Position numbers and translations under genes: made by a program
DNA from: a virus
Taxonomy: Duplodnaviria; Caudoviricetes
Length of the DNA stretch: 54,348 bases
Strand: one strand, 5' to 3'
Virus record (IMG/VR): IMGVR_UViG_3300017963_000320
Location: 1 to 54,348 of that record
Part shown: in pieces, positions 1 to 54,348 of the stretch
How positions within the stretch are numbered: the first letter of the stretch is position 1
How the letters are laid out: each line of letters opens with the position of its first letter
The notes under the pieces: model-generated
Seen by the model: the letters and a program-made list of their open reading frames with translations, nothing else
The model's database searches: none
What the model was told of the DNA's origin: nothing

Positions 1-123
1 AAAGCTGAAAAGGAAGCATTTGAAAAAGAGAAAGCAGAACACGAAAAAGAAATGGCAGAATTCAAAGCATGGAAGGAACAACAGGAAAAGGAAAAGGAAC
101 CTGCAAAAGAAAAACTGATCCTG
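1..123. repeat. Terminal direct repeat (identical to 54226-54348); circular assembly overlap
   Basis: aaagctgaaaaggaagc...aaaactgatcctg is present at both ends, and the reading frame continues across the junction. Confidence 0.95.
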
Positions 124-405
124 TCAGAAAACATGAAAGAAGTTCCAATTGATTATTCAGGGATCATTCCTGAAGTGGTCAATGCACCCATTCCTAAAAC
201 AGAAGCAGAACCCACAGAAACGCCCGAGAAAGCCGAACAGGGTTCAGGACAGGTGAAGACCTACGTGATTGTAGTTTCTTTGATGGAAAGGGCAAGCAAT
301 GGAAATCACACGACTTTGGAATCAGAATCCATTCATGGTGTGACTGAAAAAGACTTTCCCCTTGTGAAAACATTCCTTGATTCCCTGAAACAGCCTCAAA
401 ATTGA
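1..405 (+). CDS. 3' part of the coiled-coil phage protein that starts at 53650 and wraps through the junction (about 326 aa in total)
   Basis: Frame 1 at position 1 continues the ORF from 53650; stop at 403-405. Confidence 0.85.
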   Translation, partial: KAEKEAFEKEKAEHEKEMAEFKAWKEQQEKEKEPAKEKLILSENMKEVPIDYSGIIPEVVNAPIPKTEAEPTETPEKAEQGSGQVKTYVIVVSLMERASNGNHTTLESESIHGVTEKDFPLVKTFLDSLKQPQN

Positions 406-429
406 CAGAAAAAAAGTTTCCTGAAAGGC

Positions 430-457
430 TTGAATCTATAGAAAAAATCTATATATT
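430..457 (+). promoter_or_regulatory. Sigma70-like promoter containing an operator variant
   Basis: TTGAAT-N16-TATATT, with ATAGAAAAAATCTAT (438-452, one mismatch to the operator) between the boxes. Confidence 0.6.
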
Positions 458-488
458 GAATTTGTAAACCAAAGGAGAATCCAAAATC

Positions 489-752
489 ATGAAAGAAAGA
501 AAAGAAATCATTGAAGAAATCATCAACCTGAGAATGCAGGCTGAAGATGGAAAGTCTTTTGCAAAAATTGAAAACTCTTTCAGTGCATTTGAACAGGCAG
601 AACTTTTTGCAAATGATGCAATGTCTTTGCAGGTGATTCATGAAATCCCTGAAGAAGAAATCATTGCACACAGAAAAGTTGATGTGATTGAATACGATCC
701 TTTCGGGAATGCAATTGAACCAACAGAAGACATTGATGACCTGCCCTTCTAA
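489..752 (+). CDS. Small acidic protein ending in an SSB-like tail (DDLPF)
   Basis: AAGGAGAATCC RBS; C-terminus EDIDDLPF. Confidence 0.75.
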   Translation: MKERKEIIEEIINLRMQAEDGKSFAKIENSFSAFEQAELFANDAMSLQVIHEIPEEEIIAHRKVDVIEYDPFGNAIEPTEDIDDLPF

Positions 753-774
753 GGGCAGAAAGGAGAATCTGAAA

Positions 775-1014
775 ATGGAAGAAATTATCAAGCAGAATGA
801 AGAAGAAATCAAAGCACAGGTTGCAAGATCACTTGCACAGACAACAATCATTGCTGTGCAGATTGACACACTTGAAAAGCAACGTGCATTCCACAAAGCC
901 ATTGTGAATAAATTTATGGAACAGGAATTCAAAAAGCATGGTGAAGGATCAGAATTCAAATGCATCATTTGCGGTGACACAGACTGTGAACCCATCTGTG
1001 CAGGATGCCAATAA
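775..1014 (+). CDS. Hypothetical protein with C-terminal Cys cluster
   Basis: AGGAGAATC RBS before ATG 775; CIIC...C...CAGC. Confidence 0.7.
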   Translation: MEEIIKQNEEEIKAQVARSLAQTTIIAVQIDTLEKQRAFHKAIVNKFMEQEFKKHGEGSEFKCIICGDTDCEPICAGCQ

Positions 1015-1034
1015 ACAAAAAGGAGAATCAGGAA

Positions 1035-1574
1035 ATGTTTGAAGAAGTCAAAGAAGTTGTGAAGAATGGGGTGATCCTTGCAGGCGGTGCTTGCAGGTCA
1101 CTTCATGACAAAACCCCTGTTGAAGATTATGATTTGTTTTTCATCAAGGATGAAGAACCAAAGCAGAAGAAGATTGACAGGACAATCAGCAGTCTTGAAC
1201 AGAAGGGTTTCAGCATTGTCTTTCAATGTCCTGAAGGACACCTGACAACAATGAAACAGGATGAACTGAAGGTGCAGGTCATTTCAAGGTTTGAATATGA
1301 TTCTGCCCTTGCTTGCATCAGCACCTTTGATTTCCTTGCTTGCTGTATGGCATGGGATGGAATGAAGTTCATTGAACTTGAAGGTGCAATCAATGATGCA
1401 AAGAACAAAGCACTTTCCCTGAACAAACTTGAATATCCTGTTGCCACTTTAAGACGCATGACAAAGTACCTGAAAAAAGGTTATAAACCAAGCAGGGGAT
1501 TGTATGCTGAAATTGTCAGGACAATCAATGAAATGCCTTTGACAGATGACACAATGCTTTATTCAATAGACTGA
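1035..1574 (+). CDS. Nucleotidyltransferase (poly(A) polymerase/CCA head-like, Pol-beta superfamily)
   Basis: ILAGGACRS...EDYDLFF and FDF motifs; RBS before ATG 1035. Confidence 0.7.
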   Translation: MFEEVKEVVKNGVILAGGACRSLHDKTPVEDYDLFFIKDEEPKQKKIDRTISSLEQKGFSIVFQCPEGHLTTMKQDELKVQVISRFEYDSALACISTFDFLACCMAWDGMKFIELEGAINDAKNKALSLNKLEYPVATLRRMTKYLKKGYKPSRGLYAEIVRTINEMPLTDDTMLYSID

Positions 1575-1587
1575 AAGGAAAAATGAA

Positions 1588-2001
1588 ATGGCTGGAAGGA
1601 AAAAAGTATTTAAGAACAAGACACAAATCTTCTACGAAGAAAACTATGAAAGGTTCATCCTGTATGAAGAACATGCAAATGAACAATTGCTTGACTTCAG
1701 TGCATGGTGCAGGCTTGCAGTGCAGACCTTTTTGAAACATAAACCAAGATCATTTCTTATTGAAGAAAGGAAAGAATGGACTACAATAAAACAGGTCAAT
1801 GTTTTTGTTGATCAAAGAATGAAACTGAATTGGAAAAATGATTGGTGCAAACTTGCAAGCAACAGAAGACAGCTTGAAAGATATGCAAAGAAAAACAATC
1901 CACCAATGGCATTGTTGTATCGCAGTGCCTGCAAATGGTTCTATGATGCACAATTGAAATCAACTGAGAAAATAAAACAAGGAGAATCCCAAAATGGATA
2001 A
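1588..2001 (+). CDS. Putative DNA-binding protein, possibly tandem ribbon-helix-helix
   Basis: Two similar units (HANEQLLDFSAWCRLAVQTFL / YAKKNNPPMALLYRSACKWFY). Confidence 0.45.
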   Translation: MAGRKKVFKNKTQIFYEENYERFILYEEHANEQLLDFSAWCRLAVQTFLKHKPRSFLIEERKEWTTIKQVNVFVDQRMKLNWKNDWCKLASNRRQLERYAKKNNPPMALLYRSACKWFYDAQLKSTEKIKQGESQNG

Positions 2002-2608
2002 CCACCAAAAACGAATTGCATTAGGAATGTGCTTCAACAATGCCTGTCAATGGGCAAATCAAAAGAACATTCTTGATGGTGAAGAAAGACAGGATGCAAT
2101 CAAACAGGAAACTGTCAGACTTGCAAGGACATACAAGGAACTTGATTCAATGTTCTTTGACAATGTTCAGCAACCACAGCAGAACACACCACAGAATCCA
2201 CAGAATCCGCCACCACAGCAAAACACACAACAGAAGCAAGGGAATGTCAAACCCTGCAACAAATGCAGTCAGGACATTTATTTGACTGAAGAAAATGGAA
2301 AGTGGAAACCAAAGAATCCTGATGGTTCTGCACATCAATGTTCAGGCAATCAGCAGGACAGCACACATGCAACCAATCAAGCCGATCCTAACGGTCCATC
2401 AGGGAACACAGGCAGTTCCTATTGCAACAGGTGCAATCAGCTTGTGTGGTGGAAGAAAAGCCAAAGAACAGGAAAATCATTCACTGTCAACAAAGATGGT
2501 GAATTCCACAGTTCAACATGTGGACAAAGCACACAGACCACACAGGAAAACACCAACGATGATGAATGGTCAGGTGGGGATTCTGATATTGATGACATTC
2601 CTTTCTAA
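1994..2608 (+). CDS. Zn-finger protein with Q-rich linker and SSB-like acidic tail; possible ssDNA-binding protein
   Basis: Two CxxC...HxC/HxxxC units; ends SDIDDIPF. Confidence 0.6.
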   Translation: MDNHQKRIALGMCFNNACQWANQKNILDGEERQDAIKQETVRLARTYKELDSMFFDNVQQPQQNTPQNPQNPPPQQNTQQKQGNVKPCNKCSQDIYLTEENGKWKPKNPDGSAHQCSGNQQDSTHATNQADPNGPSGNTGSSYCNRCNQLVWWKKSQRTGKSFTVNKDGEFHSSTCGQSTQTTQENTNDDEWSGGDSDIDDIPF

Positions 2609-2627
2609 AATAAACCTATGATACAGG

Positions 2628-2679
2628 ATGCAGGGGTGATTGCTAAAAGGTGACAGGCAATCATCCTTGCATTTTTTTT
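2628..2679 (+). terminator. Rho-independent terminator-like hairpin
   Basis: ATGCAGGGGTGATTGC / GCAATCATCCTTGCAT followed by a T-run. Confidence 0.6.
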
Positions 2680-3072
2680 ATGACAATACCAACACTGAAA
2701 AAGAAGCTCGACAAAATCTTTTCTGAATACATCAGGAAAAGGGATCAAGGAATTTGTTTCACTTGTGAAAACAAGAAAGAATGGAAGAAACAAGATTGTG
2801 GTCATTTCATTCCAAGAGCCTGCACCCCTTTAAGATGGGCAGAAGAAAATTGTCATTGTCAGTGCAAGAAGTGCAACCAGCATCTTGCAGGAAACTTGAA
2901 AGTTTACAGGAACAAACTAATCATGAAATATGGATCAGACTTTGTTGAATATCTTGAACAGCAAAGAAACAAGATTCAAAGACTGACAAAGGCAGAACTG
3001 ATTGCAGTGATTGACTACTATAAAAGCAAGACAAAATCTATTGATCAGGATTCAGAAGAACCACCATTTTAA
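2680..3072 (+). CDS. ninG: NinG/Rap-family recombination endonuclease
   Basis: LDKIFSEYIRKRD, CFTC, DCGHF, NCHCQCKKCN motifs. Confidence 0.85.
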   Translation: MTIPTLKKKLDKIFSEYIRKRDQGICFTCENKKEWKKQDCGHFIPRACTPLRWAEENCHCQCKKCNQHLAGNLKVYRNKLIMKYGSDFVEYLEQQRNKIQRLTKAELIAVIDYYKSKTKSIDQDSEEPPF

Positions 3073-3199
3073 TTTTATATAAAAAATTGTATCATTTATA
3101 AAATTATTTTTATTTCCGAGAATCACTTTCAATTTTCAGATTTTCTTTCATTGTGGATTTCAGGGATCGGCAAACCCTGCAAACTTTAGAACAACCACA

Positions 3200-3269
3200 C
3201 CCTTGCACAGTTCAAGTTTTTGCAGTTTCTTTGACTGCATTTGCCGGACTTGAATTGTCAAGGGTTTTT
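3200..3269 (+). terminator. Long hairpin plus T-run immediately upstream of the initiator gene (possible attenuator)
   Basis: CCCTTGCACAGTTCAAGT pairs with ACTTGAATTGTCAAGGG; inner TGCAGT/ACTGCA stem; TTTTT follows. Confidence 0.5.
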
Positions 3270-3286
3270 CTGACGGAGGCAATAAC

Positions 3287-4003
3287 ATGTCAGATGAATT
3301 TGAGAAAATGCCTGTGCCATTCACACAGGTCAGCAACACTGTTTTGAATGATCCATCCCTTTCATGGAAAGCAAAAGGTGTCTTTGCTTATGTTTACATG
3401 AAGCCTGAAGGATGGACATTTTCAGCAAAGAACATGTCAAAGAATTCAAAGGATTCTATTGATGCAACACAATCAGGAATCAGGGAACTGATTGATGCAG
3501 GCTATCTTACGAAGCAAAAGCAACCTGATGGAAGAATAAAATATACTGCACACCATGAGCCAAAACAGGAAAATCCCTTTTTGGCTGAACCCAAAACAGG
3601 AAAATCCCTTAAAGGGAAAAAGCCTGAAAGGGAAAATCCCTGCCACAATATAAATAAAGATATTTATAGAAATAAAAATGAAGCAAATGTTTTTGCTGTG
3701 CCTTTTCAGAAAGAACATGATCCTGAAATATACAGAACAGGAATCAGGGTTCTTGCACACTTGAACAAAAAGACAGGAAGGAAATTCAAAGAACCAGCAG
3801 GAAACCTTCTTGAAAGGATTGCAGAAGGATTGTCATTTGATGATGCTGTGAAGATCATTGACAACATGTGTTCTGAATGGAAAGGAACAGACTTTGAAAA
3901 GCACCTGCAACCAAACACCCTTTTCAAAAAAGAAAAATATGATGGATATTTGAACAGATCAGTTGAAGAACCTGAAACAGAATTCAAAATAAAGGTTGAT
4001 TGA
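3287..4003 (+). CDS. Phage replication initiator (N-terminal HTH, conserved phage C-terminal domain)
   Basis: FTQVSNTVLNDPSLSWKAKG; HLNKKTGRKF...LQPNTLF...YDGYLN; internal iterons; upstream of DnaB. Confidence 0.85.
   Translation: MSDEFEKMPVPFTQVSNTVLNDPSLSWKAKGVFAYVYMKPEGWTFSAKNMSKNSKDSIDATQSGIRELIDAGYLTKQKQPDGRIKYTAHHEPKQENPFLAEPKTGKSLKGKKPERENPCHNINKDIYRNKNEANVFAVPFQKEHDPEIYRTGIRVLAHLNKKTGRKFKEPAGNLLERIAEGLSFDDAVKIIDNMCSEWKGTDFEKHLQPNTLFKKEKYDGYLNRSVEEPETEFKIKVD
3560..3680. repeat. Iterons plus AT-rich tract: putative replication origin inside the initiator gene
   Basis: CCAAAACAGGAAAATCCCTT twice (3560, 3591), AAAGGGAAAAAGCCT (3611), AAAGGGAAAATCCCT (3627), then AT-rich 3647-3680; lambda-O-like arrangement. 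Confidence 0.7.
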
Positions 4004-4225
4004 ATGAGAACAGAATGTTTGACATGTCAGGATAAACTGTCACCTTCAGAAGCTGTGTTCTGTGAACCATGCAGAACTGCACAAGACCTGAAGCAGTTGA
4101 ATAACCTGAAGAACGATCTCACATGGATCATTGCAGATGCATGCAAAGACAATGATCTTGAATGTGTAAAAAGGGCAAGAGTAGAACTTGCAGAAGTGAA
4201 TGAAATGATTGAAGAATTGATCTAA
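4004..4225 (+). CDS. Small Zn-finger hypothetical protein
   Basis: CLTC...CEPC; lies between initiator and helicase. Confidence 0.65.
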   Translation: MRTECLTCQDKLSPSEAVFCEPCRTAQDLKQLNNLKNDLTWIIADACKDNDLECVKRARVELAEVNEMIEELI

Positions 4226-4241
4226 TAAAGGAGAATCACAA

Positions 4242-5564
4242 ATGTACGAACAAGCAATCATCAGTGCCTTGATGAATGAACCAATGACCCGACCACGAAT
4301 ATTTGCAAAGATATTTGAAAAGGATTTCAACAATAGCCTTGCAAAGGATGCATTCACAACCATCAAACAATTGTATGAAGATGGAACACCAATTGATGAT
4401 GATGAAACCATGACAAGACTTTATGTGAAATATGCATCACTGTTTGAAAACCTTCAACCGATTCACTTTTCAGATGCAATCAATGGTTTGATATACAAAA
4501 GCATCACAGGAAATTGCAGGGAACATGTTCAGTCTTTGCTGGATGACATCAACAATCAGAAAGCAACACTTCCTGAAATACAGGAAAGGATCAAAGACAC
4601 AATTGAAAAGTCAGTTGATTACAGGGTGAACACAAACAAACTTGGAATTGATGAAGTTTCAAGAAAGGCTTATGAAATGATCACCCGACAGTTGAATGTT
4701 GTTCCTTTTGGAATCAGGGAAATTGATAACAAGGCTTGCATGGAACTTGGCACTGTTTCAATCATTGGTGCTCGACCTCGTGTTGGAAAGACAAGCCTTG
4801 CTTTATCCTGCATCAGGAACCAATTGAAAATGCGACAGGGTGTTGGAATTTGGTGTGGTGAAATGTCACCTGAAGATTTGTTCCTGCGAATAATTTCTCA
4901 AGAAATCAATATTCCTTTTCTGAACCTGAAATTGAATTACAAATACCTGTCCGATCTTGAGAAAGAAAAATTTCATCAAGCAAGAAAAGAACTTTCAGAA
5001 ATGAACCTGCACATCAAGACAGGATCAGCAACCACAACAGAACTGAAAGCATGGGCAACAGACATCTGCAAAACAGATGGTGTCAATGTTGTGTGGTGTG
5101 ATTATCTGCAAAGGATGCAACCTAGATTCAACAATGCTTCAAGAAGGGAACAGGTCAGTGATATTTCAAGGGAAATCCACAAGATCGCACAGGAACTGAA
5201 TGTGCCGTTTGCTGTCCTTGCACAGTTGAACAGGCAAGCAGAAAATGCATTCCCTGAAATTGACCACCTTGAAGAATGTTCAAGCATTGAACAGGATGCA
5301 CACCTTGTTTTGTTGATGGACAGACCAAAGGTGAACAAGCCTAATGTAATTAAGCGTGGATACTATGCAGAAACATTTGATCCTGATACAGGAACAGAAA
5401 AGATCAAGCTCGATGAAATGATGGAAGATCAAGACCTGACTGCAATTGTAGTTGCCAAAAACAGGAATGGTTCAACCTGTGTCAGGTTTCTGCAATTTTA
5501 TCCTGAAGCAATGAAGTTTGGGAACCCCTTGTTTGATTTCAAAAGGAAAGGGGAAATGAATTAA
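4242..5564 (+). CDS. dnaB: DnaB-like replicative helicase
   Basis: Walker A GARPRVGKT, GEMS, DYLQ, LAQLNR, IEQDA, VAKNRNG. Confidence 0.95.
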   Translation: MYEQAIISALMNEPMTRPRIFAKIFEKDFNNSLAKDAFTTIKQLYEDGTPIDDDETMTRLYVKYASLFENLQPIHFSDAINGLIYKSITGNCREHVQSLLDDINNQKATLPEIQERIKDTIEKSVDYRVNTNKLGIDEVSRKAYEMITRQLNVVPFGIREIDNKACMELGTVSIIGARPRVGKTSLALSCIRNQLKMRQGVGIWCGEMSPEDLFLRIISQEINIPFLNLKLNYKYLSDLEKEKFHQARKELSEMNLHIKTGSATTTELKAWATDICKTDGVNVVWCDYLQRMQPRFNNASRREQVSDISREIHKIAQELNVPFAVLAQLNRQAENAFPEIDHLEECSSIEQDAHLVLLMDRPKVNKPNVIKRGYYAETFDPDTGTEKIKLDEMMEDQDLTAIVVAKNRNGSTCVRFLQFYPEAMKFGNPLFDFKRKGEMN

Positions 5565-5585
5565 ATTTTGCAAAAAAACTTGCCA

Positions 5586-5615
5586 TTGCTCAAATCTATA
5601 TATTTTATATATAAT
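5586..5615 (+). promoter_or_regulatory. Promoter with a degenerate operator
   Basis: TTGCTC-N18-TATAAT; ATATATTTTATATAT at 5598-5612 (two mismatches to the operator). Confidence 0.45.
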
Positions 5616-5636
5616 TTAACAAAGGAGAATCACCAA

Positions 5637-6197
5637 ATGGAACAGCTTGAACTGTTTGAACAATCTGTCAAAGATGACAGGAAAAAGGGATTGAAAGAAA
5701 AAAAATACGGGGTTCAGCACCTGAACTTTCTGATTCAAGAAAGGGAATGGTTGAATCAGAACAAAGATGAAGGATGTGAATGTCGTGTCTGCGGTCAGAA
5801 TGTCAAGAGATACAAAAGGGCATTCAATTCAGGAATGGCACTTGTCCTGATCAAGTTGTCTGATTGGATTGCAGATCATCCTTCAGAACCTTTTTGCAAA
5901 GTTGAAGATCATCTTCAAGAATGGGGTTTGTCTCATTCAGTCAGGGGTGACTTTCACAAAGCAAGATTTTGGGGTTTGATTGAACCCGACAATGACAGGC
6001 GTGATGACGGATCACAAAGAACAGGATATTGGAAATTGACAAAAGAAGGTTTTGATTTTGTCTTTGAAAGAACAACAATTCCAAGTCATGTTTATCTGTA
6101 CTTAAACAATGAAGAAGGATTCACAAAGGAACACATAAGCATTCGTGATGCATTAGGAACAAAATTTGATTACGAGGCTTTGATGTATGGTCAATGA
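5637..6197 (+). CDS. Hypothetical protein, possible Zn-knuckle plus winged helix
   Basis: RBS before ATG 5637; CRVCGQ; WGLIE...GYWKLTKEG. Confidence 0.65.
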   Translation: MEQLELFEQSVKDDRKKGLKEKKYGVQHLNFLIQEREWLNQNKDEGCECRVCGQNVKRYKRAFNSGMALVLIKLSDWIADHPSEPFCKVEDHLQEWGLSHSVRGDFHKARFWGLIEPDNDRRDDGSQRTGYWKLTKEGFDFVFERTTIPSHVYLYLNNEEGFTKEHISIRDALGTKFDYEALMYGQ

Positions 6198-6427
6198 TGG
6201 CACTGCTTGGAAAAGAAGTTTCATTCACAGGTGATGATGATGAAGCAAGATACAGAATCACAGGGATTGCAGACACAGGACAGAATGTTGTCCTTGTCAT
6301 GAAGAACATTTCTGAAGTGGTCACATTTTATGACAGAAGGATCACTGTTTCACATGAATATTACGAGCAACTTGATAAACAATCCAATGGAAAAGGATCA
6401 CTGATTGTTTCAGTGAAAAATGTCTGA
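6194..6427 (+). CDS. Hypothetical protein
   Basis: Overlapping start/stop with neighbours; genome-typical codon usage. Confidence 0.65.
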   Translation: MMALLGKEVSFTGDDDEARYRITGIADTGQNVVLVMKNISEVVTFYDRRITVSHEYYEQLDKQSNGKGSLIVSVKNV

Positions 6428-6642
6428 TGCGAGTAAACTACGAACAACTAAAAAATTCAAAGCTGAAAGACAAGATCGACAAGGCTATTGCAAAGCCTGT
6501 TGAAAAGCCTGCAAAGGATGATAAAAAAAAGCAAAAGAAAAGAACCAACACAGCAAAGATCAATGATGCAATTGCAAGGGGTGGTTCAGATGGTTTTGAA
6601 TTCTGCACTTCAATGATGAAAAGGAGAACACAAGATGACTGA
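6427..6642 (+). CDS. Hypothetical basic protein
   Basis: Coupled ORF. Confidence 0.6.
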   Translation: MRVNYEQLKNSKLKDKIDKAIAKPVEKPAKDDKKKQKKRTNTAKINDAIARGGSDGFEFCTSMMKRRTQDD

Positions 6643-6943
6643 AGAAATCAAAGAACAGCCAAAAGGCACAATCCTATATATCAAGTTCGACAAATACACA
6701 CAGAAAGCAAAGGTCATCAGGCAGGATGGCAACCATGCATGGATTCAATTCTTTGGATCAACCAAAGTGAAAAAAGAAGTTGATGGAAAAACCAAAACAG
6801 CAAGGATTGATTTCAAGTTGCCTGTTGGAATGACTTTCAAATTGCAGGACAAAGAATATATTTGCGACATGGTAAACATGAAGAACCCAAAAATTTGCAG
6901 GGTGAAACCTGTTGAATACACTGAACAGGATGAAGCAAGATGA
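6635..6943 (+). CDS. Hypothetical protein
   Basis: AAGGAGA RBS; coupled ORF. Confidence 0.65.
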   Translation: MTEEIKEQPKGTILYIKFDKYTQKAKVIRQDGNHAWIQFFGSTKVKKEVDGKTKTARIDFKLPVGMTFKLQDKEYICDMVNMKNPKICRVKPVEYTEQDEAR

Positions 6944-7395
6944 AAAGAAGTGATTTTCTTAAAAGCCTGCTTGGGTTGTCTGCACTAGGTGTTGCAGGGA
7001 TTCCAAAACTGCCAGCATCAACAGAAGAACTTGAACCAATATTTGAAAACAAGTGTGACATTCCTGAATTGATAATTGGTGATTGGAAGTCAGAAATTTA
7101 TTCAATGACATTCACATCACAAATACGAGAACCAATTGACATTTCACATCTTGGTGTTGATAGTCCAATAAAACTTTTGCAACCACCTGAAATAATTTTG
7201 ACATTCCAAATTGCAGATCAATTCATACGATTTTTTCAGAACAGAAAAGTCAAAGTGAATCTTCCTGATGAATGGGCAATGTGCAGTTTAGAATTTCATG
7301 GAACACTGCGAAGGTTTGACCAAAGAATAAGCAATGAAAAATTTGATTACGAAATTGAAATTGCAGTTGATTCACAAATCACAATGACAACATGA
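6940..7395 (+). CDS. Tail-tube-like paralogue with a degenerate Tat-type signal peptide
   Basis: N-terminus MKRSDFLKSLLGLSALGVAG; body aligns by eye with the tail tube at 40119-40508. Confidence 0.55.
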   Translation: MKRSDFLKSLLGLSALGVAGIPKLPASTEELEPIFENKCDIPELIIGDWKSEIYSMTFTSQIREPIDISHLGVDSPIKLLQPPEIILTFQIADQFIRFFQNRKVKVNLPDEWAMCSLEFHGTLRRFDQRISNEKFDYEIEIAVDSQITMTT

Positions 7396-7898
7396 ATCAT
7401 CCAAAGAACCAACTTGATCAAAGCATTGTGCAGGAACTTTTTCAATACGACAGTTCAGGCAATCTTGTGTGGAAAGATGCAGTCAGGAAAAAGTCTGCTG
7501 ATGGTTTTGCAGGAACTGTTGCAAACACAGGATATAGGCAAATTGGCTTTGATGGGAAAAAATATCAGGTGCATGTTCTTGTGTGGAATTATTTCAATGG
7601 GAAAATTCCTGAAGGAAAACTTGTTGATCATATCAATCACAAGAAGACAGACAACAGGTTTGAAAATTTAAGACTTTTAAGCAACAAAGAAAACCTGTCA
7701 CACCGAAAGGTTGCAAAGAACAACAAGACAGGTCACACAGGTGTTTTCTTCAACAGGAAACAGAAGAAATGGTTTGCAGTGATCACAGTGAATGGAAAGA
7801 AACAAGTCATTGGAAGATTTGAAAATGAAGGTCAAGCAATCCAAGCAAGAAAGCAAGCCGAACAAGCAAAGAAATTTTCATACAAGAAAGGAAAATGA
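7392..7898 (+). CDS. HNH homing endonuclease with AP2 domain
   Basis: VDHINHKKTDNRFENLR; NKTGHTGV...W.A.I...IGRF...AIQARKQAE. Confidence 0.9.
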   Translation: MNHPKNQLDQSIVQELFQYDSSGNLVWKDAVRKKSADGFAGTVANTGYRQIGFDGKKYQVHVLVWNYFNGKIPEGKLVDHINHKKTDNRFENLRLLSNKENLSHRKVAKNNKTGHTGVFFNRKQKKWFAVITVNGKKQVIGRFENEGQAIQARKQAEQAKKFSYKKGK

Positions 7899-7901
7899 AA
7901 A

Positions 7902-8702
7902 ATGTCATCACCTATAACATGGACAGACAGCACAAGAAAACTTCATGAACTGCTTCCAAATCCAAGAAACCCAAAAATCCTGACTGAAAAACAAGGTCAA
8001 GGCTTGCAGGTGTCTTTGAAAAAATTTGGTTTTGCAATTCCTGTTTTGATTTCACCATCAAACAAAATCCTTGATGGACACCAAAGAACAAAACTTTTGT
8101 CAGTCATGGAAGAATACGGTGCAGAAGCAGAAATTCCTGTCAGGGTTTCAAGCAGGGAATTCACAGATGAAGAAACAAAGGAATTCATTGTCAGACTGTC
8201 AAAAAATCAAGCAGGCTTTGATTTTGACATGCTTGCAACAGATTATGAAGAAACAGACCTGATCAATTTCGGCTTTGAAGAATGGGAACTTTCAATTGGT
8301 GGTGAAGGTGAAGGTGAAGGTGAAGGTGAAGGTGGTGCTTCAGATGATTACAGCAAGAAGGTTGATTCACCTGTATACGAACCAACAGGAAACAAGCCTG
8401 CACTTTCAGAACTTTGCAGTGATGAAAAGACAAATGAATTGATTGAAGAAATTCAGAATGCAGAACTTCCTGATGATGAAAAAGAATTCCTGATGAAGTG
8501 TGCAACAAGACACAGGGTTTTCAACTACGAAAAGATTGCAGAATATTATTCACATTCATCAAAGGAAGTGCAAGAACTGATGGAAAAGTCTGCACTTGTT
8601 ATCATTGACTTTGAACAAGCAATTGAACAGGGGTACGTCAAGATGTCTGATGCAATCATTGATCAATTCAAAGAAGACTACCCTGAAGAAGTGCCACAAT
8701 GA
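7902..8702 (+). CDS. ParB/Srx-like N-terminal domain protein with (GE)n linker
   Basis: LLPNPRNPK...ILDGHQR; GGTGAA x5 at 8301-8330. Confidence 0.75.
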   Translation: MSSPITWTDSTRKLHELLPNPRNPKILTEKQGQGLQVSLKKFGFAIPVLISPSNKILDGHQRTKLLSVMEEYGAEAEIPVRVSSREFTDEETKEFIVRLSKNQAGFDFDMLATDYEETDLINFGFEEWELSIGGEGEGEGEGEGGASDDYSKKVDSPVYEPTGNKPALSELCSDEKTNELIEEIQNAELPDDEKEFLMKCATRHRVFNYEKIAEYYSHSSKEVQELMEKSALVIIDFEQAIEQGYVKMSDAIIDQFKEDYPEEVPQ

Positions 8703-9547
8703 AGAACAAAGATTTTGCAGTTTTTATCCTGACACATGGCAGACCGAATCTTCTGATCACAGAAAAAACCCTGCGTGATTGTGGATATACAGGAAAAATT
8801 TATTTCATCATAGATGATGAAGACAGCAGTGCAGATGTTTATTTTGAAAAATGGGGTGATGGTGTTGTTCAATTCAACAAGAAAGCAATTGCAGACAAGA
8901 CAGATGAAGGTGACAACTTCAATGACAGAAGAACAATCACACATGCAAGAAATGCATCATTTGAAATTGCAGAAAAACTTGGTGTGAAATATTGGATTCA
9001 ACTTGATGACGATTATCAGGCTTTTGAATATAGGCTTTATCAATTTGGAAACCCCAAAAAGGTGAAGTCACTTGATGCAATCTTTGATGCCTTGATTGAT
9101 TTTTACAAGTCGATCAATGCAAAAAGCATTGCTTGCAGTCAGGGCGGTGATTGGATTGGTGGGAAAGACAATGCAAATGTGAAAAAGAAACTGATCAGGA
9201 AGTGCATGAATTCTTTCATCTGCACCAATGACAGACCATTCAAGTTTGTTGGCAGGATGAATGAAGATGTCAACACATATGCAACACTTGGTTCAAGGGG
9301 TGATTTGTTTTTCACAGTTCTGCTGATTTCAATTGTTCAAAGACAGACACAATCACAGGAAGGTGGAATCACTGACATGTATCTTGATTACGGAACCTAT
9401 GTCAAGGCATTCACAACAGTGATGTTCAATCCATCAGCAACAAAGATTGCATTGATTGGAACAACACAGAAAAGAATCCATCACAACATTTCATGGAATA
9501 ATACTGTTCCGAAAATATTGCATGAAAAACACAAAAAGGAGAATTGA
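8699..9547 (+). CDS. GT-A glycosyltransferase, GREB1/TET-associated (TAGT)-like
   Basis: VFILTHGR, ARN, QLDDDY, NEDV, QSQEGG motifs. Confidence 0.7.
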   Translation: MKNKDFAVFILTHGRPNLLITEKTLRDCGYTGKIYFIIDDEDSSADVYFEKWGDGVVQFNKKAIADKTDEGDNFNDRRTITHARNASFEIAEKLGVKYWIQLDDDYQAFEYRLYQFGNPKKVKSLDAIFDALIDFYKSINAKSIACSQGGDWIGGKDNANVKKKLIRKCMNSFICTNDRPFKFVGRMNEDVNTYATLGSRGDLFFTVLLISIVQRQTQSQEGGITDMYLDYGTYVKAFTTVMFNPSATKIALIGTTQKRIHHNISWNNTVPKILHEKHKKEN

Positions 9548-9550
9548 CAA

Positions 9551-9991
9551 ATGGTGATCCATGACATTGCAAGGACAGTTGCAGAAGCTGAATTCTACAA
9601 GGGGAAAGGGGAACACAGATTCAGAGTCACACACAATGGCGAAATCTTTTACAAGTCATCAGAAGGTTATAAAAAACCAAAAGACTGCGACAAGAATTTC
9701 AACTTTGTTGTTCTTGCAAAATGGATTGCAACACCATCAATGCCTTTTTTCAATACAATAAATGAAGCAGTCAATAAAAACCTGTATACGCAAAACATGG
9801 TAAGCAGTGATGACAGAAAAGGAAAGGTGCAGTTTTATAAAAGCAAAGACAAATACTATTGGCGATTCAAATATCTGAATGGAAGAATTGCAGGATCATC
9901 ATTCAAAGGCTTCAAAACCTTTGATGAAATGTTCGATAATTTCACAATGGTGCTTTGCAGAAAATGGAAAGTGGTAAAGGAAGAAAAATGA
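9551..9991 (+). CDS. Hypothetical protein with YegP/DUF1508-like C-terminus
   Basis: FYKSKDKYYWRFKYLNGRIAGSS. Confidence 0.55.
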   Translation: MVIHDIARTVAEAEFYKGKGEHRFRVTHNGEIFYKSSEGYKKPKDCDKNFNFVVLAKWIATPSMPFFNTINEAVNKNLYTQNMVSSDDRKGKVQFYKSKDKYYWRFKYLNGRIAGSSFKGFKTFDEMFDNFTMVLCRKWKVVKEEK

Positions 9992-10239
9992 ACAATGAAA
10001 AAATGAAAGTTGCAAAGATTAAAATTGCAGTGCCTGATGCAAAAGGCGGTGTTCAACAAGGCTTCAAGTTTGTTCTTGCAAGACCTGACAAAATGTTTCA
10101 GGATGCAGAAGAACAAGCAAAGGAACTTTTCAAGGACACACAGCCACAGCCAAAAATTGTTGGCATTGATGAAATGTGTGAAGTGGAAATGCTGAAATAC
10201 AGGATCAGTGAAAGAATGGACAAAGAAGAAAAGTCATGA
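9988..10239 (+). CDS. Hypothetical protein
   Basis: ATGA overlap with the upstream stop. Confidence 0.6.
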   Translation: MNNEKMKVAKIKIAVPDAKGGVQQGFKFVLARPDKMFQDAEEQAKELFKDTQPQPKIVGIDEMCEVEMLKYRISERMDKEEKS

Positions 10240-10421
10240 CAGAAAAAAAATGGCAAATGAAAGTGAAATGTTCAAAGTGTAAGAAAACTTTGGAAGAAAA
10301 TGAATCAGAACATTACGGTGAAGGCGGTGTTTGGTGGTCTGATTGCAAAGCATATGAAAAGGAATGTGCAAAGCCAACACAAAAGCAGTTGAAAAGCCTG
10401 CAAAAAATAATGGGTTCATGA
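10236..10421 (+). CDS. Small Cys-containing hypothetical protein
   Basis: Coupled ORF; CSKC. Confidence 0.55.
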   Translation: MTEKKWQMKVKCSKCKKTLEENESEHYGEGGVWWSDCKAYEKECAKPTQKQLKSLQKIMGS

Positions 10422-10966
10422 ACAAGAGAAAACAAACTATTGTCAGAACAGGTGACAAGCCTTTGAAGTGGCAGTTGGAAGTGCAAAAACTTTCAGACAT
10501 GGAAAAGGAAGACATCATCAATGTGATGCAAGAAACATGGGGTAATGTTGCACAGACAGCAAAAATCCTGAACATTGATTCTGCAAAACTCCGATCATGG
10601 GTTTTGAATGATCCTGTTTTCTTTGCCAAGCTGGAAGAAATCAGAAAGGCAAGGGTTGAAATGGCAGAAAACAAATTGCTGAATTTGATCAACATGAATC
10701 ATTTCGGTGCGATCAAATTCTTTCTTCAGACACAAGGAAGAAAAGAAGGATACAATGAAAAGGTTGATGTCAATTTGACAACACAGCCACTTGATACAGA
10801 AAGGAACTTCATTGATTTTGACATTGAAGCACTTTCAGATGATGAACTGAAAACCCTTCGGGATATTAAAAGAAAGCAACTGCAAGAAATTTCAGTTGAT
10901 GCACAGGTGATTGATGAATCAGATCAGTCAAAGACAGAATCAGATTCAAATGATGAAGGAACTTGA
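10418..10966 (+). CDS. terS: Terminase small subunit (putative)
   Basis: HTH (GNVAQTAKILNI), AIKFFLQTQGRKEGY; directly upstream of TerL. Confidence 0.75.
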   Translation: MNKRKQTIVRTGDKPLKWQLEVQKLSDMEKEDIINVMQETWGNVAQTAKILNIDSAKLRSWVLNDPVFFAKLEEIRKARVEMAENKLLNLINMNHFGAIKFFLQTQGRKEGYNEKVDVNLTTQPLDTERNFIDFDIEALSDDELKTLRDIKRKQLQEISVDAQVIDESDQSKTESDSNDEGT

Positions 10967-12377
10967 AAGGCTTGATGATGAACATGCATTCAGGTCTTTC
11001 AAGGGGTTTGTCGAAGTTTTTTGGTCTGAAGTGGAACCACAGCCATTCAAGGACAATTGGCACATTGATGCAATCTGTGATCATCTTGAAGCACTTCAGA
11101 AAAGGCAAATCCTCCGACTGCTGATCAACATTCCACCAAGACATTCAAAAAGCCTGCTTGTATCTGTTCTTTTCCCTGCTTGGTGTTGGTTGCATGATCC
11201 TGTTGAACAGTTCCTGACAACTTCCTATGCAGGAAACCTTGCAACAAGGGATGCAAGACGATCAAGGCTTGTGATGCAAAAGCCAAGATTCATGAATTTG
11301 ATCAGGACAAAGCACCCTTCGTTTGAATGGGCAGGTGATCAGAATGTCAAATCCAAATATGAAAACAATCTGCAAGGCTATAGAATGGCAACAGGGGTGC
11401 GTGGACAGCTTACAGGTGACGGTGGATCAATTATCATTGTGGATGATGCAAACAATGTCAAGGAGACTGAAAGCAAGGCAACAAGGGAAGCAACAATTCA
11501 ATGGTGGGATGAAGCACTTTCAACAAGACACAATGATGCTGTGACAGGATGCACTGCTGTTGTTCAGCAAAGAACCCATCAAGAAGACCTGACAGGACAC
11601 ATCTTGAAAGAAGAAGGTGATGATTGGAATCAGTTGATCCTTCCAATGGAATATGAAGGAAAGAACAGATGCAGGTCAACAATCAACTTTGTTGATCCAC
11701 GAAAGAAAAAAGGTGAACTGTTGAATCCTGTCAGGTTTCCAAAAGAAGCAGTTGAAAGAATTGCAAAAAAACTTGGTGCATATGGCAAGGCAGGACAATT
11801 CCAACAAACACCTGCACCCCGAAAAGGTGGCGAACTGCCAACAGAAAAAATTGTGATCATCAAGGAAGAACAAATTCAGAAATCAAACATCATTGAAATT
11901 GTCAGGTATTGGGATAAAGCAGGCAGTGAAGGAAAGGGTGATTTCACAGCAGGTGTGAAAATGTGCTTGATGAAATCAGGAAGAACAATCATTCTTGATG
12001 TGAAACGTGGTCAATGGGGGATTTCAAAAAGGAATGCAATCATAAAACAAACTGCACAAGTCGATGGAACAGGTGTCAATGTATGGGTTGAACAAGAAGG
12101 TGGATCAAGTGGAAAAGAATCAGCAGAAATCACAATCAAAGAACTTGCAGGTTTCAATGTAAAAGCAGAAAGACCAACAGGAGAAAAAACAGCAAGGGCA
12201 GAACCTTTTGCTTCACAGATGGAAGCAGGAAATGTTTACATGGTCAAAGCAGATTGGAACAAAGATTATCTTGATGAATTGCGATTGTTTCCAGCAGGAT
12301 CACATGACGATCAAGTTGATGGTTCATCAGGTGGTTTCAACAAATTACATGCAAGGCAAACAGGTGTGACATGGTAA
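10914..12377 (+). CDS. terL: Terminase large subunit
   Basis: INIPPRHSKS (Walker A), IIVDD (Walker B), WDKA, GDFTAG, HDDQVD nuclease motifs; start uncertain. Confidence 0.95.
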   Translation: MNQISQRQNQIQMMKELERLDDEHAFRSFKGFVEVFWSEVEPQPFKDNWHIDAICDHLEALQKRQILRLLINIPPRHSKSLLVSVLFPAWCWLHDPVEQFLTTSYAGNLATRDARRSRLVMQKPRFMNLIRTKHPSFEWAGDQNVKSKYENNLQGYRMATGVRGQLTGDGGSIIIVDDANNVKETESKATREATIQWWDEALSTRHNDAVTGCTAVVQQRTHQEDLTGHILKEEGDDWNQLILPMEYEGKNRCRSTINFVDPRKKKGELLNPVRFPKEAVERIAKKLGAYGKAGQFQQTPAPRKGGELPTEKIVIIKEEQIQKSNIIEIVRYWDKAGSEGKGDFTAGVKMCLMKSGRTIILDVKRGQWGISKRNAIIKQTAQVDGTGVNVWVEQEGGSSGKESAEITIKELAGFNVKAERPTGEKTARAEPFASQMEAGNVYMVKADWNKDYLDELRLFPAGSHDDQVDGSSGGFNKLHARQTGVTW

Positions 12378-12384
12378 AAAAAAG

Positions 12385-12413
12385 TGCCGTCAGGGGAATC
12401 AATCCTGACGGCA
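12385..12413. other. GC-rich hairpin preceded by A8 and followed by an RBS
   Basis: TGCCGTCAGG-N9-CCTGACGGCA; A-run at 12376-12383 would be a T-run on the minus strand. Confidence 0.6.
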
Positions 12414-12427
12414 AGGAGAATCACAAA

Positions 12428-12568
12428 ATGTCTGCCAAAGGCAAGCAGTTTTGCAATCAATGTCACCATACACAAAACAGGAACACATGCAAATCATTGT
12501 CCTGCTTTAAGCTAAAAAATCATTTTTTTATGCAAAAAATTGGTCAAAATTCAGGCAAAAAAGCCTGA
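12428..12568 (+). CDS. Possible 46-aa Cys-rich peptide
   Basis: Canonical AAGGAGAATCACAAAATG leader; short ORF. Confidence 0.35.
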   Translation: MSAKGKQFCNQCHHTQNRNTCKSLSCFKLKNHFFMQKIGQNSGKKA

Positions 12569-12578
12569 CAACACCCCT

Positions 12579-12699
12579 TTTTCCCTTTAGTTTTCTTCTA
12601 TTTTTACCCCTTATTTTAGCCTCAAAATCAAAAAAAAATGGCTTTTTTTAATTTTTTTTATATAAAATAGTTTGAAAAGTTATAGATAAAATCTATCTT
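12579..12699 (+). promoter_or_regulatory. Early promoter, copy 1
   Basis: TTTTCCCTTTAGTTTTCTTC box, TTTAGCCTCAAAA box, TTGAAA-N16-TATCTT with operator ATAGATAAAATCTAT at 12682-12696. Confidence 0.8.
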
Positions 12700-12725
12700 T
12701 CTTTAACAACAAAGGAGAATCCAAA

Positions 12726-13658
12726 ATGACAACTGAATCAACCATCAAGCAAGACACTGAAGCAATGAACTACACATTCGGAATTGAATTTGAAACACAG
12801 GTTCTGAATTCAACAAGACTTCCTGTTCGTGTCAGTTACAGTGATGCACAGCAGTGTCCTTATGCAATTGTAAATGGTGAAAGAGTTGATGCACCTTCAA
12901 TCAATGGTCAATTTGCTAAAGCAATGTGGGATGTCACCATTCACCCACGTGGAAACAGATTCGGTGTTGAATGGGTGACACCTGTTCTGAAAGGTCAAGA
13001 AGGTCTTGACTATGTTGAAGCATTGATTGAATGGATTGTCAAAATTGGTGGATCAGTGAACAAAAATTGTGGTCTTCACATTCATGTTGGAATTGATTCA
13101 ATCAATGAAGGAAGAACACCTTCACAAGTTTTGAAATGGTTCAAGAAATTTTCATACATCTGCAAAGACCTTGAGACAGCAATCTATGGACAAACAGGAA
13201 CTCGCAGAGATCAGGCACAATGGTGTTCACCTTTGAACAGCAGTGACAAAATGAAGTTTGACAATGCAAACAATGCAAGGGGTTTTGTTGGTCACAGTGA
13301 TGACAAATACAAAATGGTAAACTTTCAGAATGTTGGAAATCACAAGAACACAATTGAATTCAGAGCCTTTGCAGGAACCCTGAACAAGATCAAAGTTTTC
13401 CACCATCTTGCAACTGCACTTGGCATCTGCTCAATTGCCAAAACCAAACGCACAGGAAAATGGATTGCATCTGATGGTTCTGCAACAAAAGAACTTGACA
13501 AAATGTATAAAAAACTTGAATGGTTTGAATGCATTCAGAACAATGAAAAATATGCAAACAAAATTCCTTATGGAATGTTTGGAACCCTTCTTGATAACAT
13601 GAAGGACATGAAGAAAGAAGCAAAAAGACTTGCCAAGAAATATGACAACCGTTTCTAA
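12726..13658 (+). CDS. Putative amidoligase (COOH-NH2 ligase, Amidoligase_2-like)
   Basis: TFGIEFE, EWVTPVL, CGLHIHVG, TIEFRAFAGTL. Confidence 0.85.
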   Translation: MTTESTIKQDTEAMNYTFGIEFETQVLNSTRLPVRVSYSDAQQCPYAIVNGERVDAPSINGQFAKAMWDVTIHPRGNRFGVEWVTPVLKGQEGLDYVEALIEWIVKIGGSVNKNCGLHIHVGIDSINEGRTPSQVLKWFKKFSYICKDLETAIYGQTGTRRDQAQWCSPLNSSDKMKFDNANNARGFVGHSDDKYKMVNFQNVGNHKNTIEFRAFAGTLNKIKVFHHLATALGICSIAKTKRTGKWIASDGSATKELDKMYKKLEWFECIQNNEKYANKIPYGMFGTLLDNMKDMKKEAKRLAKKYDNRF

Positions 13659-13710
13659 AAAACAAAAACAAGGGGTGTCAATCAAGACACCCCTGAAAGG
13701 AGAATCCAAA

Positions 13711-14220
13711 ATGAAAAACCTATACTTCGCATACGGAAGCAACATGCACCCTGAAACAATGGAAGCAAGATCAAGGGGTTTTGCAAAGCCACTTGGACAT
13801 GCAGTTCTTGATGATTACAGATTGTCAGAAAGGCTGTTTGCAGACATTGATTTCAGTGAAGGTGATCAGGTGCATGGATTGCTGTGGGAAATTGATGACA
13901 GAACCCTTGCAAGCCTTGACATCTGTGAAGGTGTTGCAGGTGGTCTTTATGAAAGATATGAAGTGCCTGTCACATTGAAGGACAACACCTGTCTTGTTGC
14001 CATTGTTTATGAAATGACATATCAGGCAAAGCAGGCAAGAATGGAATCAATCTTTCCATTGATCTATGCAATTGAATGTGCCATTGGTGCATTTCAGCAC
14101 AATGTTCCTGTTGATCACCTGTATCAAAGCAGGCTTGCAGAAGATGCAATGAAAGCAAAGGAATTCATCAGAAACAAAAAGACAACTCGCAAAAGCATAA
14201 ACTACAAAAGGAAAAAATAA
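13711..14220 (+). CDS. Gamma-glutamylcyclotransferase (AIG2-like)
   Basis: LYFAYGSNM, VHGLLWEI, LDICEG, YER. Confidence 0.9.
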   Translation: MKNLYFAYGSNMHPETMEARSRGFAKPLGHAVLDDYRLSERLFADIDFSEGDQVHGLLWEIDDRTLASLDICEGVAGGLYERYEVPVTLKDNTCLVAIVYEMTYQAKQARMESIFPLIYAIECAIGAFQHNVPVDHLYQSRLAEDAMKAKEFIRNKKTTRKSINYKRKK

Positions 14221-14222
14221 TC

Positions 14223-15191
14223 ATGGCACATGAAATCATGGAAAATGACAAGGGTGCTGTTGGATTTGTCCAGCAGTACGGGCAGACATGGCACAAGATG
14301 GAACAATACAAGCACTTTGAAGAATGCATTCCATTTGAATATGTGGAACACATTCTTTCATGGCAGGTGGAAAAGAAACCATTGTTTGTTGCAGGTGCTG
14401 ATGGAACCTTTCAGAAGCTGGAAAAGAAATACGCCCTTGCAAGGCAAGACACAGGTGAAATTCTTTATGCACCTGTTACTGATGTGTATTCAATTTATCA
14501 GAACAGTGAAATGATGAAGTTCATTTATGAAGCAATCATCAAACCTTTTTCAATGGAACTTGAATCAGCAGGTTCTTTGAAGAATGGCAGACATGTGTTT
14601 GCAAACATCATCCTGATGGAAGAAACAATTGATGGTGACATTTCACCAACAAAGACAAGACTGATGATTGACAACACACATGGCGCAAAGGCACTGTCAA
14701 CATGTTTGCATCAGACAAGGATTGTCTGCAACAATACTTTGAGAATGGCAAAGGCACAGGGAACAGCCAACAGCACATTCAAAAAGTTCAGACATTCAAA
14801 GTCAATGATCAACATCATTGAAGAATATGCAGTTGACCTGACTGACCTGATTGCAGAATCACGAAAAACATATCAGGCAATGAATGACCTTGCATCAGAA
14901 AAGATCAATGAAAAATATCAAGATCAATTCTTTGACAATTTTCTTCAGGTGGATAAACTTAAAGGAAGGGCAAAAACAATTGCACAAAGTCAGATGCAGG
15001 GAATCAAAACCTTGTATGATTCAAAAGAAGACCTGAAACCTTTGCCTGATACAAGGTACAAACTTTTGAATGCTGTGACCGATTACTACGATCACAAATA
15101 CAAGAAGAAAGAAGCATCAATCATTGATGCTGTAAAAGGCAAAAGGGATGAAATGAAACAGCAGGCTTTATCAGTCTTGACAAATTGCTAA
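14223..15191 (+). CDS. DUF932/DUF945-family phage/plasmid protein
   Basis: MAHEI, TWH, ESAGSLKNGR, RIVCNNTL, LLNAVTDYYDH. Confidence 0.8.
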   Translation: MAHEIMENDKGAVGFVQQYGQTWHKMEQYKHFEECIPFEYVEHILSWQVEKKPLFVAGADGTFQKLEKKYALARQDTGEILYAPVTDVYSIYQNSEMMKFIYEAIIKPFSMELESAGSLKNGRHVFANIILMEETIDGDISPTKTRLMIDNTHGAKALSTCLHQTRIVCNNTLRMAKAQGTANSTFKKFRHSKSMINIIEEYAVDLTDLIAESRKTYQAMNDLASEKINEKYQDQFFDNFLQVDKLKGRAKTIAQSQMQGIKTLYDSKEDLKPLPDTRYKLLNAVTDYYDHKYKKKEASIIDAVKGKRDEMKQQALSVLTNC

Positions 15192-15259
15192 GACGGAGGC
15201 GTGAAGGTGACAGGGGATTTTTCCCCTGTTGCCTGTTTCCAAAAAGGAGAATCACAAAA

Positions 15260-16171
15260 ATGAAATTCAATTTTTACAATCAACTTAAAGAATGCATCCT
15301 TTCAAAATTCAGAAAGGAAATGAAACTTCCAAAAAAGATGAAGCCTGAAATCAGGAAAAGTCTTTTCAGAAAAGCCTTTCAAATTTCAGCAGACATGAAT
15401 GCACTTGATTCATCAATCTTGCTTGACGAAGAATCATGGAACAATTCAGACAGAACAATCTTTCTTGTTGAAGACAATTCACTTCTTGAAATGTTGAACA
15501 AGTCAAAGTTTGAAATCCATGTAGATGACCTGAAAGAATTCCCTGAAACATTTCAGATTGCTTTCCCAAAAGACAATCCATTCAAATTGACAGGGTGCAA
15601 TGTGTGGTTTGGAAACATGTTGCACAGACAAAAGATTGCAGACACCATCAACAAGCAACTGAACCTTTCACTTGATTTGAAAGGTCTTGAAAATATTCAT
15701 GGATTGCATGTCACTTATTCAAACAGCAAAGGAAGCAACAGTCAGTTTTCAAGGGCAAGCATTCAGGAAGACTTGATCACATCAGTTCTTGAATCACCTG
15801 AAAGAATGCTTGAAACAGTTGGAAGATACGAGTCAAACTATGCAATTCCCCTGAATGCTGAAGAAATGGAATATCAACACACAATGGTGAAGATGGTTCT
15901 GTTCTTGATGACATACATCAAAGCCTGTCCTGAATCAGTCATTGATGGTTTTCCTGATTCCGTTGGAAAGACAAAGACAATCAAGAATGTCACAAAGAAA
16001 ACTTTGACCATGCCAAAAGAATCAGGAAGCAAATCAACACATTTGCGAAATGCTTACTTCAGGCAATATCCAAAAAGAAAAGATGGAACAAGAAAGAAGG
16101 GAATTGTTTTTGTCAGTTCCTGCCTTGTTAATTCAAAAGCAAACCCCAAAACTGTAAGGAACAAAAAATGA
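15260..16171 (+). CDS. Hypothetical protein
   Basis: Hairpin plus RBS before ATG 15260; long ORF. Confidence 0.8.
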   Translation: MKFNFYNQLKECILSKFRKEMKLPKKMKPEIRKSLFRKAFQISADMNALDSSILLDEESWNNSDRTIFLVEDNSLLEMLNKSKFEIHVDDLKEFPETFQIAFPKDNPFKLTGCNVWFGNMLHRQKIADTINKQLNLSLDLKGLENIHGLHVTYSNSKGSNSQFSRASIQEDLITSVLESPERMLETVGRYESNYAIPLNAEEMEYQHTMVKMVLFLMTYIKACPESVIDGFPDSVGKTKTIKNVTKKTLTMPKESGSKSTHLRNAYFRQYPKRKDGTRKKGIVFVSSCLVNSKANPKTVRNKK

Positions 16172-16425
16172 CAGAAGAACAAAGGCTTCAGATCACAATG
16201 CTTGGTGCTGTGCTGTTGATTGTAGGCGTAGAAAATAAGCCTGAAGACATGCAACTTGCAATGACCCTGATCAATGAAAACATATTCTTGACAGCAGAAC
16301 TGAAGAATAGGAACATTCAAACAGTCATGCAAGTTTCAAGGAACCCTGAAGCATGGATGCAAGACTTTCCTGAATTTGCAAAACTGCTTGCACTGAAAAA
16401 CAAAAAGGAAAAAGACAAGGAATAA
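16168..16425 (+). CDS. Hypothetical protein
   Basis: Coupled ORF. Confidence 0.65.
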   Translation: MTEEQRLQITMLGAVLLIVGVENKPEDMQLAMTLINENIFLTAELKNRNIQTVMQVSRNPEAWMQDFPEFAKLLALKNKKEKDKE

Positions 16426-16427
16426 AG

Positions 16428-16817
16428 ATGATGTCAACATATTATTTTTCACAGATGTGCAAGGAAGGTGAAGAATCTGATCCTAAATTTTTATACAGGG
16501 CAGTTGATCGTCTTTCTGAATGGAAGCATGAACCACAGGTCATCCGATACAGGATTCAAAAAGAAACAGAATGTGGATGCTGGATTGTATTCAGAGAAAA
16601 TCCATCAGGAAAGAAGTTTGTCTGTTTCAAATTTCAGAATGGACATGAGACAAAGAAAAGATTTGCAGAAAGGACAATTGAAGATGCAAAGCAAGCATAT
16701 CTTTTCAGGAAGTTAAGACAGCACAGAATCATTGCATCAAGGCTTGTCACCTGTGAAAGAAGAATTTTTGCAAGTGGTGGAACTGTGCCAGTAATTCAAA
16801 GGGGTTTATTCTTATGA
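16428..16817 (+). CDS. Hypothetical protein
   Basis: Tandem ORF in early array. Confidence 0.65.
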   Translation: MMSTYYFSQMCKEGEESDPKFLYRAVDRLSEWKHEPQVIRYRIQKETECGCWIVFRENPSGKKFVCFKFQNGHETKKRFAERTIEDAKQAYLFRKLRQHRIIASRLVTCERRIFASGGTVPVIQRGLFL

Positions 16818-17149
16818 TTGAACAATTAAATTTTTCATACAATTGGAACAAGAAACTTGATTGCAAAATGTTTACAACACTAAGACTGTCAAACAGGTTT
16901 TCAGTTGGTGATAAAGTTTTTGTGACACTGAAGAACATTGAACATTGCAATGCAATTTGCAGGGGAAAGAAAAAACTGTTCATGAAAGACATCAATGAAT
17001 TCATTGCAGGAATTGACACAGGTTATTCAGTTGAAGAATGTCAGGACATTCTGAAAAAGATGTATAGCACAGTCGATTGGAACACACAAGAAATTTTCCT
17101 GTACCTTTTTGAAAAGGTAAAAGAAGAACAAGGAGAATTGCAACTATGA
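16814..17149 (+). CDS. ASCH/PUA-like hypothetical protein
   Basis: FTTLR...FSVGDKVFV pattern. Confidence 0.55.
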   Translation: MIEQLNFSYNWNKKLDCKMFTTLRLSNRFSVGDKVFVTLKNIEHCNAICRGKKKLFMKDINEFIAGIDTGYSVEECQDILKKMYSTVDWNTQEIFLYLFEKVKEEQGELQL

Positions 17150-17460
17150 ATACACACAAGGAACTATTCAAGAACCCTGAATTGATTGTCAATGACTTCA
17201 ATCTTTTCAGGGGAATGGTGAACTTCATTGACAGGCAAGGTGAAACACATCACTTTCCAAAAAGTGTTATCATGTGCAGTCTTTCCTTTTGCGATCTTTC
17301 AGGATGGGAATATCAGTGTGGTGATGTTTTCCCTGTATACCTTGACAACAAGGTTCATGAAATTGTCATTCAAGAAGTCAAGCCAAGCAAAGTTGAACAT
17401 GCGCCCTGCTTGGTGTTCACAGAAATCAAAGGACAAATAAAAAAAGCAAAGGAGCAATGA
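17146..17460 (+). CDS. Hypothetical protein
   Basis: AAGGAGAAT RBS. Confidence 0.65.
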   Translation: MNTHKELFKNPELIVNDFNLFRGMVNFIDRQGETHHFPKSVIMCSLSFCDLSGWEYQCGDVFPVYLDNKVHEIVIQEVKPSKVEHAPCLVFTEIKGQIKKAKEQ

Positions 17461-17461
17461 A

Positions 17462-17824
17462 ATGTTTTATCATGCAGTTATTCACAAATTTTTTGTTCAT
17501 TCAAAAGGCTGGATCATTTTGCCAATAGAAGCAGACACAGAAGAAGAAGCACACAGGGTTGCAAAGGCAAGAGTTCATGACATTGAGAAATCATCAACTT
17601 GCAAGAAAGCAGAATATCACTTGATAGGAATTGCTGATAAAGATGTCATTTACCTTGAAAGAAAATTGACATGGAAAGAAAGAATTTTTGGATGGGCAAA
17701 AGTTTCAATTGCACCAACAAAAAAAACAGTCACAGAAGTTTGTCCAAAATGCAAAGGGGAAACATGGAACATTGATTGTGTCTGTCATGGCAGTGGTTAT
17801 TTGATCAAGGACATTGAAGAATGA
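17462..17824 (+). CDS. Hypothetical protein with DnaJ-like Zn motif
   Basis: CPKCKG...CVCHGSG. Confidence 0.65.
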   Translation: MFYHAVIHKFFVHSKGWIILPIEADTEEEAHRVAKARVHDIEKSSTCKKAEYHLIGIADKDVIYLERKLTWKERIFGWAKVSIAPTKKTVTEVCPKCKGETWNIDCVCHGSGYLIKDIEE

Positions 17825-18111
17825 AAAAAATATATAAATACAAACTTGAACCAACAAGGGGAATGGGGCAGGAATGGAAAGTCACCATGCCTTGCATTCA
17901 TGAAGTTTTGAAAATTGGAATGGACAGGAATCGGGAACTTCACATTTGGATCAGATTCAATCCTGAAGGTATTGATTCAACATATCTTGTCAAGGTGTTT
18001 CCAACAGGTGCAGAAGTTCCTGACAGCTTTGAACACATCAAGACAGTCATTGAAGAAAGTGGTCTTGTTTGGCATTGGTTCATTCAAAACCTGAGAAACA
18101 GAACCAAATGA
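17821..18111 (+). CDS. Hypothetical protein
   Basis: MKKIYKYKL...TG...GLVWHWF, a pattern I associate with small phage proteins. Confidence 0.7.
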   Translation: MKKIYKYKLEPTRGMGQEWKVTMPCIHEVLKIGMDRNRELHIWIRFNPEGIDSTYLVKVFPTGAEVPDSFEHIKTVIEESGLVWHWFIQNLRNRTK

Positions 18112-18130
18112 ACAAAAGTTCTTTTGCTTA

Positions 18131-18175
18131 TACCAAATCAAACCAAATCAAACAATATAAAACAATATAAAATAA
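18131..18175. repeat. Short 10-bp tandem repeats
   Basis: (ACCAAATCAA)x2 then (ACAATATAAA)x2. Confidence 0.6.
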
Positions 18176-18184
18176 CGGTGAAAA

Positions 18185-18442
18185 ATGAGTTATGAAAATT
18201 ACGACAATTCACTTGAAGTCAGAACAGAACATGTTCACTTTTTGTTTTACAACGCACTTGCAATAGAACCTGACATCAATGAAGTTTACTACTATGTTAT
18301 TTTCACAGGAACAGAATGGAGAACAGTTCCTGCACAATGGGAAGAATCAAAACATGACCTTGCAAGATTCAATGCAGGAAATGTTTTCACAGGCAAAGAA
18401 GAAATTGAATCAATTCTTGAACACCAAAAGGAGAATCAATAG
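18185..18442 (+). CDS. Hypothetical protein
   Basis: Tandem ORF. Confidence 0.65.
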   Translation: MSYENYDNSLEVRTEHVHFLFYNALAIEPDINEVYYYVIFTGTEWRTVPAQWEESKHDLARFNAGNVFTGKEEIESILEHQKENQ

Positions 18443-18443
18443 A

Positions 18444-18707
18444 ATGAAAGCATTGCAAAACATTTTGAAAGCATCACAGATGATGCGAACAGACCTTGAC
18501 ATCTTCAAGCAGGATTGCATCACATCAATTCATGTTCACTACTACACACCACAACAACCAAGAAGTTTTGTCAAAGGGTATGAAAGTGCAAGAGCAACAA
18601 TTGAATTTCAGAAAGGTGACATGAAAGGAGAAAAACAAATCACAGGTGAAAACATTCCTGAAGTTTTTGAACAGATCAAAGAATTCATTGAAGGATTGGA
18701 ATTATGA
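18444..18707 (+). CDS. Hypothetical protein
   Basis: AAGGAGAATC RBS before ATG 18444. Confidence 0.65.
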   Translation: MKALQNILKASQMMRTDLDIFKQDCITSIHVHYYTPQQPRSFVKGYESARATIEFQKGDMKGEKQITGENIPEVFEQIKEFIEGLEL

Positions 18708-19234
18708 AGGGAATCACATATTGGATGACAGGTCTTTCAGGTGCAGGAAAGACAACCATTGCAGAACTTGCAGTGAATCAAATGCAGAAGGAAAAGATTC
18801 CTGTTGTTTGGCTTGATGGTGACATGATGCGAAAAGGCTTGTGTCATGATTTAGGATTCAGCAATGATGACAGGACAGAAAACATCAGAAGGATTGCACA
18901 TGTTGCAAAGCAAATCAATGACAATGGAATTGATGTCATTGTCAGCATGATCACACCCCGATATTCACAAAGGCAACTTGCAAACATCATCCTGTTGAAA
19001 TCTTTCAGGGAAGTTTATATCAGCACACCTTTGACTGTCTGTGAAGATCGTGACCCAAAAGGATTGTATAAGAAAGCAAGGAAAGGTGAAATTGAAAACT
19101 TCACAGGGATTGGATCAATCTATGAAAACCCACAAAACCCTTCACTGCAACTGACACATTTCATGACAGCACATGAATCAGCAAGAAGACTTTTCAAATA
19201 CATAAAACAAGAAGGTGCAGAAAATGGAATTTGA
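18704..19234 (+). CDS. cysC: Adenylyl-sulfate (APS) kinase
   Basis: WMTGLSGAGKTT, LDGD, DLGFS..DR.ENIRR, RDPKGLYKKARKGEIENFTGI..YE.P. Confidence 0.95.
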   Translation: MKGITYWMTGLSGAGKTTIAELAVNQMQKEKIPVVWLDGDMMRKGLCHDLGFSNDDRTENIRRIAHVAKQINDNGIDVIVSMITPRYSQRQLANIILLKSFREVYISTPLTVCEDRDPKGLYKKARKGEIENFTGIGSIYENPQNPSLQLTHFMTAHESARRLFKYIKQEGAENGI

Positions 19235-19436
19235 AATTGATGAAACAGTTTTGATCACACTGAAACAATACACAATTGCCAATGGTGCAAATCCAATTGA
19301 AGTTGAAGGTGTGATTGAAAGAATAGAAAACAAACCATATCACAAGGTTTTCCATGTCAGATATTTTGACAGACAAATAAACGAAGAAACAGTTGGCAGA
19401 TTTTATTCTGTCAGAAAAAAGGAGAAAACACAATGA
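19224..19436 (+). CDS. Hypothetical protein
   Basis: Coupled ORF. Confidence 0.6.
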   Translation: MEFEIDETVLITLKQYTIANGANPIEVEGVIERIENKPYHKVFHVRYFDRQINEETVGRFYSVRKKEKTQ

Positions 19437-19813
19437 ACCTGATTCCACCATTGACACATGAAGTAAAACTGCAAACAGGCAAAATGTCACCTGTTCACAC
19501 TAATCATCAAGGTTGCGAGTCAATCAGATGTGAAGGAACAGAAAAGCACAAAGGTTGCGGTGAATGGAAGTATTGGACAAAGTTTCATCCATCCATGCTG
19601 AAGACAGAAAAGCCAAGATGCAAAGAATGCCTGAAGAAAGCAGATGATGAAAGAACAAGAAGAAGAATCAAAGAAAGATCAGATCACAAAACAATCAATG
19701 ATTTGAAAACCATGATTGAAAACATTGAAAATCAGATTGCCAGCACTGACAGAAGGAAGATTCACCTTCAAGGACAATTGGCAATTCTTCAGGAACTTCT
19801 TGAAAAACAATAA
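19433..19813 (+). CDS. Hypothetical protein (Cys motif plus coiled coil)
   Basis: RBS; CGEWK...CKEC. Confidence 0.65.
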   Translation: MNLIPPLTHEVKLQTGKMSPVHTNHQGCESIRCEGTEKHKGCGEWKYWTKFHPSMLKTEKPRCKECLKKADDERTRRRIKERSDHKTINDLKTMIENIENQIASTDRRKIHLQGQLAILQELLEKQ

Positions 19814-19830
19814 AACAGGAGATCACAAAA

Positions 19831-20181
19831 ATGACAGAAGCTAAAAAAAGGCAATTGGAAATTGGTGAATGCATTGTCAATGAAAAGATGGAAACTGAAC
19901 AATACCTTTACGCAGAAGAAGCATACATCAAACACCTTATATGCAATCAATCACAGGAACCACAGGATGAAAAAAAGATACCACCTGAAGTTGATGATGA
20001 AACAGGCAAGAAGATTGAAGAATATTTGAAAGAAGTCAGGAACAAAAGAAATTCAATCCTTGAAGAATTTACAAAAGCATATTTGGCAGAAACAGGATTG
20101 AAACCAAGTGAAGTTGAAATGATCACAGAACTTGGAAAGAATGGAACAATGGTCACATCTTTCAGGGCAAAGGAGAATTGA
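19831..20181 (+). CDS. Hypothetical protein
   Basis: AGGAGA RBS. Confidence 0.65.
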   Translation: MTEAKKRQLEIGECIVNEKMETEQYLYAEEAYIKHLICNQSQEPQDEKKIPPEVDDETGKKIEEYLKEVRNKRNSILEEFTKAYLAETGLKPSEVEMITELGKNGTMVTSFRAKEN

Positions 20182-20184
20182 AAA

Positions 20185-20445
20185 ATGGAACACGAGGTTT
20201 TTAGAAAGATTGAAAATGAAAAACCTATTCAGCTTTATTCACTTTGGGAAGACAAGCAGACAGGGAATATTTATGTCCTGACACCAACTTCAACAAATCA
20301 TTCAAGATACCTGTGCAGGAATTTACTGAAACCCGATTTCATTTGGTTAGGATCAGCAAAAACAATGCAGGAAGCAACAAAGGGATTGACCTATTTTGAT
20401 GGGATGATCCAAGTCAGCAACAAACCAATTGAAAATTTCATATAA
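20185..20445 (+). CDS. Hypothetical protein
   Basis: AAGGAGAAT RBS. Confidence 0.65.
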   Translation: MEHEVFRKIENEKPIQLYSLWEDKQTGNIYVLTPTSTNHSRYLCRNLLKPDFIWLGSAKTMQEATKGLTYFDGMIQVSNKPIENFI

Positions 20446-20457
20446 GGAGAAAGCAAA

Positions 20458-20700
20458 ATGTACGAACTTGAATTCAGAGCATGGAAAAAGGTTAAGGGCA
20501 TCCCTCATGAATATTCAGGACATTTCTTTGTGAAGAAAATCACCATGACAGGATTTGATGCACTTCTGCAATTTGAAGACAGAATCAATCAGGCACTTGG
20601 TGGTGGTTTTTGGGTTGAATGCACATGGAACAAACTTGATGATGCAAGAATTCTTGAAACACAAGAAGACCTGATTGAAAGATTGGAGAATCAAAAATGA
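20458..20700 (+). CDS. Hypothetical protein
   Basis: AAGGAGA RBS. Confidence 0.65.
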   Translation: MYELEFRAWKKVKGIPHEYSGHFFVKKITMTGFDALLQFEDRINQALGGGFWVECTWNKLDDARILETQEDLIERLENQK

Positions 20701-20734
20701 AACTTTTTGAAAAAAAAGTGAACCCCAAAATCCC

Positions 20735-20755
20735 AAATCTATAGATTTTATTTTG
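20735..20755. promoter_or_regulatory. Palindrome overlapping a partial operator
   Basis: AAATCTATAGATTT is a perfect 14-bp palindrome built from two operator half-sites. Confidence 0.5.
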
Positions 20756-20797
20756 ATACAAAAACCAACAATTCAATTTGGTGCTGATGGTGGATTC

Positions 20798-21088
20798 ATG
20801 GCAGAAATCATTCAACTGAATTCTGCTGTTCCACCTGACACCATGAAGCAACTCGAAAATGCTGACTACATGCCAGCAAAACAAATGACTGGACAAGGGG
20901 AATTTGAATTGACCCTTTCTTTCATTGAACCAGCAATGACCATCACATGCAAAGTGAAACCAAGCATCAGGAGAAAGGCACATTCAAGAAAGTGGATGCA
21001 TTGCAGGAAGGCAAGATTCAGCAGGGCAGGATCAATCACTGTCACTGCAAGGAACCTGTCAGGATTGACCCCTGCTTCACTTTATTGA
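20798..21088 (+). CDS. Hypothetical protein
   Basis: Genome-typical codon usage; no clear SD; start uncertain. Confidence 0.5.
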   Translation: MAEIIQLNSAVPPDTMKQLENADYMPAKQMTGQGEFELTLSFIEPAMTITCKVKPSIRRKAHSRKWMHCRKARFSRAGSITVTARNLSGLTPASLY

Positions 21089-21110
21089 TTCAGGTGCATC
21101 AGAAGCTGTC

Positions 21111-21150
21111 CTGATGCTTAAAGTGGCTTAGAATGGCTTAAAATGGCTCA
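21111..21150. repeat. Degenerate 10-bp tandem repeat upstream of early promoter 2
   Basis: ctgatgctta aagtggctta gaatggctta aaatggctca. Confidence 0.55.
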
Positions 21151-21235
21151 TTCAGGATGATGATTTCAGGAAGAACACCTGATTTCATGCCAAAAACACC
21201 CCAAAAATACGCCCAAAATGCCGATGAACCCTGCC

Positions 21236-21346
21236 TTTTCCCTTTAGTTTTCTTCAGGAAAAAGGGAAAAATTTAGCCTCAAAACATTATTTTTTATAAA
21301 AAAAATAGTGGAAAGGGGTTGAAAAAGCATAGATAAAATCTATTCT
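21236..21346 (+). promoter_or_regulatory. Early promoter, copy 2
   Basis: Same 20-bp box (21236-21255), TTTAGCCTCAAAA (21272), TTGAAA-N16-TATTCT with operator at 21329-21343. Confidence 0.8.
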
Positions 21347-21379
21347 TTAAGCATCAACAGAAACAAAGGAGAATTCAAA

Positions 21380-21802
21380 ATGATCACTTCAACTGAAAGC
21401 AAAGAAATGACAGTCAGCAACCTGAAAGGTGGACAAATCAAAATTGATGTGTGGACAATCACCCACAACCATGATGAAGTTCGTCACTGTGTTTTCTACA
21501 AACATGAAGATGGCAAAACCTTACAGGCAGTTGAAGAAGAACTTGAAGGTGCAATTGGAATGCTTCAGTGGGCAATCATCGGCTACGACAAAAAGAAAGC
21601 AATGGAAGTTGCCAAGAAAGAAGCAGACATGTTCATCAAGCAGGACACAAGAATCGCAGGGTTGAAATGTCCAACAAATGTTATCATCAATCAGGCTTGT
21701 GAAGAAGCCTGCAAGCGTCACAAAGTTGAAGATGTTGAAGGATTGAAAAGACTGATGAAAAGCACACACATTCACACAATGAAAATTCAGGGGTTGGCAT
21801 AA
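21380..21802 (+). CDS. Hypothetical early protein
   Basis: RBS; first gene after promoter 2. Confidence 0.75.
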   Translation: MITSTESKEMTVSNLKGGQIKIDVWTITHNHDEVRHCVFYKHEDGKTLQAVEEELEGAIGMLQWAIIGYDKKKAMEVAKKEADMFIKQDTRIAGLKCPTNVIINQACEEACKRHKVEDVEGLKRLMKSTHIHTMKIQGLA

Positions 21803-21830
21803 AGCCACCCCAAACAAAGGAGAATCAAAA

Positions 21831-22472
21831 ATGCAATTACTTACAAGAAAAAAGAGTGAGCAAACAGGAAGAACCTATACCAAAGCAATCAACCTGAAAG
21901 AGCTTGTCAACAATCTAATGCCTGAAGCAGAACTTTCAGAAAGTGAACATGCAGACTTCATCAGGACAGATTCAGGAATCAGTTTCAGAATTGAAATTTC
22001 AAGAAGTTACCCATATACACACAAGTTGACTTTTGCCTACTACGCAGGATACAGGATCAAGGCTGTGAAACGATGGATGAAAATTGATCATGGTGAAATT
22101 GACATGAACAAAGTTCAAAAGAAGTTTAATCAGTTCCAGCAGGAAGCAACTTATGCAAAGAATCTTGAAAATGAAAAGCAAGCACAAGAGCAAGAGAGAA
22201 AATCAAAGAAGGAACACTTTAAGCAGGAACTTGAAACACTGATGCCTCAACTGCTGGAACTTGGCATCGCAGAAGAATATACTTCATACGATGGTTCACT
22301 TGCCTATAATAGCAAACTGAAAGTAAAAGAAACAAACTATGGGCATGTGTGGATTGACTTCAATGATGGATCAAGTGAATTCCATTTTGACAGCATTGAT
22401 GGTGTCAAAGAATTCCTGATCCTTTATCCACAACTGAAAGCAGTCACAGACAAAATCAAAGTCTTGAAATAA
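21831..22472 (+). CDS. Hypothetical early protein
   Basis: Hairpin plus AAAGGAGAATC RBS. Confidence 0.75.
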   Translation: MQLLTRKKSEQTGRTYTKAINLKELVNNLMPEAELSESEHADFIRTDSGISFRIEISRSYPYTHKLTFAYYAGYRIKAVKRWMKIDHGEIDMNKVQKKFNQFQQEATYAKNLENEKQAQEQERKSKKEHFKQELETLMPQLLELGIAEEYTSYDGSLAYNSKLKVKETNYGHVWIDFNDGSSEFHFDSIDGVKEFLILYPQLKAVTDKIKVLK

Positions 22473-22492
22473 TCACAAAGGAGAATCAGAGA

Positions 22493-22768
22493 ATGAGAAG
22501 AAAATCAAATCCAGCAGAGAAAGAAGCAGAACTGCTTCAAATCAGACAGGCAAAATGGCGCAGTCAATATCATTGCATCAAGGTTCTGAATGGAATTGCG
22601 ACTGTTGGATCAGAAGTTTATTTTTCACCAAGAAAAAAAGGAAAGGTTGTGTCAATCTCATTGACTGAATCAGGTCAAGGGCAGACAGTGACATTTGAAA
22701 CATCAAAGGGTTTGATGACACGAGGCGCAGAAAGTCTTGAAATAATTACAAAGGAGAATCAGAAATGA
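22493..22768 (+). CDS. Hypothetical protein
   Basis: AAAGGAGAATC RBS. Confidence 0.7.
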   Translation: MRRKSNPAEKEAELLQIRQAKWRSQYHCIKVLNGIATVGSEVYFSPRKKGKVVSISLTESGQGQTVTFETSKGLMTRGAESLEIITKENQK

Positions 22769-22947
22769 AACAGGTCAGCAAGAAGCAACTGAAAGAATGC
22801 CTGAAATTATTAAGGGATTATGGATTCAAAGGTGAATTGAATAAGCCTGCAAAGATCAAGGTTGAATGGAAAAACAGACATTTCACAAATGTGAAATTTA
22901 TCAATGCAAACATTTATGCAGTGATGGATTTCATCAGGGAACACTGA
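22765..22947 (+). CDS. Hypothetical protein
   Basis: AAGGAGAATC RBS. Confidence 0.7.
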   Translation: MKQVSKKQLKECLKLLRDYGFKGELNKPAKIKVEWKNRHFTNVKFINANIYAVMDFIREH

Positions 22948-22963
22948 AAAGGAGAATTGAAAA

Positions 22964-23182
22964 ATGGCAACACTGAAAATCTATTTTGACAATGAACTGA
23001 TTGAAGCAACCAATGTGACAATCTGCCTGAATGAACTTGAAGGACATTCACATTCTGAAGTCAGGATCAGCACAAACTATTCGGGTGACAAAATGATCAT
23101 CAAGGCAACAGACATGAATGTTGAAGAACTGTCCATGTCAGAAGCACACAAGAACATGAAACTAAAACTGAAGGAAAGTTGA
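22964..23182 (+). CDS. Hypothetical protein
   Basis: AAGGAGAAT RBS. Confidence 0.7.
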   Translation: MATLKIYFDNELIEATNVTICLNELEGHSHSEVRISTNYSGDKMIIKATDMNVEELSMSEAHKNMKLKLKES

Positions 23183-23183
23183 A

Positions 23184-23363
23184 ATGAAAAAGAAATGGAA
23201 ATCAATTGCACAGCCAAACCCCTTTTACAGTCAAAAGGAAGCTGAAGAATATGCAAAAGGTTATGCATATGCAGTGAAAGGAAACAACATAAAAGAGAAT
23301 CAAGGAGACGCACGGGAAGCAGGGTTTGCTGATGGTGTCTTTGATGCAAAGCTGAATGAGTGA
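23184..23363 (+). CDS. 59-aa hypothetical protein (not in the ORF track)
   Basis: Hand translation MKKKWKSIAQPNPFYSQKEAEEYAKGY...DAKLNE*. Confidence 0.6.
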   Translation: MKKKWKSIAQPNPFYSQKEAEEYAKGYAYAVKGNNIKENQGDAREAGFADGVFDAKLNE

Positions 23364-23411
23364 AGGAGAATCCAAAATGAAATAATAAAATCAATAGATA
23401 AAATCTTGAAC

Positions 23412-23444
23412 AGGCAGATTGCAAAAGTGCAGTCTGCCTTTTTT
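23412..23444 (+). terminator. Rho-independent terminator closing the early island
   Basis: AGGCAGATTGCA-AAAG-TGCAGTCTGCCT-TTTTT. Confidence 0.8.
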
Positions 23445-23452
23445 ATTTTCCC

Positions 23453-23481
23453 TTGCGTCATTGTTATTTCATCTTTATATT
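23453..23481 (+). promoter_or_regulatory. Putative promoter for the portal/head operon
   Basis: TTGCGT-N17-TATATT upstream of ATG 23512. Confidence 0.45.
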
Positions 23482-23511
23482 TGCACCAATAAATTTTTTA
23501 CAGGTACAAAT

Positions 23512-24972
23512 ATGAATCCACAACCAAATGAAAAACAGGCAAAGATGAATGATGACATGGCAAGAGCCATGATGATTGTCAATACATTCCTGACCCGATC
23601 ACAATTACAGGCACAGCTTGGTTATCAATACGGCACTGAGCGTGACATGTATGAAGCACTTGGATACAAAAGAACACCTACCTTTGAAGACTTTGAAGCA
23701 ATGTACGACAGACAGGACATTGCAAAAACAATCATTGACATTCCTGCCGATGGAACTTGGAAGGGTGAACCCTGCATTGAACAAGTTGGAATGTTGGAAG
23801 GAAAGGTTGATTCCCCTTTTGAAATTAAGTTCCAGCAGATTGCGAACGATTTGAAACTGTGGACATATTTCAACAGGGTTGACAAGATCAGTCAACGTGG
23901 TGAATATGCTGTTTTGTTTCTTGGCTTTGATGATGCAAAGGATTTCAAGCAACTGAAGAACCCTGTTTCAGAAAACACAGAAGGTCTTTCAATCACACAC
24001 ATTCGCCCGATCAGTCAACCAAATGCACAGATCAGCAAATTCAATTCTGATCCTTCATCTTCAAGATTTCAACAGCCTGAGATATACACACTGACTTTTG
24101 ATGATCAGTCACAGCTTCAAGGATCAACTGATCAAGATACAAAATCAAAGTCAGTCAATGTTCATTGGTCAAGAGTTCTGCACATTGCATCTGATCTTCA
24201 GGAATCAGACATCTACGGAACACCTACATTGAAAGCAATCTTGAACAGATTGTTTGATTTGGAAAAAGTGGTTGGTGGAAACAGTGAAGCATTTTGGCGT
24301 GGTGCATATCCTGCAACACAGTTCGACCTTGATCCTGATGTTCAGTTGTCACCAAAAGAGAAAGAAGAACTGCGTGATCAGACAAATGATTTTATAAACA
24401 AATTCAAAAGGACAATCAGAACAAGGGGAATGGACATCAAAGAATTTTCTGCACAAGCAGTTGATCCTTCAGGTGCATTTGATGTCATCATGAAATTGAT
24501 TTCTGCAAAAACAAGAATTCCAATGCGAATGTTGACAGGTTCTGAACGTGGTGAATTATCATCAAGTCAGGACATGGTTTCATTCAATGAAATGCTGTTG
24601 GAAAGAAAAGAAGATTTTGCAACACCTTGTGTGATCAAGCCATTCATTGACAGGTTAATCAAATACGGCATCTTGCCACCTGTTGAATACACTGTGACAT
24701 GGCATCCTGTTACAGTCAGGGATGCAGAAAAACAATCTGTTGTCACAAAGAACCTGACTGAATCAATTGTCAAATATTCTGAATCACTTCCTGCACAGAT
24801 GATTGTTCAACCAAAAGATTTTTTCACAAGGATTCTTGGCTTGTCAATTACAGAAGCTGAAACATTGCTTGAAGAAATGGATGGACAGTTCGATGATGAA
24901 GAAGAAGATGATGAATTTGATTTTGAAATAATTGAAAAAGAACAGGACAATGAACAAACCCCTGACAACTAA
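23512..24972 (+). CDS. Portal protein (DUF1073-type)
   Basis: YDRQDIAKTIIDIPA, VHWSRVLH, GTPTL, IPMRMLTGSERGELSS; precedes MuF-like gene. Confidence 0.85.
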   Translation: MNPQPNEKQAKMNDDMARAMMIVNTFLTRSQLQAQLGYQYGTERDMYEALGYKRTPTFEDFEAMYDRQDIAKTIIDIPADGTWKGEPCIEQVGMLEGKVDSPFEIKFQQIANDLKLWTYFNRVDKISQRGEYAVLFLGFDDAKDFKQLKNPVSENTEGLSITHIRPISQPNAQISKFNSDPSSSRFQQPEIYTLTFDDQSQLQGSTDQDTKSKSVNVHWSRVLHIASDLQESDIYGTPTLKAILNRLFDLEKVVGGNSEAFWRGAYPATQFDLDPDVQLSPKEKEELRDQTNDFINKFKRTIRTRGMDIKEFSAQAVDPSGAFDVIMKLISAKTRIPMRMLTGSERGELSSSQDMVSFNEMLLERKEDFATPCVIKPFIDRLIKYGILPPVEYTVTWHPVTVRDAEKQSVVTKNLTESIVKYSESLPAQMIVQPKDFFTRILGLSITEAETLLEEMDGQFDDEEEDDEFDFEIIEKEQDNEQTPDN

Positions 24973-27124
24973 TCTTCTGCCAGCACAGAAAGACCCCACA
25001 CATACACTGACAATCAGGAATAAATTTGTCAGTGAATTCAGGAGACGTTTGCGAACAATCAGGGGTTTCATCACAAAGTCTTTGGTTGACAATGATGCAC
25101 TTGGTTTGATCAATACATCAGGACAGGGCAGGGAATCATTCAGGCGATTCACAGGCAACATGCCAGCAGGAAGGAATCAGTTTGTCAGACCTACACAAGC
25201 AGGATCAATCCAAGCATTCAGGGAATGGTTTCAGGAACAGCTTGATGAACAGGTTCTGCAAGTGACAAGGAATCCATTGACAGGAACAGTTGAACAGATC
25301 AGACCACAGTGGACAGAAAAATATATTCAGCAAGGCTATTTGTCAGGGGTGAATCAAGCAACTGAATCTGTCAGGGCATCAGGAATCATCACACCATCCA
25401 TTGCACCAACAATTGACAAGCTGAATCTTGTTCAGATACAAGCAAACCCTGTTCACGCATCAGCAATGGAAACATTGTTTCAAAGAACCTTTTCAGAATT
25501 GACAGGAATGACTGACACAATGAAACAACAGGTTGCAAGAAATCTTGCTGATGGATTGCTTGCAGGTGACGGTCCACGAGCCATTGCAAGGAACATGAAC
25601 AAGACAATGCAAACACTTGGAAAAAGGGCAGAAGTAATTGCAAGGACAGAAACCATCCGAGCACATGCAAATGCATCCCTGAATCAGATGTCTGTTCTTG
25701 GTGTCACTGAAGTCAATGTTGTGGTGGAATTTTCCACAGCAGGTGACAACAGAGTTTGTCCACAGTGTTCATATTTGGAAGGAAGGATTTTCACAATTGA
25801 AAAGGCACAGGGAATCATCCCTGTTCATCCACAATGCAGATGCACATGGATTCCTGCCAATGTGGGTGAAAGGCGTGATCCAAATGTGTCAGATGAAGGC
25901 TTTGGTGACAGGATACCACAAAGCAGGATTGAAGAATTTGGTGATGTCAGGATTTCAGATGTTGAAAGGGAAGTCACAGACATTATTGGTTTCACCCCAC
26001 CATCCCGAGCAATACCGAATAAAACGATCCTGCATGGAAAAGATGGTGAAAGGGGTGTCAGTGTTGCCTATTCGGAGATAAACGCTTCAGGATGCCTTGA
26101 AATCCATTATACCGATGGACTGTTTCAGAATGTTGGAAAGGTTCAGGGATCAGGGATCAAGGACATTCAGATTCAAAATGAAAGGCTTTTAATCCACACC
26201 ACAGAAGGAAAGGTCTTTGATGTGGGTTCAGTCATGGGCAGGGCAGGAAAAGACGGTCAGGATGGAAAGAATGGGATTGATGGCAGGACAGGTGACAAGG
26301 GTGAAGATGGAATTGGAATCAAAGGAACAGGTCTGATTGATGGAATGCTGTTTCTTGAATTGACAAATGGCAACATTCACAATCTTGGAAAGGTCATTGG
26401 TGATGCAGGTGCAAAGGGTGACAAAGGTGATGCAGGCAAACAAGGTGAACAAGGTGAAGCAGGGCAAGATGGAATCAATGCAGACATCATTGAAAGCATC
26501 AGTCACAATGACAACACAATCATTTTCAATTTTGAATCAGGCAGGGTGATTGAAACTGAACTTCAATTGAATGAAGCAAAGCCTGAAGAATTTGTTGAAA
26601 GAATTGAATTGAACAATGCAAAGACCATGTGGCGATTCAGAATGTTTGGTGAAGCATGGTCTGAATGGATCAGGATCGGTGGTCGTGGTGGTGGTGGTGG
26701 AATAGGTGAAGCACCAAAGGACGGAAAGACCTATGGAAGAAACAATGGCGAATGGGTTGAAGTTTCAACAGGTGATGGTCTTGAAACTGTCAACTTCACT
26801 TTTGCAAGAAACAGCAGGAATGTGACCGACCAATATTTGCGTGGCATTGATGGTCAACGATCAAACCTTTCAAGCTATGTTGCACCATTCAATGCAACGA
26901 TATACAAGATCACAGTTGCAACAGCAGACACAGAATCATGGACAGCAGAAGTCAGAAAGAATGGAAGTGCAACTGTTGAAACTTCTGCAACTATGTCAGG
27001 AGAATCATTGAAGGTTGTGACAGTCAACAAAGATGTTGATGAAGGCGATCTTTTGCAACTTTATTGCAATGGAATAAATATTAACAGACCAACAGTAACG
27101 ATATACTTAAAGCGGAGAAATTAA
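24950..27124 (+). CDS. MuF/SPP1 gp7-like head morphogenesis protein fused to collagen repeats, a foldon and a beta-rich C-terminal domain
   Basis: RAEVIARTETIRA, DNRVCPQC, PVHPQCRCT; G-X-Y runs; EAPKDGKTYGRNNGEWV. Confidence 0.8.
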   Translation: MNKPLTTNLLPAQKDPTHTLTIRNKFVSEFRRRLRTIRGFITKSLVDNDALGLINTSGQGRESFRRFTGNMPAGRNQFVRPTQAGSIQAFREWFQEQLDEQVLQVTRNPLTGTVEQIRPQWTEKYIQQGYLSGVNQATESVRASGIITPSIAPTIDKLNLVQIQANPVHASAMETLFQRTFSELTGMTDTMKQQVARNLADGLLAGDGPRAIARNMNKTMQTLGKRAEVIARTETIRAHANASLNQMSVLGVTEVNVVVEFSTAGDNRVCPQCSYLEGRIFTIEKAQGIIPVHPQCRCTWIPANVGERRDPNVSDEGFGDRIPQSRIEEFGDVRISDVEREVTDIIGFTPPSRAIPNKTILHGKDGERGVSVAYSEINASGCLEIHYTDGLFQNVGKVQGSGIKDIQIQNERLLIHTTEGKVFDVGSVMGRAGKDGQDGKNGIDGRTGDKGEDGIGIKGTGLIDGMLFLELTNGNIHNLGKVIGDAGAKGDKGDAGKQGEQGEAGQDGINADIIESISHNDNTIIFNFESGRVIETELQLNEAKPEEFVERIELNNAKTMWRFRMFGEAWSEWIRIGGRGGGGGIGEAPKDGKTYGRNNGEWVEVSTGDGLETVNFTFARNSRNVTDQYLRGIDGQRSNLSSYVAPFNATIYKITVATADTESWTAEVRKNGSATVETSATMSGESLKVVTVNKDVDEGDLLQLYCNGININRPTVTIYLKRRN

Positions 27125-27126
27125 AA

Positions 27127-27972
27127 ATGGCTCAAGTATTATTAACAACACAGAATGTCGGATCATACACAGTTGATGATTTGGGTGGAAAAACTTTTGT
27201 TCACCCTGTGGTTGACTTTGATCTTCTGACAGAATTCACAGAAACTGACATTCAGGAAAGTGAAGACCTGCAATCATTGATTGATTCAGGTGACATTGTT
27301 CTTGAAGATACAGCAGGAAATGTTCTTGGAACAGTGCGTGACATTGGCGCACACAAACACAATCTGAAGGATGACGTTGATCAGTTCACCCTTGCAGATT
27401 TGAATGACAGGGTTTCTGATGGAACACTTGACACAACAAGTGATCCACGACCACCAAATGCACATGCAGGATCACACATTCAAGGTGCAACAGATGAAAT
27501 TGACGGTGATCAAATTGACATTGATTTCACACCTGCAAACTACACACCTGACACATCACCACCTGAAGTTGATGACCTTGATCAGTTGACAGCACACTTG
27601 AAAGGTATTGATGATGCCTTGAATGGTGTTGCAGGAAATGAAAAATACATAATCCGATTTGGAAGAAACAGGAACAATAGTGCTGATGTTTACCTGAACA
27701 ACGAAGAAGTTCCTTCAAACATTGCAGGAAGCGTTCTTGCTGTTGCTGGTACACTGACACACATTGCAGTGAAAACTGAATCACCTGTGTCTTGTACTTT
27801 TGAAATCAGAAAGAATGGTTCACCAACTGTTCTTGAAAGCATTACACTGACAGCACAAGACCTTGCTGTGAAAGCAGTCAACGTTGCATTTTCTGCACAG
27901 GATGAAGTTCAGGTCTATCTGAATGGAACATGTGACAGGGTTGTGCTTCTTCTTTCATTTACTAATCCATAA
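27127..27972 (+). CDS. Putative virion fibre/decoration protein
   Basis: C-terminus paralogous to that of the MuF fusion; N-terminus paralogous to 27987. Confidence 0.6.
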   Translation: MAQVLLTTQNVGSYTVDDLGGKTFVHPVVDFDLLTEFTETDIQESEDLQSLIDSGDIVLEDTAGNVLGTVRDIGAHKHNLKDDVDQFTLADLNDRVSDGTLDTTSDPRPPNAHAGSHIQGATDEIDGDQIDIDFTPANYTPDTSPPEVDDLDQLTAHLKGIDDALNGVAGNEKYIIRFGRNRNNSADVYLNNEEVPSNIAGSVLAVAGTLTHIAVKTESPVSCTFEIRKNGSPTVLESITLTAQDLAVKAVNVAFSAQDEVQVYLNGTCDRVVLLLSFTNP

Positions 27973-27986
27973 GGTTTGACAGGGCA

Positions 27987-28745
27987 ATGAGCGAACTTCT
28001 TTTATCTACAACAGGAACAAACACTGAGATTGTTTTGCCTGACATGGGGCAGAAGAAGTTCGTTCACCCTGTAATTGATTACAACCTTTATAACGAATAC
28101 AATGAAGAAGACATCAAAGCATCACAGGATTTGCAAAATGCAATCAGTCAAGGATGGATCACATTAACGCTGAACGGATTGACAATTGACGATGTCAAAG
28201 AAGTAGTTGAAAGCAGACCATCAAGGCAAAGCATTGACTTTGACCCTGTGAACTTCATTCCTGTCACTGATGCAGAACACGATGAAGATTCACTGCTTGC
28301 TTTACTTAAAGGGATCGACACAAAACTTGGAGCAATTATTTCAGGATCAGTTGATGTTGATTCACAAAAAAGCAAACTATCTGAAGACACAACAGTGATG
28401 GTTGACGAATGGCAAGATATTGCAGGGGATTCAATCAATCAATTGACTGAAGCAATAACAGCATCAGGTGTCAACAGGAATTATCTAATTGAATTCAGTG
28501 GTGATTTTCAGAATTCACAGAACAACAAATTTGTTTGTCTTCGATTTGTCATTGATGGGATTCCTTCAGAAGCATCTGAAATTGAAATCAAGCATCAAGA
28601 ATATCCTGCAAACATTTCAATTCAGGATATTGCAACACTTGCACCTGCAAAACAGGTCAAGGTTCAATGGAAAATCAAATCAGGAAATACAAACTACACA
28701 ATCACTGCAAGAAGGGGCAGGTTGATAATTTACGGAGTCGGATAA
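27987..28745 (+). CDS. Putative virion fibre/decoration protein
   Basis: Shares FVHPV.D..L and LKGID motifs with 27127; beta-rich C-terminus. Confidence 0.6.
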   Translation: MSELLLSTTGTNTEIVLPDMGQKKFVHPVIDYNLYNEYNEEDIKASQDLQNAISQGWITLTLNGLTIDDVKEVVESRPSRQSIDFDPVNFIPVTDAEHDEDSLLALLKGIDTKLGAIISGSVDVDSQKSKLSEDTTVMVDEWQDIAGDSINQLTEAITASGVNRNYLIEFSGDFQNSQNNKFVCLRFVIDGIPSEASEIEIKHQEYPANISIQDIATLAPAKQVKVQWKIKSGNTNYTITARRGRLIIYGVG

Positions 28746-28746
28746 A

Positions 28747-29616
28747 ATGGCAGTACAGAAACACACATATTCAATTGCAACGGACACAGCAAATGGAAAG
28801 GTTGATCATGACACATTGAAAAAAGAGATTGAAGCACCTTCATCAGGCGTGATCTATGGTCTTGCAATTCCAATGATTGTGACTGTCAACGATGTTCTTG
28901 ACATCTACCTGAAAGACAATGCAGAAGACATGTACGATGAACTTCTTGCAGTTGTGAATGCACATCAAGGTGAATCAACTGCTGAACAGCCTGAAGCATT
29001 TGCACCACAGCAATCAAGGGAAGGGTTCAGATTGTGCAACAGGGATTTTCTTTTGAACACTGCAATTTTTGATGGCATTGATTCCTTTGAAGACCTGTAC
29101 GTCAATCCAGCAGACAACAAGAGATACGACTGGGGTGAAATGTCTTTTATGGGTTGTTATAAAAAAGACCTGACAGAAAGCAGTGAACCGATGATCCTTT
29201 GCACAGATCAAGCAGATGCAGATGCAAATGCAATTCTTTCTGTGTGGGATTATGTACCAAGAAATTTGTCAGATGGATCACCAACTGACATTGACATTCT
29301 TGGTGGTGGTCTTTGGGTTGACAAAGATTTGCAAGGTGCAAACAATGCAGAACTTCTTGAACATCAGGTCTACGTTATTTCTGCCCCGAACATTCCTTCA
29401 AGTCTTGGTGGAAGAATCAAGTTCTTCGATGGTTATCTGTTGCCATACAAAGACAGGCAGATGCAAGCACAGTCATCAAGAGCAATTCCACTTGATGCAA
29501 CAGGTGCAGGTGGTGTTGAAGGTGGACGAATCAGGGTTTGGCTTTATTATCCAGCAGGGAAAAAGCAAAGTCACATCTTTAGACTGAACACATTCAGGAA
29601 AGCAATGTCACAATGA
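28747..29616 (+). CDS. Hypothetical protein, probably structural
   Basis: Long ORF within the head module. Confidence 0.65.
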   Translation: MAVQKHTYSIATDTANGKVDHDTLKKEIEAPSSGVIYGLAIPMIVTVNDVLDIYLKDNAEDMYDELLAVVNAHQGESTAEQPEAFAPQQSREGFRLCNRDFLLNTAIFDGIDSFEDLYVNPADNKRYDWGEMSFMGCYKKDLTESSEPMILCTDQADADANAILSVWDYVPRNLSDGSPTDIDILGGGLWVDKDLQGANNAELLEHQVYVISAPNIPSSLGGRIKFFDGYLLPYKDRQMQAQSSRAIPLDATGAGGVEGGRIRVWLYYPAGKKQSHIFRLNTFRKAMSQ

Positions 29617-29957
29617 AAGACCATTGCACAAAATTCCCTGATCACCTTTTTGGAATTGACATTTCAGAATGCTGTGAATATCACGACATATGCTATGCAC
29701 TTGGTGGTGGCGAACAGGAAAGGTTTCTGTCTGACATTGTTCTGAAAAGGTGTGTGTTCAATAAGTTCATGAAAAAGAAAGTGAACTTTGCAGGGGATCA
29801 TTGGTCTGCTTGGTTCCTTTGGTGGTATGTGTTCATGACCTTGTTTGTTTACAGCACAAAAGCAGGAAGGTGGATTGCAGGAAAGATTGTTTCAAACCTT
29901 ATGTTTGCAGGTGTCAGACTGTTTGGAAAGAAATATTTTAACTACCATTCACAATAG
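29613..29957 (+). CDS. Phospholipase A2-like membrane protein
   Basis: CT.FPD...CCEYHDICY...R..SD..L..C; hydrophobic segment. Confidence 0.5.
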   Translation: MKDHCTKFPDHLFGIDISECCEYHDICYALGGGEQERFLSDIVLKRCVFNKFMKKKVNFAGDHWSAWFLWWYVFMTLFVYSTKAGRWIAGKIVSNLMFAGVRLFGKKYFNYHSQ

Positions 29958-29968
29958 ATTTTATCTAT
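29954..29968 (-). promoter_or_regulatory. Perfect operator copy in reverse orientation, within a leftward promoter-like sequence
   Basis: ATAGATTTTATCTAT; minus strand reads TTTGAAAGTTATAGATAAAATCTATTGT. Confidence 0.65.
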
Positions 29969-30056
29969 AACTTTCAAATAAAAATTTTGCACAAACCCTT
30001 GCAACGATTGCCGTTTTCATTACCGTAGCGAATAAATACTTATAAAAAAAATTGGT

Positions 30057-30071
30057 ATAGATTTTATTTAT
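30057..30071. promoter_or_regulatory. Operator variant overlapping start codon 30070
   Basis: ATAGATTTTATTTAT (one mismatch). Confidence 0.55.
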
Positions 30072-30966
30072 GGCAGTCAGAACTTGGAAAGGTGAAGGGG
30101 ATTCAGCACTTCCTAACGATTGGAACACGCCTGCAAATTGGCTTGAAGGGTTTGTTCCTGTCAATGGTGATGATGTTTATTTCAGCGACAATGCTGTTTC
30201 TGTACTGACAGGGCTTGATCAGTCAGCAGTCATGCTTGCATCCCTGAATTTCAGACAATCATTCACAGGTGTCAATGCACCTGATGCATCTTCTTTCTTA
30301 CAGATTGGAACACAAAGATTGACTATCGGACAGAATCAAGGCAATTCTTCTGCTGGTGGTTCTTCAAGATTAAACATTGATCTTCAACCACCTGATTCAG
30401 GTGGAACACAAATTGACATATACCAAACAAACACTTCACCTGCTGATCAAAACAGACAGACAGTGCGAATCATTGGTGGAAAAGATTCTGCATCAGGCAT
30501 CCTGAATGTGTTCATCAGAAGTGGTGTTGTTTCCTTTGCTGAAGATGGTGGATCAACTTTTGAATGTGATGACATTCACATCACCGAAGACGATGCAGAT
30601 GTCAAACTTGGTGATTCTGTGACATATCAGAACCTGTTCATGCGAAGGGGTTCATTTGAAGGTTATTCAATGCCAGCAGTTGAAGCAAGGTTTTCAGGTG
30701 GTGATGGAATCCTTCAGGGTGTTGATGCATTGCCATTGCTTGTGATGGATGGAACAGCATCAGTCATCAGCAACATTGAAGGAACTATTTCACAGGTCGA
30801 TGGTTATGGTGGAACAGTTGACTTTTCACAGTCAGATGTTTCAAGGATTCTGACCCTTTTGAATTTGAAAGAACAAAATTTCAGCATGGTTTATGACAAA
30901 GACGTTCTCGATGTTCAGTCAATTGTCAATCAGATTGAAGGATTTGCAACTTTGGGTGTGTCATGA
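30070..30966 (+). CDS. Hypothetical beta-rich protein, probably structural
   Basis: TWKG...DWNTPANW..VP..GDDVYF N-terminus; precedes the protease gene. Confidence 0.65.
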   Translation: MAVRTWKGEGDSALPNDWNTPANWLEGFVPVNGDDVYFSDNAVSVLTGLDQSAVMLASLNFRQSFTGVNAPDASSFLQIGTQRLTIGQNQGNSSAGGSSRLNIDLQPPDSGGTQIDIYQTNTSPADQNRQTVRIIGGKDSASGILNVFIRSGVVSFAEDGGSTFECDDIHITEDDADVKLGDSVTYQNLFMRRGSFEGYSMPAVEARFSGGDGILQGVDALPLLVMDGTASVISNIEGTISQVDGYGGTVDFSQSDVSRILTLLNLKEQNFSMVYDKDVLDVQSIVNQIEGFATLGVS

Positions 30967-32366
30967 TATTCAACAAAAAGAAAGAATGTGATTGTGGGTG
31001 CGGTGGTGCATGTGGGAAACCTGATTTCAACATTGCACCAAATGGACAGGTGAACATCAATTCAGAATTGAAACTGAATCTGAAAGGTTCTGACATTGAA
31101 ATGAAAGTTCTGAATGGTGAAAGGCATCTTGTAGGGCGAGCAGTTTTAATTGTTGAAGGTGTCCTGAATGGCTTGCTTTATCCACTTGAAGAACTTGAAA
31201 TCCATCCTGATGCTTGGAATGGCAGACCAATTCCAATTGATCACCCTACAAATGAAAGGGGTGAATTCCTGTCTGCAAATGATCTTGCTGTATTTGAGAA
31301 GAACATAGGTCAACTAATGAATTCCCGAATTGAAGGGAATGCATTGGTTGCTGATCTTTGGATGAATGAAGCCAAGCTGAGAAAGCAGAATCCAAAACTG
31401 CTTTTGAAAATTGTCAACAAAGAATTCATTGAAGTCAGCACAGGACTATTCATTGAAATTGAAGAACAGGCAGGAGAATTCAACGGTGTCAAGTTCTATG
31501 GCATTGCAAGAAATTATAAACCTGATCACCTTGCACTGTTGCCAAATGACATCGGTGCTTGCAGTGGCAAAGATGGTTGCGGATTAAGAAGCAACAAAGG
31601 AAATGATGAAATGCTTTATCCAAAAAACCCTTTGGCGAAAAAGGTATGGAATGCATTGGCAGGTATCTTTTCAGAAGATGCTGAAAAAGAAATTTCTTAT
31701 TCCATCAATCCTGATGGAACTGAAAACACAAACAATCTTGAAGTTGCTGGCGAGCTTCAGGGTGCGAAACAAAAAACATTGGAGACAAATACAATGAAAG
31801 AAATGGTTGACAATATCATTTCCAATGAAGGCAATGAATGGTCAGAAACTGATCGTGAATTCCTGATGTCATTGAATGAAGAACAACTGAAAAAAGTTGC
31901 TCCTGCAAACGACAATGAGAAAGGGGAAGTTCCTGCTGAAGAAGGTAAAACTTCCAGCGAGGTGAACACCGAAAATGTTTCTACCCCTGAACCAATTGTC
32001 AAAGCAGAAGCAAATTCTGAAGTTGATGTTGAATCTGCTGTACGCAAAGTTCTGAATGAAGAATTTGGTGAAAGTGGAATCAAGGGTTTCATTCAGAAAG
32101 CTGTTGAAAGTGCATCCAACAAGCGTGTTGAAGCAGATGCAAAAGAAACAGTGATCAACAAAATCATGGCAAACACAGGCATGAACAAAGAAGAAGACAA
32201 AGCAGAATTGCAGAAACTTTCTTTGACTGCCCTTGAAACACTTGCCAAAAATTCCACACAGCAGGTCTATCTTGGATTCGGCTCAAACACCAATGCAGAT
32301 GTTGATGCAGATGCTGAAGTGCTTGAAGTTCCAAGTGATCCCTTCAAAAAAGCAAACAAGGAATAA
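30963..32366 (+). CDS. Prohead protease/scaffold (DUF2213-like)
   Basis: WNGRPIPIDHP, EVSTG, PDHLALLP..IGACS..DGCG; acidic scaffold-like C-terminus. Confidence 0.8.
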   Translation: MIFNKKKECDCGCGGACGKPDFNIAPNGQVNINSELKLNLKGSDIEMKVLNGERHLVGRAVLIVEGVLNGLLYPLEELEIHPDAWNGRPIPIDHPTNERGEFLSANDLAVFEKNIGQLMNSRIEGNALVADLWMNEAKLRKQNPKLLLKIVNKEFIEVSTGLFIEIEEQAGEFNGVKFYGIARNYKPDHLALLPNDIGACSGKDGCGLRSNKGNDEMLYPKNPLAKKVWNALAGIFSEDAEKEISYSINPDGTENTNNLEVAGELQGAKQKTLETNTMKEMVDNIISNEGNEWSETDREFLMSLNEEQLKKVAPANDNEKGEVPAEEGKTSSEVNTENVSTPEPIVKAEANSEVDVESAVRKVLNEEFGESGIKGFIQKAVESASNKRVEADAKETVINKIMANTGMNKEEDKAELQKLSLTALETLAKNSTQQVYLGFGSNTNADVDADAEVLEVPSDPFKKANKE

Positions 32367-32372
32367 AAGACA

Positions 32373-32807
32373 ATGAGCAAAAATACAATCATTCGTCGCA
32401 TTTCAGGTTCCATGACCAAAGACGGTTACGATGCATCAGCAGAGATTTTGCCGGGCATGGTCTGTGAACTTTTTGACAATGCAGGATCACTTGATGTGCG
32501 TCCATTGGCATCTGCCAAAAAATCCCGTCTGATTGCTGTTGAAAATGATCTTGCTGGAAAAGACATCACTGATGCATATGCAAGTGGTGATCGTGTTCAG
32601 CTTGTGACTTTCAAATCTGGTGACATTGCCCGTATGCGTGTAGCAAATGGCGAGACTGTCACACAGGGTGATGAAGTTGAATCAAACAGCGATGGTTATG
32701 TAAAAACTGGAAGCACTGCACCAATTGGTGTCGCTCTTGAATCTGTGGACATGTCCGACAGTTCAGGTGCCGATCCTGATGGGTTCATTGACATTCAGAT
32801 AATTTAA
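32373..32807 (+). CDS. Capsid decoration/cement protein
   Basis: ILPG, AYASGDRV, GDEVES..DG, GVALES; located between scaffold and MCP. Confidence 0.7.
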   Translation: MSKNTIIRRISGSMTKDGYDASAEILPGMVCELFDNAGSLDVRPLASAKKSRLIAVENDLAGKDITDAYASGDRVQLVTFKSGDIARMRVANGETVTQGDEVESNSDGYVKTGSTAPIGVALESVDMSDSSGADPDGFIDIQII

Positions 32808-32819
32808 GGAGTTCCAAAA

Positions 32820-33884
32820 ATGACAGACGATGTAATTGTTGGAAATCAGGTCATTGGTGATTTTGCCAATGCACTACATGCAAACGGTTTTTCTGCTGGA
32901 CGCTTGCGTCCGTGGTATGATGTAAACAAACGCAAATGTTTCATCAATGTCAATGGAAAAGCTGTTGAATATTCAAACCTCGCAATGAATGCAACACTGC
33001 GAAAAGATGAATGGCAGGAAATTGATTCTGCTGTTCTTGAAGTTGCACAAGAACGTCTTGTTGGTGTTCGTGACCTGCTTCAGGCTGGTCTGCTGAAAAC
33101 CCTTTCACAGGGAATTGGTGCAACTGTTTTCCAATGGGAAACTGTTTCTGATTTTGATGAAGCAGGTGTTTCAATGGATGCAGTGACTGACCATGTTGGC
33201 GACCGTCCAAAATTCAAACTTGAATCCATGCCTGTGCCTGTGATTCATAAAGAGTTTGAATTCAACAGCCGTCAACTTGATGCAAGTCGCAATCGTGGTG
33301 AAACACTTGATGTGACATCAGTGCGTTCTGCAACTCGTCAGGTGACTGAGAAGCAGGAAGACATGTTGTTCAATGGTGCAGACAGCTTCACTTTTGATGG
33401 TGGTTCACTTTACGGTTATACCACTTTCCCACAGCGTAACTCTGTTACTTCTGCTGATGGCAAAAAGTGGGATGACCCTGCAAAAACAGGTGAAGAAATT
33501 CTTGCTGATGTCCTTGCACTTATTACTGCAAATGACAATGCAAATCACTTCATGGATTCTAAACTGTATATTCCAAGAGCATATGATCGTGTCCTTGACA
33601 ATGATTTCAAAGCTGATTCTGACAAAACAATCCGTCAGCGTCTTCTTGAAATTCGTGGCATCATGGGCATTGAACCAGCAGACAGACTGACTGCTGATCA
33701 GGTTGTTCTTGTTGAAATGAATCGTGAAGTTGTTCAGCTTGTTCAGGGAATGCCTTTGACAACTGTTCAGTGGTCTGAAAACTTTGGTTTCCGTGAGAAA
33801 TTCAAAGTGATGATCATTCAGGTTCCAAACCTGCGTGCTGATCAGAATGGTCAGACAGGTATTGCACACATGGATTTGTCATAA
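32820..33884 (+). CDS. Major capsid protein (HK97 fold, encapsulin/linocin-like)
   Basis: TLRKDEWQEIDSAV...RLVGV.DL, PVPVIHKEF, EDMLFNG, YGYT.FP.R, KVM.IQVP. Confidence 0.9.
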   Translation: MTDDVIVGNQVIGDFANALHANGFSAGRLRPWYDVNKRKCFINVNGKAVEYSNLAMNATLRKDEWQEIDSAVLEVAQERLVGVRDLLQAGLLKTLSQGIGATVFQWETVSDFDEAGVSMDAVTDHVGDRPKFKLESMPVPVIHKEFEFNSRQLDASRNRGETLDVTSVRSATRQVTEKQEDMLFNGADSFTFDGGSLYGYTTFPQRNSVTSADGKKWDDPAKTGEEILADVLALITANDNANHFMDSKLYIPRAYDRVLDNDFKADSDKTIRQRLLEIRGIMGIEPADRLTADQVVLVEMNREVVQLVQGMPLTTVQWSENFGFREKFKVMIIQVPNLRADQNGQTGIAHMDLS

Positions 33885-33904
33885 GACTTTTCCATTCCGT
33901 TCAT

Positions 33905-33939
33905 GGTGGAATCCTTGTTGATCAAGGGTTCCACCTTTT
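33905..33939 (+). terminator. Terminator after the MCP gene
   Basis: GGTGGAATCCTTG-N5-CAAGGGTTCCACC-TTTT. Confidence 0.8.
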
Positions 33940-33942
33940 AAG

Positions 33943-33978
33943 CCTTAACCAAAGGCATTTTAATTCCTTAACCAAAGG
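33943..33978. repeat. 13-bp direct repeat upstream of the modification cassette
   Basis: CCTTAACCAAAGG at 33943 and 33966. Confidence 0.6.
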
Positions 33979-33986
33979 ATTGTGTG

Positions 33987-34436
33987 ATGAAGCGTCAATA
34001 TAAAATTCTGCATGGAACACATTCTGAAGATGGAAAATATTTCATTGCAGGAACATCAAACAACATCATTGAAAGTGATGTAAATTTGGCACTAAAATAC
34101 AAGAACAAGTTTGTTGTCCATGTGCCAAGATCAAATTCAGATGAAGACCCTGATATTGAATTTCTTGAACCCGTTGACAAGGGCAATGGAATGTTTGATG
34201 TCATGGACACAAGAACAGGTCAGAAAATCAATAACGGTTACCTGACACAGGAACAGGCTTTTGAATGGTGTGGACTGAATGCACCAAGTGAAGCAAGAAA
34301 GAAACCTGAAAAAATTTCTGAAATTGATTCTGATGATGAAGAAACAGATGCAGAAGCAGATGCAGATGCAGAAACTGAAACAGAATCAGAAGGACAAGAT
34401 GATGATGACAGCAACACAGACCCACTTATTTCATGA
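33987..34436 (+). CDS. Hypothetical protein with very acidic D/E/S/T tail
   Basis: C-terminus DSDDEETDAEADADAETETESEGQDDDDS. Confidence 0.7.
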   Translation: MKRQYKILHGTHSEDGKYFIAGTSNNIIESDVNLALKYKNKFVVHVPRSNSDEDPDIEFLEPVDKGNGMFDVMDTRTGQKINNGYLTQEQAFEWCGLNAPSEARKKPEKISEIDSDDEETDAEADADAETETESEGQDDDDSNTDPLIS

Positions 34437-34449
34437 AGCACAGGAGACA

Positions 34450-35148
34450 GTGAAAGGTCTTTGGTCTGTTCCTAAAGCATGGAAAGATGAAAGCTGTTTC
34501 ATCATTGGTGGTGGATATTCTGCAAAGAAACTTGACCTGTCACTTTTGAAACCCTTCAATGTCATTGGTTGCAATGATGCATATATCTATGGCGAAGAAA
34601 TTGTTGACATCTGCTATTTTGGCGATCTTGGTTGGTACGATATTCATTGGACTGATGAAGTCAGCTACGATGACATTGGAACATTCAAAGGATTGAAGCA
34701 TTTCAAAAATCTGATTGTCACAAACTGCCATGACAAGTTTCTTGAAAAAGATCAGGAAACACCTGTCAATCCAAAAGTCAAAGTTCTGAAACGAATGGGA
34801 AAGGGAATCAACACCATTCCATCATGTGTTGCATGGAATGGAAACACAGGATCATCTGCAATCAGCCTTGCCTGTCATTTAGGTGTCAAAAGAATCTATC
34901 TTCTTGGTTTTGATATGTGCCTGACACAGGAAGGAAGCAAGCAGGTTGCAAATTGGCATCAGAATTTGAAGAATCCACCAAACAAAGATGTGTACGTCAA
35001 ATGGCTTGAATACTTCAAGCAGATCAAAGAAACTGCATCCATGATTGGACTTGAAATTCTGAATTGCAGTAAAGTTTCAAGAATCAAAGAATTCAAATTT
35101 TGTGAATATGAAAAGGCAATTGAAGCCGAAAGGAAAAACCTGAAATGA
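34450..35148 (+). CDS. DUF115/Maf-like (MptE-like) putative glycosyltransferase
   Basis: CFIIGGGYS, VIGCNDAY, NTGSSAISLA.HLG.KRIYLLGFD; GTG start after AGGAG. Confidence 0.7.
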   Translation: MKGLWSVPKAWKDESCFIIGGGYSAKKLDLSLLKPFNVIGCNDAYIYGEEIVDICYFGDLGWYDIHWTDEVSYDDIGTFKGLKHFKNLIVTNCHDKFLEKDQETPVNPKVKVLKRMGKGINTIPSCVAWNGNTGSSAISLACHLGVKRIYLLGFDMCLTQEGSKQVANWHQNLKNPPNKDVYVKWLEYFKQIKETASMIGLEILNCSKVSRIKEFKFCEYEKAIEAERKNLK

Positions 35149-37502
35149 AACAACTGATCAACATGTGCATTTGCGGTGGCTCAAAAGTCAGACCTGCAAC
35201 CATGAAAGGAATTGATGTGTTGCAGTGCATTTCATGTGGTGTCATCAGACAATCTGTTCACATGACAGAAGCAGAACTCGATGAATGGTATGAAAAACAA
35301 TATCATGATGGCATTTTTTCACATGACTATGATCATGACATAAAAATTGCCAATTTAAGACTGAAAGAATACGGTCTGAAGAAAAACACCACCATCCTTG
35401 ACATTGGCTGTGGAAATGGTGCATTTGTCGATGCAAGCCGAAAGAAAGGGATTCAGGCATACGGTTGTGAAGTTGGTGATGGTGCAAGTCAAAGCAAATT
35501 CACTTATCAGGGGAAAGTTGAAGACATCCATTTCCCGACAGACCATTTTGACACAGTTGTGATCCATGATGTCCTTGAACACCTTGTCAATCCTTTGCAG
35601 TTCTGCATTGAAGTCAGAAGAATATTGAAACAGGGTGGAACATTCATCATTGACTTTCCTGATTTCTTTGTTCCTGAAGGCGATCATCATTGGAAAGAAA
35701 TTGAACACCTGTGGATGCTGAATGAAGAACAGGTTGTCAATATCCTTGTTGGACTTGGTTTCAATTTGAAGGAAATCAAAAAACCCATTCCTTCAAAACT
35801 AGTTTTCTATGCAGAAGCACCAACAGAACAAAGACAATCAATCATCATTCCGCCGGGCATTGGCGACACATGGTGGTCGTTGTTAAAGCTGAAAAGTTTC
35901 TGTGAATCAAATCAAATTGGAATTCCTGATGTTTACATCATGTCAGACAATGGAAAGAAAGACAGGTCAATTGACTTTGTGAAACGAGCACCATTCCTGA
36001 ATGCAAAAGGATATATGAAATATCCAAACAAAGCACAGGATGAAGTTTGGCGTGAAGCATACATGCTTGATGGAAGAACTGTTTTCACAAGAAAAGATTT
36101 GCCTGTTGATGCAGACTATTTCCTTGCTTACAATGGTGTTTTAAGGGCAGGGAAAAACATTGATGAAGTTGACACCTTGTATCAATCAGATTGGCTTTAC
36201 GATCAATTTATAAGCCTTGAAGAAAGATGGTACGGTGAAAACTGTGTCAAGGAATGGGGTGAATACCTGATTGCATATTTTGTTGATCATGGCATGTATG
36301 GAAAGCATTGGATCAAAGAATTCAGCAAAGCACACATCAAGAAAACACTTGAACTGTTGCACAAGCAGACAGGGAAAAAGATTGTCCTTGTTGGTTCTGA
36401 ATGGGATGACAATGCATTCACAAAAGACCTTGCAAAAGGGTTTGACTTTGTGATCAACATGATTGGCAAAACAGAACTTGAAGAATTCATTGGAATGATC
36501 CGATATTCATCAGGGATGATTGGTTTTCCATCAGGTGCAACTTTCATGGGTGTGAAGTTCAAAAAGCCTGTCATGTGCATTTGGAACAAATACTTCACAA
36601 CGAAATTTTGGTGGAATGCCTGCCCGAAAGAAAGCTGGAACAATTGGTATGGCATCATTGATTCAAGACATGCAAAGCCTGACACAGTTGTGAATGGTTT
36701 CATGAAGTTGATTGATGAAAACATTGAAGACACAAAGGAAATTCCTGTGAAAAACAGCAAAAAACCCCAAAAAACAGCCAAAAAAGCCGAAAAAACTGCA
36801 TCCAAAACAGGTGAAAAGAAAACTAAAAGGGATCAGAAAGAGCCTTTCTTTGTGTCAAAAGGTGCAAAATTGGTTGCATGTGTGCTGAAATCAGGTGGTG
36901 ATTTTGACAGAACCTACGTTTCAAGGCTTGAAAAGAACATCAAGAAGCACACAAACTATCCGATCAAACTTGTCTGCCTGTCAGACTTGGAAAACACAGG
37001 TGCAGATGAAACAATCAAACTGAAACACAATTGGCAAAGTTGGTGGTCAAAGATTGAACTGTTCAGACCTGATGTTTTCAATGAAGAACCTGTTGTGTAT
37101 TTTGATCTCGACACTTTGGTGCTGACAAACATTGATGGATTGATTGGTTCAAAACATTCATTCACAATGCTTGAAGCATTCAACAAAAAAAGAAATCCAT
37201 TTGCATCAGGTGTCATGGCATGGTCAGGAAACTATTCAGAAATTTATACTGAATTCAAAAAGAATTTCAGACAGGTCATTGAAAACAGAACAACCAATGA
37301 TCAGAAATTCATCCACAAAGTTTTGACAGAAGAATACGGCATCATTCCTGAAAGGGTGCAGAAGTTTGTGAATGTTGCAAGTTTCAAAAGAGAATGCAAT
37401 CATCCCACAGGCGCACCAAAGGGAACAAACATTGTCTGCTTTCATGGCAAACCAAGACCGATTGAAGTCACCCTTCCGTGGGTTCAGGAGGCATGGGCAT
37501 GA
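35145..37502 (+). CDS. Tri-domain fusion: class I SAM methyltransferase + GT9-like (GT-B) + GT8-like (GT-A) glycosyltransferase
   Basis: ILDIGCGNG, DVLEHL..P; PGIGD...NMIGKT.L...MIG..SG; WWSKIELF, YFDLD, DQ.FI, VCFHGKPRP. Confidence 0.8.
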   Translation: MKQLINMCICGGSKVRPATMKGIDVLQCISCGVIRQSVHMTEAELDEWYEKQYHDGIFSHDYDHDIKIANLRLKEYGLKKNTTILDIGCGNGAFVDASRKKGIQAYGCEVGDGASQSKFTYQGKVEDIHFPTDHFDTVVIHDVLEHLVNPLQFCIEVRRILKQGGTFIIDFPDFFVPEGDHHWKEIEHLWMLNEEQVVNILVGLGFNLKEIKKPIPSKLVFYAEAPTEQRQSIIIPPGIGDTWWSLLKLKSFCESNQIGIPDVYIMSDNGKKDRSIDFVKRAPFLNAKGYMKYPNKAQDEVWREAYMLDGRTVFTRKDLPVDADYFLAYNGVLRAGKNIDEVDTLYQSDWLYDQFISLEERWYGENCVKEWGEYLIAYFVDHGMYGKHWIKEFSKAHIKKTLELLHKQTGKKIVLVGSEWDDNAFTKDLAKGFDFVINMIGKTELEEFIGMIRYSSGMIGFPSGATFMGVKFKKPVMCIWNKYFTTKFWWNACPKESWNNWYGIIDSRHAKPDTVVNGFMKLIDENIEDTKEIPVKNSKKPQKTAKKAEKTASKTGEKKTKRDQKEPFFVSKGAKLVACVLKSGGDFDRTYVSRLEKNIKKHTNYPIKLVCLSDLENTGADETIKLKHNWQSWWSKIELFRPDVFNEEPVVYFDLDTLVLTNIDGLIGSKHSFTMLEAFNKKRNPFASGVMAWSGNYSEIYTEFKKNFRQVIENRTTNDQKFIHKVLTEEYGIIPERVQKFVNVASFKRECNHPTGAPKGTNIVCFHGKPRPIEVTLPWVQEAWA

Positions 37503-38170
37503 AGTCTGAAGATGGAATTTTGATCACAGGAATTGCAAGAAGTGGAACAAGTGCAACAGCAGGAAGCATTGACATCTGTGGTGCATATGGTGGAAAAACT
37601 GCTGGTGGTACAAGGTACAATCAGAAAGGCTTTTTTGAAAACACTGAAATCAGAAATGCATTGATCAAACCATTTCTTCTTGCAAACAATTGTGATCCAT
37701 TAGGGCAGAACCCATTGCCTGACATTGAAAAACTTGATGACTTTCCTGAACTTCAGGAGAAATTTTTTCAAGTCATGCAACGTCATGGATACAAACAGGG
37801 GAAATGGTATTACAAGGGCGCAAAGATGTGTTTGATTTGGACTGTCATTCACAATGCATTCCCGAATGCAAAGTGGGTGATTGTCAGAAGGAATGATGAA
37901 GACATCATCAATTCATGTTTGAAAACAGGCTTCATGCGAAAGAACAAAGGGCGTGAAGGTTGGCAATGGTGGATTGATGAACACAAGAAAAGGTTTCAGG
38001 AAATGCACACAGCAGGATTGCAGATCAAAGAAATTTATCCTGCAAAAATGGCTGAAGGTGATTTCACAGAAATGCAGGAATGCATTGAATGGTTAGGTTT
38101 GGAATGGAAAGAAAAAGAAGTCAGGAAGTTTATTGATCCACAATTATACAGCAGGACAAAAGTAAAATGA
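37499..38170 (+). CDS. PAPS-dependent sulfotransferase
   Basis: ILITGIARSGTS (5'-PSB loop), NQKGFFE, VIVRRN.EDIINS (3'-PB). Confidence 0.8.
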   Translation: MKSEDGILITGIARSGTSATAGSIDICGAYGGKTAGGTRYNQKGFFENTEIRNALIKPFLLANNCDPLGQNPLPDIEKLDDFPELQEKFFQVMQRHGYKQGKWYYKGAKMCLIWTVIHNAFPNAKWVIVRRNDEDIINSCLKTGFMRKNKGREGWQWWIDEHKKRFQEMHTAGLQIKEIYPAKMAEGDFTEMQECIEWLGLEWKEKEVRKFIDPQLYSRTKVK

Positions 38171-38391
38171 AACTGATTGTCAAAAAAGAAAAAAACGGTC
38201 AATGTCAGTTGGCACTTGAAGGACAAGATGATTTGAAGATTACAGGCTTCACAATCAAGGCAGGTGTGGATGAAATGATGACAGCAACGATTGATGTTTT
38301 GATCCTGCCTGAAGATGAACTTTTGATTGATGCAGATGATCCACACTTGACAATCAATAAACACTTAATTGGAGAAACAAAAAATGCTTGA
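38167..38391 (+). CDS. Hypothetical protein
   Basis: Coupled ORF. Confidence 0.6.
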   Translation: MKLIVKKEKNGQCQLALEGQDDLKITGFTIKAGVDEMMTATIDVLILPEDELLIDADDPHLTINKHLIGETKNA

Positions 38392-38794
38392 TTCAAGTTG
38401 TCCAATTACAGGTGATGAAGTTGCAGAAGTTCTTGGAATCACAATTGATTCAGGAAGCACAGAACTAGACTTTGCAATCAATTGTGCCTGCAAACTTTAT
38501 GATTCATGTGTCAAAGGCACAGGTGATTCAACGCTTGAAAGTTGCGTATTGCTTTATTTGTCAGCACACTTTGCAAGCCTGAGCGACAAATATAAAAAGG
38601 TGCTTGCACAATCTGAAAAACTTGGTGATGCACAGATCACTTTTGCAATCAATGCATCAGGTGGTGCAGGTGGTCTTTCTTCAACAGTCTATGGTCAGAC
38701 AGCTTTGGACATGGACAAGACAGGAAGACTGCGATCAAAAACATGTGGCATTGGTATTGAATCAATGGGAGCATACAACAATGGCAATTGCTGA
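38384..38794 (+). CDS. Head-tail adaptor (DUF4054-like)
   Basis: LYLSAHFA, SEKLGD..ITF, L.ST.YGQ.A..MD.TG.L. Confidence 0.75.
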   Translation: MLDSSCPITGDEVAEVLGITIDSGSTELDFAINCACKLYDSCVKGTGDSTLESCVLLYLSAHFASLSDKYKKVLAQSEKLGDAQITFAINASGGAGGLSSTVYGQTALDMDKTGRLRSKTCGIGIESMGAYNNGNC

Positions 38795-39146
38795 ATTTGT
38801 CAATCAGAATCTGTTGAACGATGCCGTATATTGGTCAATCGGTGCAGGTGAAGACGATGGTGAAGGGAACATCACATATCCTGCACCCATTGAAATCAAA
38901 TGCAGATGGCAAGATGTGAATGAAATGGTTGATGACAATGAAGGGAATCAATTTTTAAGTCAAGCAATAATCTATTCAGACAGGGAACTTGAAGATAACG
39001 GTTGGCTGTTTGAAGGAAAGCTGACTGACATTGTTGGAAGCACTGACAATCCGAAAGAAGTTGCAGGTGCTTACATGATAAAAAAGAAGGGTAAAAGTTC
39101 AAGACTGAAGATTGCTGATGAAAAAATCTTCAAGGTGTGGATATGA
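38781..39146 (+). CDS. Head closure protein
   Basis: AVYW...D..G...Y..P.EIKCRWQD...D..G; synteny. Confidence 0.7.
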   Translation: MAIAEFVNQNLLNDAVYWSIGAGEDDGEGNITYPAPIEIKCRWQDVNEMVDDNEGNQFLSQAIIYSDRELEDNGWLFEGKLTDIVGSTDNPKEVAGAYMIKKKGKSSRLKIADEKIFKVWI

Positions 39147-39652
39147 GCATTCAAATGACAGTTCAAGGTGTTGATGTGACAGAGCAAAATATGCTGAAAG
39201 TTGCAAGCGATGTTTTGATTGCATCAGAAATTGGTGTATTCAAAACAGGCTTGCTTGTTCAAAGAACTGCACAGTTGAAAGCACCTGTTGATTTGGGCAA
39301 CTTGAAAGCATCTGCATACACACATGGAAAAAGGCAGGCATTTGACGATCCATCATGGGTGAAAGAGAAAAAAGAAAAGGATGAAAAAACAGGAAGAATT
39401 GTTGTCAGGACAGCAGACCCTGTTGAACTTTCAGTTGATCATGCAAATGCAAAGAATGAAGCAACAGGAAGAATCAGGGTTCAAGAACAGCAATTGAATC
39501 AACTTGTTGTCGTTGGGTTTTCTGCAAACTATGCAATTTATGTTCATGAAAATCACAGAACAAAATCAGATTTCTTGCGTTCTGCAATAACAGAAAGCAG
39601 TGACACTTTGCTGATGAATGTTGCAAGAGAAATCAAAAGGGTGTTGCCATGA
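39143..39652 (+). CDS. HK97 gp10-like neck/tail-completion protein
   Basis: APVDLGNLKAS; VGFSANYAIYVHE; FL..A. Confidence 0.75.
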   Translation: MSIQMTVQGVDVTEQNMLKVASDVLIASEIGVFKTGLLVQRTAQLKAPVDLGNLKASAYTHGKRQAFDDPSWVKEKKEKDEKTGRIVVRTADPVELSVDHANAKNEATGRIRVQEQQLNQLVVVGFSANYAIYVHENHRTKSDFLRSAITESSDTLLMNVAREIKRVLP

Positions 39653-40074
39653 ATGCAGTCACAAAAGATTTAGTTGAATATTTTGTTGCAGAAGGTCTTG
39701 GTGTTAAAGGTGGCAAAACTGATTGGGCATTATACATGAACCAAGAACCTGCATCAGGAAAAGATAACGGTCCTGCATCAGACAATGTGATCACACTTTA
39801 CGATCAGGCAGGACAACCACCTGCACGATGCATCAACAGTCAGAAGACTGCATTCTTCACAGCCTTTCAAATCAGGGCAAGGGGAAATGTTCAAACTGAT
39901 GTCAGGGAAAGACTGAAACTTTTAAGAGATAAACTGACAAGCATTGAAGGATGGTTGCAGTTGAATGGAACAGATTACATGAATTTCCAACCGTTGTCCG
40001 ACATGTTTCTAATCGCCAGAGATGACAGACAGCGATGGATTTGGGCGGTGAATTATCAGGTTCTAAGAAAATGA
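39649..40074 (+). CDS. Tail terminator / minor tail protein
   Basis: ITLYD..G, FQIRARG, RDD..R..W..NY; synteny. Confidence 0.7.
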   Translation: MNAVTKDLVEYFVAEGLGVKGGKTDWALYMNQEPASGKDNGPASDNVITLYDQAGQPPARCINSQKTAFFTAFQIRARGNVQTDVRERLKLLRDKLTSIEGWLQLNGTDYMNFQPLSDMFLIARDDRQRWIWAVNYQVLRK

Positions 40075-40118
40075 TGATTCACCATGAAACAATAACAATG
40101 ATGAATTGAGGTAAAAAA

Positions 40119-40508
40119 ATGCCAAAGAATTCACATGGTACAAAGATAACTTTTGCGAGTGGTTTCCTTGCTTGCATCACAGCCTTTGTTTTACCTGATC
40201 AAACAAGAATTGCTCTTGACACTTCTTGCATGGACACCGACACATGGCGGACAAAAATCCCAGGCAAGTTAATTGATCAAGGTGAAATGACTGTTGACCT
40301 GTTCTTTGAACCTGAAAACATTCCTCCGATCAATGGTTCACCCGAAACCATTGTCATACAGTTCACCGATGGTGCGACTTGGAGTTTTACAGGTTTTATG
40401 ACTGCAACAGGTGGTGCATCTGCTGAACTTGATGGATTGATGACACAAACTGTCACCATCACTGTCAGTGGAAAAATTGAAATCACTGGTGACAGTTCAT
40501 CAGGTTAA
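40119..40508 (+). CDS. Major tail tube protein
   Basis: GTKITF, R..LDTS, IPG.LID.GE.TV, W.F.GF.T, T.TI.VSG; upstream of chaperones and TMP. Confidence 0.8.
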   Translation: MPKNSHGTKITFASGFLACITAFVLPDQTRIALDTSCMDTDTWRTKIPGKLIDQGEMTVDLFFEPENIPPINGSPETIVIQFTDGATWSFTGFMTATGGASAELDGLMTQTVTITVSGKIEITGDSSSG

Positions 40509-40529
40509 TAAAAAAAAGGTAAACATAAA

Positions 40530-40952
40530 ATGGACAGCTTAACCAAAGCAGAAATCCTTGAATTCAAAAATCTTGAAATCGTGGCTGTGTCCTTGCCTGA
40601 AATGGGCAAGGGCAAAGTCATCAATATAATTGCTTGGAATGGCAGACAGCGTGACCGTTGGGAACAGCAACTGCAAGACAATCAGAAAGGAAAGAAGATC
40701 AGCTTGCGAGGCATCAAAGCACTTGCATGTTGTCTTTCCATCTGCAATGACAAAGGTGAAATGCTTTTCAACGAAAATGATTCTGCTGAACTGAACAAGA
40801 TCAGTGCAAAAATTATCAACAAACTTTGGGATAAGATTTGCGAGATCAATGGTATTGGTGAAAGTGAAGTTGAAGAATTGCAGGGAAACTCAAAAGGCGG
40901 GGCGAAAGATGGTTTTGGTTCCGCCTCTCAAGAGAATTTGGAATCCCTGTAA
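40530..40952 (+). CDS. Tail assembly chaperone (gpG-like)
   Basis: Between tube and TMP; slippery G GGA AAC at QGN. Confidence 0.8.
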   Translation: MDSLTKAEILEFKNLEIVAVSLPEMGKGKVINIIAWNGRQRDRWEQQLQDNQKGKKISLRGIKALACCLSICNDKGEMLFNENDSAELNKISAKIINKLWDKICEINGIGESEVEELQGNSKGGAKDGFGSASQENLESL

Positions 40953-41242
40953 AGCAACTGCAAGAACAGATCAGTTCAAAAGAGTTTGCAGAATACATGG
41001 CATTCTATCTGATTGAACCATCAATCGAAGATAAAATTGTTGCGTATCTGAAACAGGTTGCATACTATGTTGACAGATCATCAGGTGGAAAGGTAGACAG
41101 AAACCTGACAAAATATGAACTGTTTGAAAAGGCATTGAATGAAACCATGACTGATGATGAAATCATCAATGCAAGAAAGCAATGGCAAGAAGCAAACAAA
41201 GATATGTTTGTCAGAAAAAAGAGAAAGAAGAAAAGCGTGTAA
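40883..41242 (+). CDS. -1 frameshift extension (gpGT-like)
   Basis: GGGAAAC at 40883-40889; -1 frame reads GKLKRRGERWFWFRLSREFGIPVKQLQEQISSKEFAEYMAFYLIEP, continuous with ORF 40997-41242. Confidence 0.8.
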   Translation, partial: GKLKRRGERWFWFRLSREFGIPVKQLQEQISSKEFAEYMAFYLIEPSIEDKIVAYLKQVAYYVDRSSGGKVDRNLTKYELFEKALNETMTDDEIINARKQWQEANKDMFVRKKRKKKSV

Positions 41243-41259
41243 ACGCAAGGAAATAAAAA

Positions 41260-43665
41260 ATGCCTACCGTTGGAAGCATTGTCGTTGACCTTGTTGCTAA
41301 TACATCAAAGTTCATCAGGGGCATTGATGAAAGCACAACTGAAATGGAAAAGTTTGGTCGTGTCATGGAAGCAACAGGAACAAAGATGCGAAACATTGGC
41401 AGGTCACTTTTCACAAGGGTGACATTGCCGATCACAGCTTTGGGTGTTGCATCAGTCAAACTTGCATCAGACTTTGAAACAAGCATGACAAAGATTGAAA
41501 CCCTTGTCGGCATTGCAGGTGATGAAGTTGGAAGGATGCGATCACAGGTTCTTGAATTGTCAGGACAAACATCAAAGTCACCAAGAGAACTTGCAGATGC
41601 ATTGTTTGTTGTAACATCAGCAGGTCTGCGTGGAAGCAAGGCAATGGAAACCCTTCAACAATCTGCAAAGGCATCTGTTGCAGGTCTTGGTGAAACACAG
41701 GATATTGCAAGGGCAGTCACAGGTGTTCTTCAGGCTTATTCAAAGCAAGGTCTGCAAGCAAGTGAAGCAACAGACATTCTTCTTGGAACAGTTCGTGCTG
41801 GTAACTTGGAAGCGTCAGAGCTTGCACCTACACTTGGTCGAGTTGTGGGAATTGCAGGTGAACTTGGTGTGTCATTCAAAGAAGTTGGTGCAAACATTGC
41901 AACATTCACAAGACTTGGTGTGAACAGTGCAGAAGCTGTGACAGGTCTTCGTGCAATCCTGTCTTCAGTTCTTTCACCAACAGAGAAAACAGAACAGGCA
42001 CTTGCAACTGTTGGTTTGTCTGCTGAAGATTTGCGAAGAAAGATTGGTGAACAAGGCTTGCAAAGAACACTTGCAGAATTGCTTGAAAAGTTTCAAGGAA
42101 ATTCAGCGGCACTTGCTGATGTTTTCCCTAATGTCAGAGCATTGTCAAACGTTCTTGGTACAGCATCAGCACAGGGTGAAACATATGCACAGGTGTTGAA
42201 AGACATGGAAGAATCAACAGGTCTTGTTGATCAGGCATTTGACAGAACAAAGCAAACAGCAGGACAAAAGTTTGCTGAAGCAATCAATGCATCAAAGAAA
42301 GCATTCATCAGTTTTGGTGAAACACTGCTTCCTGTTATCACAAAGATTGTTGAAGGAATCACATCAGTTGTCAAAGCAATTGGTGACATGAATAAATTTT
42401 GGAAGATTGTAACAATCACAGTCCTTGCATTTGCGGCGGTCATTCCACCACTTCTGATTCTTATGGGAACTTGGCTTGCAATCATTGGACAGATCACAAT
42501 TGCATATGGAAAAGGATTGATCCCTGCAATTTGGGCTTCAACAAAAGCAATCATTGCAAAGACTGTTGCAATTGGTTTGGCAATTCTTCCTGTTGTGGCT
42601 TTGACTGCTGTGATTGTTGCACTTGGTTTAGCATTTATGGAAGCAGGAGATAATGCACAGACAGGTGCAAGAATGTTCAGGGAATCATTCAGGAATGAAA
42701 AGAATTTCACTGCACTTGGAAAAGCAACTGAAAGCATTGCAAAGTTGAAGAAAGAACTTGAAAAGATGCCAAAGGGAACACTGCCAGCAGAACAGAAAAG
42801 GCTGGAACTTTTCAAGGAACAATCAAAAAGGCTGAATTCACAGAGAAAGATTTTCACAGACCTTGCCAAAGAGCAAAGGGCAACAGGCAGGGGTGATCTT
42901 GCACAGCGATCAATGCGAATTGCAAGAGAAAGAACAAAGCAACTGATTGAACAGAACAAGAAGATCAAGGAACAGTCACAACTGATCAAGAAGATTGCCA
43001 AAGAAGAACGTGAACGAATGGCAAGGGAACAAAGGGCAAAATCCCTTGAAAAGTTTGCTGAAGGCATTGCAAAGATTCAGGAAGGTTTGCGTGGTGGTGG
43101 AATGTCACCAATGGAAAAACTTGCTGATGATATAAGCAAGGCAGAAGAAAATGCAAGGAAATTAGTTGCAGGATTGAAAGGTCTGACAGCAGAACAGAAA
43201 AGCACACTGACAGAACAGGCAATTGCTGACATCAAGAAACTTGGTGCTGAAAGAAAAAGACAGATCAAGAAAGATGCAGAAATCGAACTTGCACAGGCAT
43301 TGCTGACAGGAAAGGAATTGCAAATCTTCAATGAAAAAAGAAGGTTCAATGCACTACGAAAGCAGGCAGGTGACAACAAAAAGATTCAGGATGCACTGAA
43401 GAAACAGTTGGAACTGAACATTGGAAAGATTCTTGCAGATGGTGAAAAGAAAAAAGAACCATCAGGAAGAACAACACTGACAACAGATGCACTTCGCAGG
43501 GGAAGCGTTGAAGCATTCAGGGCGTTGAATGTTGACAGAGATAATAAAGAATTGAAAGTCCAGCAAGAAACAGCAAACAACACTGAAGCAACAAAGAAAG
43601 CACTTGAAAACATTGAAAGAAAACTTGGTGAACAAGGTTTTCAATTGCTAGTGCGAGGTAATTAA
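41260..43665 (+). CDS. Tail tape measure protein (TP901-type core)
   Basis: 801 aa, helical; T.PI.ALG..SVK.A.DFE.SM; central hydrophobic segments. Confidence 0.9.
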   Translation: MPTVGSIVVDLVANTSKFIRGIDESTTEMEKFGRVMEATGTKMRNIGRSLFTRVTLPITALGVASVKLASDFETSMTKIETLVGIAGDEVGRMRSQVLELSGQTSKSPRELADALFVVTSAGLRGSKAMETLQQSAKASVAGLGETQDIARAVTGVLQAYSKQGLQASEATDILLGTVRAGNLEASELAPTLGRVVGIAGELGVSFKEVGANIATFTRLGVNSAEAVTGLRAILSSVLSPTEKTEQALATVGLSAEDLRRKIGEQGLQRTLAELLEKFQGNSAALADVFPNVRALSNVLGTASAQGETYAQVLKDMEESTGLVDQAFDRTKQTAGQKFAEAINASKKAFISFGETLLPVITKIVEGITSVVKAIGDMNKFWKIVTITVLAFAAVIPPLLILMGTWLAIIGQITIAYGKGLIPAIWASTKAIIAKTVAIGLAILPVVALTAVIVALGLAFMEAGDNAQTGARMFRESFRNEKNFTALGKATESIAKLKKELEKMPKGTLPAEQKRLELFKEQSKRLNSQRKIFTDLAKEQRATGRGDLAQRSMRIARERTKQLIEQNKKIKEQSQLIKKIAKEERERMAREQRAKSLEKFAEGIAKIQEGLRGGGMSPMEKLADDISKAEENARKLVAGLKGLTAEQKSTLTEQAIADIKKLGAERKRQIKKDAEIELAQALLTGKELQIFNEKRRFNALRKQAGDNKKIQDALKKQLELNIGKILADGEKKKEPSGRTTLTTDALRRGSVEAFRALNVDRDNKELKVQQETANNTEATKKALENIERKLGEQGFQLLVRGN

Positions 43666-44661
43666 ATGCCAACACCAACACAAATATTTGAAACAGCAGG
43701 TGACGGAAGACGAGCACCAATAAACAGTGACAACACTTTCAACTTCATCAGGACATTCAGAGTTGTTTATGATGAACCTGTGTTTGATCTTGCAGAAGTT
43801 GCAGGTGCAAAGATCAGTGAATCAGTCAGACTGCCAAGAAAGGGTGAACCATATTCAACACAGTTTTCAAAAGCAACTGTTCGTGTCATTGATCCAACAG
43901 ATGTGAACGATGAAGGCTGTGTCTTTGACGTAAGGGTTGAATATTCTTCAGAAGGAAGTTCATCAAACAGAGACAATCCTGATAATCCTTTGAAGCGTCC
44001 GTGGAAAGTTTCATTCAGTTTTGACTTCAAAGAAAAGACATTGGAAAGGGCAAAGTCAAGCATTGGTGCTTTCAATGAATCAGTTGCTGTTGCAACTATT
44101 GCAGGGGAAAAGTTTGATCCGCCACTTGTCCAGCAAGAAACATTCACACTTGTCAGAATGGTGAAAAACATGGCAAATTTTCCAACTGCACTTGCAAGGG
44201 AAACTGTGAAAAGCATGAACAAGAACAAGACAAATGTTGCAGGAATTGATGTTCCTGAACTTCATGCATTCATGCGATCAATCACATCAGGTGACAAGCA
44301 AAAAGAAAATGATGTTGAATTCTATGCAGTGACATTTGAAGTTTTGATTGCAGGTCAGATTCAAAATCAAAATGTGAACTACGTTCCAAAAAACACAGCA
44401 AGAAACAAGGTCAGTCCTTTTGACACTGAAATCCTTCATGCAGGATACAGGGCATTCTATGTGAATTCGCCCGGATCAAGTGATGCTGATGAAGTGACAA
44501 TCAACAATAAGAAACCATCAAAGCCTGTCTTGTTGAATGATGAAGGTGCATACGATCCCGAAGCACAAAAACCTGAAAATGCATCCTATATTGTTTTCAG
44601 AACATTTGAAGCAAAAGATTGGAAAAATCTCGGGTTGCCTGTCAATCAAGGTGGTGTCTGA
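43666..44661 (+). CDS. Tail tip / distal tail protein (putative)
   Basis: Directly after TMP; AGEKFDPPL, PVLLNDEG. Confidence 0.65.
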   Translation: MPTPTQIFETAGDGRRAPINSDNTFNFIRTFRVVYDEPVFDLAEVAGAKISESVRLPRKGEPYSTQFSKATVRVIDPTDVNDEGCVFDVRVEYSSEGSSSNRDNPDNPLKRPWKVSFSFDFKEKTLERAKSSIGAFNESVAVATIAGEKFDPPLVQQETFTLVRMVKNMANFPTALARETVKSMNKNKTNVAGIDVPELHAFMRSITSGDKQKENDVEFYAVTFEVLIAGQIQNQNVNYVPKNTARNKVSPFDTEILHAGYRAFYVNSPGSSDADEVTINNKKPSKPVLLNDEGAYDPEAQKPENASYIVFRTFEAKDWKNLGLPVNQGGV

Positions 44662-46406
44662 TGGCAGATAAAGGTGTTGTATTTGGTGAAAAAACTGCTG
44701 ACAGAATTCTGAATGCAACTCAAAAGGTTGAATCAGCAACAAGGGGAATTGGTTCAAGCACATCGGTCAGTTCAGAAAATGTCACCTATGTCGAAATCAC
44801 AGAAGCACTTGAAAATGGTTTTTATTTAGGGGTGCAAAGGGTTTTTGATTTTGAAGCAGTACAAGACACAGAAAACCCTGAACCATTTTTCATTGAACCA
44901 ACATCAGGAAACATCATTCAATTCAATGGCGGTCCAAATGGTGACAACACAAACTTTGGTGTCAGTGAAGCAAGCAATCTTTTTGAAATCAATGGAATGA
45001 CAGGTGTTCCAGCAGGAACAATTGTTCAGGTCTTTCCTGCGTATGGAATTGCAGGTGGTACACAATGGGTTTTTGATGTCAAGTCAGCATTGCTGTTGCC
45101 TTTTCAATTGTCATACGATTCTGATATTTCAGAAGCAACAGTTGGTGCATTCAGAAGTGAATCATGGTATCCGTTTGAAGATTCAATCAGACTTGGCGGA
45201 CAGGAAGAACTGATTCAAACATCACCTGAATCAATCAGTGCAAGTGATGGTGATGTCATCTTTTATGAAATAACAATTTCAACTTTCATGGCAACACTGA
45301 ACAAAGACACTGCACTGCCAGCAGACACAGCCGACACCCGACATGTTGAAGTTGGAAGGATCAAAGGCAATCAGGCACATCAAACACTGTACGGAATCAT
45401 CAGGCTTGATCTTGGTGAAGTCAGGGTTTCAATTGATGACTTGGAACTTGGTTTGCTATACGATAAAATTCAAGCACCTTCAGACACAGGTGATGTTGCA
45501 AATGGTGCAGACAATCTTGCACTTGTTGTCTATGTGGCAAATCCAGCAGGTGCAGAATTGGTTGCATTAGATTTTGACATTCAACTTTTGCCAAGTCAGA
45601 CAATCAGCACATCAGACCACCTGATGCTTGCAAGTGGTCAAAATCATTACAAAGCAACACTTGAAGACATCTACGACAACATTGATGACATCTTTGTGAC
45701 TGCATCTTCATCTGACACAACTGCCGGACCATTGTTTGACGCATCAGTTGGAACAGAAAAACTTCGGGCAGGTGCAGGTGGAAAAGATGGTTACGATCCT
45801 GTATCAACACCTGATAACGATGCACTTTATGTCTATGTCACAAATGAAGCAGGTGACGAAGAAATGTGGATCGACATGGACATTGCAAGACTGGTGAACC
45901 TTGCACCAAATTCAACTGATGTCATCATGTTTGCACCTGATTCAACTGCACCAACACATCAGAAAAGAACCTTTGGTGAATTGGCAGGTGATGCAATTCA
46001 ATTTCTGAACAATGCCTTTGCACTTGATGGAAAAAGATCAATCACAACAGACACAGATCAAGCACAGCTTGTCAATGATTTGGATGATGGAAGTCTTTCT
46101 GATGGATATTGCTATTCATACGATACAACTAGGGGATGGCACTTGATAGAAGACCTTCTGATCACAATGAATGGATATAACGCATCATTTGACCAGTTTA
46201 TTGTTTCAGATTCAAGTGGTGGATCACCTGCCGAATGGCGAAATCTTTCTGTTCTTGCAGGTGAACTGCTGACCTATAGTGAAGCATTCAATTCACTTGA
46301 TGTTGACCTGACAGGAATCACAGGGTACGATTCAGGGAAAACACAATTTCTTGGACACATTTCAGGAACACTGACTTGGATTGATTCAAGCACGACCTGC
46401 ACATAA
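44661..46406 (+). CDS. Tail protein (baseplate/fibre-like)
   Basis: Acidic and beta-rich; ITGYDSGKTQFLGH near the C-terminus; synteny. Confidence 0.65.
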   Translation: MADKGVVFGEKTADRILNATQKVESATRGIGSSTSVSSENVTYVEITEALENGFYLGVQRVFDFEAVQDTENPEPFFIEPTSGNIIQFNGGPNGDNTNFGVSEASNLFEINGMTGVPAGTIVQVFPAYGIAGGTQWVFDVKSALLLPFQLSYDSDISEATVGAFRSESWYPFEDSIRLGGQEELIQTSPESISASDGDVIFYEITISTFMATLNKDTALPADTADTRHVEVGRIKGNQAHQTLYGIIRLDLGEVRVSIDDLELGLLYDKIQAPSDTGDVANGADNLALVVYVANPAGAELVALDFDIQLLPSQTISTSDHLMLASGQNHYKATLEDIYDNIDDIFVTASSSDTTAGPLFDASVGTEKLRAGAGGKDGYDPVSTPDNDALYVYVTNEAGDEEMWIDMDIARLVNLAPNSTDVIMFAPDSTAPTHQKRTFGELAGDAIQFLNNAFALDGKRSITTDTDQAQLVNDLDDGSLSDGYCYSYDTTRGWHLIEDLLITMNGYNASFDQFIVSDSSGGSPAEWRNLSVLAGELLTYSEAFNSLDVDLTGITGYDSGKTQFLGHISGTLTWIDSSTTCT

Positions 46407-46419
46407 AGGGAATCATGTA

Positions 46420-46959
46420 ATGCCTGAAGTTCGATTGAATGCAAATGGTGAAGTCTTATTGAATGCAAGTGGTGAAGTTGCCATTGACACTGAATGCTGT
46501 TGCACAGTTGTCTATGAACTTTGTGATCCAACATCAATTGAATATCTTGAATGCAATGGTGATTCATCAGCAGTTCCAATTTATGTTGACCCTTCAGTTT
46601 TATCAGGGATTGATCCACCACCATCTGTGATTGAAATTTCAGGAACATGTTATGAATTTGTTCAGAAAAGCCTGACTGCCATTGATACATTTTCAATTGA
46701 TTCAGAACCAAATGCATGTGATGATTCTGTCTGTGCAGGTGCAGTTCTTGATTGTGGTGATGCAGGTTGCACAAATCAGATCACACACAGTTCAATTGCG
46801 CCATTCTTTACAGAAGCTGAATGTTTGGCGGCACTACCACCGAGCCCTGATTGCACATCTGATTGCAGTGGATCATTTAGTTCCGCACCATGTGGTGCAT
46901 TCTGTGCAGATTTAGGCGGTCTATGGGCAATCACCTGTTGCTGTGAGGATTCACCATAA
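46420..46959 (+). CDS. Cys-rich tail-tip protein 1
   Basis: 18 Cys in 179 aa; carries the shared module. Confidence 0.7.
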   Translation: MPEVRLNANGEVLLNASGEVAIDTECCCTVVYELCDPTSIEYLECNGDSSAVPIYVDPSVLSGIDPPPSVIEISGTCYEFVQKSLTAIDTFSIDSEPNACDDSVCAGAVLDCGDAGCTNQITHSSIAPFFTEAECLAALPPSPDCTSDCSGSFSSAPCGAFCADLGGLWAITCCCEDSP

Positions 46960-47909
46960 TGTCTGATATAAGAGTAAATAAAACAAATTTAAGTGATCCA
47001 ATTCCTGATGTGGTCAAAGCAGGTGGTGTGTGCTATAAGATAAAAGAAATCAACAGTGATGCACCCGACACAGTTCCAACTGATGAATACGAAGATTGCG
47101 ACTGCTGTATTGCAACATCTGTTTGCTATCAATCCTGCGATGATTCATCAATTTTGATTTACATTGATCCTTCTGCATTAGATATGAGCAACATTCCTTT
47201 GGTTGTGGAAATTTCAGGAACATGTTATGAATTGCCTTTGTGCAGTCAAGAAGCACCTGACACATTCAGCATCAGCAGTACACCACCTGATTGTGATGAT
47301 TCAGTTTGTTCAGGATCAGGTTCTTGTATTTATGAATTATGTGATCCTGTGTCAGTACAATATCAGGAATGTGCAGGTGGCGGTGGTGCAACAATCTATG
47401 TTGATCCTTCAGTTCTTTCAACACTTGATCCACCACCTGACATTGTGGAAATAAATGAAATCTGTTACGAGTACGTGCAGAAGTCTTTGACTGCCATTGA
47501 CACATTCAGCATTTCAACAGATAGTGCTGTTGATTGTGCTGATGAACTTTGTGTTGTCTGTCCTGCAAATAAAACAGCTTCTTATCTTGCACAATCAGGG
47601 GGAACGTTAATATTTGGTTCATGTGGTGTTTGCGGAATACCTCTAACAAACCTTGCAAGGCAAAGTGATTTACAATGGCTTGGAACTGTTGGTTCACAGT
47701 TTGTTTATCTTGAAAGGGTTTCAAATGAATGGCAAGTCAGGTATCTGTGTAACGCTGGAACACCTGTCACAGTCATTTATAAATTGCCAGGCGGTGCAGG
47801 TATTGGTCAAGCCTGCCCACCAAACGGAAACTATCAACACACAAGTTTCCCATCAGCAGGCGTGGCTTGTGCAGGAACAGTAATACCTTCTTTTATGGTG
47901 ATAAGTTAA
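46959..47909 (+). CDS. Cys-rich tail-tip protein 2
   Basis: Two copies of the shared module plus a unique C-terminal domain. Confidence 0.7.
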   Translation: MSDIRVNKTNLSDPIPDVVKAGGVCYKIKEINSDAPDTVPTDEYEDCDCCIATSVCYQSCDDSSILIYIDPSALDMSNIPLVVEISGTCYELPLCSQEAPDTFSISSTPPDCDDSVCSGSGSCIYELCDPVSVQYQECAGGGGATIYVDPSVLSTLDPPPDIVEINEICYEYVQKSLTAIDTFSISTDSAVDCADELCVVCPANKTASYLAQSGGTLIFGSCGVCGIPLTNLARQSDLQWLGTVGSQFVYLERVSNEWQVRYLCNAGTPVTVIYKLPGGAGIGQACPPNGNYQHTSFPSAGVACAGTVIPSFMVIS

Positions 47910-47910
47910 A

Positions 47911-48603
47911 ATGGCAAATATAAAAATAGCAAAAGTTGGTGCATGTAATAACGATGCAGTTTTATATAATGGGAATTGTTACAAGTTCCTTCAGGAAAGC
48001 CCCGATCCACCTGACACAACACCTGCAAGCATTCATGATGATTGCGAAGATTGCAAATGTGACAATGCAGTGAGCGTTGAATATTCAAGTTGCGAATGTG
48101 GCGATTCAATTTTTGTTGATCCTGCTGTGCTTTCAGGATTAACACCACCACCACCTGTGATTGAAATTTCAACAGTCTGTTATCAATATGTGGAATGTTC
48201 ACAGACAGCAATTGATACATTTTCAATTGATTCAGAACCAGCAACATGTGATGATTCTGTCTGTGCAGATGTATTCACATGTCCTGTTGATTGCTCAAGT
48301 TGTTCGTGGCCATTAAGTATTTTCATATCAGGAATTACAGGAAGTGCTTCCTGCACAAGCCATAATACATTTTTTAATTTTAGCTCACAGCCTTCATCAT
48401 GCGTCAGGCGTTATCAAAATTTTCTTGGAACAGTTTTTGTCGATGTTCAATGTGTTGGAACAAAATGGCAGGTTGTCGATATTCTTGGATTAGGTTTGAT
48501 TTGGGAAGCAGACAATGTTTGTGGTTGTCCACCAACAGGCATTTTTTATAATTTAGTTTCAACAGGTTCATGTGGGGGAACTCCGACATGTCAGGTCTTT
48601 TAA
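47911..48603 (+). CDS. Cys-rich tail-tip protein 3
   Basis: N-terminus similar to protein 2; shared module; unique C-terminal domain. Confidence 0.7.
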   Translation: MANIKIAKVGACNNDAVLYNGNCYKFLQESPDPPDTTPASIHDDCEDCKCDNAVSVEYSSCECGDSIFVDPAVLSGLTPPPPVIEISTVCYQYVECSQTAIDTFSIDSEPATCDDSVCADVFTCPVDCSSCSWPLSIFISGITGSASCTSHNTFFNFSSQPSSCVRRYQNFLGTVFVDVQCVGTKWQVVDILGLGLIWEADNVCGCPPTGIFYNLVSTGSCGGTPTCQVF

Positions 48604-48619
48604 TTGAAAGGAAAAAATA

Positions 48620-49126
48620 ATGAAACCCAAATTCACAGAAAGTTATATTTGCAGAAGCAATCAGAATTGCATGAATTGCAGGTTTTCCCCTATTCGGGAA
48701 AAGTGGTTTGGAATGTATGAAGTTCCTGAAAATATTCGTGAAGAATGTGCAAGGGGAAAAACAATTGATCAAATCAAAGAAGAACATGCAAATGTTCAGA
48801 AAATGAGAAAAGAAAACCCTGAATTGCCAAGCCTGATTCAAAGGGCATGGAACTATTCACAGTTTTTGAAGCGTGAAGCAATTGCAAAAGCTAATGGTGA
48901 AGAAACAACTGTTTCACAGGAAGTCTTTGAAGAAAGGCTGAAAATTTGTCAAGCAAATAAATGTGGCAAACTAAATATAAAAGAACATGATGATGGTCAA
49001 GGTGGAATCTTGGAAACATTCACATGTTCACATCAAAGCTGTGGATGCAATCTGTTAAGCAAGTTATGGAAAACAGTTGAATCATGTCCAATGGATGAAT
49101 GGCAATCCACACAAGGAAATGGATGA
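48620..49126 (+). CDS. Cys-rich protein, possible fibre assembly factor
   Basis: ERLKICQ..C...C....CGC.L..K......CP...W. Confidence 0.55.
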   Translation: MKPKFTESYICRSNQNCMNCRFSPIREKWFGMYEVPENIREECARGKTIDQIKEEHANVQKMRKENPELPSLIQRAWNYSQFLKREAIAKANGEETTVSQEVFEERLKICQANKCGKLNIKEHDDGQGGILETFTCSHQSCGCNLLSKLWKTVESCPMDEWQSTQGNG

Positions 49127-49461
49127 TGAATTATGAATACAGAGCATTGTGTGTGAAAGTCTACGATGGTGACACCATCACCTGTGACATTGATCTTGGA
49201 TTTTATATCACACTGAGAAAGCAAACAATCAGGTTGCTAAGTATTGACACCCCTGAAATTCGTGGTGATGAAAGACCTGAAGGATTGATTGCAAAAGATT
49301 GGCTTGCTGAACAAATCCTGAACAAGGAAGTTGTTCTGCACACACTGAAAGACAAACGAGGGAAATACGGACGCTGGCTTGCAGATGTTTACCTGCCTGA
49401 ATCTGACATTTCCCTGAACAAAACAATGCTTGATTTGGGCATTGCCAAAAAATACCAATAG
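49123..49461 (+). CDS. Thermonuclease (SNase) family protein
   Basis: VKVYDGDTI, IRL..IDTPE, GKYGRWLADVY. Confidence 0.9.
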   Translation: MMNYEYRALCVKVYDGDTITCDIDLGFYITLRKQTIRLLSIDTPEIRGDERPEGLIAKDWLAEQILNKEVVLHTLKDKRGKYGRWLADVYLPESDISLNKTMLDLGIAKKYQ

Positions 49462-49473
49462 GAGAAAAAAGAA

Positions 49474-50157
49474 ATGAAACAAGCAATTTATCTGATCATG
49501 TGTTGTCTGCTGTTTGCAGGATGCTTGACAATAAATGATGATGAAAGCAAGAAGGATGAAGTCACAACCAAAGAAGGGATTGTTCAACTTGATCCAAATA
49601 AAACCTACACAGCAGATGAAGTGAAAGCAATCAAGCAAAAACAGGCACTTGCTTTTGATCAGGAAATCTTGAACAGGAAACTTGAATCAGACAAGGACAC
49701 AAGAACAGTTCTGCGAAGGGTGCAATATCTGTGCGGTCTTATTCTACTAATATCAGCGATTGCTTTTTGGAAAGCACCTTCGTCAAATGCTAAACGATGG
49801 GCAATAGGTGGTGCAGTTGGATCAGTCTTTGCTTTGATGGTATGTGCAACCTGTTCTTTCTTTCTTGATTGGATCAGGTGGATCATGCTCGGCTTGCTTT
49901 TAAGTGCAATTATCACTGCTGTTGGTTTTGCTGTTCTTTGGATCAGGAAAAACTATGCATTCAAGACTGTCACCAAGTCAGCACAGAAACACATTGACGC
50001 TGATCCTGAAGGATGGAATGATCTTGTTGAAAGTGGCAAGATTGATCACGATGAAGATGTGAAGAAACAGGTGAAGGATGCAAAGAAACAAATTGAAGCA
50101 GACAACACCAAAGAAAAGAAAGCAAAACTGAAGGAAAGCATCAAAGAATTGAAATGA
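49474..50157 (+). CDS. Lipoprotein with several TM helices (lysis/spanin-like?)
   Basis: Lipobox LFAG-C; about three downstream hydrophobic segments. Confidence 0.6.
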   Translation: MKQAIYLIMCCLLFAGCLTINDDESKKDEVTTKEGIVQLDPNKTYTADEVKAIKQKQALAFDQEILNRKLESDKDTRTVLRRVQYLCGLILLISAIAFWKAPSSNAKRWAIGGAVGSVFALMVCATCSFFLDWIRWIMLGLLLSAIITAVGFAVLWIRKNYAFKTVTKSAQKHIDADPEGWNDLVESGKIDHDEDVKKQVKDAKKQIEADNTKEKKAKLKESIKELK

Positions 50158-50783
50158 TTCACCTTTGCACAGTTCAGCACACAGGAACTTGGTTTCTGAT
50201 CAGGTTCCTGTATAAACACCCTGAAGTTCATGACTACATCATTGAATGGACATTGCGACATCAATTAAGCAAATGCACACTTGATGAAACAAAAAGGAAC
50301 ATCTTTCATTGTCATGCACCTGCAAAAGACAGTGCATATTTTCACATCTTGGAATCCCTGATGAAAACAAACAAGGTTGTGATGACAGTTCGTGATCCAA
50401 TTTTAGCACTGACAACTCGGCACACAAGGCATCCTGAAATGGATCACACTTTCATCTTGAAAGGGTTTCTTCAAATGCATGAATGGGCAGACAATGAAAA
50501 TGTTTTCTTTTTCAACATTCATGATCAAAGGGAAGAACAGTTGATTGCACTTCTTGAGTTTTTAGGATTGGAAATTGACTGTGAACTGATCAGTGAATAC
50601 GAAAACAATTGGCAAGCAGAAAACACAACACAGGGAAGGAACATCTTGAAAACCCTTTATCTTGAACATGGGATTGATGGCATCAGGCACAAGCTGTCAG
50701 ATGAAATTGAATTCCTTGAAAAATATCAAGATAAAATTCAGGGTTTCATGGAAAGGTTTGTCAGATTGTCTTGGTTTTCTTGA
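50154..50783 (+). CDS. Second sulfotransferase-fold protein
   Basis: TVQHTGTWFL (PSB-like), VVMTVRDP..AL.T (3'-PB-like), LLEFLGL. Confidence 0.6.
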   Translation: MIHLCTVQHTGTWFLIRFLYKHPEVHDYIIEWTLRHQLSKCTLDETKRNIFHCHAPAKDSAYFHILESLMKTNKVVMTVRDPILALTTRHTRHPEMDHTFILKGFLQMHEWADNENVFFFNIHDQREEQLIALLEFLGLEIDCELISEYENNWQAENTTQGRNILKTLYLEHGIDGIRHKLSDEIEFLEKYQDKIQGFMERFVRLSWFS

Positions 50784-50832
50784 CAAATTAAAGAAAAAAT
50801 GCAATTTGCGATAAAATGGAATATATTAAAAA

Positions 50833-51252
50833 ATGAGCGATGATATAACAACAGAAAAAGAAGGCAACAGAAAAATGTCAACAAAAGAATGGTGGATTGG
50901 AATTCTTGCCCTTGTCTTCACAGGCATTGGATTGATTTTCAGTATGTGGCAGACATCAATTGAAAATGCAAAAGAGAATCAGAAAACCCGATCCATTGTT
51001 CAGGATTTGAAAGAAGACTTTGAACAGTACAAGCAGATCACTGACAAAAGCCTTGCACATCTGTCTTCCAAGCATCATGAACATTCTGCAATGGCAGGAC
51101 ACCCGATCACACAGGAAAGGATTCTGCAAAATCAGAAATTGCTTGAAAAGATGGAACAAGTCATCACAAAAGATGTGCCACAGATCAAAGCTGAAATCAT
51201 GCTGTTGCGTGCTGTCACCATGCCAAAGACATCACCTTCACCTGTGCCATAA
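50833..51252 (+). CDS. Single-TM coiled-coil membrane protein (holin/i-spanin-like?)
   Basis: WWIGILALVFTGIGLIFSMW followed by a coiled coil. Confidence 0.55.
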   Translation: MSDDITTEKEGNRKMSTKEWWIGILALVFTGIGLIFSMWQTSIENAKENQKTRSIVQDLKEDFEQYKQITDKSLAHLSSKHHEHSAMAGHPITQERILQNQKLLEKMEQVITKDVPQIKAEIMLLRAVTMPKTSPSPVP

Positions 51253-51413
51253 GATTTCAAGGTCACTGTGAATTCTGCTTCGGGTTCATGGTTGAATGAC
51301 TGCCCTTCTTGATGCAAAATAAAGCATCCTGAAGGGTTTTTTCTTTTCAGGGGTGTCAGTGGTGGGTTTTGCTGGCAAAGTGCAGGAGAATCAAAGGAAT
51401 CACCATTCAGTGC

Positions 51414-51445
51414 AAAAAAAAGCCCTGCCGGAGGCTTGGCAGGGC
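51414..51445 (-). terminator. Terminator-like hairpin oriented for minus-strand transcription
   Basis: A8 then GCCCTGCC-GGAGGCTT-GGCAGGGC. Confidence 0.55.
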
Positions 51446-51594
51446 AACAAGGAGGCGTATTCAGTGGCTCTTGCAGGAGAAAAGGAGGCATGGCATTACA
51501 AAAACCACAATCAAAACTGTCATTTCAGGTTCAGAAAGCAAGGAAATTGCAAAAAAACCCTGAAAAAATCTATATTTTCCCTGATTTTCTGCCC

Positions 51595-51726
51595 TTTTCC
51601 CTTTAGTTTTCTTCTTGTTTTTAATTTATTTATAAAAAAATAAAGGGAAATTTTGAGGCTAATTTGCAAAAAAAACCATTTTTTTTTCAAATATTCACTT
51701 GCAAATGTATAGATAAAATCTATCTT
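51595..51726 (+). promoter_or_regulatory. Early promoter, copy 3
   Basis: Same 20-bp box (51595-51614), second box inverted (TTTTGAGGCTAA at 51651), TTGCAA-N16-TATCTT with operator at 51709-51723. Confidence 0.8.
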
Positions 51727-51753
51727 TCCTTAACAACCAAAGGAGAATCCAAA

Positions 51754-52062
51754 ATGACTAAGCAAGCCACAACCACAGAAAACCTTGAAATGACCATGCA
51801 GGAAATTGTTGCTGTTGGTTTAATTCTGAATGCTCAAAGAACTGCTGAAACAACTGTTGCAGATATCAGGGCAGAACTTGACAGCATGAACCCTGACAAG
51901 GTTGTTTATGCAGTCAGCAGATTTCGCAGGGATGCTTGCAACATTGAACAGGCAACTGAATCTTCAAAGCCATTTGGAAAATCAGGTCAACCATACCAGC
52001 CAAGAACCACCAAACCACACACACCAAGCAAACGTGAACAGTGCAACTACGGGCAGGCATAA
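51754..52062 (+). CDS. Hypothetical early protein
   Basis: AAAGGAGAATCCAAAATG leader. Confidence 0.7.
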   Translation: MTKQATTTENLEMTMQEIVAVGLILNAQRTAETTVADIRAELDSMNPDKVVYAVSRFRRDACNIEQATESSKPFGKSGQPYQPRTTKPHTPSKREQCNYGQA

Positions 52063-52087
52063 AGCCTGTCTGAAAGGAGAATCAAAA

Positions 52088-52357
52088 ATGACTAAGCAAA
52101 CAAACAACATTGAAGAAACTGCTGAAGAAACTGCCACAAATTATAACAAAGGAAGAAAGATGCATCCATCATCGGGGATCATTCATACCCTGATTTATTC
52201 CGATGAATCTTCAAAGGTTCATTTCCAAGAGCTTGCAAATGGAAAAGTGCTTGTTGCCTTCAGTCAAGTGGAAGGAACTCTTGAAATGGCAAAAGATGTT
52301 GCTCGCAATATTTGGAAAAAAACCCTGAAAAATAATGATTGGCAGATTGCCAAATAA
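52088..52357 (+). CDS. Hypothetical early protein
   Basis: Hairpin plus RBS. Confidence 0.7.
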   Translation: MTKQTNNIEETAEETATNYNKGRKMHPSSGIIHTLIYSDESSKVHFQELANGKVLVAFSQVEGTLEMAKDVARNIWKKTLKNNDWQIAK

Positions 52358-52414
52358 ATAAATAATCAACCAAAGGTGCAGGGGAAACCCTGCACCACTA
52401 AAGGAGAATCAAAA

Positions 52415-52888
52415 ATGAAAGTTTCAAACAAAAGAATCACAGCAAATCAATTTGCAAAGTTCCTGATTGGAAAATCCCTGAAGCACCTTGCAGATCAGGT
52501 TGAAGTTGAAAATCAAATGTTTTGGCTGGACAAGCACCCTTCAGAAAAGGAACTTGCAGAAATCAAAAGACACCTGAACAAACACATTGAAGGAATATTT
52601 TCACAAAGAAAGATCACTGCACCCTTTGAAGAAATTGATCAATGCTTTGATGGTGTTGAAGAACCAGCAGTTGAAATTCCTGTTCTTGATGATGATGACA
52701 TCAGGGAAGAAGATTGCTGTCAGGATTCAGCAGATGGTTTCATCAGGGATTTGATGCCACAGAAAAAAGCCAAGAAAGAAAAGGTGAACTGCTGGAACTG
52801 TGGCATTGAATTGTTGAACAGCAGTGATACAAACCTTTGCAAGGGATGCAAGGAAACAGAAGAATTCATTGATGAAGTGATGAAGTGA
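52415..52888 (+). CDS. Hypothetical early protein with C-terminal Zn finger
   Basis: Hairpin plus RBS; CWNC...CKGC. Confidence 0.7.
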   Translation: MKVSNKRITANQFAKFLIGKSLKHLADQVEVENQMFWLDKHPSEKELAEIKRHLNKHIEGIFSQRKITAPFEEIDQCFDGVEEPAVEIPVLDDDDIREEDCCQDSADGFIRDLMPQKKAKKEKVNCWNCGIELLNSSDTNLCKGCKETEEFIDEVMK

Positions 52889-52912
52889 TCCTGAAGAAAG
52901 GAGAAGAATAAA

Positions 52913-53134
52913 ATGAAAAGAAGCAAGAAATGGTATCGGGCAAAATTCTCAAATGAATCCTTTAGAAGTTTGCTGAATCGGGCAATCCGCAGAACAAAAG
53001 AAGCACCATCCAAAGTTGAAGCAAAATCAGTTTGGCTTGATGAAACAGCTTTCTTTGGGAAAGGGGCAACACCTGATCAGATTTCAGAAATCATTGAAGC
53101 TGAAAAAGAACTTGAATCAAATGGCATCATTTAG
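52913..53134 (+). CDS. Hypothetical protein
   Basis: AAAGGAGA RBS. Confidence 0.65.
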   Translation: MKRSKKWYRAKFSNESFRSLLNRAIRRTKEAPSKVEAKSVWLDETAFFGKGATPDQISEIIEAEKELESNGII

Positions 53135-53146
53135 GAGAATTAAAAA

Positions 53147-53296
53147 ATGCCACAAATGAAAAAGACAAAGGAAAAAGGCAAGTGCTTTTGGTGCAACACA
53201 CCAACAGACTTTGCAAGCCTGATTCATGGAATGGTTGAATGTAAAAAGTGCTATGAAAAGAAACATGGCAAAATCAAAAAGGAGAATAGAAAATGA
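53147..53296 (+). CDS. 49-aa Zn-finger peptide (not in the ORF track)
   Basis: AGGAGAAT RBS; CFWC...CKKC by hand translation. Confidence 0.6.
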   Translation: MPQMKKTKEKGKCFWCNTPTDFASLIHGMVECKKCYEKKHGKIKKENRK

Positions 53297-53418
53297 CATT
53301 GCAAGAATTTGGATCAGTCCTTGCAGGTGCAATGGTGCTTGCTGGATCAATAACCTTTTGGACAAACTATGTTTTCCAAAGCATGTGTGAACAAGAAGAC
53401 AAGGAGAAAAAGAAATGA
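53293..53418 (+). CDS. 41-aa membrane peptide (not in the ORF track)
   Basis: AAGGAGAAT RBS; MTLQEFGSVLAGAMVLAGSITFWTNYVF... Confidence 0.55.
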   Translation: MTLQEFGSVLAGAMVLAGSITFWTNYVFQSMCEQEDKEKKK

Positions 53419-53657
53419 TTGTGTGCATCAAATGCAAAAAAGAAATGCCTGCTGTCAAGAATGGTGTTCAACTGCATTACGGTCATGGACACTGTTATGC
53501 ATCAGACATGTTTGAATGCCCATCCTGCCATTGCCAAATTGCAAACGCCAATAATCAAGCATGGCAATCTAAGCAATGGGAAGGAAAAGAAGAATCTGAT
53601 GTGTGGATTGAAATGCACAAAGGCAACAATGAAAAAGGAGAATCTGAAAATGAATAA
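53415..53657 (+). CDS. Zn-ribbon hypothetical protein
   Basis: CIKC...CPSC. Confidence 0.65.
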   Translation: MIVCIKCKKEMPAVKNGVQLHYGHGHCYASDMFECPSCHCQIANANNQAWQSKQWEGKEESDVWIEMHKGNNEKGESENE

Positions 53658-54348
53658 AGAAGAAATTACAACAGCACTGATTGCATCTGTTCCAAGCAAT
53701 GTGTTTGCAGATAAAGAAAGCATGAATGTTTTGCTGAATCAAATTGAAGCAATGGCAGAATTTGAAGGTGAAGAATTCTCTGACTTGGATGATCCAAAAG
53801 TCAGGGATCAAATCAAATCACTTGCATACAAAGTCAGCAGGACAAAAACCTTCATTGATGCAGAAGGAAAAAAACTTGTTGATGAATTAAAAGCAAGATG
53901 CAAACCAATTGACAGTGCAAGGAAAACTGCAAGAGAATTTCTTGATGACCTGCGTGATGGAATCAAAAAGCCTGTCATTGAATGGGAAGAAAAAGATGCA
54001 AAAAGAGATTTGGAAGAAAGGAATGAAATTGATTCATTCAGGGAACTTTCAAATGCAGAAACCATTGATGAAGCAAATGAAAATCTTGCAGTGTTGCATG
54101 AATGGAATCCTGAAGAAAAAGAATGGCGTGATGATTTCAGAAAAGATGAAGCAGTCAATGCAAAGCAGAAAACAATTGACAGTTTGAAAAAGATCATTGA
54201 CAACCTTCAAGCCATTGCAAAACAGAAAGCTGAAAAGGAAGCATTTGAAAAAGAGAAAGCAGAACACGAAAAAGAAATGGCAGAATTCAAAGCATGGAAG
54301 GAACAACAGGAAAAGGAAAAGGAACCTGCAAAAGAAAAACTGATCCTG
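53650..54348 (+). CDS. 5' part of the coiled-coil phage protein (family often labelled TolA-like); continues at 124-405
   Basis: AAGGAGAATC RBS; SLAYKVSRTKTFID..GK.LV.ELK...IDSARK..R..LD.LRD...P..EWE. Confidence 0.8.
   Translation, partial: MNKEEITTALIASVPSNVFADKESMNVLLNQIEAMAEFEGEEFSDLDDPKVRDQIKSLAYKVSRTKTFIDAEGKKLVDELKARCKPIDSARKTAREFLDDLRDGIKKPVIEWEEKDAKRDLEERNEIDSFRELSNAETIDEANENLAVLHEWNPEEKEWRDDFRKDEAVNAKQKTIDSLKKIIDNLQAIAKQKAEKEAFEKEKAEHEKEMAEFKAWKEQQEKEKEPAKEKLIL
54226..54348. repeat. Terminal direct repeat (identical to 1-123)
   Basis: Exact match by eye. Confidence 0.95.

Follow-up and report, generated by a model that had tools for sequence, protein, structure and literature searches.

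The tail tube/Hcp family is a textbook example of one fold being reused inside injection machines. [quoted passage not shown] Lambda gpV-type tube proteins (PF16460/PF16461; solved structures 7t2e and 8k36) polymerise, with the β2-β3 hairpin as the main inter-ring contact of tubes (PMC8718954). Outside the cell Hcp occurs as free hexameric rings, and T4 gp48 and gp54 are tube-fold paralogues that start the tube (PMC8718954). Such tail-module paralogues illustrate how duplication of the tube fold has time and again supplied parts that bind tube ends.

Ltp of phage TP-J34, Llp of T5 and SieA of P22 are small, phage-encoded proteins sent to the cell envelope, where they block the entry of incoming DNA. 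All three are exported superinfection-exclusion proteins, and both Ltp and Llp are lipoproteins. According to Bebeacua et al. (2013, cited in PMC3952083), Ltp targets the tape measure protein. In the open-access literature that we found, none of the three is described as tube-derived.

ORF 6940-7395 was identified in the genome of an uncultured phage of marine or sediment origin (54,348 nucleotides, the whole stretch of DNA analyzed, hereafter the window), and shares features with each of these systems. Its best profile match is to the lambda gpV-type tubes, with which it has in common the β2/hairpin motif and its invariant Arg, the domain length and a collinear C-terminal strand, and PF16461 clusters are among the structural neighbours of its ESM Atlas model. 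It differs from these polymerising proteins in having no Pfam match, in lying 33 kb from the tail module, in carrying a signal-like leader and in having a hairpin about 6 residues shorter. The putative domain is of the same fold class as Hcp/TssD, but there are no T6SS genes here and the signal-like leader is a feature of the ORF. While gp48 and gp54 belong to the virion, are products of the tail module and have no export signal, the ORF has a leader and lies with replication genes. Its likeness to Ltp, Llp and SieA is one of analogy, as no sequence relation to them was found with Pfam, PHROG or PADLOC; it also has no lipobox, in contrast to Ltp and Llp, and is putatively tube-derived. Judged from its sequence, the ORF appears to encode a highly diverged tail-tube copy with a secretion-type leader, which is an unusual combination.

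Gene context of an orphan ORF

The ORF and its neighbours in the window are as follows:

4242: DnaB helicase, non-structural neighbour gene
6940..7395, + strand: orphan ORF, the subject of this analysis (151 amino acids; supported by ATGA overlaps and coding log-odds; no homologue but itself)
7392: HNH-AP2 endonuclease, non-structural neighbour gene
7902: ParB-like gene, non-structural neighbour
8699: TET-associated glycosyltransferase, non-structural neighbour gene

The start codon of ORF 6940-7395 overlaps the stop codon of the upstream gene as ATGA, and a second ATGA likewise joins its own stop to the start codon of the gene that follows. Coding log-odds reach 0.358 in its own frame, compared with -0.408 and -0.855 in the other + strand frames and -0.372, 0.099 and -0.067 in the reverse-strand frames across it. 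Upstream, small genes of unknown function separate the ORF from DnaB, and the HNH endonuclease follows it; it is about 33 kb from the tail module and does not occupy the tube-gene slot that runs from the tail-completion genes to the tail chaperone and tape-measure genes. An earlier sequence-only reading of this DNA had placed it among non-structural genes, and the DnaB, HNH-AP2, ParB-like and glycosyltransferase neighbours agree with that placement. Given this translational coupling with genes of replication and DNA modification, the protein is probably made early and apart from the virion module. No terminator-like site was detected on the + strand between 3000 and 11000, and promoter-like sites were fewer than expected from shuffles (11 found, 18.1 expected).

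No relative of the ORF was recovered by any of several searches. An exhaustive phmmer search of 1,835,955,588 cluster representatives returned the ORF itself as its sole match, as did a word-indexed search (1 match among 32 candidates). Searches by tblastn of 50,697 phage records gave three records, all with E >= 1, a pattern scan of IMG/VR gave 20 stretches, none of them confirmed, and neither PDB sequences nor PADLOC contained a match. The search for related phages through flanking genes was equally negative, with none confirmed among the stretches collected with the ParB-like gene (9), the 102-amino acid neighbour (19), DnaB (31) or the 209-amino acid neighbour (10), and megablast of window positions 1-25000 against phages gave no match. 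The ORF is identical (0 differences) in a separate assembly, which may itself be the source of the window. Two DNA data sets carry the window in contigs of the same size at near-equal depths and are probably one set filed twice; as both may be its source, they speak neither to population variation nor to independent occurrence. The ORF is therefore known from one uncultured phage and probably one data set, and no RNA sequencing run carrying the window is listed.

Relationship to the tail tube family

The features needed for the comparison with the tube family are the following:

40119..40508, + strand: major tail tube protein of this phage, 129 amino acids, the comparison reference (PHROG, Pfam, AF2, Foldseek and gene position)
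7057..7392, + strand: residues 40-151 of the ORF, putative tube-fold domain collinear with tube residues ~6-124 (hhalign; ESM Atlas neighbours)
7090..7197, + strand: residues 51-86 of the ORF, the significant sequence signal, covering strand β2 and the β2-β3 hairpin (hhalign local alignment; HMMER domain 51-76)

The protein encoded at 40119 is a tube protein of the lambda gpV type. Its AF2 model (pLDDT 81.6) matches 7t2e in Foldseek (TMq 0.77, E 3.6e-8; TMq 0.77-0.79 against lambda gpV). The protein also matches tube clusters with TM 0.75-0.86 and phrog_158 (major tail) at 3e-7, while its Phage_TTP_11/12 matches are below the cut-off and its relatives carry precomputed PF16460/PF16461 assignments. 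Its gene is in the canonical position, with neck genes on one side and tail chaperone and tape-measure genes on the other.

The sequence-only reading had aligned ORF 6940-7395 with this protein by eye in five pairs of blocks. All ten peptide blocks are present and collinear, and the N-terminus reads as quoted. Taken as a pairwise comparison, however, the similarity is at chance level: BLASTP gives E = 15, and the BLOSUM62 total of the five blocks (70) lies below the mean of the best five-block chains from 40 shuffles (mean 74.0, sd 7.3, max 91). At the DNA level, blastn of the ORF with the tube gene or the entire window as target returned chance words only, with no sign of duplication.

The relationship becomes visible with family profiles. 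The profile A2, which represents the family of the phage's own tube protein (120 of 663 hits), aligned with the ORF in hhalign with a score of 30.6 (P 1.8e-4, probability 48%), a score reached by none of 300 shuffles (mean 12.0, sd 2.6, max 23.0) and far from that of the reversed ORF (9.7); with a profile of 11 sequences, the probability was only 4%. HMMER gave 10.1 bits with the tube-family profile, which 0 of 500 shuffles attained. The ORF ranked second of the 178 window ORFs of at least 70 amino acids, behind the tube protein itself and thus best of the 177 non-self ORFs. The profiles place it in the same register as the by-eye alignment, and the extended and global hhalign alignments run collinearly up to the final residue of each protein and recover the blocks quoted earlier. 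Hence a by-eye alignment at pairwise chance level can still flag a real relationship, although only the family profile shows it.

The significant segment includes R63, E64, I66, D67, S69 and H70, and R63 aligns with a residue that is invariant in 120/120 family sequences. At 22 core positions, the ORF carries the family majority residue in 10 cases and the phage's own tube protein in 5. Residues 87-151 alone are not significant (score 11.9, P 0.19, matched by 18/120 shuffles). The sequence-only reading had also described a segment of the tube protein as missing: the hairpin region is indeed shorter by a net ~6 residues, but the exact position of the deletion is uncertain, as one hhalign alignment has the gap facing tube residues 45-50 and another shifts it by 8 residues in the C-terminal direction.

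The ESM Atlas model of the ORF (pLDDT 0.70, pTM 0.58) has PF06199 and PF16461 tube proteins and TssD as its nearest clusters, with TM 0.47-0.52 by query and at most 0.58 by target. At least 7 of the 9 neighbours listed are tube, tail or TssD clusters or contain a tube family, one of them being annotated as a putative tail protein, and the TssD cluster, from Bacteroidota, aligns with residues 39-150 (TM 0.52 by query, 0.58 by target). A TM of ~0.5 is borderline compared with the 0.75-0.86 obtained for the true tube protein. AF2 run on the single sequence gave an unusable model (pLDDT 36.5), and the Foldseek result obtained with it (6 matches at E <= 10, none at E <= 0.001) is meaningless given that model.

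It is conceivable, if rather improbable, that this resemblance arose by chance, that is, that an unrelated small exported β-rich orphan carries a motif of 26-36 residues which happens to fit the tube profile. The restriction of the significant signal to residues 51-86 would agree with this, as would the pairwise result, the lack of a match at E <= 10 to the tube models of Pfam, PHROG and NCBIfam, and the fact that a TM of ~0.5 between small β-sandwiches is not decisive. Against it, two profile methods place the ORF above all shuffles and above every other window ORF, the alignment runs collinearly from end to end, and the Atlas neighbours are tube, tail and TssD clusters rather than mixed β-sandwich folds. 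The ORF gives no match to the curated PF16460/PF16461 models even at E <= 10; its similarity to the family is that of remote homology beyond chance. Profile matches and Atlas neighbours together support the tube relationship proposed in the sequence-only reading, the protein being, in all probability, a distant relative with the tube fold.

The N-terminal leader

Two further segments precede the putative tube-fold domain:

6940..7017, + strand: residues 1-26, signal-peptide-like leader (direct sequence reading and hydropathy)
7018..7056, + strand: residues 27-39, acidic linker ending in Cys39 (sequence reading)

The leader has an n-region with K2, R3 and K8, an h-region of 12 residues (S9-G20; Gly, Ser, Ala and Leu; mean Kyte-Doolittle 1.68) and a c-region with P22, K23 and P25. 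Its hydropathy maximum is 2.12 over 12 residues, at residue 10, and only 1.35 over 19 residues, so that it lacks both the length and the hydrophobicity of a membrane-spanning helix. In appearance the N-terminus is a cleavable signal peptide, with candidate cleavage sites after G20 (V-A-G, 18-20) or A26 (L-P-A, 24-26). Sec-type leaders combine a basic n-region, a hydrophobic h-region of about 7-15 residues and a polar c-region with small residues at -1 and -3; the n- and h-regions here are compatible with that layout, judged by a hydropathy rule of thumb under which the cytoplasmic tube protein 40119 was flagged as well. No lipobox is present, the sole N-terminal Cys being residue 39, well past the h-region. 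Residues 1-50 show no tube signal (score 8.9, matched or beaten in 87/120 shuffles), and a PHROG scan gave a 19-residue N-terminal match to phrog_33011 (E 0.16).

The same N-terminus had been read as Tat-like, and it is improbable that the ORF is a Tat substrate whose degenerate twin-arginine signal (R-S for R-R) exports a prefolded, possibly oligomeric tube-like domain. The Tat criteria given in PMC6708511 are a hydrophobic pair after the motif, a weakly hydrophobic h-region and a basic residue in the c-region; F6-L7-K8 following the basic residues, the weakly hydrophobic Gly/Ser/Ala-rich h-region and K23, at what that source calls the 'Sec-avoidance' position, agree with these, and the leader exceeds the typical Sec leader in length. 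A TorA-GFP reporter is still exported with the second Arg replaced by Lys, Asn or Gln (TatP paper, PMC1182353); Ser is not among the tolerated substitutions that we found. The RR pair is moreover near-invariant in Tat signals, with one native KR substrate known according to PMC6708511.

In ORF 6940-7395 the n-region contains no twin arginine and reads K-R-S-D-F-L-K, which matches neither the TatP pattern RR.[FGAVML][LITMVF] nor its KR and R[RKNQ] variants. Scans of Pfam and NCBIfam at E <= 10 found no family at all, and hence no Tat-signal model, although HMMER filters may lose weak matches to short models. These libraries presumably include the Tat-signal models PF10518 and TIGR01409. The sequence-only reading had further suggested looking in homologues for an intact RR pair, and the ORF has none in which one could be sought. 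With no RR pair, no pattern match and no model match, Tat export is unsupported, and what stands of the Tat-like description is the FLK, the composition of the h-region and the c-region Lys.

Possible roles and a second tube-like ORF

As an explanation of these observations, we propose, at roughly even confidence, that ORF 6940-7395 encodes a tube-fold paralogue that is exported and made together with early genes. The protein would be an ancient and much-diverged relative of the lambda gpV-type family that includes 40119, with a cleavable signal-like leader of ~26 residues and a short acidic linker in place of the initial residues of the tube domain, and with the β2-β3 hairpin region shortened by ~6 residues. 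The leader would most likely send the tube-fold domain across the cytoplasmic membrane via the general (Sec) route, a degenerate Tat signal being a less likely one. In this picture the gene, its setting, the profile-level similarity and the leader's composition are observed, and the fold, the export and the cleavage are inferred.

The sequence-only reading had gone on to propose a stacking-defective tube mimic that would reach the envelope and possibly block injection or poison tail assembly. The best-conserved part of the ORF is strand β2 and the first arm of the β2-β3 hairpin, and the hairpin is the main inter-ring contact of tubes, so 'stacking-defective' is not a simple reading of the sequence. 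By analogy with Ltp-type proteins, the likeliest role of the exported protein, put forward tentatively and at well below even odds, would be that of an envelope exclusion factor that binds parts of incoming siphophage tails (tape measure, tail tip or tube end). A complex prediction with the tube protein (alignment A2) and residues 40-151 of the ORF gave ipSAE 0.00/0.00, a value obtained without controls that speaks neither for nor against binding. If true, such a role would amount to superinfection exclusion by mimicry of a virion part. A tube-fold copy with a secretion leader and expression with replication genes would extend the reuse of this fold to a non-virion envelope role, and would point to imitation of a virion structure as a means by which a phage could disturb its competitors or the sensing systems of its host. 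We found no precedent in the open-access literature for an exported or paralogous tube protein.

Profile searches pointed to one more ORF in the window with weak tube similarity:

20753..21088, + strand: possible second tube-derived ORF (111 amino acids, TTG start, no leader, C-terminal half basic), apparently truncated

It may be, though we regard it as improbable, that this phage has turned its tail-tube fold to non-structural tasks on one occasion or perhaps two. ORF 6940-7395, made early and exported, would then form ring- or cap-like envelope assemblies that bind an incoming siphophage by its tape measure, tail tip or open tube end and block genome entry, and the leaderless ORF 20753 would have a related cytoplasmic job, e.g., as a decoy for tube-sensing immunity.

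A cytoplasmic function could also be imagined for ORF 6940-7395 itself, its N-terminus being no export signal and the early tube-like protein disturbing a tube-sensing host defence or regulating tail assembly. Precedent comes from DSR2, a defence protein that phage tail tube proteins activate and that another phage-encoded product counteracts (PMC11087589, PMC11263360), and the ORF does sit with early genes. The leader nevertheless shows the three-part layout typical of signal peptides, PADLOC gave no match, no tube-derived decoy was found in the open-access literature, and the leaderless ORF at 20753 would suit a decoy role better, which makes this reading very doubtful. Least probable of all is that the ORF is a relic in decay, derived from a tube gene by duplication or capture and drifting without function behind an accidentally leader-like N-terminus: extreme divergence, the lack of homologues and the second, apparently truncated tube-like ORF of the same genome would fit, but the frame of 151 codons is intact and has clear coding bias, is translationally coupled on both sides and retains the family motif's invariant Arg and its His, and dead genes this large seldom persist in phage genomes.

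For the exported tube-fold paralogue that we favour, the surrounding genome points to no particular host. The best cultured relatives of the portal protein share 25-35% identity and come from unrelated hosts, those of DnaB are likewise distant and in unrelated hosts, and the window contains no tRNA genes. When genome contigs were scanned with a profile of the tube alignment, 2 of 101 stretches were recovered, one in a Phycisphaerae MAG (39%) and one in a Gammaproteobacteria MAG (34%).

Genomic setting of the 6940-7395 gene

At 54,348 bases, with direct terminal repeats and a GC content of 37-42%, the window constitutes a complete virus record; every clear gene is on the + strand. The phage is distant from all cultured phages: no close relative was found among phage records or IMG/VR, and the nearest cultured relatives of its portal are haloarchaeal viruses (34.5% identity, 77% of query) and Brevundimonas phages. 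Sequencing-run labels for the window are confined to sediment and seawater metagenomes, and the two runs appear to be a single data set deposited in duplicate.

Genes of the window relevant to this analysis
Left 10 kb, +, replication-type gene (HTH and Phg_2220_C domains)
4242, +, DnaB helicase, left 10 kb
Left 10 kb, +, several small genes of no assigned role
6940-7395, +, the ORF analyzed here (151 residues)
7392-7898, +, HNH-AP2 endonuclease (HNH_3 and AP2 domain), overlapping the stop codon of the ORF
From 7902, +, ParB-like protein (phrog_620), left 10 kb
From 8699, +, TET-associated glycosyltransferase (PF20691, 1.4e-33)
Left 10 kb, +, DUF1508 protein
10911-12377, +, terminase large subunit
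12726, +, amidoligase, between terminase and portal
14223, +, DUF932 protein, between terminase and portal
20753-21088, +, second tube-like ORF (111 aa, TTG start, no leader)
23419-24972, +, portal, start of the virion module
32820, +, major head protein, virion module, followed by neck proteins
40119-40508, +, major tail tube protein (129 aa), virion module, after the neck proteins
40530, +, tail chaperone, virion module
41260, +, tape measure, virion module

The ORF at 6940-7395 has an ATGA overlap at both ends, its ATG overlapping the upstream stop codon and its own stop codon the ATG of the HNH gene. With the long genes of the phage as reference, a positive codon log-odds with a clear coding signal was limited to its own frame (0.358; other five frames, -0.855 to 0.099). 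In addition, a separate assembly of public reads spans the ORF with 0 differences, and no terminator-like site was found on the + strand between 3000 and 11000. Judged on these sequence features, the ORF is a genuine, expressed-looking gene inside an operon-like run of early genes.

The neighboring HNH_3 and AP2 endonuclease is probably a homing endonuclease inserted into the early operon. Further downstream, the adjoining ParB-like and TET-associated glycosyltransferase genes (7902-9547, +) form a pair that suggests hypermodified phage DNA. The ParB-like protein contains a Gly-Glu dipeptide repeat (8293-8343, +), at which contigs break and which read mapping skipped as a repeat. The terminase large subunit and portal genes lie about 11 kb apart, with other genes between them. 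Within the virion module, a 785 amino acid protein (35145-37502, +) gives matches of methyltransferase type over residues 46-213 and one to a glycosyltransferase over residues 577-784 (phrog_1962, 2.3e-35).

Relationship to the tail tube family

The sequence-only reading had proposed the ORF as a paralogue of the phage's own tube protein, based on five blocks paired by eye. All ten peptides of these blocks are in place and collinear, but their pairwise score is at chance level: BLASTP gave E = 15, and the blocks total 70 in BLOSUM62, compared with best collinear five-block chains of the same lengths scoring 83 for the real pair and 74.0 +/- 7.3 (max 91) for 40 shuffles of the ORF. No DNA-level similarity between the ORF and the tube gene is left. 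Taken as a pairwise alignment, the blocks are thus without weight; what stood was their register, every one of them being recovered by the extended profile alignment described below.

A first search for tube-protein relatives kept 11 of 17 candidates, and a profile search kept 663 of 5,746 at E <= 0.001; the 120 of these that were listed were aligned into a second profile. Comparison of the ORF by hhalign with the 11-sequence profile gave P 0.011 (probability 4%), and with the 120-sequence profile a score of 30.6 (P 1.8e-4, probability 48%), which was reached by 0/300 shuffles (mean 12.0, sd 2.6, max 23.0); the reversed sequence scored 9.7. Among 178 window ORFs (>= 70 aa, both strands), the tube protein ranked first (229) and the ORF second, followed by a best score of 24.5. 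The local alignment paired tube residues 18-52 with residues 51-86 of the ORF, and the extended alignment, collinear throughout, paired tube 12-124 with residues 45-151. The sequence signal is confined to one stretch: residues 87-151 alone scored 11.9 (P 0.19; reached by 18/120 shuffles), their best local alignment still being collinear, last strand to last strand, and residues 1-50 showed no signal against the profile (score reached by 87/120 shuffles). No curated tube model (Pfam, PHROGs, NCBIfam) matched the ORF at E <= 10, nor did any other Pfam or NCBIfam model.

An Arg invariant in 120/120 aligned tube-family sequences is also present in the ORF, as is a His found in 87% of them. Over 22 core positions the ORF agrees with the family majority at 10 but with the phage's own tube protein at just 5, which suggests an ancient or foreign family member and not a recent copy of the gene at 40119.

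Structural predictions bear on the same question. The AF2 model of the ORF, built without an alignment, was too poor for a meaningful Foldseek search (pLDDT 36.5), while an ESM Atlas model for the identical sequence (pLDDT 0.70, pTM 0.58) had as nearest clusters tail tube proteins (PF06199, PF16461) and a "putative tail protein", along with a Bacteroidota TssD cluster (residues 39-150) and Ig-domain clusters, in one of which 17% of the members carry tube families. By query, TM was a borderline 0.47-0.52, a normalization depressed by the leader and linker (about 40 of the 151 residues); by target it rose to at most 0.58. In the control, the tube protein matched tube clusters at TM 0.75-0.86. 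The AF2 model of the tube protein with a deep alignment (pLDDT 81.6) matched lambda gpV tubes (TMq 0.77-0.79, E 3.6e-8), as well as PVC and AFP tubes, monocin and Hcp. From the Atlas neighbors, seen against this true-tube control, a tube fold for the ORF is therefore predicted as likely, though unproven.

The tube protein model has strands at 9-12, 17-24, 29-35, 45-53, 56-62, 76-81, 87-102 and 108-123, and the hhalign alignment gives the ORF counterparts to all of them, with a possible first strand at 41-46. The ORF is best conserved in the first arm of the beta2-beta3 hairpin (tube residues 29-53); a review (PMC8718954) names this hairpin as the main contact between rings. The first ~7 tube-protein residues are replaced, and a net shortening of ~6 residues falls in the second hairpin arm or immediately behind it, with a gap that moves between alignment modes. 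According to the same review, deletion of the loop or N-terminus of the T5 tube protein prevents tube formation, and the YSD1 tube protein without its loop yields mostly free hexameric rings. That the ORF's protein forms or binds rings yet cannot lengthen a tube is a fair guess.

The putative N-terminal leader

By eye and by a simple hydropathy scan, residues 1-26 show a basic n-region (K2, R3 and K8, plus D5), a 12-residue h-region of Leu/Gly/Ser/Ala/Val (S9-G20; mean Kyte-Doolittle 1.68, best 12-residue window 2.12) and a c-region with P22, K23 and P25 and small residues at 18-20 and 24-26. The heuristic is weak, as the tube protein itself is among the 8 of 90 non-overlapping + strand ORFs that it flags. 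A stable membrane anchor seems unlikely because the best 19-residue window reaches merely 1.35. The mature form, as predicted, has an acidic pI of 4.5 and two cysteines (residues 39 and 115).

As for the Tat-like signal previously proposed, three features agree with the Tat description in PMC6708511: F-L-K, a mildly hydrophobic h-region and a Lys in the c-region. RR, near-invariant there with a single native KR substrate named, is missing. The ORF reads R-S at this position, or K-R one residue too far before F-L-K, and neither the TatP pattern nor its relaxed forms matched. According to the TatP paper (PMC1182353), the second Arg could be replaced by Lys, Asn or Gln in a reporter. On sequence grounds, the protein is somewhat more probably exported by some route than retained, and Tat-dependent export appears improbable.

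Comparison with known systems and possible function

At most, the ORF would work like a tube/Hcp-fold protein; it differs from curated tube families in falling outside model cut-offs, in gene position and in its N-terminus, and it qualifies neither as a standard Tat substrate nor as an exclusion protein of the lipoprotein type. No published case of an early-region tail-tube or Hcp-fold protein with a Sec/Tat leader was found in searches of open-access literature, though large structural surveys could contain some. The combination of tube fold, leader and early-gene setting is unusual and testable, and it is suggested by a single orphan gene from a single uncultured phage, through a 36-residue signal and a medium-confidence language-model structure.

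Classically, small phage proteins that are exported, whether made early in infection or from a prophage, are superinfection-exclusion factors. Among them, Ltp acts on the tape measure protein (a title cited in PMC3952083), and T5 Llp and P22 SieA are further exported examples. An envelope-located tube-fold domain that binds the tape measure, the tail tip or the open tube end is plausible, though of low probability. A less likely rival is a decoy acting in the cytoplasm against host defences that sense tube proteins, such as DSR2 (PMC11087589 and PMC11263360); this would better suit the leaderless ORF at 20753-21088.

The latter surfaced in the scan of all window ORFs with no prior hypothesis. 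Its N-terminal half carries the first- and second-strand motifs of the tube family and the post-hairpin strand, and its last strand likewise aligns; the C-terminal half is very basic and without the long seventh strand. It has no family matches, and a tube-derived origin is a lead only.

No endolysin was recognized among the ORFs scanned in the window. Adjoining a staphylococcal-nuclease homologue (49099), a 227 amino acid protein (49474-50157, +) starts with a leader of the lipoprotein type (Cys17 after L-F-A-G), continues with roughly three hydrophobic stretches and ends in a charged tail; a role in the envelope or in lysis is possible.
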